DNA of 64,000 nucleotides from Eledone cirrhosa. Lineage: Eukaryota. How positions within the stretch are numbered: the stretch's first letter is position 1; each line of letters starts with the position of its first letter. Location: NCBI GenBank assembly GCA_964016885.1, contig OZ024741.1, positions 163,432,001 through 163,496,000 of the forward strand. Direction: 5' to 3'. The position numbers and the translations under genes were made by a program. Of this stretch, positions 1-64,000 are shown one piece after another. Below the pieces are notes generated by a model. That model worked only from the letters and a program-made list of their open reading frames with translations, did no database searches and had not been told where the DNA came from.

Positions 1-14791: not shown

Positions 14792-15355
14792 GCGAGAGAG
14801 AGTGAAGGATAGAGAAGGGGAGAGTGACAGAGAGAAGAGAGATTAAGTAAAATCGAAATCAGTGTTGCAGCGTATGTACAAATGTTATTGGCATATTACA
14901 ATTGTAATATGACAGAGCACACGACTTTATTATTTGCTGTGCGAAGAAATGTCATTAGGGAGACAAAATTGTGCAGATGGGAGCCTCATCCACTCATATG
15001 CATATATGCCTTTTGGCCGACTTGTTAGGTGTGCCACTCACTGTAAAGCTAACTTCTCTCTAACTCAATGCGATTTTGGTCATTGAATATTATTTGAAAT
15101 TCCTTCAATATTCGCGTCATAAGGCAGTGATTATTTCATTAAAATACAAATATATATATATATACATATACATATATATATATATATATTAGAAAATATA
15201 AGCTTTTCACCGTATTTTTGACTAAAGAAATTTTTAGCCTGATAGTGGGGTTTATATTTTCTAATTTCAAACTCGCTCACTGTTTCAAAACATACATACT
15301 TGTCATTTACTTGCTAAGAATGTAGCTTCTAATTTGAATGGAATGAGATGGGTGA

Positions 15356-15424
15356 TATGTTGGTGTAATGGTAGCACAGTGGTCTGGATAACCAAAGATG
15401 TGGGTTCGACTCCCATGTATGTCA
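15356..15424 (+). pseudogene. tRNA-like sequence (tRNA pseudogene or SINE head) inside a fold-back repeat
   Basis: A box TGGTGTAATGGTAGCAC and B box GGTTCGACTCCC at tRNA spacing; the acceptor stem is imperfect. Confidence 0.45.
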
Positions 15425-15554
15425 ATACTCATCTTTTTCCATTTCTCTGAGGGTTCTAAACCCCACTATCAGGCTAAAAGTTTCTTTAGTCAAAAATACG
15501 GTGAAAAGCTTATATTTTCTAATTTCAAACTCCCTCACTGTTTCAAAACATACC

Positions 15555-15588
<34 letters not shown>

Positions 15589-16559
15589 CATGTGTGTGTA
15601 TTCAGAGTACATGAGAGCCACACATAATGTACCAGACCCGTGCTCTATGTCAATAATATATATGAATCTCATGTACTTATTTAATAATGTATAGCATTTC
15701 TTTACGAATAGATATACTTGAGCTAATGTAAAAAACCCTTATTTCATTTTTCTGTTATGACAATTATCTCATTTAACCATTGTATTAGAAGATAACCTTT
15801 TCTTAGAAAATATCTCTCATCGTGTAAATGGTAAATAAAAAGATCATCTATGATTTCGAATTAGCAAATGTTTAAATAACAGTGTCTTACAATAAAAGCA
15901 TTTGTTAAATGTGTTATAACAAGAAATATAAATAAAACGTTAGAAGACCAGTATAATGAATGGGAAATTTGCGTGCAAGGGACAAATAAGCAAATAATGT
16001 GATGAAAGCTGCCACAATTTCTTCTTAAATTATTAATACAAAGACTTAAACAAATCGTGTCTTGGCTTGATAAATCAATTTTCTGGTTATAGAACTTTGT
16101 TAAAAGAAGACAACTGAATAATTAAACGATGCTTGGTCATCAAATATTGTAAAGTAGCATGTCAATTAGGATATGACATTTACTTTTAACTAGCTCACTG
16201 ATAAGAAACAATTACAAACTTGATATGGAGGACATATTCAACGACGATTCTATACATTATAACATAAGTATGCATTATGAAAAACACATTTACTGCGGTG
16301 ATGTTATATATGTTACGTGCTATTCTTTCATTTTATATTCATCTCCATATTATTGCCAATTTCTTCCTGGATGATACATTCATGACAACAATTAACGTTA
16401 ATAATTTCACATTCGATTTCAGATAAGTTTAGCCACCTAATAAATAAAGTAAACAGATGATCTTTTGTATTAACTAAACCTTTTCTCATCATTAAGACTT
16501 CTATATCTATTAAAAACTTCTCTCAAAACTTACTATCATGAAGACATTATTGATCGGTT

Positions 16560-16752
16560 AGGGGCGGTGGATTGGCAGTATCGGTAGAGGGACGGACGCC
16601 ATGCTTTCCAGCATAGTTACGTCCCTTTACGATCTGAGTTCAAATCCCGCCGAGGTTGACTTTGCCTTTCATCCTTATGGGGTCGATAAAATAAAGTACC
16701 AGTAATGCACTGGGTAATTGCTGGCCTTGTGCCTAAAGTAGAAACAATTATT
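16560..16752 (+). mobile_element. tRNA-derived SINE family A, full length
   Basis: A box TGGCAGTATCGG, B box GAGTTCAAATCC, conserved centre TTGCCTTTCATCCT..GGGTCGATAAAATAAAGTACCAG, tail GTAGAAACAATTATT. Confidence 0.85.
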
Positions 16753-16965
16753 GATCGGTTAGTAGGTTTATCGATTAAACAGAATATAAAGGCAGTTGAA
16801 GTGACGTCTTAATCAGACTATACAAATATGTAATTCTCAGTTTAAAAATACAAATATATGTGTATATATATAGTCGACCAACTTTCGTCAAATCGGACGG
16901 AAGAAACTATGTTTCCATTGGTCTTTCCAATTGCTAATACTATCTATCGGTCGCAACCCCAAGTA

Positions 16966-17086
16966 GGAGTAACGTGAAATAAAGTGTCTTGCACAAGGAT
17001 ATAACGCATCGCCTGGTCCAGGAATCGAACTCACAACCTCACGATTGTAAATTCAATTCTCTAACCACTCAGCCACGCGCGTTCAC
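16966..17086 (-). mobile_element. SINE family B, 5' part
   Basis: Aligns with 6870-6993. Confidence 0.7.
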
Positions 17087-17329
17087 TACAAATATGTAAC
17101 CGTAAATTACCGATTAGACTATATTCTGTAAGAAATGTGTTTTTTTATCTTCGTTCAATAATCTATTGAGTCAGCAAAGTCACAGGAATGCTGTCTTATA
17201 TGAAGTCCGTCTCTATCTCCGAAACAAATGAGTAAACATCACTTAAAGCAAGCATGGCCATATAATTAAAACTGCTGATTGCAACTACATAGCTTGGACT
17301 TTCGTCACATATTATTTCGGGCAAAAATA

Positions 17330-17522
17330 GGGCGGTGGATCGGCAGTATCGGTAGATGTCGGACGCCATGCTTTGCAGCAAATAATTACTGCCCTTTATA
17401 GTCTGAGTTCAAATCCCGCCGAGGTTAACTTTGCCTTTCATCCTTACGGAGTCGATAAAATAAAGTACCAGTAATTCATTGATATAATTGCTGGCCTTGT
17501 GCCAAAAGTAGAAACAATTATT
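17330..17522 (+). mobile_element. tRNA-derived SINE family A, full length
   Basis: Colinear with 16560-16752. Confidence 0.85.
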
Positions 17523-18358
17523 TCGGGAAAAGCTGTATTCAGTAATCCTGGATAGACCAAGACGTGTGAATTAAAATTGATCGACGGAAACTAAGTTATA
17601 TGTTACATTTCATAAATCTTGTCTGTCTTAGATCTGACAAGTATGGAAGGGAAGAAAACAACAAGCTCTTAAATGTATTTTATTTTATTGTTGTTTTTAG
17701 TATTATCTCGGAAAGAGAAAAGCAATGCAGACGAATCTAATAGAATCTAACAAAATGGTGCGAAATGGAAGAAAACCTGGCTAGAATATTTGCTACAGAA
17801 TGGGTTCCACTAAAGAAACACAAGGATCAGGTGAGGGTGTTAAAGTGAGCAACAGATTAAGCGTACCTCCCACTCTATAATGGCAATTATGTTCCGTCTT
17901 CAGTATTTTACGTTCTTTTATGGAGATATTTTGACATTCAATATATTTGTAGAAAGATGAAATCTCTTTCTATAGTATATTTTTGTAGTTCAATATTGAT
18001 GAGGATTTGGTTAATTTGATACTTACTGTTAGGGTTATTCGAAACTAAATGATTTACATTGTATATTATATTAATTCGATTATTGGATTGCTTACCAAGA
18101 TCAGACAGATCCATTAGCCTGATATGTTATATGCCTGAAACTAATGTTGAAGCCTGAAAGTATATATCTTTTATTGTCATAAAAGATTATGAAAATCCCG
18201 AAACTCGACCAAAGCCTAATCAACACAAATGTTACGAAAACTAATACCATCGCATTCTCTACAAAACTTGGCCGTTAAAAAATAAATATTACCGACACAG
18301 CAATCATGTTCTACAAGCGCCCAATGCCTTAATTTAATCAGCTGTATGCCCACACACG

Positions 18359-18396
<38 letters not shown>

Positions 18397-18474
18397 CATA
18401 CATGTATATATATATATGTATGCATATATATGTGTATATGCATATGTATATATATATATATATGTATATTTATA

Positions 18475-18510
<36 letters not shown>

Positions 18511-18534
18511 CATATATGTATATGTATGTATGTG

Positions 18535-18568
<34 letters not shown>

Positions 18569-18654
18569 TATATATATATATGCATACACACACACGCGCG
18601 CGCGCGCACACACGCACACACACGCACGCACACACACACACACACACGCGCACG

Positions 18655-18696
<42 letters not shown>

Positions 18697-19647
18697 ATTA
18701 TATTATATTTACATTATACTTGCCAAAGGTTATATTATATATGTATGTAAAACATTTCTTTCTATTTGTACTTCCGTGATCATGTATGGATGATAGGTAG
18801 GGAATAATCAATTAGAATTATATATTTCAATGAATACTTGATAGCACTACAGCAAATAGAGTTAAAGTTTTCTTTATTCTAGAATATTCTTATTGCCATG
18901 AGACTAGTGATTAATAGGCTCATTACTATGGGAAGTATTATTAAATTATACACTGAATTTCCCGAGACAAAAAATATCATATCTTATATCAACTACTGTT
19001 TTCCTTTCATATTTTTCAATTTATAATCATCCTTAAGTTTAATGAATTCTCCGGGAGATATGAAATACGATAGCGGTGAATAGTGTACCTATATTTATAT
19101 TTTCCTCATTATTTGTTTATGTCAACGAGGCTGTGTATTTCTTAACATTTAATCGAATTATGTTGTAAATTAGTGCCTGTGATATTGTTATTGTTGTCAT
19201 TCTCAAATATTTACTACATTGTGATTTAAGAATGAATCTTAGCTGATCAAGCGATCCTGCATCCGCTTCAGAGGTGCATTTTGGTCGATTCCCAGGACCA
19301 TACTAAAAATATATTGTGGTATTGAAAGTGAAATACTGAATGCAATACTTACCTTTGAAGCTCGTTCATATGTTGGTCAGTTATTGTTGTTTTCATTGGT
19401 GGTTTAACATTCCTCATAATTAAACCACCAATCAAAACAACATAAACTAACCAACATATGAACGCGAAACGTTAGACATTTATATACTTTATATATTCAT
19501 TCTGTCATTACTATAACAGAGGTCCGACGAGCTTTTGATTCCAGAGTCGGGACAGATCGATACAGATCGAAGCTTGGAGTGATCAATAGCGAAACGCGCG
19601 TCACCAAACGTAATTCGGGCTTAACAAATCGTTCTAGAATTATATAT

Positions 19648-19770
<123 letters not shown>

Positions 19771-19784
19771 AAGAAAAAGAAAAA

Positions 19785-20140
19785 GAGATGAAATCGAAAA
19801 TGCAACTGGAGTCTTATTTAAAAAAAATATATCTATATATTTATTTGGTTCCTTTACCGGTTTCGCAGTTCTTCTGCTTTTCAAAAGGTGAGTTGAGATG
19901 GAGGGTCTGTGGTTTTTCTCACAGATGTGAGAAAAACCACACAATTTCCATCTCAACTCACCTTTTGAAAAGCAGAAGAACTGCGAAACCGGTAAAGGAA
20001 CCAAATAAATATATAGATATATTTTTTTTAAATAAGACTCCAGTTGCATTTTCGATTTCATCTCTTTTTCTTTTTCTTTATACTTTCACTCGTGTAGGAC
20101 ACCGGTTATTTTTCATTTTGTAAAAAAAACCTCACTTTCT
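19785..20140. repeat. Fold-back Penelope-like remnant (family also at about 14030-14200 and 22225-22400) with decayed hammerhead
   Basis: Arms are inverted around about 19925. Motif at 19961-19998: CCTT-TTGAAAA-GCAG(AAGAA)CTGC-GAAA-CCGG-TA-AAGG. Confidence 0.7.
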
Positions 20141-20157
20141 AATATATATATATATAT

Positions 20158-20236
<79 letters not shown>

Positions 20237-20397
20237 AAAAGAGTCAGAACCCCGACGGCTGAGCTCCGGCGATTTCGACAACTAGATCCGAAACCTTCGG
20301 GCTCCTGACTCTTTTCTTATTATCCATTCTACTACTCTAAGTATTGAGTACTCTGGTGCGTTATGGCCCACCTGGTATCTTACCACACCCTCTTTGT

Positions 20398-20486
<89 letters not shown>

Positions 20487-20561
20487 TAAAATAACAGATT
20501 AAAGTTTCAGCAAAGAATCGCTGCTTTCACCCTTAACGGGATATATATATATATATATATA

Positions 20562-20756
20562 CAGTGTGCTTCAAAGAAATAGATATCATTGAGATGTAAA
20601 TATTCCAGAAACTACCGCTATATATGGTGAATTAGTGTTATAATGTTCACAAATTTTGAGGAATAAATTTATTTTGCAGAACATTAAGCCTGATCAGTCT
20701 CCTTGTCTATAGTTTACAAGATATTTACATCTCAAATGATACTTTGAAAGACGCTG
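20562..20756. mobile_element. Putative Tc1/mariner-type MITE
   Basis: Begins TA|CAGTGTGCTTCAAAG..ATCATTGAGATGTAAATAT and ends with an imperfect inverted copy, ATATTTACATCTCAAATGATACTTTGAAAGACGCTG. Confidence 0.5.
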
Positions 20757-21049
20757 TGTATTATGTTCGTGTGTTATATGTTATATACATGTGTGTTTGT
20801 GTGTGTATGTTCGCATGTAAGTATGTATAGTCGTTATATTTTCGGATAGAATCCATTCAAGTATTCGTTCCAACTCTCTGCTCTCTAAAAACGAATCCCG
20901 CCGACGTCGAATTGGCCTTTCATCCTTTCATTGTATTAATGTTTTCTCCAAAAATACAGCAATGATGTTTATATACTAAACATAGAAAGAGAAAAAGCTC
21001 CGTACTATTTTATGGCATCAACTATATTTTCATATTGAATAAATCAGTT

Positions 21050-21283
<234 letters not shown>

Positions 21284-21331
21284 CATGTATATATACATGT
21301 ATATATATACATATATGTATATACATATATG

Positions 21332-21426
<95 letters not shown>

Positions 21427-22158
21427 GTAGATAAATCTACCAAGAGTTTACGGTAGTGTCCAATCCGTATGAAGAACTCAATGTAATCCGGATATCATGG
21501 AAAGAAGAGATGCAATGAAAAATCACTTTCGGTGAAAGATAAACGGAATACAGAGTCAAGATAAAATATTTAAAAAATAATGAATAAAACAACGAAACAG
21601 TTCCTTATATTAAACTTTTTTTGTTTAATATAAGGAACTGTTTCATTGTTTTATTCATTATTTTTTTAATATTTTATATATATATATATATATATTTGAA
21701 GCTCTAGTTAAACTTTAATTAGTGCCTACCTAGCTGTGTGTGATTACACACTTTACAAATTATCCCCTGTGATTGTTTCATGTGTTTATTTTAAATATAT
21801 ATATATATATATGTCAATAAATTTCTAGTTGATATAAAATGCTCGGATCTATTCATTTGAATCTTTGAGCTTATTCTACAGTGGATATGGCGCATGTCTC
21901 GGACATGACTTCTTTAATTTATTTTAATAAAATTTATTTCGGATATATATATATATATATATGTAAATGAAATAAATATATATGTAAATGAAATAACAGG
22001 TATTCGCACCACCAACTACACAAACGAAGATGGGTGAACTGCACTGCATTGAGTACTCTTCACAATATTACACCAGGATTTACCATACGGAATGACCAGT
22101 TCTATCCAGTGGTGAACCAACAAACCTAAAAATATATATATATATGTATATATATATG

Positions 22159-22207
<49 letters not shown>

Positions 22208-22401
22208 GAGAAAAACGACAAAGCCTCCATCTCAATTCTACTTTTGTAAATAGAAGAACTGCGAAACCTGTAAATGAACCAAATAAATAGATATATTTTT
22301 TTTTAAAAGACTCCAGTTACATTTTCGATTTCATCTTTTTTCCTTATACTTTCACCCGTTTTTTTTTTTCATTTTGTAAAAAAACCTCACTTTCTAATAT
22401 A

Positions 22402-22435
<34 letters not shown>

Positions 22436-22631
22436 TTCCAGCTCTGCGCACCTAACCTCTGCATGAACCCAGCCACCTAGCTGCTTTTTACTGCATATTG
22501 CACATTGAGCACATGCCTTTATGCTTTGGCTTCTAACTAACTCACCAATCTTTCCTCTCATATCTCCTCTACTATCTCAATCTCTGTCTTTAAGATTGGT
22601 TACTCTTGAACTGTGTATATATTTATATATA

Positions 22632-22694
<63 letters not shown>

Positions 22695-23261
22695 GTTATT
22701 CCGGGTTGAATCGGAGGTAACCACTGTAAGTAAGGTACTCAATACATAGCAGAGTATAAAAGTTTTAATATAGATGAGATTCCCCAGGACTAGAACTGTT
22801 TCATTCTTTAGAAATCATCAGGAATCTGGCTTTCCAAATATAAATGTTGTATTTATAGCTCTTTTCAGGTGGTAGGAGAGGGTGGGGAGTGGAATGGGTA
22901 GAGGTCATTGGTTGATAGAAAGGGAATTCATTAAAATCTAATTCTTTAAAGCTTTAATTTATATTTAGAGTGACAAAGGCAGAAAGAATTCTATAAACAA
23001 GTTCTGAATGGAGTGCCACTGCTTATTTTTAAGTTTCTCTTAAGCTAACAAGCCTATATTTCAGGTGTCTATAAGATCGTTAGGGTGTCGGTCATGGTTG
23101 ATGGATTTAAAACCTAATTCTTTAAAGTTCTACTTAGAGTGACAAAGGCCATGAGAATTCTATAAAAGAGTCCAACATATTGGGTGCCTATCATCTCATT
23201 ATCTTGAAATTTCTCTTAAGCTATATTCCAGGTGTCTACAGACACATTCACCTACACACAA

Positions 23262-23413
<152 letters not shown>

Positions 23414-23945
23414 GAAATACGTTCCTTCACGCACAAGGCGCCAAGGTACGCATGTATTGTCCAACCAGATGCCAGTGTGGTTCAATGGCGGGTTAATAAA
23501 TTAACGAGCCAGAATAAATATAAACAAGGTTTAGTAAGTAAAGGTAACTATAGTAGGTAAAGTCAATTTTTTAAAATTTATTTTGAAACTTTTTCATTAT
23601 TTACTAAACCTTGTTTATATTTGTTCTGGCTCGTTAATTTATTAACCCGCCATTGAACCACACTGGCATTTGGTTGGACAATACATGCGTACCTTGGCGC
23701 CTTGTGCGTGAAGGAACGTATTTCATATTACTACTACCTCCACTAACGTTGAGAACAAACTTGGTCATTCCGACTGCTGCTAGTAATAGCTGTGGCTAGT
23801 TTGACCTACCTCCTTTTGCCTCTATCTTTGCTACGGCCCTTGATAAACCTGTTCTACATCATCCACTCTCATCCCAGGAACAGTTTTTGATAGCGCTAGT
23901 TTGTGATTTAAATTCAGGAATTTTATATTCTTTGAATGAAAAGAA

Positions 23946-24027
23946 CCTTCTGACGAGAATCTTTCTTTGCAACGAAGGCCGTATGGTCTCCGTTTTATTT
24001 TTGGGATTCGAAACCGATCGGTAAAGG
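23946..24027 (+). ncRNA. Type I hammerhead ribozyme motif with extended stem II
   Basis: CCTT-CTGACGA-GAATC...GATTC-GAAA-CCGATCGG-TA-AAGG, with a palindromic stem III. Confidence 0.8.
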
Positions 24028-24098
24028 TAACTATAGTAGGTAAAGTCAATTTTTTAAAATTTATTTTGAAACTTTTTCATTATTTACTAAACCTTGTT

Positions 24099-24130
<32 letters not shown>

Positions 24131-24744
24131 CATATATATATATATATATACACACACATATACACACATATATACGCATATATACACACATATATATATA
24201 TATATACCATGCACAAAAACTTTGCAACTTTCAAACACCTTAAGCCAGTGTTAATGCCCGATGGGCAAACACGACTTCCCCCTTTTAGCCCCTCTACCTA
24301 CTTCCCACCCCACCCCTACCCCTCCACAACCTGAAACACGGCCACTATGGTTATGTGAGTACCTCTTACTTATCTGCATTTTCTGCTTGTAGAGCTGTTT
24401 TTATGGGCGTGAATGTTTTTATTATGCGTGAATGTGTAAGTATTTGTGTGTGAGCGTGAGAAGAAATGTCTATACGTAAATGTGGGGGATAGATGTTCTC
24501 TCGTGTTAGAACTGGTCTTTGCGTGTGTATGTGTGTGTGTGAGAGAAAATAAATGGACGTGTAAGCGTGTGTGTGTGTGTGTGCGTGTGTGCGTGCGTGT
24601 GCGTGTGCGTGTGTGTATGTGTGTGTGTGTGTGTGTGCGTGAGTGTGTGTGTGCGTGAGTGTGGGGGTGTAAGTATGGGGCTAGATGCTCTATCAAGTTA
24701 TAAATTGGGTGTTGAGTTCAAAACACAACCACGAATCATTAATA

Positions 24745-25344
24745 GACTGAACACTGGCGAGAACTTCAAGATAGTAAAGAATCATCTGTACTCTACCAAC
24801 ATGCTAAAATAGAACATAAGGGTAAATTAAAGAACATAGAAATAAAATAGAATCTACATCCTAAAAAGACGCAATGTTTAGACAAATCACAGAAGCAATA
24901 AACATAAATGAACTCCAACCAAATTAAATAGAAAGCATGAATGGAATAGCAACATCACAACTTACAATTAAGGACAAATTGAAAACACACACATAGAACA
25001 AACAACCAACCAGTAACATGTAAATAAACAAATAAATAAACAAATATAAACACACACAGTCACCCGGATGTAACACATGCGCAAACTAAGCACACAACAC
25101 ACACAAAAACTAGATGGTGTAGGCACAAAAACAAAGAAAAGAATACCCAGTCACTGAAGAGGTCACAGAATATGTGACGAAAGAACTTTGACAATATATG
25201 AACAATCGTCTGGTTGTGGAACCAACCAACCAACCGGAAATTTATAAATTCCTAAATTTATAAATTTAATTTATAATAAATTGAAGTGAAAACTACTGGT
25301 GCGTGTGTTTCTTATTAGCAACATGACCCTCCCAAAGTATAACA

Positions 25345-25345
<1 letters not shown>
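24745..25345 (+). mobile_element. Penelope-like element 3' fragment with hammerhead at 25150-25192
   Basis: Colinear with 62670-63300. Confidence 0.85.
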
Positions 25346-25440
<95 letters not shown>

Positions 25441-25948
25441 GCGTGTGTGTGTTTGTGCGTAGGTGAATGTGTCTGTAGACACCTGGAATATAGCTTAAGA
25501 GAAATTTGAAGATAATGATATGATAGGCACCCAATATTTTGGACTGGTTTATAGAATTCTCATGGCCTTTGTCACTCTAAGTAGAACTTTAAAGAATTAG
25601 GTTTTAAATCCATCAACCATGACCGACACCCTAACGATCTTATAGACACCTGAAATATAGGCATTGTTAGCTTAAGAGAAACTTAAAAATAAGCAGTGGC
25701 ACTCCATTCTGAACTTGTTTATAGAATTCTTTCTGCCTTTGTCACTCTAAATATAAATTAAAGCTTTAAAGAATTAGATTTTAATGAATTCCCTTTCTAT
25801 CAACCAATGACCTCTACCCATTCCACTCCCCACCCTCTCCTACCACCTGAAAAGAGCTATAAATGCAACATTTATATTTGGAAAGCCAGATTCCTGATGA
25901 TTTCTAAAGAATGAATCTCATCTATATTAAAACTATATATATATATAT

Positions 25949-25981
<33 letters not shown>

Positions 25982-26036
25982 AATCAAGAAAGAAGAGTGA
26001 CACGGTTTACTATACAATAAGGGTTTTAATCACATT

Positions 26037-26142
26037 GCTGACAATTGTTTCTCTGAACTGGTAGGTCTAGAGATCGCTACCCGCCTGTTTCTGCGTCAAT
26101 CGATCATCAATACATAGTTATAACCAGTCAATTCATCAGAGC
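26037..26142 (-). ncRNA. Type I hammerhead motif with long stem II insert
   Basis: Minus strand: GCT-CTGATGA-...-GAAA-CAATTG-TC-AGC, followed by AT-rich 3' sequence. Confidence 0.7.
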
Positions 26143-26480
26143 TTGCGAGAATGAGGGGAATACACAGGCATGGCTTCTATATATAATAGTGGCATTAAAT
26201 GAGAACAATAATAACAATACTAACAATGCTAGAAATAAATTAGTTGAAATAATCACATCAATCTAAGTAAGACATAAAGTATACTTATGACTTTAGCATG
26301 TAAAACGTGCTGATATGAGACAGATGTATGAAATTGACATGTAAAAGCTGTCATGGGGTGTATTATATATAGTGTAGAGATAAGCCGGGCTTTAAACAAT
26401 GTACCATTTCCTTTACCGTAGGTCTGGTGACCATAAGAATTATTTATTATCTGACAGATAAAATATCTGACAGATAAAAT

Positions 26481-26620
26481 AAGACCTCTCGGCCTTGCTA
26501 CCTTTCTTCCTTTTTTATTTTTAAAGAAGCGCATATGGCACTGCTTTGCAACCTGTCCGGTCGGGAGGGAGGTTAGTACAATCATTCTATCGGATAGTTT
26601 GATGTTACTAACCTCCCTCC
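26481..26620. repeat. Left inverted repeat with palindromic hairpin A
   Basis: GGAGGGAGGTTAGTACAATCA-TTCTATCGGATAGTT-TGATGTTACTAACCTCCCTCC, preceded by an arm complementary to 30107-30181. Confidence 0.85.
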
Positions 26621-26772
26621 GTCTGTCTGTTTGTCTGTCCGTATGTACGTCCGTCTGTCTGTCCTTTGGTCTCTCTGTCTGTCCGTTGGTCCGTCTATCT
26701 GTCCGTCTGTCCGTCCGTCCGTCTGTCTGTATGTCCGTCAGTCCGCTAGTCTGTATATCCGTCTGTCTGTCC
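26621..26772. repeat. Degenerate (GTCY)n tetranucleotide tract
   Basis: Seen directly in the sequence; tracts of this kind are typical of DINE-1/Helentron-associated elements. Confidence 0.8.
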
Positions 26773-26977
26773 TTTGCCTATCCGCTAAACGTCTAGTTGC
26801 ATTCCTCCACCTCCCTCTCTCCCACGATTCCGTTCGCGTCAAAGATGCAGTGCCACATTAGCGAAATCAGATAAGTGGGTCAGTAGGATATCATATTACA
26901 AAACATGTTCAGACTTGTTTATACAAGTTTAAACCAGTTACAGTTTGAATGAAATTAAGCAGAGTCAGCATGAATTT

Positions 26978-27020
26978 GATTGGCTAATAGAAATTTAGGC
27001 GGGAATAAGATATATAAATA
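26978..27020 (+). promoter_or_regulatory. Putative viral Pol II promoter
   Basis: Inverted CCAAT (GATTGGCT), a GC/E2F-like box TTTAGGCGGGAA and a TATA box TATATAAATA, about 90 nt upstream of ATG 27112. Confidence 0.6.
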
Positions 27021-27111
27021 CGATAGACAAAGAGACTTGTTACCACTCAGCACAGGCAGGAAGAAATGAAGAACGCTACTCCGTCGACTTAGAAGCAATA
27101 TACCAACAAAA

Positions 27112-27165
27112 ATGAACTACGAAGACTTAAAGCTGAGAGACGCACAAATGTTAAGCGAGTTAGAA
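27112..27165 (+). CDS. Putative NS1 leader exon (MNYEDLKLRDAQMLSELE)
   Basis: AAAAATG start context. A phase-0 consensus donor, GAA|GTAAGT at 27166, matches the frame after the acceptor TTACAG| at 28790. Confidence 0.5.
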
Positions 27166-27172
27166 GTAAGTT

Positions 27173-27541
27173 ATGCCTTTACATTTACCATTTTATAAAT
27201 ATTGTGGGCCTTTCACAGATAACTTGATGAAAAGCCGATTAATGAATTAGACGAATGTTGTCACGAACACGATTTACAATACGGGAATGAATCGATAGAT
27301 GATAGGGATGCAGATAGAGAATTAATAGAGTGCACCAAGAAAGTTGACGGAGTAGCTTCGTTTATAGTGAGACAGGCAATTAATAGTAAATTACTAATGT
27401 CACCTATATTATATTAAAAAAAAAAGAAAAATAGAACAGAATCAGTCTAAGAAGAATCAAGATAGTTGCGACGCAGACATAGAATACGACGAGGACTTTA
27501 AGACACAAGACAGTGGTATAGAATCATAACAAGATACAGAC
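27173..27541 (+). pseudogene. VP1-unique region with parvoviral phospholipase A2 domain (frameshifted)
   Basis: MPLHLPFYKYCGPFTDN, then a 1-nt shift at about 27222, then LDEKPINELDECCHEHDLQY..ADRELI. This gives the YxGP Ca-loop and the HDxxY catalytic motif. A second shift in the A-run at about 27416 and a TAA at 27527 separate it from the capsid ORF. Confidence 0.85.
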
Positions 27542-28798
27542 ATGGGGGATCCACACGTAGGGCCGTCACCAGGGGGAAGCGTAGCTATGTCACAAGGCGA
27601 TGTACCTCCGACAACAGGAGATATAAATCCTATAATATCTAAAAAGATTTCGAGAACATTTGTACATTACGTTAACTGTTTCGATCAACCGTTCGATACG
27701 GCGAAGTATAAAAAGAAAGATGGTGAATATTTAGAATTAGAAATAGATCACAGAGCAATGGTAATACCATACTACTATTTAAAAGTAAGCATGACTATTG
27801 CAGAGTTACAAACATATTTAACACCGGCAAACAATTTCAGAATTAAGTCGTGCGGATATCATATTTCAAATATAGTACCGTTATCAGATGAATTGGGGAC
27901 TTTACGGGGCACAACAACTACAAATACTACATTCAATACAAGGCCGTGGTTAACAACATATGTAGATACAAAATTTGCATTATTTCCAAACTCGACATAC
28001 GATATAGAAATACCAAATTATAGTTTCACAATTAATATACCGAGAACTAGAGAAGAGGGAAAATTAAAACACTCACATACTGGGAGATTAGTAAGAAAAG
28101 ATTGGTGGCTGTGGAACGATCAAAAAGCACCATCAGATACTTCTCAAGAAACTAACGCAGAACCTCTATTATCATATTTTAATACTGGAGATTGGAAACC
28201 GATATATGCGGGCCAAACGACGGCTTATACATGGATAAATAGATCACCCAGTTGGTTTAACCTCATGGGATATTATGCGTTTAGATGTAATTTCGATCCA
28301 CCGACTATTACTTTTCATAACGGATTGCCTACAGAGATTAATACATTGTCTGGAGGACAGAAATCACAATGGGCGCCAACATTAGCGGGTAAATGGTCAA
28401 GGGGTTTGGCAGTTGATAAACAGGCGGAAGAGGAAAATACTGTTAGATCACATTTAACTCAATTTCCTATCAATCCTTCTAATCCTCCGCCAATAGCATG
28501 TATAGACGGCATACCAATATTAGACTCACAAAACGCAATAGCAAAAATAACATTTATGTTAACAGTCACTTATACCTCAGAAATAGATTTCAAATATATA
28601 TTGGGTAGTCCACAAATGGTAGGATGGATGGCGTGGGGCAAAGACCATGCAATTATTCAAAATTCGGCTAAAACAAATATATGTAAATGGCCACAAGGTT
28701 TACGTAATTATGAAATTACACGAACACCAAAACACGACAGGCACTTCATTAATAGTAATATTACAACAACCTTCTTCATTTACATTACAGAAAACTAA
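27542..28798 (+). CDS. Parvovirus/densovirus-like major capsid protein
   Basis: Uninterrupted 418-aa T/N/P-rich ORF in frame with ATG 27173 of the PLA2 region and next to NS1. The segment IPYYYLKVSMTIAELQTYL..FRIKSCGYHIS resembles densovirus capsid strands (by eye). Confidence 0.78.
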   Translation: MGDPHVGPSPGGSVAMSQGDVPPTTGDINPIISKKISRTFVHYVNCFDQPFDTAKYKKKDGEYLELEIDHRAMVIPYYYLKVSMTIAELQTYLTPANNFRIKSCGYHISNIVPLSDELGTLRGTTTTNTTFNTRPWLTTYVDTKFALFPNSTYDIEIPNYSFTINIPRTREEGKLKHSHTGRLVRKDWWLWNDQKAPSDTSQETNAEPLLSYFNTGDWKPIYAGQTTAYTWINRSPSWFNLMGYYAFRCNFDPPTITFHNGLPTEINTLSGGQKSQWAPTLAGKWSRGLAVDKQAEEENTVRSHLTQFPINPSNPPPIACIDGIPILDSQNAIAKITFMLTVTYTSEIDFKYILGSPQMVGWMAWGKDHAIIQNSAKTNICKWPQGLRNYEITRTPKHDRHFINSNITTTFFIYITEN

Positions 28799-28811
28799 CC
28801 AAAAATGATAC

Positions 28812-30022
28812 ATGATGATATTTCCTTGGCTGAAAGAGAACGATTTCGAGTGGAACGAAGATGAAACTCCCTTTTTCGATACGAAACCGATTAAAACCAA
28901 CAAATATTGTCGTGACGAAGACATGTCGGAAACGAAAAACGTCTGGCACATGAACACTTTATGTAAATTACAAGAATTCATAGAAAAATACGACTGTTCC
29001 GTTATCTATCATCCAAAGGAGGCGAGAATATGCGATAAAAAGGAATGTAATTCTTACAATCATTTTCACATAGTATGGCTAGACACAGCAAGACCAGGCG
29101 AAAATCAAAAATTTAAATACATTCGAGCGACTTATTCAAAAGCTTGTTCGTTGAAACTGAAAATACCAGATTGTCAACGCATTAGATTTCCCAGTGCTAT
29201 GGCTAACTACCTCACACAAGAACCGCGTACGATAATTAAAGTCAGTAACGGACCGATTTTGCGACAATTCTCTTTTTGGTGTACAGCAGATTACATCCCA
29301 AAACCGACCAAAGAAGTAAAACCAGAAAATAGCGAAAAAGATGAGGAAAACGAACCGACTTTCAAATCGAGATCTGGGGCAACACTTACGTTGTTTAATT
29401 ACCTGAGGTACATGTTTACATCGAAAAACTTTCGCACAGATTACGAAATGAAACAGTTTTGGTTGACCCCAAAAAATAATGAAAATTTCATGAGAGCAAT
29501 ATCTCATCCTCAATACGAAAACGTAATGCGAAAAATAGAATGTGAAAAAATAAAAACGTTAGCCAAAACTTGGAGAGAGAAATTCAACAACATGAATTGG
29601 CAAATATTCAATGGTGGAGAATTTTTAGATCTTGAACACAGCATGATTGTATTTAAAACGATTATGTTAACCCAAAATCTTGACGAACAAGCATTTGTTC
29701 AAAATGTATGGGAACTATTAGAGAAAAAAAAAACAGAAAGAAATTTATTGGTATTACGCGGTTTACCAAATACTGGGAAATCAATGATAGCAATATCTAT
29801 TGGCGATATGTTCACTCATATCTCAACGATACAAGGTACAACAACTTTCCCGTTTCAAAATTTAATTAATATAGAATTAGGTCTAATGAGGAACCGAACT
29901 TTACCGTTGAAACACTTCAAACTTTCAAAAAACTTTCTGAAGGAGTAGATACGGAGGTTGCAGTCAAATACAAACTCGATCAGACTGTAAAACCAACGCC
30001 ATTAATCATAACAAATAATAAT
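28812..30022 (+). pseudogene. NS1: NS1/Rep: HUH endonuclease plus SF3 helicase, frameshifted and 3'-truncated
   Basis: HUH motif HFHIVW, motif 3 NYLTQ and Walker A GLPNTGKS. A 1-nt deletion at about 29888 hides Walker B LMEE, B' (FKKLSEG..VAVKYK) and motif C PLIITNN. The frame is cut by the hairpin repeat at 30023. Confidence 0.92.
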
Positions 30023-30310
30023 TGCCACCGGTCCGGTCGGGAGGGAGATTAGTACAATCATTCTATCGGATAGTTTGATTGTACTAACCTCCCTCCCTAC
30101 CGGACCGGTTGCAAAGCAGTGCCATATGCGCTTCTTTAAAAATAAAAAAAAGGAAGAAAGGTAGCAAGGCCGAGAGGTCTTGCTACCTTTCTTCCTTTTT
30201 TTAATTTTGTCTTAGTTCCAAACGCATATGGCACTGCTTTGCAGCCGGTCCGGTAGGGAGGGAGGTTAGTACAATCAAACTATCCGATAGAATGATTGTA
30301 CTAACCTCCC
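30023..30310. repeat. Right compound palindrome: hairpin A - hairpin B - hairpin A
   Basis: Hairpin A at 30023-30131; hairpin B (AAGGAAGAAAGGTAGCAAG-GCCGAGAGGT-CTTGCTACCTTTCTTCCTT) at about 30150-30198; hairpin A in the opposite form at 30223-30310. Confidence 0.9.
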
Positions 30311-30431
30311 TATTTTTTTTTTATTCATTTGTATGAAATCATCAAGAATGCCCTGATGATTTCATATAAATGAAGCAATTTTAGTCCTGTAGAAACCATT
30401 TCTATATTAAATTTTCATTATATATATATAT

Positions 30432-30966
30432 TTTTCTTCTTCGCCCACTTGTTCCTGAGAGGGTCGTGGGGCCAGAGTTCTCAAACACTCCCTCTAGCGT
30501 GTCTTGTCAGAAACAACCATCTCCAACTGATCCGGTTCGATCCTTAAGCATGACCAGACATGCTCATTGATGTTATCCAACGATCTTGGTTGGGGTCTAC
30601 CGCAGGGTCTCTGACCAGTTGGTTTTGCCCGTTAAATACATCCAGCGATTCTTTCCCAAGACATTCTAGCCCATAGTATCGGAGTTGTGATATCTCAATT
30701 CGGAGAAGTAGTGGCTCTACCTGGAGTGACTCTCTGATCTCCGAGCTACGCACTCTATTGGGTAATGTTACTCCAAAGACCCTTCGGAGGAATCCCATTC
30801 TGGTCGCTTGTGTTTGTGATTGTATTCTTTTGGTAATTACCCAAGATTCATGACCATACGTAAGGGTTGGCACAAAAACCAAATTGAAGATAGCGAGTTT
30901 TGCTTTTATGCTTACCTCCCTTCTAAGTACTGAATGTTGAAGCTGGTGCATTATTGCACCAGCTTT
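30432..30966 (-). mobile_element. RTE-clade LINE 3' fragment
   Basis: KAKLAIFNLVFVPTLTYGHESW..MGFLRRVFGVT..RVRSSEIRESLQVEPLLLRIEISQLR matches the RTE C-terminal region; GAAGAAGAAAA tail. Confidence 0.85.
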
Positions 30967-31172
30967 TACAATCAAACTATCCGATAGAATGATTGTACTA
31001 ACCTCCCTCCCGACCGGACCGGTTGCAAAGCAGTGCCATATGCACTTTGCAACCAGTTCGGTCGGGAGGGAGGTTAGTACAATCATTCTATCGGATAGTT
31101 TGATTGTACTAACCTCCCTCCCATCCGGACCGGTTGCAAAGCAGTGCCATATGCGTTTGGAACTAAGACAAA
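30967..31172. repeat. Two further hairpin A copies in opposite forms
   Basis: Copies at 30967-31043 and 31045-31155; the arm TTTGGAACTAAGACAAA is complementary to 30206-30222. Confidence 0.9.
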
Positions 31173-31750
31173 TGTCAACAAATCCTGTGTCCTCACTGCT
31201 CTCTTGTTCTTCTCTGAGACTTGGACCACACACGGGGATCATACCGCCTGCACGTTAACGCCCGCCCTCTGCCTCCGACCAGCCTTCCGTCGCCGATGCG
31301 TGTTCCGCCGATGATGCGTGCCGAGTCCGCCGCCGCCGACCGGTGTGGCTGCCGGGGATTCCAGCCAACGACGACGCCCGAACAGCGGCGGATTGATTCT
31401 TCTTCTATATCTCTTTCTCACTTTCTTTCTTCGGAAGAAATCGTCTGTTTCGATCTGGAAAGTAACGGATTCAGCCAGTAGGACGACGCCATCAGTTGTT
31501 AAAGGTCATGTACTTTTGTCATATTTGTTCTCTTATGTTGTGGGTAACCCATCAAATCTTGCGGGTTAATCAAATTTCGATAGGTTTACGAATATTTCAG
31601 AAGATATATTCACATGATATTACAAGGCAGCTGACCTAGATAACAGTGCATAGCTTTGTATTTTCTGAACCATGCCACCACAGTATCATATTTGATGTTT
31701 TCACTTGGTGAGAGTATTGTCTTGATGAGAATATCTACCGATATTGGTAG

Positions 31751-31820
<70 letters not shown>

Positions 31821-31856
31821 TGTGTGTGTGTGTGTGTATATGGTCAATAACCGATA

Positions 31857-32050
31857 GCGCATATGGCACTGCTTGGCAACCGGTCCGGTAGGGAGGGAGG
31901 TTAGTACAATCAAACTATCCGATAGAATGATTGTACTAACCTCTCTCCCGACCGCACCGGTTGCAAAGCAGTGCCATATGCGCTTTGCAACCGGTCCGGG
32001 CGGGAGGGAGGTTAGTACAATCATTCTATCCGATAGAATGATTGTACTAA
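31857..32050. repeat. Two further hairpin A copies
   Basis: Copies at 31857-31983 and 31983-32050; the latter has a fully symmetric tip. Confidence 0.9.
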
Positions 32051-32051
32051 C

Positions 32052-35000
32052 ATATGCACGCATCTCGGACATGCCTGGCTGACGGCACCTCCATGCCTGT
32101 AGAGTTTATCCCGAACTGGCAAAGCTCCTCGGTAGCACTGCCAGGCCAGGGATTTCTGGAATTTATCCATAGGCCCCGGCCCGAAAGTTCTTCCGAAGAG
32201 ATTGGCTAGTTGATTTTCGTCGACGCCTAAAGTTCCCCCAAGTACGTCGTCGCTCTTCCCCTCCACTAATCCTCTATAGAACGCCAAGATTGAGTTTCCA
32301 CCGATCACATTGCCCGATTGGTCGAGGGCTGTGAGTGCCTGAAGACATTCCACTCTCCAAGCTCGCCTTCTCGGTCTTCGCTTGTCCCAGGACTGCAGCT
32401 CTGTAAAGGAGACGAGCTGGGGAAAGACGCGTCTAGCAAACGGCGACCAGATCTGATCACCGTCGAGGAAGAGGTGGAGATGTCGTAGCCTGAGCGCGTG
32501 TCTGCGCATCATCAGCCACGGCACGCCCAGCCCTCCACGTAGCGGGTGTTGAAAGCAGATGGACCGCCGGACCATCGGAGCGCGTCCCTTCCACAAAAAG
32601 CGAAAGAGCAAACGCTCCAGCGCAGTCAGGTGAGGCTTAGGATTAGGTACGACGATCAGGCGGTAGTAGATGACGAACGCTATGTACGCGTTAGCCACCT
32701 CTGCTCGACCTTTCAGCGATAGCTTTCTCTCGGCCCATTTCTGGGTGAGGGAAGCCACCTTGCTCGTCACCTCGTTCCAGTTTTTCTCCATATGGAGGTC
32801 CGGCCCGAACCAGACCCCGAGTAATTTAACCGGTCCGTCCGTCCAACGCCCCACGACGCTGTCGGGCGGCATGGACTTGCCTCTCCAGGTGCCGAGCTGC
32901 AAGCCCACCGACTTTTCTTGGTTTATCTTTGCTCCTGTTACCGCTTCGTATTCTTTGAGAGCGGTGCCGAGCATCTGGACGAGTCTGGTGCTCGACACCA
33001 CCACGGTGACGTCGTCGACGTAAGCCGTTCGGATTTCCCGCATGCTAGTTCGCGAGGGACGCTCCTCATCGCCCAGAGTTTGTGCAGTAACACCTCAAGA
33101 GCCATTACGTACAAGGGGGACAACCTGGCGGACCGAGTGCATGATGCTGAGCGGCTGCGACAGGTGACCGTTCACCTTCACATCTGAAAACGGGCCCTAA
33201 ACCTGCTGCCTCGAGGACCGCCGCCAAGTATCGATGGTCGAACTTATCGAATGCTTTGGATTGATCCAAGTTGATCAGCCCCCCCCCCGTGCCAGCATCC
33301 TTAACCACCCTCTCTATGATGTATCGCATGAGGTGGAGGTTGTCGTGTATGGATCTGTCCGGAATGGCGCATGTCTGCGCCTCTCCCACCAGACCCTTGA
33401 CGACAAGCGCCAACCTCGTTGCTAATACCTTGCCCAAAATCTTGATCTCTGCGTTTAGCAGGGTTATGGGTCTGAAATTATCGATAACATCCCCCTTCTT
33501 CGTGTCTTTTCTCAGCAGCGCCACTGCTCCCCGGCTTACAAAACTGGGAATGCTCCCGTTCTGCTGCCAGTTGCAGTAGACGTCACTGAACAAGTCTGGC
33601 ATAAATTGATAAAGCTCGTAGGGCAGACCATCCAAACCTGGCGATTTACCCCTCGAGCAGTTAGGAATCGCTTCCCGTATTTCACCGGCTGTTATTGGCT
33701 TTTCGTAACACTGTGCCGCGGTCGTCGAGAGCCGAGGCAGTCCGTCGAGGTATGCACTGAAGTCCATGCCCCGATCCGGCCCGCCGCTGATCCCGAACAT
33801 TTCAACAAAGCGCTGCTAAAAAGCTTCTCACATCTGCTCGTGTTCGAGCAACACTCACCCGTTTTGGTCAGACAAGGACCGAATTGTGGCTTTGTTGCCA
33901 CGTCGCGCCTCTTCCACCGGGGCCCATTGGACAGCTTTTGTCCCCTCGTGTTTCAGAGCACGCGCTCTAGCTCTGACAACGCAGCCTTCGTGTTTTGCGT
34001 TGAAGAAATGGTCGAGTGCCAATCTCGCCGCAAGCACGTCGGTTGAGATGCCTGTCCTAAACGCCTCTTCTATCGTTCTGACTAGCTCTCCCTCTACTCT
34101 ATTTTCCTCTATCACTAGTCCTTTGCTAAACCTCATCGACTCTACTTTAATTGCCCTTTTCAGGGCGAACCACCATCTGTTGTTGACGATCGCTCCCGTC
34201 AACGTCCGCTTAACTAATACGCTATTCCGGTCTCTGTAAGCTTTGCGTGACGGAAAAGACGCGTTCAGCTTCCAGTAACCGGGCCCTTGTCTATGAAGTC
34301 TGTCTATGTCGATCTCACAGATCACAAATTTGTGGTCTGTGTAGTCGACTATTTTAAATTGTGGACAACTTATACTAGCCTTATCCAGTTCTCTGCAGAA
34401 TACCCTATCGAGATACGATCTGGATGACCCGATGCGGTTTGTCCATGTCCACATTGGCACATCCGGGTGATCCAGTCGATACCTGTCAGACAGTTCAAAA
34501 CGTCTGAGCAGGTTGGTGAGGCTTTTGCACCCTCCTCCCCTATCCACTAGCCCCACACAATCCCAGCGTGCATCCAAGATACCCACTAACACTAAAAGCG
34601 GGACGTTCCAAGAAAGGTCTCTAGACGTCTGAAGAAATCTGGCCGTCCTGCCCCTGTTTGGGCGTAGACGGCTACTAGCGTGAAAGCATTGCCTTCGCTG
34701 CTGGTCACGTCCAGCACCACCGACTTACCTTCTGGGTCTAGGAAGATGGCTAGTATGGCGAGATCCAAGCTTCTCCGAAAAAGCACGGCAACCCCTCCCC
34801 CGATCCTGGACGGCTGGGAGATGCGTATACATCGTAGCCGCCGAAGATCGGTGCGAAGGCTTGTGCTTCGGAGATTCTGGTCTCGCTGATGGCCACCACA
34901 TCTATGTTTAGTGACCTGAGGTCGTTGAGCAGGTGACCCTTTTCCAAGATGACCTCAGGCCACGTGCATTTATACTGCCTATTCTGAGTACAGCCATGTT

Positions 35001-36690
35001 GGATGAGAAACGGGGTAAGTGAGAAAGGGTCACTCACCTTGATCGTGTGGTGAAGGGGCAGTAGAACCGTCCCTTTGGCTGGTCATGGGTGATTCCAAGA
35101 TGATGCCAGTGTATATCCTCTTGGTAACCGACCCTCTGAAGTCTCCAACTGCGTTGGGGAATTTTTGTTTTAAAGGTTTGTACTGTTCTATTGAGATTTC
35201 AATTATGCTTATGTTTATCGGGAGAGTTCTTGGTGTGGTGGGATGTAGTAGTTTTTTTCTATGATGTCTATGTGCTGCTTTATATATTGTATGAGTTCTT
35301 TTTTTGCCATGTTTATGGCTGTGTACTTTTTGGGGGAGAGGTGATTTTGTTGCTGTTTTCTTCTTGTTGCTGTTTGGTGTGTGTGTTTTATTTTGTTTGC
35401 GTTGTTAGTGTTTTTGGTGATGCTGGTGGTGGTGTGGTTGATGTTGGCGGTGGTGCTTGTGGTGGTGATGGTGATGGTCGTGGTGTTGCTGCAAGTTTCA
35501 TTGCTGCCGTTACCCCTCTTTGTATGCCTTCACTTTTGGAGGGTGAATCTAAGGGTTTTTTTCTTTTTTCTTTTTTTGTGGCAGACCGTTTGCCACTTTA
35601 CTCCCGCCTCAAACTCCATGTCGGATTCCGTGGCGTCTGGGAAGGGTATGTGCTCCACGGCTGTTGGTGGTGGTAGTGGAGCCCTCTCCGGCAATTTTGT
35701 TGCTGGTGTAGCTACTTCAAATGTAGCTATTAGTGTTGCCGTTACTGATGCTGCTGCTTTAGTTGTCCGTGTCCTTGGTACGGGTTCCACGGACGTTGCC
35801 CTCCTACTCACCGTAGAAGGGGCTTCTGCGTTTGTTTCCTGCCTTGCTCTTGGTAGCAGCGGACCAGGTATTGGAAGGAGAGGGGCCTTCTTCTTCACTG
35901 TCTTCTGCGGGCAAAAGGCCCTGAGGTGACCCTTCGACCCACAGAGATAACATTTTGGCCGTCTTCCTTCTACGCTTATAGGGAGTTGGAGTCTTTCCTC
36001 GATGTCTATGATATCGGGGATAGCGTCGATACATTCCTGGTTAGTTTGTATAAGCATTTGCATGCCTATACCTGACCAGCTCTCTCTCCCTATTCTCTCT
36101 ACTTGCATCATGGTCGTCCTGTCCTCGATTACAGCAAGGACAGACGTGGCCAGCCAAGGTATGGGCACGTCGGGTGGGATCTGGGTCTCTTTGACCCTCA
36201 CAATTTTCTGCCTGCAGTAGGAGGGCACCAAGACTATCTCCTCACTCTTTAGGGTTTCCAAAGAGTGAGACTTCGCTTCTTGGGGAGTGGCGAAAAGTAC
36301 GTCTACTGTGGCGTACTTTATGCCTCGGGTGATGTGGGTTTTGCGTGCCCTGACGCACCCCAAGGCCTTTTGGATTTGAGCCTCCGTGGCTCTCTCCACC
36401 CGATATGAGATTTTGCTTACGGTGCGGTAAGTCATCTTCCGTAGCTGCTGGTCCTTGAAAAAATCGGGTGGAGGTTTCATGGAGACTCTATTGGCGCTTC
36501 TTTTCACCATGGCCCTTGCGACTGCCATCTCCTCCTCTGCGACTAACACTGCCTTGATATTTCGGGCGACACCTGCAAAATAAGTGGTCCATTTTTCATC
36601 AGCACCACTATTGCTGCCGTTACTGGTCTTACTGGTGGTGCTGAGATCGCATATATTAAACATACGCGACAAACCGCATAGATACACAGA
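32052..36690 (-). mobile_element. L1/Tx1-type LINE, near full length and degenerate
   Basis: ORF1 has a CCHC knuckle. ORF2 starts at ATG 34997 (MAVLRIGSINARGL, APE domain, SYLDR) and includes RT motifs KSPGLDGLP, NFRPITLLN, LDQSKAFD and YVDD, with frameshifts and an internal deletion. Confidence 0.9.
35530..36687 (-). CDS. L1/Tx1 ORF1 gag-like protein with zinc knuckle
   Basis: 385-aa ORF with CYLCGSKGHLRAFC, upstream of ORF2. Confidence 0.8.
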   Translation of the reverse strand: MYLCGLSRMFNICDLSTTSKTSNGSNSGADEKWTTYFAGVARNIKAVLVAEEEMAVARAMVKRSANRVSMKPPPDFFKDQQLRKMTYRTVSKISYRVERATEAQIQKALGCVRARKTHITRGIKYATVDVLFATPQEAKSHSLETLKSEEIVLVPSYCRQKIVRVKETQIPPDVPIPWLATSVLAVIEDRTTMMQVERIGRESWSGIGMQMLIQTNQECIDAIPDIIDIEERLQLPISVEGRRPKCYLCGSKGHLRAFCPQKTVKKKAPLLPIPGPLLPRARQETNAEAPSTVSRRATSVEPVPRTRTTKAAASVTATLIATFEVATPATKLPERAPLPPPTAVEHIPFPDATESDMEFEAGVKWQTVCHKKRKKKKTLRFTLQK

Positions 36691-37159
36691 TCAAACAAAC
36701 GCATACTACTACAGTCTATTCAACAAAACTCAGTAACGACAACGCCATCACTATAGTCACCGCCGCCACCACTCCATCATTGCTACCACTATCCCATCAC
36801 CGCCGCCACCACTCCTTCATTGCTACCACCACTATTCCCCCACTACTTTCTGTTAACTTAAGAAAGGGGAAAGTGACGGTATCACTAGACAAGGGAGAGG
36901 CTAGCAAAAGATATAAATAGACTGACTTAGTGACCCGGTCAAACGTCAACGACTGTGGAACTGCTGGCTCCCCCCTTCCACCCCAACAATAGAAAAAGCC
37001 CCAGCACCACCACGGACATAGCCATCAACAATAACAGGCAACTTCACCAAAATGTATATTATATTATTAATAATAATTTCATTCTTAAGCGACGCAATGC
37101 TCACATTAAGGAACCACTCATGATAATAACAATTTAAACAACAACAAAGAAGAAAACCC

Positions 37160-39415
37160 CGTGACCAAGAAACACCGGGATGGCGGCCGGCGGGGAATAG
37201 CCGTGTCTCTAGGGGAGGACGACCCCTCTAGTCTTGGTTGACACTCGTCCTAGATGTGGTAACACGAAATGATTACCCCTTGGTGGTTAAGGATAAAACG
37301 CGACAAAATAAAGTAAATGTCAAATGATAAAATCTCATACCGGATCGGCCGTCACCCGGATCAAAAGGGCCGCGTCCTTCAGAGAGGAACCAGACTGGGG
37401 TCGAAAAATCAGCTAATTGTTCAAACCTTCTCATCACTTCGGAGCTGGAGACCTCCCATAACCGGAATACACCTACTGTTGGCCCTCCATGCTCACCACC
37501 AAGAAATCCAAAGAAAAAGCGAGAAAAATGGCCAAGGGAAGATAATAAAGAAGTCCTTGAGGCTTTCTACACTGCCATGTACTACCCATCAAATAGATCG
37601 AATACAAAACAGACATATATCAACTGGAAAAAGAAACATCCCGAAAACAGGGGCTATATTGACAGTAACAAACTAGCCAATATACGAAGAAATATTGTTA
37701 AAAAAAGTTACTAACTGATATAGAAATTGATCAGATCAAGCTCTTAGCACAAAGTCAGCGACGGGAAAATGAAACATGTGTCCGTGAAAACGAGGTAAAT
37801 TGTAACACTTCGAATCCCAGGGTTGGGGCGGAATCACTGACAACAGAACAAATTAAACAAAGGATCGAAAAAGTGGAGGGAGTGCATGCTCAAGATGAAA
37901 CTTAAAATGAAAACAATGAGATCGTAAATGATAAAGAAATGAATGAGAATGAACTTGCCAACTTGAAGGATGAAATTATGATCGAATGGATGAAAATGAA
38001 AGAATCTGACATGGGGGAACGAGACACCCTCCCTAAAATCCAGAACTCCAAACAGAACCAAAAGATAATACACAAGACTAATATAATTCTCAAAAACATT
38101 ATCATCACAAACAAACTAAACGTTACTGATTTAAATCATCTCTATTATGCATCGGCTAAAGTCACCACTCACTTATGTGGAGTGAAAATGAAAAAACAAA
38201 GGAATTCCCACAAGAAATCTACTTAGCAAGAGAACATCAATCGCCAAATAAACCTTCTCCGATCTGACATAGAAATTTTAACAAACTACAAAGTAGGTGA
38301 ACATGTTAAACAAACTAAAATTAGAAAATTGAAAAGAAAATACAGTATAAAATCAACAAGTGACATAGACATGCTGATAGAAATAATCAAGCAAAAAGTG
38401 TCGGCCAAAGATGCTCGTATAAGGCGCTTTGAATACGATCTAGATTCTATAAGGACAATAATATGTTCAAAAACAACCAAAGAAACTTCTACAGAAACAT
38501 TGGCAAGTCAACAATAAATGCTAAATCAATTCCACCCAAGGAGGAAGTGCAAGAGTTTTGGGAAAAGATCTGGGCCGAAGAAATAGTTTATTATATACAT
38601 GCCCCATGGATAGACAGACAAATGAAAGATACAGCTCACCTTGAGGAATAAATATGGGAAAATATAACAGTTGAACAGTTGCGTTTGGCTCTTAGAAAAA
38701 CCAGCAAATGGAAATCCCCAGGAAAAGACAAAATACCAAATGTTGAGCTGTTAGCCCAACTTTACAATGAAATAGTTAAGGAGCCAGAAAAGATACCGTC
38801 ATGGCTAGTTAACGGCATTACATTCCTGCTTCCGAAGAATGATGAGACAAACAATCACAAAAATTACAGACCGATAACTTGCTTGACCACAATGTATAAA
38901 ATGTTAACAAGAGTCCTAACTGAATATACATATGACCACCTGATAACAAACGACCTATTTCCCATTGAGCAGAAAGGGTGTAAACGAGGCTCATATGGCT
39001 GTAAGGATCAGCTTTTGGTTAACAAAATGATACTGGAAGATTATCATAATAGACACAAAAATCTATCAATTGCTTGGATAGATTATAAAAAAGCATTCGA
39101 TAGTTTGCCACACAGTTTGATTGAAAAATGTTTGGAGATTTTCAAAATATCTCCCGTTTTCAGGAGGTTCCTGTCATTCAGTATGAAGACATGGAAAACG
39201 ATACTCCTTTTGAATAGTGAAAAAATATCACTGGAAGCTGGAGAAGTTAATATTAATTGTGGAATTTTTCAGGGTGACTCTTTATCACCGCTTTTATTCT
39301 GCATCGCACTTATACCATTAAGTAAAATGCTCAATGAAACAAAACATGGATATAAAGTTATGACAAAACCATTAATCACTTATTCTACATGGATGACCTG
39401 AAACTATTTGCAAAA
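37160..39415 (+). mobile_element. R4/Dong-like (RLE-type) LINE, degenerate and 3'-truncated
   Basis: N-terminal KWPREDNKEVLEAFY; RT motifs WKSPGKD, EQKGCKRGSYGCKDQL, AWIDYKKAFDS, GIFQGDSLSPLLF, and frameshifted HLFYMDDLKLF at about 39377-39410. Confidence 0.85.
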
Positions 39416-40942
39416 GGTGCCGACCACCTCGATTTCTGAGGTGTTCGACACCATCTCGGCGATGTCGTCCGCATAAGCCGACACCGCCTTTCAACGTCCC
39501 GGTTCGAGCGGGATGCCCTGCAACAGCTCCAGCTTCCGCAGTAAAGGCTCGAGAGTTAATACGTACAGAAGGAAAGAGAGAGGGAACCCTTGACGGACCG
39601 ATCAGGAGAGCCGAAATGGTTCCGAGAGGTGGCCATTAACCTTGACCACCGAGCGTGTGTCGCTGTGCATTGCAGAGATCCAGCTTCTGAAGACAGGGCC
39701 GAAGCCAGCTGCTTTGAGGACAAACTCCAGATACCGATGGTCGACCCTATCGAATGCTTTCGATTGATCTAAATTGATCAGTGCTCCACCGAAGCCAGTT
39801 TTACACCCTACACTCTCCATGATGTATCGCATGAGGTGGAGGTTGTCGTGTATGGACATGGCTGGGATTGCGCAAGTTTGCGCCTCCCCAACCAAATCCT
39901 CGACGACAAGCGCCAATCTCTTTGCTAACACCTTGGCCAAAATCTTAAACTCTGTGTTGAGCAGAGTTATGGGTTGAAGTTGTCTAATATATGCCTCTTT
40001 TTCTCGTCTTTCCTTATCAGCGTCACCCTCCCCTGCTCACAAACTGGGAATACTCCCATTCTGCTGCCAGTTGCAGTAGAGTGCTTCGAGGAGATCGGAG
40101 AACAAGTCTGGCATATTTACGTAAAGCTCGTAGGGCAGGCCATCCAAACCGGGTGACTTGCGCCTCATTCAGCTGACAAGGGCGTCCTGAATTTCGGCTG
40201 AAGTAATCGGCCTTTCGCAGCGATCAGCGTCGACCGTCGAGATGCGCGGCAAGCCGTCAAGGTAGTGACTGAAATCCGCTACTCTCTCTGACTCGCCACG
40301 CTCCCCGAACAACCGAGCAAAGTGCTGGCGAAAGGCCTCACGCATCTGCTTGGAATCGCTTGTCTCGTTTCCGTCTCGGTCCGGCAAAGACCGAATTGTG
40401 GTTTTATTACCACGCTGCGCCTCGGCTACGCGGGCCCATCGAACAGCTTTGGTTCCCTCGTTTCTCAGCGCACGCGCATTAGCTCTGACAATGCAACCTT
40501 CGTGTTTCGGATTGAAGAAATGGTCTAATGCCATTCTCCCCGCTAGCACGTCAGTTGCAATGCCACTACAAATAGCCTCGTCTAACTTATCTACCAGCTC
40601 CTCCTCCTTTCTATTTTTCTCTAACGCTAGTTCTTTGCTGAACTCTATCGAAGTTACTCTAATCTCTCTTTTGAGAGCCCCCCACCATCTGTTGTTGATG
40701 ATCCCACCTGTCAACTTTTGCTTAACTAAATTGTTGACTCGGTCCCTGTAAGCCTTACGTGCCGGAAATGACATGTTCAGCTTCCAGTAACCCGGTCCCA
40801 ACCTACGCGTTTTATCTAGGTCGACCATACAGATTACAAATTTGTGATCTGAATAGGCGACCGTTATAAAAAGTGGGCATCCTACACTATTTCTATCTAT
40901 TTTCCTAATGAAGTTCCTGTCTATATACGATCTAGATGATCC
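39416..40942 (-). mobile_element. Second L1/Tx1-type ORF2 fragment
   Basis: Homologous to 33000-34430 (GPGYWKLN, IHDNLHLMRYI, LDQSKAFDRVDH, YADD). Confidence 0.88.
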
Positions 40943-41049
40943 CAATAATAATAATAATAATAATAATAATGCTTTCTTTATTAACCACAAGTTTTACACA
41001 AAGTAGACATTAAGGACAGTACAGGACAATACCGGACGGTACAAATGGG

Positions 41050-41086
<37 letters not shown>

Positions 41087-41625
41087 TGTTTCTACTTTTG
41101 GCACAAGGCCAACAATTATTCCAGTGTATTACTGGTACTACTACTAATAATAATAATAATTTCTTTATTATCCACACAGGGCTTACATTAAGCAGACACT
41201 AAAGATGGTACAGGACGATACAGTGTGGGTTTTATTGTGTAAAATAATTTATAACAGAGATAAAGAAAGTAAACATTTAAAAAAACAAACTTAAATTCTC
41301 CAAAGGTAAGGAGACTGATAGGGTTACTCGTGATAAAAGCCCACAAAAGCCACGGTCACCCTGACTGCTAATGCAAGCGTCCTCTCCCAGTTGTCCTCCT
41401 TCAAAATTACAGGTATACGCTCAGGGTAGGCCCATTTACACGGGCCATACTTGCTTCTCTCACCCACCTTTCAACAAACTCGCAGCAAAGCAGTACTTCC
41501 TGATTTTCCTTTACAGACGAAATCTGGAAAAGTTAATGAGAGCGTCGCCGAAGAGGAAAGTGTCCGTTTTAAACCCTTTCAAACGCGTCCACCATATGAC
41601 CTCTTTCACCATCGCCACCTGACAG
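40943..41625 (-). mobile_element. Stacked 3' ends: L1/Tx1 tails and a SINE A tail, separated by (TAA)n
   Basis: Minus strand VAMVKEVIWWTRLKG at about 41570-41618. The segment 40970-41053 is the reverse complement of 43973-44060. SINE A tail at 41081-41138. Confidence 0.6.
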
Positions 41626-41654
41626 ATAAAAACTGCCTACCCTTCTTGGTTAAA

Positions 41655-41984
41655 GTGAAGGTGGGCGGTTTAACGGGTAGAGTGTCGGATTCGCAATTGT
41701 GCGGTTGTGAAGGCAATTCCCGGGCTGGGCGCTGCGTTGTTTTCTTTAGGAAGACACTTTATTTCACGTTGCTCAAGTTCACTCAGCTGTCGAAATGTAT
41801 TGCGACCTCATTGGTGCCAGGCTGTATTGACCTTTGCCTGTCCCTTGGACAACATCAGTGGTGTGGAGTGAGGAGACCGATATGCATGGGCCACCCCTGG
41901 TCTTTCACAAAATCAGCATGTCTGGACTTATTCCTTGGAATCCCAAGGCCTTTCGTAACTGAAGGGGGTATTTATACTTTACCT
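41655..41984 (+). mobile_element. SINE family B-related copy
   Basis: GTGAAGG head, degenerate A/B boxes and core AAGACACTTTATTTCACGTTGCTC..ACTCAGCTG. Confidence 0.7.
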
Positions 41985-42835
41985 TACACACACACACACA
42001 CGCATACACACACACATATATATTTTTCCGACTAAAGATATGTTATGAAATTTATGTGACGAAGACTGTACGAAGGTTATTTTGACAGACTGCTCCTTTA
42101 CTTGATATGTCCAGACTTGTCACACTTTATCTCGCTGTTTGTACAAGAGAATTGTGTTAAGTGTACATGCTAATTCAATCAGTGGGTAGTTCATTGGATC
42201 AAACGTTCTCGTTGCTAGAGACTATCATATATTACATAAGTTTGTAATATCAAATAATATTCCGATGTTTCAGTTCCCGAGCTTAAGTCTATGTATATGT
42301 CAAATACGTCAATTGAAGCAATCTAGTGTACAATTGATCGAAACATAGCGTAGCAGGAAGCACAGATTGTTTTGCTGACAGTCTGATCAAATATGATCAA
42401 AGGCTATTACAAAATATATTCATGTAAGATATGTTTACATCCTTATATTAAACCAATGAAACCTAACATGTTATAATATAACATTATCAATATCGAAAAT
42501 AAATATTTACTTATGTCATATTATTCAATAAAGCAATATCATACAAATAAATATTTATTTAAAGAACTATTAAGGTGCCAAAACAGACTGTTACATAATT
42601 ATATATGTTTTTCTGTGTGACTATATTACATACTTCTAATGGAGATAGCCGTGTTTGATCTTAAAACGTATTTCTAAATTATAGAATTTGAATTATTTTT
42701 AATATTTCCTACTAAAAATAATTTTATGACTATGAGCATATCTCTATTTCATAGATACTCATAAACACGGTGTCAAGTTTAGTAGAGCAAATAATCTGAT
42801 AATAAAAATGGTACACAGACACACACTCACATACA

Positions 42836-42929
<94 letters not shown>

Positions 42930-42942
42930 TATATTATATATA

Positions 42943-42976
<34 letters not shown>

Positions 42977-43417
42977 TGATAAGGAAAGTAATTTATAGAG
43001 AAATGAACATTAAACAACTAAGTAAATAAATAAATCGACTTTGGTCAAATAATTGAAATTTATTTATTGAACATAATTGTAACCGTTTCGGTAATGTTTT
43101 CACTTAATAAATCATGAGATATTCACGCGTAATACAGAACGTTTTATTCAATTAATTCAACTCCACAAAACATCAGAATAAAACAAAAGATAGGGAATAT
43201 GATGCTCATTCATTTTAAATGCATTAAACCTACTCCATTCCTTATATAGCCTCTTTAAAAATTAATTTCGGTGGTTTATTACAAAATCATTCCAAGCTAA
43301 AGTAATCCTAATATCATTCGATTACATACATTTTATTCTCTATACCTTCATGAGTTTTTAATATATCTCGAGTAAATATATTTGTGAAATCACATTTTAA
43401 AGAAAATGCAAATTCTT

Positions 43418-43449
<32 letters not shown>

Positions 43450-44088
43450 ATAAAAAAATAGGTGAAAACCTGACTGCGTGCTTAAGTAGTTTGCTTCCCA
43501 GTACCGCAGCGTGGCAACTTCAGCAAGTGGGTTTTGGTAGAGTGAAACTACAACACCCCGTCGTATATAAAAGTGTATGAGTGTGTGTGGTGGGGGGGGG
43601 GATATGTGTCTGTGTGTATGTGTGTGTTTCTCCATGTCTACGCTAAGGTTTATACATATACGTATGTTCGTTACTTAGCGGCTACACAAAAACGTGGTCG
43701 ATAAAATAAGTGGACAGCTTTAAAAAATTGGAACTGATTGGAATATGATCTACTAATTCAGGGCAGTGCCCCAGCGTAGCTGCAGTTTAATGACTAAACT
43801 CAGTTTAATGAATAAAAGAATAAATTGAAATATATTCTCTTCTTGCCATGTATCATTGTATTATGATAAGTAGTATTGGCTTTCTCCACAAATGTCTCTC
43901 GGAAGTCTCCCCCCTATTGGGGAATTTTTCATTGTTATTTTTTATTACATCCTCTGGTTTTTTTACACGCAGAAATGCCCATTTGTACCGTCCTGTATTG
44001 TCCTGTACTGTCCTTAATGTCTACTTTATGTAAACCATTGTGGTTAATAAAGAAAGCATTATGATAAGTAGTATTATTAATGATACCT

Positions 44089-44310
44089 AGGGCGGTAGAT
44101 TGGCAGTATCGGTAGAGGGTCGGACGTCATGCTTTTCACCATAGAGTTACGGCCCTTTATGATCAGAGTTCAAATTCTGCCGAGCTTAACCTTGCCTTTC
44201 ATCATTACGGGGTCGATAAAATAAAGTACCAGTCACGCACTGGAGTCGATTTAATCGACTTTCCCCTCCTCCAAAAGTGCTGGTCTTGTGGCTATTTAAG
44301 AAACTATTAT
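44089..44310 (+). mobile_element. tRNA-derived SINE family A
   Basis: Colinear with 16560-16752, with a longer centre. Confidence 0.8.
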
Positions 44311-47300
44311 TAATCATACCTGTGATTCTGTCAGCAACCCATTTTGATGAAGATTTTGCATTTATTGTGAACGGAAATAAAATTCCAGAAAAGGAGAAAA
44401 GCCTCATTTCGTGTCAACACCATAAAAATATAATTGATTTTAAAATATAGGAAACATGTATATATAAGATAAGATAAAGCTGTGAAAGCACTTAAAATAA
44501 ATTCCTAGATTACAATTTGATAATCCACAGCGTAGAATGTTAATGTCAGGTTATTGTCACGTTTCTTCTGTGCCGTGTCTTCGTGCATTCGTATTCACAT
44601 TAGGATTAGAACACGCACGCATATAGTCGATCTCTTATGGCTTGTTTAGCCTACATAAAAGCTTGAAATACATCATGTAACTATTAACATATTTATTTAG
44701 CGTATTTATAAATCTTTTCAGGCCTACTGACTAGATAAATAGAGACAATCATTTTTTAATATTATTAGAATGTTAATATCAAATTGATTTTATTCTAGTC
44801 CCATTCATTCATTTCAACTCTTTTACCAACATTTCCAGATTGTAGCTTTGAAAAGAAATGCCTGGATTGACAGCAGTGCAAACTTAGAAAATCACGTCTA
44901 TATTTGAATAAACACAAAATATTCTTTACTATGTTTTATGCATTCCATTTTGATTAATATTCTTTTTGTCTCTCATTAAGTACTTTCAATTAAGTACTTT
45001 ATAAAGTGATTTCAATGTCCACTTAAGATATATAATGTCGCTAAAATAACTGTTCCGAATAGAATTTTAGAAACATTACAATTGAAATATCATACAAATT
45101 ATTCATCAATATGATTTCGTAGTTAGATATGTTTACACAACGATGGGTATTTTGCAAAGACAATAATTTACTGATTAAAGTGAAACTAGTCTAAATGGAA
45201 AATATATCTCCGGGAACATCTTACGGCTTCCATAACAGGTGAATATATCTCCGCTTAGTCCAGCTTTCAAATCTTTTATATGCTTTCAAGCTATAATTTT
45301 AATATCATCACCAACGGTAAGCAGCTTTTCTTTAAATACAAAAAAATGTATCAAATACTTGAAATAGTATGTCAAATGATCTATAAATCAGCAGATTCTC
45401 GTTCAATGCATTTTGTGACACGGGTTGAGATGTTGGCAGAAATGCTACTGTTTTTATTTCTCTAAAGATTAGTTCGCTATTTGTCTCCTTATTGAATTTA
45501 GTACACGTACCAGTAATAACATACAGTTCTAGTTTCAATAAATCCACTCCTTAATGTTAGATTATTTTTGTGCATACGTTCTATGAAAATTTGTTCCGAT
45601 AACAAACGGCAAAAAATATATTGAAGATATTAATCCCTGTGAATACTTTTATTATATTTTATTTGTAGTATTCCACATGGACATATCATAATTAAACAAA
45701 TCTGGGGCTGACAGATGAAATCCTTATATATTCCCAGTGATGCAGTAAAACACATTCATGTGTAACTGCATATGCAAACGAACTCGATTGCCTCAGTATG
45801 TCGGCAATAGTTTGGACGTGGGTTTATTCCCCTTTCTCTTATCTATTTGCTAAAATTACAATTTTACCCAATATTTTAAACTTTTGACTGAATAAATGTT
45901 TATTTTATTGGTGTTACATTTCAATATTTTTCAGAGCATCTGACAGTATGAGAATTCATACTTCTTCATTCATTGGCCGAAGAAATGTTTGTTTTAGCCG
46001 TGTTATATTTGAGTATTTTTGAGAGCATCTTACTTTATATGGTTTCATATTTCTATATTTATTTTAAGTTATATCATAAGGTTTTTGTGTAGTTGAATTA
46101 CTATAGATAGTGTCTGTGAAAGATTTTATTATTACATCAAATGAATTAGTGTTTTCTTTATTTTACTCTTCAGGTTATGGTCCTCCGCTTTCGTATTATG
46201 ATTTTTGTCTTTATTATTATAGTTTACCAAATACAAGTGTTTCCTTTCTTAAAAAAACAATTAGTTTACATATTAGATATCATTTATACAAGTTCTTAAG
46301 GTTAACATAGATGTTCAGTGTTAACGAATGTGTAGAAGTGTAATAAAAATGTGTAAATTTAGAAAAACTGAAAAACGTCTATAAAATATACTGTTATCGA
46401 AATTGTTCAAGACTGAGGTAACGGCCCAGAGTTAAGTAAAAATGTTCAATTTTAAAACAACGTTCAAAATCAGTAAAATATTCAAGCTTGGCGAATCATA
46501 ATACTGCTATATTCTGGGAGGTAGTTATGTTTCGTTAATTTACCAACATCAATACAGAAGTGGTTGTGTCACTCCAGGTGTGTCAATTACAAATGGGAGT
46601 AAAGAAATGTTCCTTAATGGTTGAGCAGTGTCTAAGGAAAACAAAATACACTATTAAAAGGAACAGCAAAGGAAGAACAAAAAACATGAAAAGTACAGAG
46701 AGAAAATGAAAGGGAGAAAAACAAAAGAAAAGAAGGATAAAGGGGGTGGCAGTCACTACAACCCAGTCTGAGCGGTGCCTTAGCCCCGCTCCGCGGACAA
46801 AACGGAAAGGGTGTTACCGCGGAGAATTACCAAGACCACCCTATCTCACGGTGTCCTCTTTTCAAATGACCACCATCCTTCCGACTTTGGAGGATAAGGA
46901 GACCAAGATCTCAATACAGACTGGTTCAAAGAAGAAGTGGCCAGTCAGACCCCAGTATTTTATTGTCTTCCCCTCTTCCGCATTTTGGGTAGCGGACCTC
47001 GGGTTTGTGGCTGAAGCAACAGGGTTGAACTGTCATGCTTTTAATTCAAAAGCTATGTTGGTGTAACCTCTTTGCTTTTCTGTTATATAAATGTCTAGCT
47101 ATTATTTCTAAATGTCTTTACTTTCTTAGTTAAAATGTTTTCGGCGACATCTTTGGTAACAATATTTCTCATAGAAATGTGCTAAAAATAAACATTATTA
47201 TCATAATTAACATTGCAATCATCTAAAAGTCATCTCCTTCTCTTGAGAGAAAAAAAATTATTCAGCCGGCCACAAATCCTCACCCGCTATAAATGACTGG

Positions 47301-47689
47301 TATACTGAGTGGAATACTGCTCACATATCAGGAATGTTCTGCTGCACACACATATCGTAGACCACATCTAGAAAAAAGGCCACTAGTTTTATTGTCATAC
47401 AGTCACTGGCAGTCATGCTCCAGTCTCCAGACCATATAGTTTATGTCTCATCTCTTTTTCCTCCCCCTCTCTCTATACATATCTATCTGTTTCTCAATCT
47501 CTCTGCATTTTATGCTGTTAATACAATGGATTCTAATCTACAGAACTGGCTGGCGCCGTGCCATTTCCATTCAATTACTCCCACATCATCATAATCATCA
47601 TCGTCGTCATCATTGTCATCATCATCATCATCATCATCGTCATCATCATCGTCGTCGACGTCGTTTCAAAGTATATTTTCCACGCTAGC

Positions 47690-49080
47690 ATGTGTTAGAT
47701 GGAGTATCATTTCCAATCTCAAATCCTTCCTCCGTCAGCCACATTCCGCCCTCGAACGCAACCTCCAATCTCCTCCCCCGCCCCATTTGCATCCAATCCT
47801 CCTTCTATCTCTCCAAACTCCCCTTCACCAAAACCCGCTACGACAGTCACGTGACATTTCTCAGTCGATGTCTTCACCATCACCTCATCCCACTCAGCTA
47901 TCACCAAGAACCAATCCTTACTCGCTCCTCTCGCCATCTGATGCGGACAACCCTCCTCTCTCAAATCCGTTCTCTCGACAGATATCTCCCCAAGGCCTAC
48001 CTTCTTTCCTCAACTAGTCACCCCCTTCTCACCCAATCCATCGTCCAATTCATCCTCCAATTCAATCGCCTCCTATTCAAATTTCTCACCTCCGTCAAAA
48101 AACAAAAACATGACACACTCTGCTCCCTGTCTACCGTCAGCACAACCACCCACCTCCAGCCCTAACCCTATTATCCCCTTGCCTACGACTCAATTTCTCA
48201 TCACTCCTACCTCCACATCTCTCCCTACCACTGACTCCGCACACGCGACACATAAGCACTCCACTCCGCCTCAACGAGTTTATCTCCCTTATGTACCTCC
48301 TATATCATTGACACTCAACCCCCTGCCTGACCTGCCACTATCCGGAGCTGAGAGTTCCCTCCTCGGCAAGGGCTCTCGCATCATACCCACCACTTCCACT
48401 TCCGTGGAAGTGCCGAGGTTGAACGGTTCTTACGTCGCCTAAAGCTACAAGCATTCTTCTAAAATACATCGCCATCGGCCCAAACAGACTGTTTCACAAT
48501 TCTCAGCCACCGACAACATTGACGCTGAGCTCTGGGCAGATCAGTAGCCTTAACACATTTGTGGAGACTTGCCGACGTAAGTTGAATCGCTTCAAATTTC
48601 CAAAGCACTCTCGTTGCACCAAACTCCTTCAGCCTACGTCACCGCAATGACAGTCATCAAACCCACTGATAAAGGTGATGCCATGGTGGTGTGGCACGCA
48701 GACCTCTACAGGTCTGAGGTCCTCCGCAAGCTTCACAGTACCCCTTTTTCCGGCTTTTATCCTTTGCCCGCGCCAGGTTATCAACAGCTGATATGCTCCA
48801 CCATTTGCCAATCCATCTCTTCCCTTCTGCTTTCCCTAATTCTACTAATCTTATAGCACGCACACCTCGTACACCCACCATCTACTTCCTCGCCAAGATA
48901 CATAAACCCGATAATCCCGGCCGCCCTATCGTTTCGGATTGTAACTGCCCTAGCGAAATAATCTCTTAATATCTTGACACCCTCCTCGAACCCCTAGTAA
49001 CCGACCTTTCCTCCCCCATCCATCACACTAATCATGGTCTTCGACTATTTAACTCCTTCTTCTCTAACCTCTCACGCCTT
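47690..49080 (+). pseudogene. Penelope-like reverse transcriptase, decayed N-terminal part
   Basis: SHVTFLSRC..HLIP, ESSLLGKG, VIKPTDKGDAMVVW and IYFLAKIHKPDNPGRPIVS across shifted frames. Confidence 0.8.
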
Positions 49081-49188
49081 CTCTGACCCCTGATTTACAC
49101 ATGTAATACTTATGTTTCAGGGAGTGTTCTGAGCAAAAAAGATTTCAAATTTTCAATGCCCTAGGGACCGCATTAGGCGATTTAGCGA

Positions 49189-49907
49189 TCTCTCTCTATA
49201 ATTCTTAGTCTTCTCTTTTTAGATAGACACATGCATATAACGTCGCGCCCTTATAATATCTGTCTGTATGTCTGCATTACGTCACTTCCCTGAGGATGTC
49301 TGTCTGTGTGTGTGTGTGTATGTGTGTGTGTGTGTGTCTGTGTGTGTCTGTCTGTGAGTTTGAATCCCTAAAACTCGAGAAGTACCCAACCGACTTTTTT
49401 CAAACTTTACATGTGTATTACTTATGTTTCAGGGCCCGCATTAGGTGAAAAACTGCGTTTTTTCAGGTTTTTAGGGGTTTTCTGAGTCGTTACGTCCGAC
49501 TGATTTCCTTGAAATTGTAACTATCTATTAGTCAGTCTCTTCTTCAGACCGTGAGCAAAGAAAATCCAACTTTTTTATGGCCTAGGGCCCGCATTAGGTG
49601 AAAAACTTCATTTTTTTTCAGCTTTTCAGGGCTTTTATGAGGCCTTAAGTTTAGCCGATTTCCCCGAAATTTCAAGGCATATTATGCACATAGAAAAAAT
49701 TCATTTTCTTGATCCACTAGGCATTAGGTGAAAACCTGCATTTTTCCTGATTCATCGAGGAAAATCTTAAAGATTATCCAGCCATCAGAGTATTCGATTT
49801 ATTTTCTTTACATATTGTCCACGCATGCAGTTTTTCCACGATTAGGTTTGTTGGCGACCCGCATTCCAAAATACCTTATCCCGTGCAACGCCGGGTACCA
49901 CTGCTAG
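49189..49907 (+). mobile_element. Non-autonomous Helitron
   Basis: 5' A|TC start, (GT/GTCT)n tract, internal CCGCATTAGGTGAAAA repeats, subterminal hairpin CCCGTGCAACGCCGGG and 3' CTAG|T. Confidence 0.72.
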
Positions 49908-49941
<34 letters not shown>

Positions 49942-49968
49942 GAGTACTCGATATTGAGTAATAAATTA

Positions 49969-50288
49969 GGGTGGCCCTTAGCAATTTTGCTGCTCCTACA
50001 GCGAAAAAAGGCTCTGTCCCTACGTTTGCAAGTTGCCTTCCCCATTATATTTATTGTCACTTATCCTTCTTATACCAAGAATAAGCCTGAACAAGGTTTT
50101 AATTTAAGAGAAAATTATATATTTTATCTGAAAAAAATGACTTTGCGGGCGAAAACTTCAAAATTTCACGGTCAATGAGGGTCGCCATGCAGTTGTTCGG
50201 TTGAGCTAAGAGATTGGCTTTTGTTAATTGGAACAGGATAGGTGGGTGGGAGCTAAACGTTTAGAAAGTTGAAACATAAGGGTCACCC
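49969..50288. mobile_element. MITE, possibly PIF/Harbinger type
   Basis: TIRs GGGTGGCCCTTA / TAAGGGTCACCC, flanked by TTA and TAA. Confidence 0.6.
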
Positions 50289-50315
50289 TAATATACACAC
50301 AAACACATACATACG

Positions 50316-50346
<31 letters not shown>

Positions 50347-50686
50347 TTCATTTTTTTTTTTCAGTGTGGTCTACCTCTGGTGGTAGGATCCGTACCGTAG
50401 AAAGAACTCAATGTAATCCGATGGCGAGTAATCCAGTGAAATCCATAGAGAAGTTCTGTGTTTCTTAGATACAGAGTCAGATATTAGGTATCAAATTGAG
50501 ATTGCTTCCGTAAAAGACGGTCTAATCGAAGCTATATATTAGGTCTGATAGTATACAGTTATATAACTGCTATGGAGCAGTGAACATGTCAACATGATCG
50601 ACCCTCCGAAACGATCATAAAACAATGATATGAATAGGTAAAGTAATTTGACTTTGTTGTTTTTATTTTCGTTGTTAATTTAATAC

Positions 50687-50757
<71 letters not shown>

Positions 50758-64000: not shown

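What the first reader, a model, noticed from the sequence alone, without database searches (positions are those of the whole stretch)
26481..32050. Flip/flop DNA hairpin family clustered around the viral element
Seen: seven copies of a palindrome with a 40-60-bp stem (at 26529, 30023, 30223, 30967, 31045, 31857 and 31983), and none elsewhere in the window. Its asymmetric tip occurs as TTCTATCGGATAGTT or its reverse complement AACTATCCGATAGAA. Relative to the same flanking arm, the left and right repeats carry opposite forms, and the last copy has a symmetrised tip. Known: flip/flop isomers are the signature of parvoviral rolling-hairpin terminal resolution. Inference: these are rearranged viral termini, or a hairpin element mobilised by a HUH nuclease.
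Basis: partly seen in the sequence, partly recalled or inferred. Interest (0 to 1): 0.75.

Follow-up and report, generated by a model that had tools for sequence, protein, structure and literature searches.

The report
Capsid-first parvovirus with scrambled hairpin ends
The seven hairpins are broken copies of one end of a dead parvovirus, likely scattered while it was being stitched into the chromosome, and they mark an octopus-type virus group that carries its capsid gene in front of its replication gene, predicted to sit inside an intron of that gene, a layout we did not find described for parvoviruses.

Summary
The seven hairpins are real, occur only here in a 3.0-Gb genome, and are supported by contigs of three runs of one sample. 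Only three have a 39-57 bp stem. They are not left and right termini. All seven are copies of the virus's NS1-side end: sibling endogenous copies carry a homologous hairpin after NS1, and a different hairpin, whose remnant lies at 26774, marks the other end. Copies join viral and host DNA through 2-4 nt microhomologies and short templated inserts, so the cluster is most likely an integration scar. Flip and flop follow from reading one duplex palindrome from either side; they do not prove NS1 nicking. The larger result is the virus. Capsid precedes NS1 on one strand at 18 loci, and at 7 loci of a second lineage. A conserved 18-codon exon, splice donor (12 of 13 loci) and in-frame acceptor (15 of 15) bracket the whole capsid gene, predicting that it lies in an NS1 intron. 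There is no RNA test. The scan's earlier notes held nothing alike, and my paper searches found no such layout.

The parts
25979..26466 (.). Host repeat with long terminal inverted repeats, cut at 26466; its usual continuation is absent from the window
26448..26481 (+). 16-bp tandem duplication at the host-virus junction (likely templated insert)
26481..26526 (-). Inverted copy of the subterminal stem-loop half, T-tract and viral outer flank (mirror of 30134-30181)
26527..26620 (.). Hairpin copy H1, tip 26585-26599 (flip), second arm cut after about 21 nt
26621..26773 (.). GTCT/GTCC-type simple-repeat filler; not seen at the sibling capsid-side ends printed
26774..26830 (+). Remnant (inner half) of the different, capsid-side terminal hairpin
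27011..27017 (+). TATA box of the predicted single promoter
   Evidence: function inferred
27112..27171 (+). Conserved 18-codon first exon (27112-27165) and splice donor GTAAGT at 27166, the only GTRAGT in the element
   Evidence: splicing predicted
27173..28798 (+). VP1 capsid gene with PLA2 domain; broken by two frameshifts in the PLA2 region and a stop at 27527; open from 27530
28751..28790 (+). Pyrimidine tract and splice acceptor CAG ending at 28790, in frame with the first exon
   Evidence: splicing predicted
28791..30021 (+). NS1 body: HUH motif, YxxQ, Walker A; stop at 28806, frameshift near 29890, cut in helicase motif C by hairpin H2
30022..30133 (.). Hairpin copy H2, tip 30061-30075 (flip); joined to NS1 through TTGC microhomology
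30139..30208 (+). Viral subterminal stem-loop with GAGA loop between A- and T-tracts; homologous, covarying hairpins follow NS1 in five sibling loci
30206..30311 (.). Hairpin copy H3 (30223-30311, tip 30278-30292, flop) with a 17-nt host flank copied in inverted form from the H5-host junction
30324..30959 (.). Host filler; matches G000:C1416:28368-29003 end to end at 93.9%, flanks do not match
30967..31158 (.). Tandem hairpins H4 (tip 30975, flop) and H5 (tip 31086, flip), tips 111 nt apart; preceded by a 6-nt snap-back insert
31156..31855 (.). Host pieces: dispersed repeat (31156-31243), tandem-repeat family (31244-31390), (GT)n (31754-31837)
31856..32051 (.). Tandem hairpins H6 (tip 31913, flop, full 57-bp stem) and H7 (tip 32024, symmetrised); same 111-nt spacing and junction as H4-H5
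32055..36690 (-). Host non-LTR retrotransposon (zinc knuckle, endonuclease, RT), cut at its 3' side by H7; the continuation is not in the window

Best explanation
The seven hairpins are copies of the NS1-side terminal palindrome of an endogenous parvovirus-like genome, likely multiplied in one integration event by template-switching repair, and the virus belongs to a lineage whose capsid gene lies upstream of NS1, predicted to be inside an NS1 intron. Shown: the hairpin's identity and position, the junction anatomy, the gene order, the conserved splice signals. Inferred: a hairpin-primed duplex intermediate was captured at a chromosome break; repair synthesis jumped repeatedly between the palindrome and host DNA; the tandem pair was made once and duplicated; both tip forms come from the two strands or arms of the same imperfect palindrome; the copies then decayed separately. 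Inferred for the live virus: one promoter at the capsid-side end, unspliced RNA giving VP1 and spliced RNA giving NS1; two different hairpins sharing a GGGAGGGAGG core as the likely NS1-binding origin.
For: Single locus in 3.0 Gb. The exact stem pattern hits only this locus and C998, where the hairpin bridges two tail-to-tail NS1 ends. Arm plus tip follow NS1 in L044, L046 and L047; the L047 tip matches the flip tip at 11 of 12 nt. Junctions: TTGC, GCTT and CG microhomologies, a 6-nt snap-back, a 16-bp duplication, a 636-bp host filler, unmatched flanks. Arms differ 4.2% pairwise (105 of 2512), almost all private changes. Contigs of X1-X3 carry the H1-to-VP, NS1-H2 and H2-stem-loop-H3 junctions with 0-1 differences at the depth of neighbouring unique DNA. 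Capsid end followed by NS1 start at 18 loci, and no NS1-end to capsid-start join, among 35 stretches plus the window. Second lineage (about 25% NS1 identity): same order at 7 loci. Donor at 12 of 13 loci; acceptor at 15 of 15, phase 0 on both sides; the codon after it is Met at 7 loci, Leu at 7, stop at 1. CAG invariant in 12 of 12 while the next 12 columns are not.
Against: No RNA evidence for the splice. The second lineage shows no such first exon and has its own NS1 Met, so intron nesting is not needed for capsid-first order. X1-X3 are one sample, perhaps the assembly's source; no contig spans the whole cluster, and the H6-H7 junctions are not among the pieces shown. The order of switches is reconstructed, not observed. 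NS1-driven resolution of a defective genome before integration would leave the same tips. Gene order was seen only in endogenous copies of this one genome. The capsid model was unusable (pLDDT 32.8).
Confidence: 0.78

Rival explanations
1. A defective genome with the NS1-side hairpin at both ends replicated with NS1 supplied in trans; true terminal resolution made the flip and flop forms before a concatemer integrated.
For: H1 and H2 share the same rearranged stem-loop junction yet differ in tip form relative to it. The stem marker stays in phase with the tip. Sibling right ends show flip-like (L047) and flop-like (L044) loops after the internal flank.
Against: H1 and H2 are direct repeats in tip form on the + strand, as two halves of one duplex palindrome would be. 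Host DNA sits between the copies, and a host flank was copied with H3, which needs switching at the integration site anyway.
Confidence: 0.12
2. Some or all copies are assembly or library fold-back artefacts caused by palindromes.
For: Palindromes cause chimeric long reads (general knowledge). All supporting runs are one sample.
Against: Copies carry private substitutions. Run contigs reproduce the private changes of H1 and H2 and three junctions in all three runs at full depth.
Confidence: 0.05
3. The hairpin is a host MITE or HUH-mobilised mini-element that inserted repeatedly near a viral fragment.
For: The window holds many unrelated host palindromes.
Against: No copy outside the locus; homologues occur only at ends of NS1/VP elements; copies are cut at different points and lack target duplications.
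Confidence: 0.02
4. The copies arose long after integration, by repeated breakage and repair at an unstable palindrome in the chromosome.
For: Long palindromes are fragile in genomes (general knowledge). Host pieces of several origins are interleaved.
Against: Changes are private to each arm rather than nested, which points to copying within a short time. Siblings show the same kind of inverted concatemers with near-identical copies.
Confidence: 0.03

Closest known systems
Parvoviridae, monosense genera (ICTV profile PMC6537627, whole text read; review PMC11357303, sections 5 and 20 and passages)
   Same: About 3.9 kb between hairpin tips in two sibling copies, terminal imperfect palindromes, NS1 with HUH and SF3 helicase, VP1 with N-terminal PLA2.
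   Different: PMC11357303 states that all parvoviruses have NS on the left and VP on the right. Here VP lies 5' of NS1 on the same strand, and NS1 is predicted to be the spliced product.
Penaeus monodon metallodensovirus (6WH3) and Syngnathus scovelli chapparvovirus (9NEK; identity from PMC12115719 passages)
   Same: Only solved structures hit by the capsid profile, E 4.7e-8 and 6.3e-4, over about 60 positions.
   Different: PmMDV lacks PLA2 and has 416-nt ITRs with a T-shaped hairpin (PMC11357303). This lineage has PLA2 and two different I-shaped hairpins. The primary PmMDV paper was not held, so its gene map was not checked.
Swazi bat-associated megaparvovirus lineage (PMC13426907, sections 3 and 16 read)
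   Same: A PLA2-bearing ORF lies upstream of NS1; complete endogenous copies are known.
   Different: Its capsid ORF still follows NS1 and lacks PLA2, in a genome of about 6.4 kb. Here PLA2 and capsid are one ORF upstream, and nothing follows NS1.
Parvovirus-related fragments of cephalopods (PMC5013282; passages and supplement rows seen)
   Same: Its Octopus bimaculoides entry A0A0L8GWZ8 is hit P0014 here, so helicase fragments of this lineage were already catalogued.
   Different: The passages and rows I saw give fragments only, no termini, gene order or splicing; I saw 2 of 5 octopus rows.
AAV integration junctions (PMC1131931 passages) and heterotelomeric LuIII/MVM ends (PMC1185569, one passage)
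   Same: Truncated ITRs, microhomologies, extra nucleotides and host deletions at junctions. One end in a single form and the other in two was reported for LuIII (that paper questions it).
   Different: This is a germline fossil of a natural invertebrate virus, with seven hairpins in 5.6 kb. The single-form end is next to the capsid gene, not NS1.
Bemisia tabaci ambidensovirus endogenous copy (PMC12297876 passages)
   Same: An insect endogenous element that keeps a flip-flop palindrome from an I-shaped telomere.
   Different: Ambisense, homotelomeric, one partial ITR.

Membership tests
Parvoviridae | NS1 with HUH endonuclease and SF3 helicase | tested here: met
   PF01057 above its cut-off in the window (27.1 bits vs 20) and siblings; HFHIVW, YLTQ, GLPNTGKS
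Parvoviridae | Coding region bracketed by terminal hairpins, 4-6 kb | tested here: met
   Both hairpins in L040 and L046, 3.9 kb tip to tip
Parvoviridae | Single jelly-roll capsid protein | tested here: inconclusive
   No Pfam capsid hit; profile hits to two parvovirus capsids; Atlas top hit a Denso_VP4/VP1_2 cluster at 0.96 but with low recognition; model unusable
Parvoviridae | PLA2 in the VP1 N-terminus (common, not required) | tested here: met
   PF08398 51.5 bits in a sibling VP1; 23.4 bits (cut-off 23.9) in the broken window frame
Parvoviridae | NS cassette left or upstream, VP right (as stated in PMC11357303) | tested here: not met
   VP upstream of NS1 on one strand at 18 plus 7 loci
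Parvoviridae | Linear ssDNA in T=1 virions; rolling-hairpin replication | not testable with these tools
   Head-to-head (C10) and tail-to-tail (C998) hairpin bridges are what such replication predicts
Any named parvovirus subfamily or genus | Monophyly and NS1 identity with classified members | not tested
   No classified reference set was held; nearest named hits are octopus genome proteins
NS1 terminal resolution (flip/flop) | Both isomers on free termini, made by NS1 nicking | tested here: inconclusive
   Both forms present, but one duplex palindrome explains them
MITE or HINE family | Many dispersed copies unlinked to a virus | tested here: not met
   One locus
MITE or HINE family | Fixed ends and target-site signature | tested here: not met
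   Ends differ from copy to copy; flanks do not rejoin

The most novel reading that the evidence does not exclude
Cephalopods host an undescribed parvovirus lineage with an inverted expression plan: one promoter, the whole capsid gene nested in an intron of NS1, so that splicing versus intron retention switches between replication and capsid synthesis. It has two different telomeres, the capsid-side one kept in a single form, and a conserved RNA stem-loop after the NS1 poly(A) signal.
Probability: 0.6. Interest if true: 0.82.

Novelty: new variant of a known kind. Interest (0 to 1): 0.68.

Why it matters
The hairpin cluster alone is a well-preserved germline example of a known kind of integration scar. 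What it leads to matters more. NS-before-VP order is stated as universal for same-strand parvoviruses and fits early NS1, late capsid timing. A lineage that makes NS1 by splicing out the capsid gene would reverse that logic and widen the family's definition. The prediction is exact (donor, acceptor, phase), so cephalopod RNA data can test it directly. The endogenous copies also supply both telomeres for a virus group so far catalogued as helicase fragments.

Tried and rejected
No RNA holder listed. RAD-seq runs X4 and X5 of other samples barely touch the viral part; reduced representation, so no verdict on presence or polymorphism. Zygosity could not be judged: the single-copy controls lay inside the rearranged block. 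AlphaFold model of VP too poor for a fold search. No relatives with DNA context in viral contigs or metagenome contigs, so gene order outside this genome is untested. Relatives exist on stand-alone contigs of about 4 kb (P0007, P0165, P0043, P0072) and on large contigs, but their DNA could not be fetched. No stored protein begins with the first-exon peptide (178 checked; most come from DNA gene calls). The NS1 profile hit no solved structure. Rejected: the 30139-30208 palindrome as a mere fold-back (its core is a conserved viral stem-loop); the 17-nt flank of H3 as viral (host repeat); circular permutation as the cause of the order (no hairpin between the genes, gap about 55 nt in siblings); H1 as the left terminus. 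Paper searches: none held all terms; searches listed nothing on capsid-first parvoviruses. The library lacks most subscription papers, and PMC7443866 and PMC3807388 were not held.
Full report
Observation. A scan of the window finds seven tips: three of one form (26585, 30061, 31086), three of its reverse complement (30278, 30975, 31913) and one symmetrised (32024). Each copy folds far better than its shuffles, z -5.0 to -17.0. Only three have a stem of 39-57 bp; four are cut on one arm. A search of the 3.0-Gb own genome gives 14 matches, all in this locus.

The copies are real DNA of this sample. Contigs of runs X1-X3 (one sample) cover 26574-28709, 28687-30078 and about 30101-30235 with 0-1 differences at the depth of nearby unique DNA, and X3 covers 31143-31278. 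The arms differ by 4.2% pairwise (105 of 2512 positions), nearly all private changes. An assembler repeating one palindrome would not give this. It suggests copying within a short time followed by separate decay; no rate is known, so no date is given.

What the hairpin is. Between H1 and H2 lie a capsid gene and an NS1 gene. NS1 matches PF01057 and has HUH and Walker A motifs. The capsid carries a PLA2 domain, and its profile hits only two parvovirus capsids among solved structures (9NEK identified in PMC12115719). The genome holds 52 NS1 and 55 VP matches; I fetched 35 stretches around the best of them. The exact stem pattern occurs only here and on C998, where the hairpin bridges two tail-to-tail NS1 ends. 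Arm and tip also follow NS1 in L044, L046 and L047, after a poly(A) signal, a stem-loop and a T-tract; the L047 tip matches the window's at 11 of 12 nt. The capsid-side end is a different hairpin sharing only the GGGAGGGAGG core, and the window keeps half of it at 26774-26830. So all seven copies derive from the NS1-side end.

How the cluster formed. NS1 is cut in motif C and joined to H2 through TTGC. The tandem pairs H4-H5 and H6-H7 share a 111-nt spacing and one junction. H5 joins a host repeat through CG, and that host flank was copied in inverted form in front of H3. A 636-bp host piece between H3 and H4 matches C1416 end to end at 93.9% and ends in a 6-nt snap-back. The left host transposon is cut with a 16-bp duplication, the right retrotransposon is cut too, and neither continuation is in the window. 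Truncated termini, microhomology, inserts and host loss are described for AAV integration (PMC1131931, passages). Serial template switching during one repair event is my inference.

Flip and flop. H1 and H2 carry the same tip on the + strand, with the shared flank on opposite sides. They are the two halves of one extended palindrome, and H6 is such a palindrome in full. Any duplex copy of an imperfect hairpin shows both forms. The pattern therefore shows hairpin-primed copying, not specifically NS1 nicking, though nicking of a defective genome is not excluded. At the other end, 7 full hairpins at 6 loci share one orientation and 5 half remnants are all complements of the outer arm. This resembles the single-form left end reported for LuIII (PMC1185569, one passage, which itself doubts that report).

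The virus is unusual. The capsid end is followed by the NS1 start on the same strand at 18 loci. Two NS-then-VP contacts join internal break points, and none joins an NS1 end to a capsid start. No hairpin lies between the genes, so this is not a permuted concatemer. A second lineage at about 25% NS1 identity has the same order at 7 loci. A review states NS-left, VP-right for all parvoviruses (PMC11357303, section 5). The nearest exception I found puts only a PLA2 ORF upstream (PMC13426907, section 16).

Predicted expression. An 18-codon ORF ends at a GT(A/G)AGT donor 7-10 nt before the VP1 start at 12 of 13 loci where that start was recognised; loci with a decayed start were not scored. It is the only GTRAGT in the window's element. 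A pyrimidine tract and CAG lie 18 nt before the NS1 motif at 15 of 15 loci; five pattern hits outside NS1 were dropped. Both sites are phase 0, the CAG is invariant in 12 of 12 one-per-locus rows, and the following Met is Leu at 7 of 15 loci. The simplest reading is that NS1 starts in the small exon and the capsid gene is its intron. There is no RNA test, and the second lineage lacks this exon.

Relatives and prior art. A profile search gave 14 proteins at E up to 1e-30 and 527 at 0.001. Named ones come from Octopus vulgaris, O. bimaculoides and Lamellibrachia; one is listed as a fragment in PMC5013282. Their DNA context could not be read. Ten paper searches showed no capsid-first parvovirus, within a library that lacks most subscription papers. 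Earlier scan notes held nothing alike; one calls the genome octopus-type.

Verdict. The cluster is a dead integration scar. The capsid-first order is shown for endogenous copies in this genome; the intron nesting is a strong but untested prediction. Novelty: new variant of a known kind. Interest 0.68.

Noticed in passing
window 30139-30208; L038, L044, L046, L047, L098 (variant in L037): Stem-loop just after the NS1 poly(A) signal, between A- and T-tracts, with an invariant G-T pair and mostly GNRA loop. 15 of 22 pairs change on both sides, 0 of 500 shuffles reach that (six hand-picked rows, structure taken from the window copy). Likely an RNA 3'-end or termination signal.
   Followed up: partly
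L039, L040, L041, L042, L046, L054 versus window, L035, L038, L097, L098: Capsid-side hairpins: 7 full copies at 6 loci share one orientation; 5 half remnants are all the complement of the outer arm (Fisher p 0.002, post hoc, several copies are near-identical viruses). This fits one left-end isomer, opened at the tip and resected before joining.
   Followed up: partly
L038 1-3107; L118-L125: A second endogenous lineage, about 25% NS1 identity, also capsid-first, without the first exon. A Sepia fragment in the PMC5013282 supplement looks similar by eye; not tested.
   Followed up: partly
G000:C12:9.07 Mb, C2:345.37 Mb, C25:7.44 Mb, C841, C18:15.04-15.08 Mb: Elements of both lineages sit together in the same few tens of kb, which suggests trap loci such as piRNA clusters.
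   Followed up: no
G000:C10:49.49 Mb, C14:8.50 Mb, C5:102.83 Mb, C998: Four insertions of one near-identical virus, all with inverted or truncated concatemers, which points to a recent wave of integrations.
   Followed up: partly
L044 2200-5172: A 991-codon open frame runs from non-viral sequence into the middle of NS1, a chance or selected fusion.
   Followed up: no
window 7032-7196, 7645-7728, 11815-12227, 12680-13076, 61713-61829 and others: Many unrelated near-perfect host palindromes of 80-400 bp.
   Followed up: no
window 22800-23359 and 25356-25915; 57704-58908: A 560-bp inverted duplication at 97.5% and a 452-bp tandem array at 99%.
   Followed up: no

Follow-up and report, generated by a model that had tools for sequence, protein, structure and literature searches.

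Analysis of a 64,000-nucleotide stretch of Eledone cirrhosa DNA (hereafter the window) shows an integrated, damaged copy of a parvo-like virus that is ~3.9 kb long and has hairpin ends; its capsid gene (VP) very probably lies between a short first and a long second exon of the NS1 gene. Splicing of a 1.6-kb intron would give rise to the NS1 mRNA and its retention to the capsid mRNA, with one left promoter likely. The order in the virus is NS exon 1, VP, NS exon 2, and all three are on the plus strand in the window (Table 1). A preliminary description of this DNA had placed a promoter, a VP1-unique region (VP1u) with phospholipase (PLA2) domain, a 418-amino acid capsid and NS1 on one strand, and all of these parts lie on the plus strand where it had put them. 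It had also proposed that VP before NS1 is a native monosense layout, which is correct as to the order but incomplete, since this order is explained by the nesting of VP in an NS1 intron, with the NS1 start upstream of VP. The element was given too short a span, as viral hairpin copies extend from 26481 to 32051.

Table 1. Features of the viral copy, in positions of the window, with the evidence for each
Feature	Position	Strand	Evidence
Inverted copy of right-end terminal sequence and hairpin (integration rearrangement)	26481..26620		91.5% to 30040-30181 inverted; GCACTG..CCGG..(GGGA)n motif
(GTCY)n tandem filler from hairpin copy to left end; probably non-viral	26621..26771		unmatched in 20 other loci
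Left terminal hairpin remnant	26771..26823	+	82-86% to left-end hairpins of L041, L047, L052, L058, L059
Likely promoter: reverse CCAAT 26979-26983, GC box 26998-27003, TATA 27011-27017	26979..27019	+	sequence; TATA-like box similarly placed in most aligned copies
NS1 exon 1, 18 codons, conserved ATG	27112..27165	+	copy alignment, genome-wide pattern
Predicted intron, 1625 nt, GTAAGT ... pyrimidine tract CAG, holding the whole VP gene	27166..28790	+	conserved sites; matching L044 intron skipped in X9, X10, X18
VP1-unique region: PLA2 and basic NLS-like stretch; two frameshifts and one stop	27173..27541	+	Pfam, frames; single open 522-538-aa VP1 in other copies
Major capsid ORF, 418 aa, modelled single jelly roll; final ~20 codons beyond usual end	27542..28798	+	sequence profile, fold match
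NS1 exon 2 (HUH motifs, SF3 helicase); stop 28806-28808, internal ATG 28812, frameshift near 29890, ends ~30021	28791..30021	+	Pfam, frames
Right-end terminal region: hairpin A 30022-30133, A/T-flanked hairpin B 30140-30205, second hairpin A 30220-30311	30022..30311		folds; kin hairpin at L044 tail-tail junction
More hairpin A copies beside host LINE-like fragment	30967..31158		sequence comparison
More hairpin A copies abutting host LINE RT fragment	31856..32051		sequence comparison

The reading frame that begins at the ATG at 28812 matches Parvo_NS1 (PF01057) above the cut-off (E 2.7e-6), and a second Parvo_NS1 piece lies past the frameshift and extends to ~30021. NS1 carries the SF3 helicase expected of Parvoviridae, with AAV Rep as the best PDB matches (E 5e-12), and HFH and downstream Tyr motifs can be recognised by eye in the HUH region of the window copy and its relatives, a region that gave neither a profile nor a structure match. 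Within VP1u, the parvoviral PLA2 domain (PF08398) was detected at E 7e-5 and 23.4 bits, just below the cut-off of 23.9. A Pfam search with the 418-amino acid open reading frame gave nothing; a language-model search indicated Cossaviricota capsids, though its recognition value was low. By sequence, this frame matched the capsid of Penaeus monodon metallodensovirus (PmMDV) with E 5e-4 when compared alone and with E 9.5e-9, over 57 residues, as a 16-sequence profile. The preliminary description had suggested structure prediction on VP, expecting a single jelly roll; the resulting model (mean pLDDT 54.5) has a parvoviral capsid fold: parvovirus capsids occupy the first 20 VIA rows (Z 9.9-15.6, falling to 7.8 in the row below) and every match listed by Foldseek (best E 5e-9). 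Judged by this model, the 418-amino acid product is a parvoviral capsid protein with a single jelly roll.

Searches of the animal's own genome (3.0 Gb) returned at least 52 NS and at least 55 VP matches, of which 45 NS and 54 VP matches were merged into 42 loci, with eight overlapping or adjoining rows left out. Both genes are present at 20 loci and at 19 of these VP precedes NS on one strand, the layout being read in contigs of the Eledone cirrhosa genome only. This search for independent VP-then-NS1 copies had been recommended beforehand and bears out the claimed order, with the proviso that four of the 19 loci are members of a single family (99.8-100% identical) and do not count as independent. 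The copies showing VP-then-NS share only 51-68% protein identity with the window copy, and amongst the compared copies identity is 58-83% for VP and 51-67% for NS, with a VP dN/dS of 0.11-0.27 and near-saturated NS dS. The low VP dN/dS indicates purifying selection, and such divergence is as expected of free-virus diversity. Copies with open frames encode a VP1 of 522-538 amino acids with PLA2 in frame and an NS of up to 549 amino acids, and the gap between VP and NS is 48-54 nt in four copies. The 13 nt noted previously between the capsid stop and the NS1 ATG are indeed present in the window but are a lesion artefact, because a frameshift near 28735 takes VP past its usual end. The absence of a hairpin between the two genes, also claimed previously, was confirmed in that no strong hairpin is present in 28601-28900. 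In every intact unit NS and VP are located on the same strand, unlike the ambisense arrangement of Densovirinae. Elsewhere in the genome, a second, much diverged HUH-like frame (28% to NS 64-137) directly follows NS1 at L045:5850-6500 and another weak NS-like stretch is found at L046:8063-8845; these possibly derive from other parvo-like lineages.

In the aligned copies, a stretch of 18 codons opening with a conserved ATG lies shortly before VP1. GT[AG]AGT follows it, with 7-10 nt left to the VP1 ATG, and a CAG with a pyrimidine tract occurs soon after the VP stop. When searched genome-wide, the exon-1 pattern gave 18 matches (seven of them in the near-identical family), all located before a VP1 start or a remnant of one, and the reversed-pattern control gave none. 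The GT[AG]AGT donor follows codon 18 in 16 of the 18 matches. A CAG acceptor in phase 0 with NS1 is present at 17 of the 18 VP ends examined, two rows of which represent one place, and the single miss carries an insertion. The predicted intron length in seven other copies, 1575-1660 nt, brackets that in the window. A diverged NS copy at L053:5500-5860 (G000 C841) has kept the acceptor, has no VP match upstream and is then fused to a mid-VP fragment.

The splice was predicted from the copy alignment before public runs were compared with copy L044. The joint 4171/5790 in L044 coincides to the base with the predicted 1618-nt intron, has GT..AG on the coding strand and was observed in assembled contigs from three of eight public runs (X9, X10 and X18, representing two studies and two organism labels); it is absent from the contigs of X1, X6, X7, X13 and X15. 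The shorter side of the joint spans only 29-30 nt, which is below the 31-nt bridging rule, and the assembled contigs give neither strand nor start, the runs being taken as RNA. The joint-bearing sequences derive from copies or viruses other than the window copy, in which a stop lies five codons past the acceptor. X6 and X7 contain colinear, intron-retaining contigs through the intron, and X15 (1381 million letters, likely DNA) contains a colinear contig across the acceptor without the joint. The excess of A>G/T>C changes in X18 compared with X15 (182:43 vs 135:90, p 2e-6) is consistent with RNA editing. A spliced DNA copy was rejected as the source of the joint, as none of the 18 exon-1 matches is joined to NS in DNA.

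We propose that both genes share one promoter at the left end and one poly(A) site downstream of NS1, with removal of the 1.6-kb intron providing the mRNA for NS1, its retention providing that for VP, and a shift to retention acting as an early-to-late switch. In unspliced RNA, exon 1 reads as a 28-29-codon frame and, because this overlaps the VP1 start out of frame, ribosomes would have to reach VP1 by leaky scanning, or by re-initiating beyond the exon-1 reading. Out-of-frame ATGs within VP1u number 1-4 compared with 3.5-5.4 expected, a mild depletion that in this weak test lends no support to leaky scanning. Shorter VPs might be initiated from conserved Met codons located about 228 and 354-366 nt downstream in VP. 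Each of the 17 anchors that carry the acceptor likewise has a conserved Met at the beginning of exon 2, and because of this internal ATG, NS1 is possibly also made without exon 1. The same Met would suit a native VP-then-NS genome with two promoters, with NS driven by a promoter inside the 3′ end of VP and started at the internal ATG, the splice being minor; a TATA-like string at 28595 in the window and the lack of the joint in five of the eight runs also agree with such an arrangement. We consider it unlikely, since the 18-codon exon, donor, acceptor and phase are kept across copies with saturated synonymous sites, and in X9 the contig with the joint (depth 16.3) is no shallower than the intron contig (12.1), depth being a weak measure.

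Copies L041-L044 and L048 (G000 C10, C14, C998 and C5) are 99.8-100% identical at four places on different contigs and include head-head and tail-tail fold-backs, which points to very recent integrations of one virus. A family of this kind, which appears to be transcribed and spliced, could also be expected of a host-resident, Rep-driven mobile element of parvoviral origin that has the same nested layout and is no longer infectious, and neither free virus, virion DNA nor relatives with context were found in the viral contigs and metagenome contigs searched. Such an element seems to us quite improbable, as purifying selection has kept the capsid and PLA2 in many copies that are deeply diverged, the copy ends are ragged and rearranged rather than uniform, and kin genes are present in distant hosts. 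In the integrated-virus model that we favour, diverse free viruses would have entered the germline repeatedly. At L050:2400-5600 a gypsy-like RT/RNase H/integrase frame (1178 amino acids) is followed, in frame, by an NS1 fragment, forming a virus-retrotransposon junction.

Upstream of VP, the units carry a branched left hairpin, present in both orientations, and a different right hairpin follows NS and an AATAAA signal. Copy L041 contains a head-head and L044 a tail-tail fold-back junction, and junctions of these types are the remains of rolling-hairpin concatemers of a linear genome. A core common to both ends, GCACTG..CCGG..(GGGA)n, is the putative NS1 binding and nicking region, and rolling-hairpin replication would involve binding of NS1 to the shared (GGGA)n repeats. 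The unit length between hairpins is 3.8-4.0 kb in the integrated copies L044, L046 and L047, in keeping with the hairpin-ended genomes of ~4-6 kb that characterise Parvoviridae. L046 and L047, two diverged full-length copies separated by 10 kb (G000 C12), both lie against one dispersed host repeat (27 exact matches), and direct repeats of about 150 and 370 nt flank them; a target preference or duplication at integration is possible. It is highly improbable, and largely refuted, that the copies are circular CRESS-like genomes or permuted pieces of a conventional NS-VP genome derived from a circle or a head-to-tail concatemer: NS is followed by VP within 400 nt at two loci (one of which carries VP-NS too) and direct repeats flank L046 and L047, but both NS-VP joins connect one mid-gene fragment to another, the direct repeats are host sequence, and the hairpins lie outside the VP-NS block, where they form the fold-back junctions, with no terminus between VP and NS in any copy, in agreement with the earlier judgement that a permuted concatemer junction was unlikely.

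In the window, the right-end hairpin is repeated among LINE fragments (Table 1). It was considered as a host MITE and as a dispersed host repeat, and both were rejected: all 12 window motif matches lie within 26571-32052, with the same core at viral ends elsewhere, and these 12 are among at least 13 matches in the genome. LINE-like fragments at 30374-30966 and 32021-33094 (the second with RVT_1, E 0.006) are interleaved with the viral hairpin copies, an arrangement that, by analogy, resembles the scrambled junctions of Rep-linked integration. The window also contains a 560-nt inverted duplication of a host repeat (22800-23359 and 25356-25915, 97.5% identical) and a 452-nt tandem array (57704-58908). 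The viral copy carries four frameshifts (near 27225, 27420-27440, 28735 and 29890) and two stops (27527 and 28806); its NS1 gene is cut at about 30021 and lacks roughly the final quarter. The window copy itself is dead and is older than the near-identical family. The preliminary description had counted few lesions and proposed a fairly recent integration; the copy is more damaged than this, and recent integration fits the 99.8-100% identical copies better.

Among 1.8 billion proteins searched with a profile, 1767 matched. In the SF3 helicase tree that had been called for (154 rows, midpoint root; rows covering <85% of the region, including the truncated frame of the window, were left out), the lineage forms its own clade of 23 sequences with a FastTree support of 0.97, the members of which are at least 45% identical to P0012, with none outside exceeding 38%. 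Named members of this clade are proteins from Octopus bimaculoides and Lamellibrachia satsuma. A PLA2-bearing capsid from Octopus vulgaris is 41% identical, and one 836-kb contig carries relatives of both NS and VP. Records of relatives in other assemblies are CAI9722210-15 (Octopus vulgaris), A0A0L8GWZ8 (O. bimaculoides) and KAI0231278.1 (Lamellibrachia). The sole named virus amongst 28 proteins looked up, two of them capsids, is the unclassified Turdus hortulorum parvoviridae sp., which falls outside the clade. Parvoviridae are described as having distinct NS and VP cassettes with NS on the left, and here VP is inside an NS1 intron. The lineage works like a parvovirus, and its formal membership of Parvoviridae would need a wider definition, as for AdSDV; it is not filed under any named subfamily. 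On balance, we lean towards the view that these are undescribed, subfamily-level parvoviruses of octopuses and other lophotrochozoans that are still circulating and integrating, in which nesting of the capsid gene in a Rep intron, with intron retention as the early-to-late switch, reverses both the gene arrangement and the splicing logic found in all described parvoviruses.

A whole capsid gene within a Rep intron breaks the rule, stated in reviews, of separate cassettes with NS left and VP right. The nested layout illustrates a way of adding a new capsid cassette that needs no second promoter and provides a one-junction model of NS/VP switching. These copies also outline a family of cephalopod DNA viruses, a group of hosts whose viruses are barely known, and the near-identical multi-locus family points to recent activity.

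In PmMDV, a member of the Metallovirinae, the gene order is NS-then-VP. Its capsid (PDB 6WH3) gives the best capsid-core sequence match to the lineage described here and a fold match of Z 11.4, and it shares with this lineage a marine invertebrate host and a ~4-kb genome. However, PmMDV lacks PLA2 and has 416-nt ITRs (PMC11357303), whereas the lineage has two unlike ends and PLA2 in the VP1 of copies and relatives, a domain that is absent from VP in Metallovirinae. The top fold matches are the capsids of Syngnathus scovelli chapparvovirus (PDB 9NEK) and Penaeus stylirostris densovirus (PstDV; 3N7X), with Z 15.6, rmsd 3.5 and 233 aligned residues and Foldseek E-values of 5e-9 and 4e-8, but identity is only 11-18% and they are described as having a single VP (PMC12115719). 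PstDV, unlike the lineage, is listed without PLA2 (PMC11357303), and the excerpts compared contain no nested layout for either virus.

NS fragments from Octopus bimaculoides (A0A0L8GWZ8, P0021 in our set, with 78% helicase identity) and Lamellibrachia appear in the supplement of Francois et al. 2016 (PMC5013282). As far as the available text of that study extends, these are NS fragments only, filed by best match to iteradensoviruses, without layout, termini or splicing. Precedents for rearranged layouts are provided by the Swazi bat megaparvovirus 1-like beetle lineage, in which a PLA2 ORF lies upstream of NS1 but NS1 still precedes VP (PMC13426907), and by AdSDV, which has a split genome with NS and VP apart (PMC10267136); in the parts of these two accounts at hand, VP is not nested in an NS intron. 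The preliminary description had allowed that the layout might already be known for a named genus, and no VP-before-NS or intron-nested parvovirus was found in the literature searched, which was drawn from outside the ICTV proposals and most subscription papers. Published accounts assign NS to the left and VP to the right in all parvoviruses (PMC11357303), as distinct cassettes (PMC10267136; PMC11357303). The closest parallel to the proposed expression strategy is in Boca-, Erythro- and Amdoparvovirus, where one left promoter is used and splicing selects NS or VP (PMC12298888). In those genera NS occupies the left half and the VP mRNA is formed by splicing NS out, whereas here the logic would be inverted, the NS mRNA being formed by splicing VP out.

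Follow-up and report, generated by a model that had tools for sequence, protein, structure and literature searches.

In the endogenous copies of a parvovirus lineage in the genome of Eledone cirrhosa, the capsid gene (VP) precedes NS1 on one strand, where both genes are uncut, and lies between conserved signals that are predicted to act in splicing. The window, i.e., the whole stretch of DNA that was analysed, spanned 64,000 nt (OZ024741.1:163432001-163496000) and held one decayed copy. This copy carried, on one strand throughout, a hairpin, a TATA-like box, an 18-codon leader, a capsid gene with a PLA2 domain, and NS1 (Table 1). By its proteins and termini the element is a parvovirus, but its genome plan is not that of the textbook layout (NS on the left and VP on the right, as given in the accessible parts of PMC12297876 and PMC8242256), which is contradicted by a VP that precedes NS on one strand. 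The positions of the signals make it quite probable that the capsid gene lay inside an NS1 intron and that a single promoter at the left end served both genes, with spliced RNA giving NS1 and unspliced RNA giving capsid. It is moderately likely that the copies represent an undescribed cephalopod parvovirus lineage, with relatives in other hosts, in which the capsid gene is nested in the NS1 intron and intron retention is the switch from replication to packaging.

Table 1. Features of the element, in coordinates of the window.
Feature	Position	Strand	Remarks
Left terminal hairpin remnant, likely viral telomere	26480..26620	.	
TATA-like box, candidate single promoter	27011..27018	+	Putative function
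18-codon coding leader, predicted NS1 exon 1	27112..27165	+	
Unspliced leader: 28-codon upstream ORF	27112..27198	+	Overlaps VP1 ATG out of frame
Predicted splice donor GTAAGT, phase 0 in NS1 frame	27166..27171	+	
Predicted 1625-nt intron holding capsid gene	27166..28790	+	Putative splicing
VP1 unique region with PLA2 domain	27173..27541	+	Frame changes near 27220, between 27414 and 27542
Major capsid protein frame	27542..28798	+	C-terminus overshoots in window copy
Predicted splice acceptor, pyrimidine tract and CAG, phase 0 in NS1 frame	28771..28790	+	
Predicted NS1 exon 2: HUH nuclease region and SF3 helicase	28791..30021	+	Stop 28806, frame change 29890-29910, truncation 30022
Scrambled terminal hairpins at truncation point	30021..30311	.	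-141.8 kcal/mol, z -30

The NS1 frame matched PF01057 (Parvo_NS1) above the cut-off (E 2.6e-06) and contained an SF3 helicase domain. The best PDB match of the family profile was AAV Rep (E 7e-10), and an HFH motif was invariant in 11 aligned proteins. The fold predicted for the natural frame starting at the acceptor had a mean pLDDT of 51.9, its helicase half being unreliable. The nuclease region of this fold resembled AAV Rep weakly from residue 3 on (Z 5.1 (VIA), rmsd 5.5, 128 aligned), and the best Foldseek match to the AAV Rep nuclease was also weak (E 0.022). An Atlas search with the NS N-terminus returned scores that were all under 0.8.

In the VP1 unique region, the PLA2-like domain PF08398 just missed its cut-off of 23.9 bits in the window copy (23.4 bits, E 7e-05) and exceeded it in two other copies (50.4 and 36.1 bits); this domain, a feature of the Parvovirinae/Densovirinae type, is present. 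No Pfam capsid family was matched by the capsid frame. The top Atlas match of the capsid was a densovirus/parvovirus Denso_VP4/VP1_2 cluster (0.96), a match of low recognition value and a lead only. Another locus (L047:4700-6300) held more than ten tandem repeats of a short segment of the capsid gene.

In total, the 3.0-Gb genome contained 34 matches to the NS N-terminus and 55 to the capsid, both counts being lower bounds that include fragments. Twenty stretches were fetched around the best NS matches, and in these VP lay upstream of NS on the same strand wherever both genes were present and uncut. Nine representative copies were compared, a group of near-identical copies (99-100%) being counted once. 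The nine were 42-83% identical in the NS N-terminus and therefore record different viruses of one lineage, and by the same divergence the splice-like signals were kept through long viral evolution. The near-identical group comprised copies on four contigs (L031-L034) with different flanks and with inverted or head-to-head rearrangements, which points to very recent integration or duplication.

The window copy is dead. It carries at least five breaks, comprising those entered in Table 1 and a further frame change near the VP end. Contigs from three public runs of one sample, perhaps the source sample, matched 26747-30078 with 0-1 differences and agreed with the assembled stop at 28806; agreement of this origin argues only against assembly error. 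Among the matches listed for these contigs, the kind of which is not on record, a joint of 27165 to 28791 was absent. Elsewhere in the window were two reverse transcriptase ORFs of host retroelements, at 3634-5079 (+; RVT_1, E 5e-37) and 32021-33094 (-; 0.006), and, at 57704-58908, 2.7 repeats of a 452-nt unit with 99% identity.

Splice sites were judged by motif counts only, the element being taken as 27000-30025. The sequence-only reading had placed a leader ATG at 27112, 18 codons, GTAAGT at 27166 and the VP1 ATG at 27173, and all of these were found; the GTAAGT is the sole GT(A/G)AGT in the element. The 18 codons run up to the donor as that reading held, but the unspliced ORF does not end there and continues to a TAA at 27196-27198, its length being 28 or 29 codons in 9/9 copies. 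Leader and donor were also kept in homologues. A degenerate 21-nt pattern for the leader start had 19 genome matches (reversed control, 0), which represented 13 distinct leaders. In 11 of the 13, GT(A/G)AGT stood exactly 54 nt after the ATG, and in the other two the first letter of the donor was changed. The VP1 ATG followed the donor by 7 or 10 nt in 16 of the 19 matches, was unrecognisable in three, and never shared the leader's frame. Upstream of the leader ATG, at a distance of 85-101 nt, seven of nine copies carried a TATA-like hexamer.

Nine of the 18 leader residues were invariant among 10 distinct copies, against 0/18 in the codons upstream, while the last codon before the donor varied freely. 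Leader substitutions favoured third positions. The leader frame had a pN/pS of 0.38, and the two alternative frames had 0.86 and 1.27; these values pool pairwise counts from copies that are related and partly decayed, and are not independent tests. By these measures the leader appears to evolve as coding sequence. None of 36 database proteins started with a leader-like peptide, and no processed leader-NS copy occurred among the 19 genome leader matches; both results are uninformative on splicing. A second GT, at 27367, falls between two codons of the PLA2 region and was kept in 8/8 copies, in five of them as GT(A/G)AG(A/G). Splicing from this GT, were it a donor, would link PLA2 with NS1. It is more likely a conserved Val codon within a variable hexamer. 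In a crude score on the eight-copy alignment this column tied with the donor at 27166, because two decayed donors score zero.

At the other end of the predicted intron, the pyrimidine tract with CAG to 28790 and the length of 1625 nt were as the sequence-only reading had them, and the joining that it proposed is in frame with NS1, donor and acceptor both being phase 0. Of 93 YAG sites in the element, 28790 has the most pyrimidine-rich upstream tract. Its retention in homologues, on which that reading had also relied, was evident: a CAG ended exactly 21 nt before an internal Met, in NS1 phase, in 12 of 14 NS starts, with a tract of 59-82% pyrimidine across NS starts. The two exceptions were decayed copies without the invariant letters, one perhaps misplaced by one base. 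In the eight-copy alignment the acceptor was the best of 48 conserved YAG columns (8/8 copies, 0.72), the next best reaching 6/8 and 0.63. A conserved branch-point motif was not found across the copies. Where both ends were present (11 places), the intron measured 1575-1660 nt, and its length was free modulo 3.

The VP frame of the window copy extends eight bases beyond the acceptor, so that the acceptor position first proposed holds but the VP end placed there does not. In 10 of 13 sites scored, the VP stop lay 33, 34, 38 or 39 nt before the acceptor; in two decayed sites it lay 24 and 27 nt before, and in one it was not found. At a rearranged locus, L041, the distance was 58 nt. Since the VP stop of the other copies precedes the acceptor, the capsid gene would be wholly nested, and the overshoot appears to be damage in the window copy. 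The distance from acceptor to Met is fixed while that from VP stop to acceptor varies. In most copies the tract falls in non-coding spacer, and protein constraint is therefore no explanation for its retention.

The stop codon between acceptor and internal Met (TGA, 28806-28808) is present as first reported and is private to the window copy, all 13 other NS starts having a sense codon there. The guess that it had been TGG or CGA failed, as the other copies carry other codons. L041 has its own stop, one codon after this position. For the seven codons after the AG, pN/pS was 0.45, and for the next twelve 0.23 (again pooled pairwise counts, not independent); these seven appear to evolve as coding sequence. 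Counted from the acceptor, the predicted first strand of the nuclease domain spans residues 6-11, on both sides of the internal Met at residue 8. The model weakly suggests that the nuclease domain begins before this Met and that the leader mainly supplies a start.

The internal Met (28812) was kept in 13 of 14 NS starts, and gene callers place the start of most database relatives there or close by; a nearly full NS1 is thus possible without the leader. An alternative and unlikely account accepts the capsid-first order but has most NS1 arise from a second promoter in the 3' part of VP and start at this Met, with a splice that is minor or gives only an N-terminal variant. Parvoviruses may have one, two or three promoters (PMC13426907, in the part accessible), and a TATA-like hexamer column does occur near 28595 in four of eight copies; it lies, however, within VP coding sequence, is missing in the other half of the copies, and is followed by seven ATG triplets before the acceptor. 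In two of seven sequence types an AATAAA closely follows the acceptor and could terminate a capsid RNA. The account leaves the conserved leader peptide unexplained. The coding-like evolution of the seven codons before the Met also speaks against it, as does the Ala that one distant relative (P0171) has at the position of the Met.

It is quite improbable that leader and donor instead serve the capsid, as a VP leader joined to an acceptor within VP, with the acceptor at 28790 paired to another donor. A short VP1 leader followed by a donor is described for protoparvoviruses (PMC13426907, accessible part), and the GT column at 27367, kept in every copy aligned, could be the second donor. That GT, however, starts a Val codon in a hexamer that varies, the CAG before the major VP ATG of the window is not kept in other copies, and no other YAG column equals 28790 in tract and retention.

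The palindrome at 26480-26620 recurs inverted at 30040-30149 (91%), with further hairpin pieces at 30967-31182 and 31856-32051. All 14 genome matches of the left palindrome were at the window locus, and the possibility that the window palindromes are a host repeat was rejected on this confinement. Two other copies had related palindromes at 160-250 nt beyond the end of NS, and three had other hairpins at 200-500 nt before the leader. A unit of hairpin, promoter, leader, VP, NS1 and hairpin, about 4 kb long, is inferred as a composite of several copies, the termini being scrambled. Terminal hairpins around a unit of this length fit the Parvoviridae feature of a 3.6-6.2 kb genome with terminal hairpins. 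The pieces at 30021-30311, 30967-31182 and 31856-32051 show two complementary inner forms, in the manner of flip and flop termini, and are interleaved with host repeats over 2 kb. A GTCT/GTCC tandem run occupies 26621-26771, between left hairpin and promoter.

An ordinary NS-then-VP virus could yield VP-then-NS through head-to-tail multimers or a circular form, and several loci are indeed rearranged multimers. This explanation is largely refuted and retains very little probability. The gap between VP and NS was about 55-60 nt and free of hairpins in every copy, and the junction was homologous across copies 42-83% identical. Hairpins sit before the leader and after the NS end, outside the unit and never between VP and NS in the copies examined, so the order is no concatemer artefact. 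One locus, L041, has an NS part ahead of a VP part, but the two genes are truncated where they meet, and a VP C-terminal remnant still precedes the NS start. Direct repeats, which a multimer could also leave, flank two copies. Chance in A+T-rich sequence is refuted as an origin of the splice-like signals as far as sequence can refute it: phase agreement has a one-in-three background and the copies share ancestry, but the positions were fixed in 11/13 and 12/14 diverged sequences amid indels and free substitution.

The repeats in question are 130-370 nt long and 98-100% identical (L039:1112-1481 and 5297-5659; L040:1273-1427 and 5206-5449). They may be either a host duplication at integration or a multimer remnant. 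An inverted terminal repeat was considered for L039 and rejected, the repeat being direct and without a hairpin fold.

In the proposed mechanism, transcription from the TATA-like box near 27011 would give one pre-mRNA. Splicing would join the 18 leader codons to the codons after 28790, and NS1 would gain its start. In unspliced RNA the leader would become an upstream ORF of 28-29 codons ahead of VP1, VP1 would come from ribosomes scanning beyond this ORF, and the major capsid protein (start 27542) would be reached by re-initiation or further scanning. Each transcript would make NS1 or capsid, never both, and intron retention would for this reason be an early-to-late switch. Capsid translation is the least certain part of this scheme. 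An A at -3 of the leader ATG, present in 9/9 copies, should limit leaky scanning. Between +70 and the major VP start, ATG triplets were below the shuffle mean in all eight copies scored (window 7 versus 7.5; elsewhere 2-5 versus 5.3-8.1).

Searching 1.84 billion proteins with a profile yielded 36 matches at E up to 1e-30. Several of these covered the N-terminal domain; some lay on long ENA contigs and others on contigs of 3.8-4.2 kb. In a tree of the Eledone copies and these relatives, in which several forks were unresolved and branches were long, the database relatives formed sister groups to the Eledone copies. Three NS1 relatives (P0171, P0016 and P0032) were on contigs of 3807, 4017 and 4219 nt, the size of a parvovirus genome, and are possibly free viruses of the same or sister lineages. 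Three clusters of multi-copy NS1 relatives (P0164, P0173 and P0174) occur on ENA contigs as long as 1.1 Mb, which suggests that another host genome also holds many endogenous copies. The only named relatives were from Octopus (CAI9727457.1 and UniRef100_A0A0L8GWZ8; 58-72% identical over 20-26% of the query). These proteins are helicase-region fragments of the same lineage as the element; their records give them as nonstructural or SF3 fragments and list no leader or gene order. Scans of viral_contigs and metagenome_contigs contained no relative. The capsid-first layout was seen in one host genome.

The sequence-only reading knew of no parvovirus with this arrangement. Searches of the open-access literature likewise turned up no capsid-first, same-strand parvovirus and no capsid gene nested in an NS1 intron; a prior description is possible. 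In NS1 of IHHNV, a penstyldensovirus, a short coding leader exon gives the start codon by splicing. The element shares a leader-supplied start, as predicted here, but the IHHNV intron is short and is not known to hold a gene. For env of avian retroviruses a gag leader supplies the start by splicing and whole genes lie in the skipped part. Leader start and skipped genes are both predicted in the element, but the retroviruses are unrelated. B19V and the amdoparvoviruses are single-promoter viruses with splicing-based expression.

Bocaviruses, as described in the accessible part of PMC8242256, likewise use one promoter and reach VP by splicing. Common to Bocaparvovirus and the element, where it is predicted, is one promoter and one pre-mRNA in which splicing chooses between non-structural and capsid products. 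In Bocaparvovirus, splicing removes NS sequence for the capsid RNA; here the plan would be mirrored, the capsid gene on the left being removed for the NS1 RNA. The leader exon of the element is also coding, unlike in the Bocaparvovirus strategy as far as that source covers it. In the accessible part of PMC13426907, SwaBA-MePV-1-like megaparvoviruses and beetle EVEs have a PLA2 ORF upstream of NS1, predicted donors and endogenous copies in invertebrates, and all three traits are common to the element. The capsid gene of those viruses and EVEs, however, is downstream of NS1 and without PLA2 (PMC13426907), whereas in the element the entire PLA2-capsid gene is upstream, bracketed by a predicted donor and acceptor in NS1 phase.

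In the accessible parts of their sources, ambisense densoviruses (PMC12297876) and the bipartite AdSDV (PMC10267136) have NS and VP in separate transcription units. With both, the element shares a PLA2-bearing VP1, invertebrate hosts and a gene arrangement that departs from the simple NS-VP order. The use of leaky scanning to make smaller VPs is described for them (PMC12297876, PMC10267136) and proposed here. Their genes are on opposite strands or separate segments, whereas the element has its genes on a single strand and probably within one unit.

Known parvovirus plans are NS-left/VP-right, ambisense, or split in two, and a same-strand, capsid-first plan with a nested capsid gene would be a further one. 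If the proposal is true, Rep and capsid would be mutually exclusive products of one RNA, and the known default would be inverted, with the unprocessed RNA as the late message. It would offer a sharp test of gene timing by intron retention in a small DNA virus. It also predicts that the NS1 proteins of this lineage in databases have been called too short. Altogether, the findings point to recent infection of the germ line by a parvovirus, likely in a cephalopod host.
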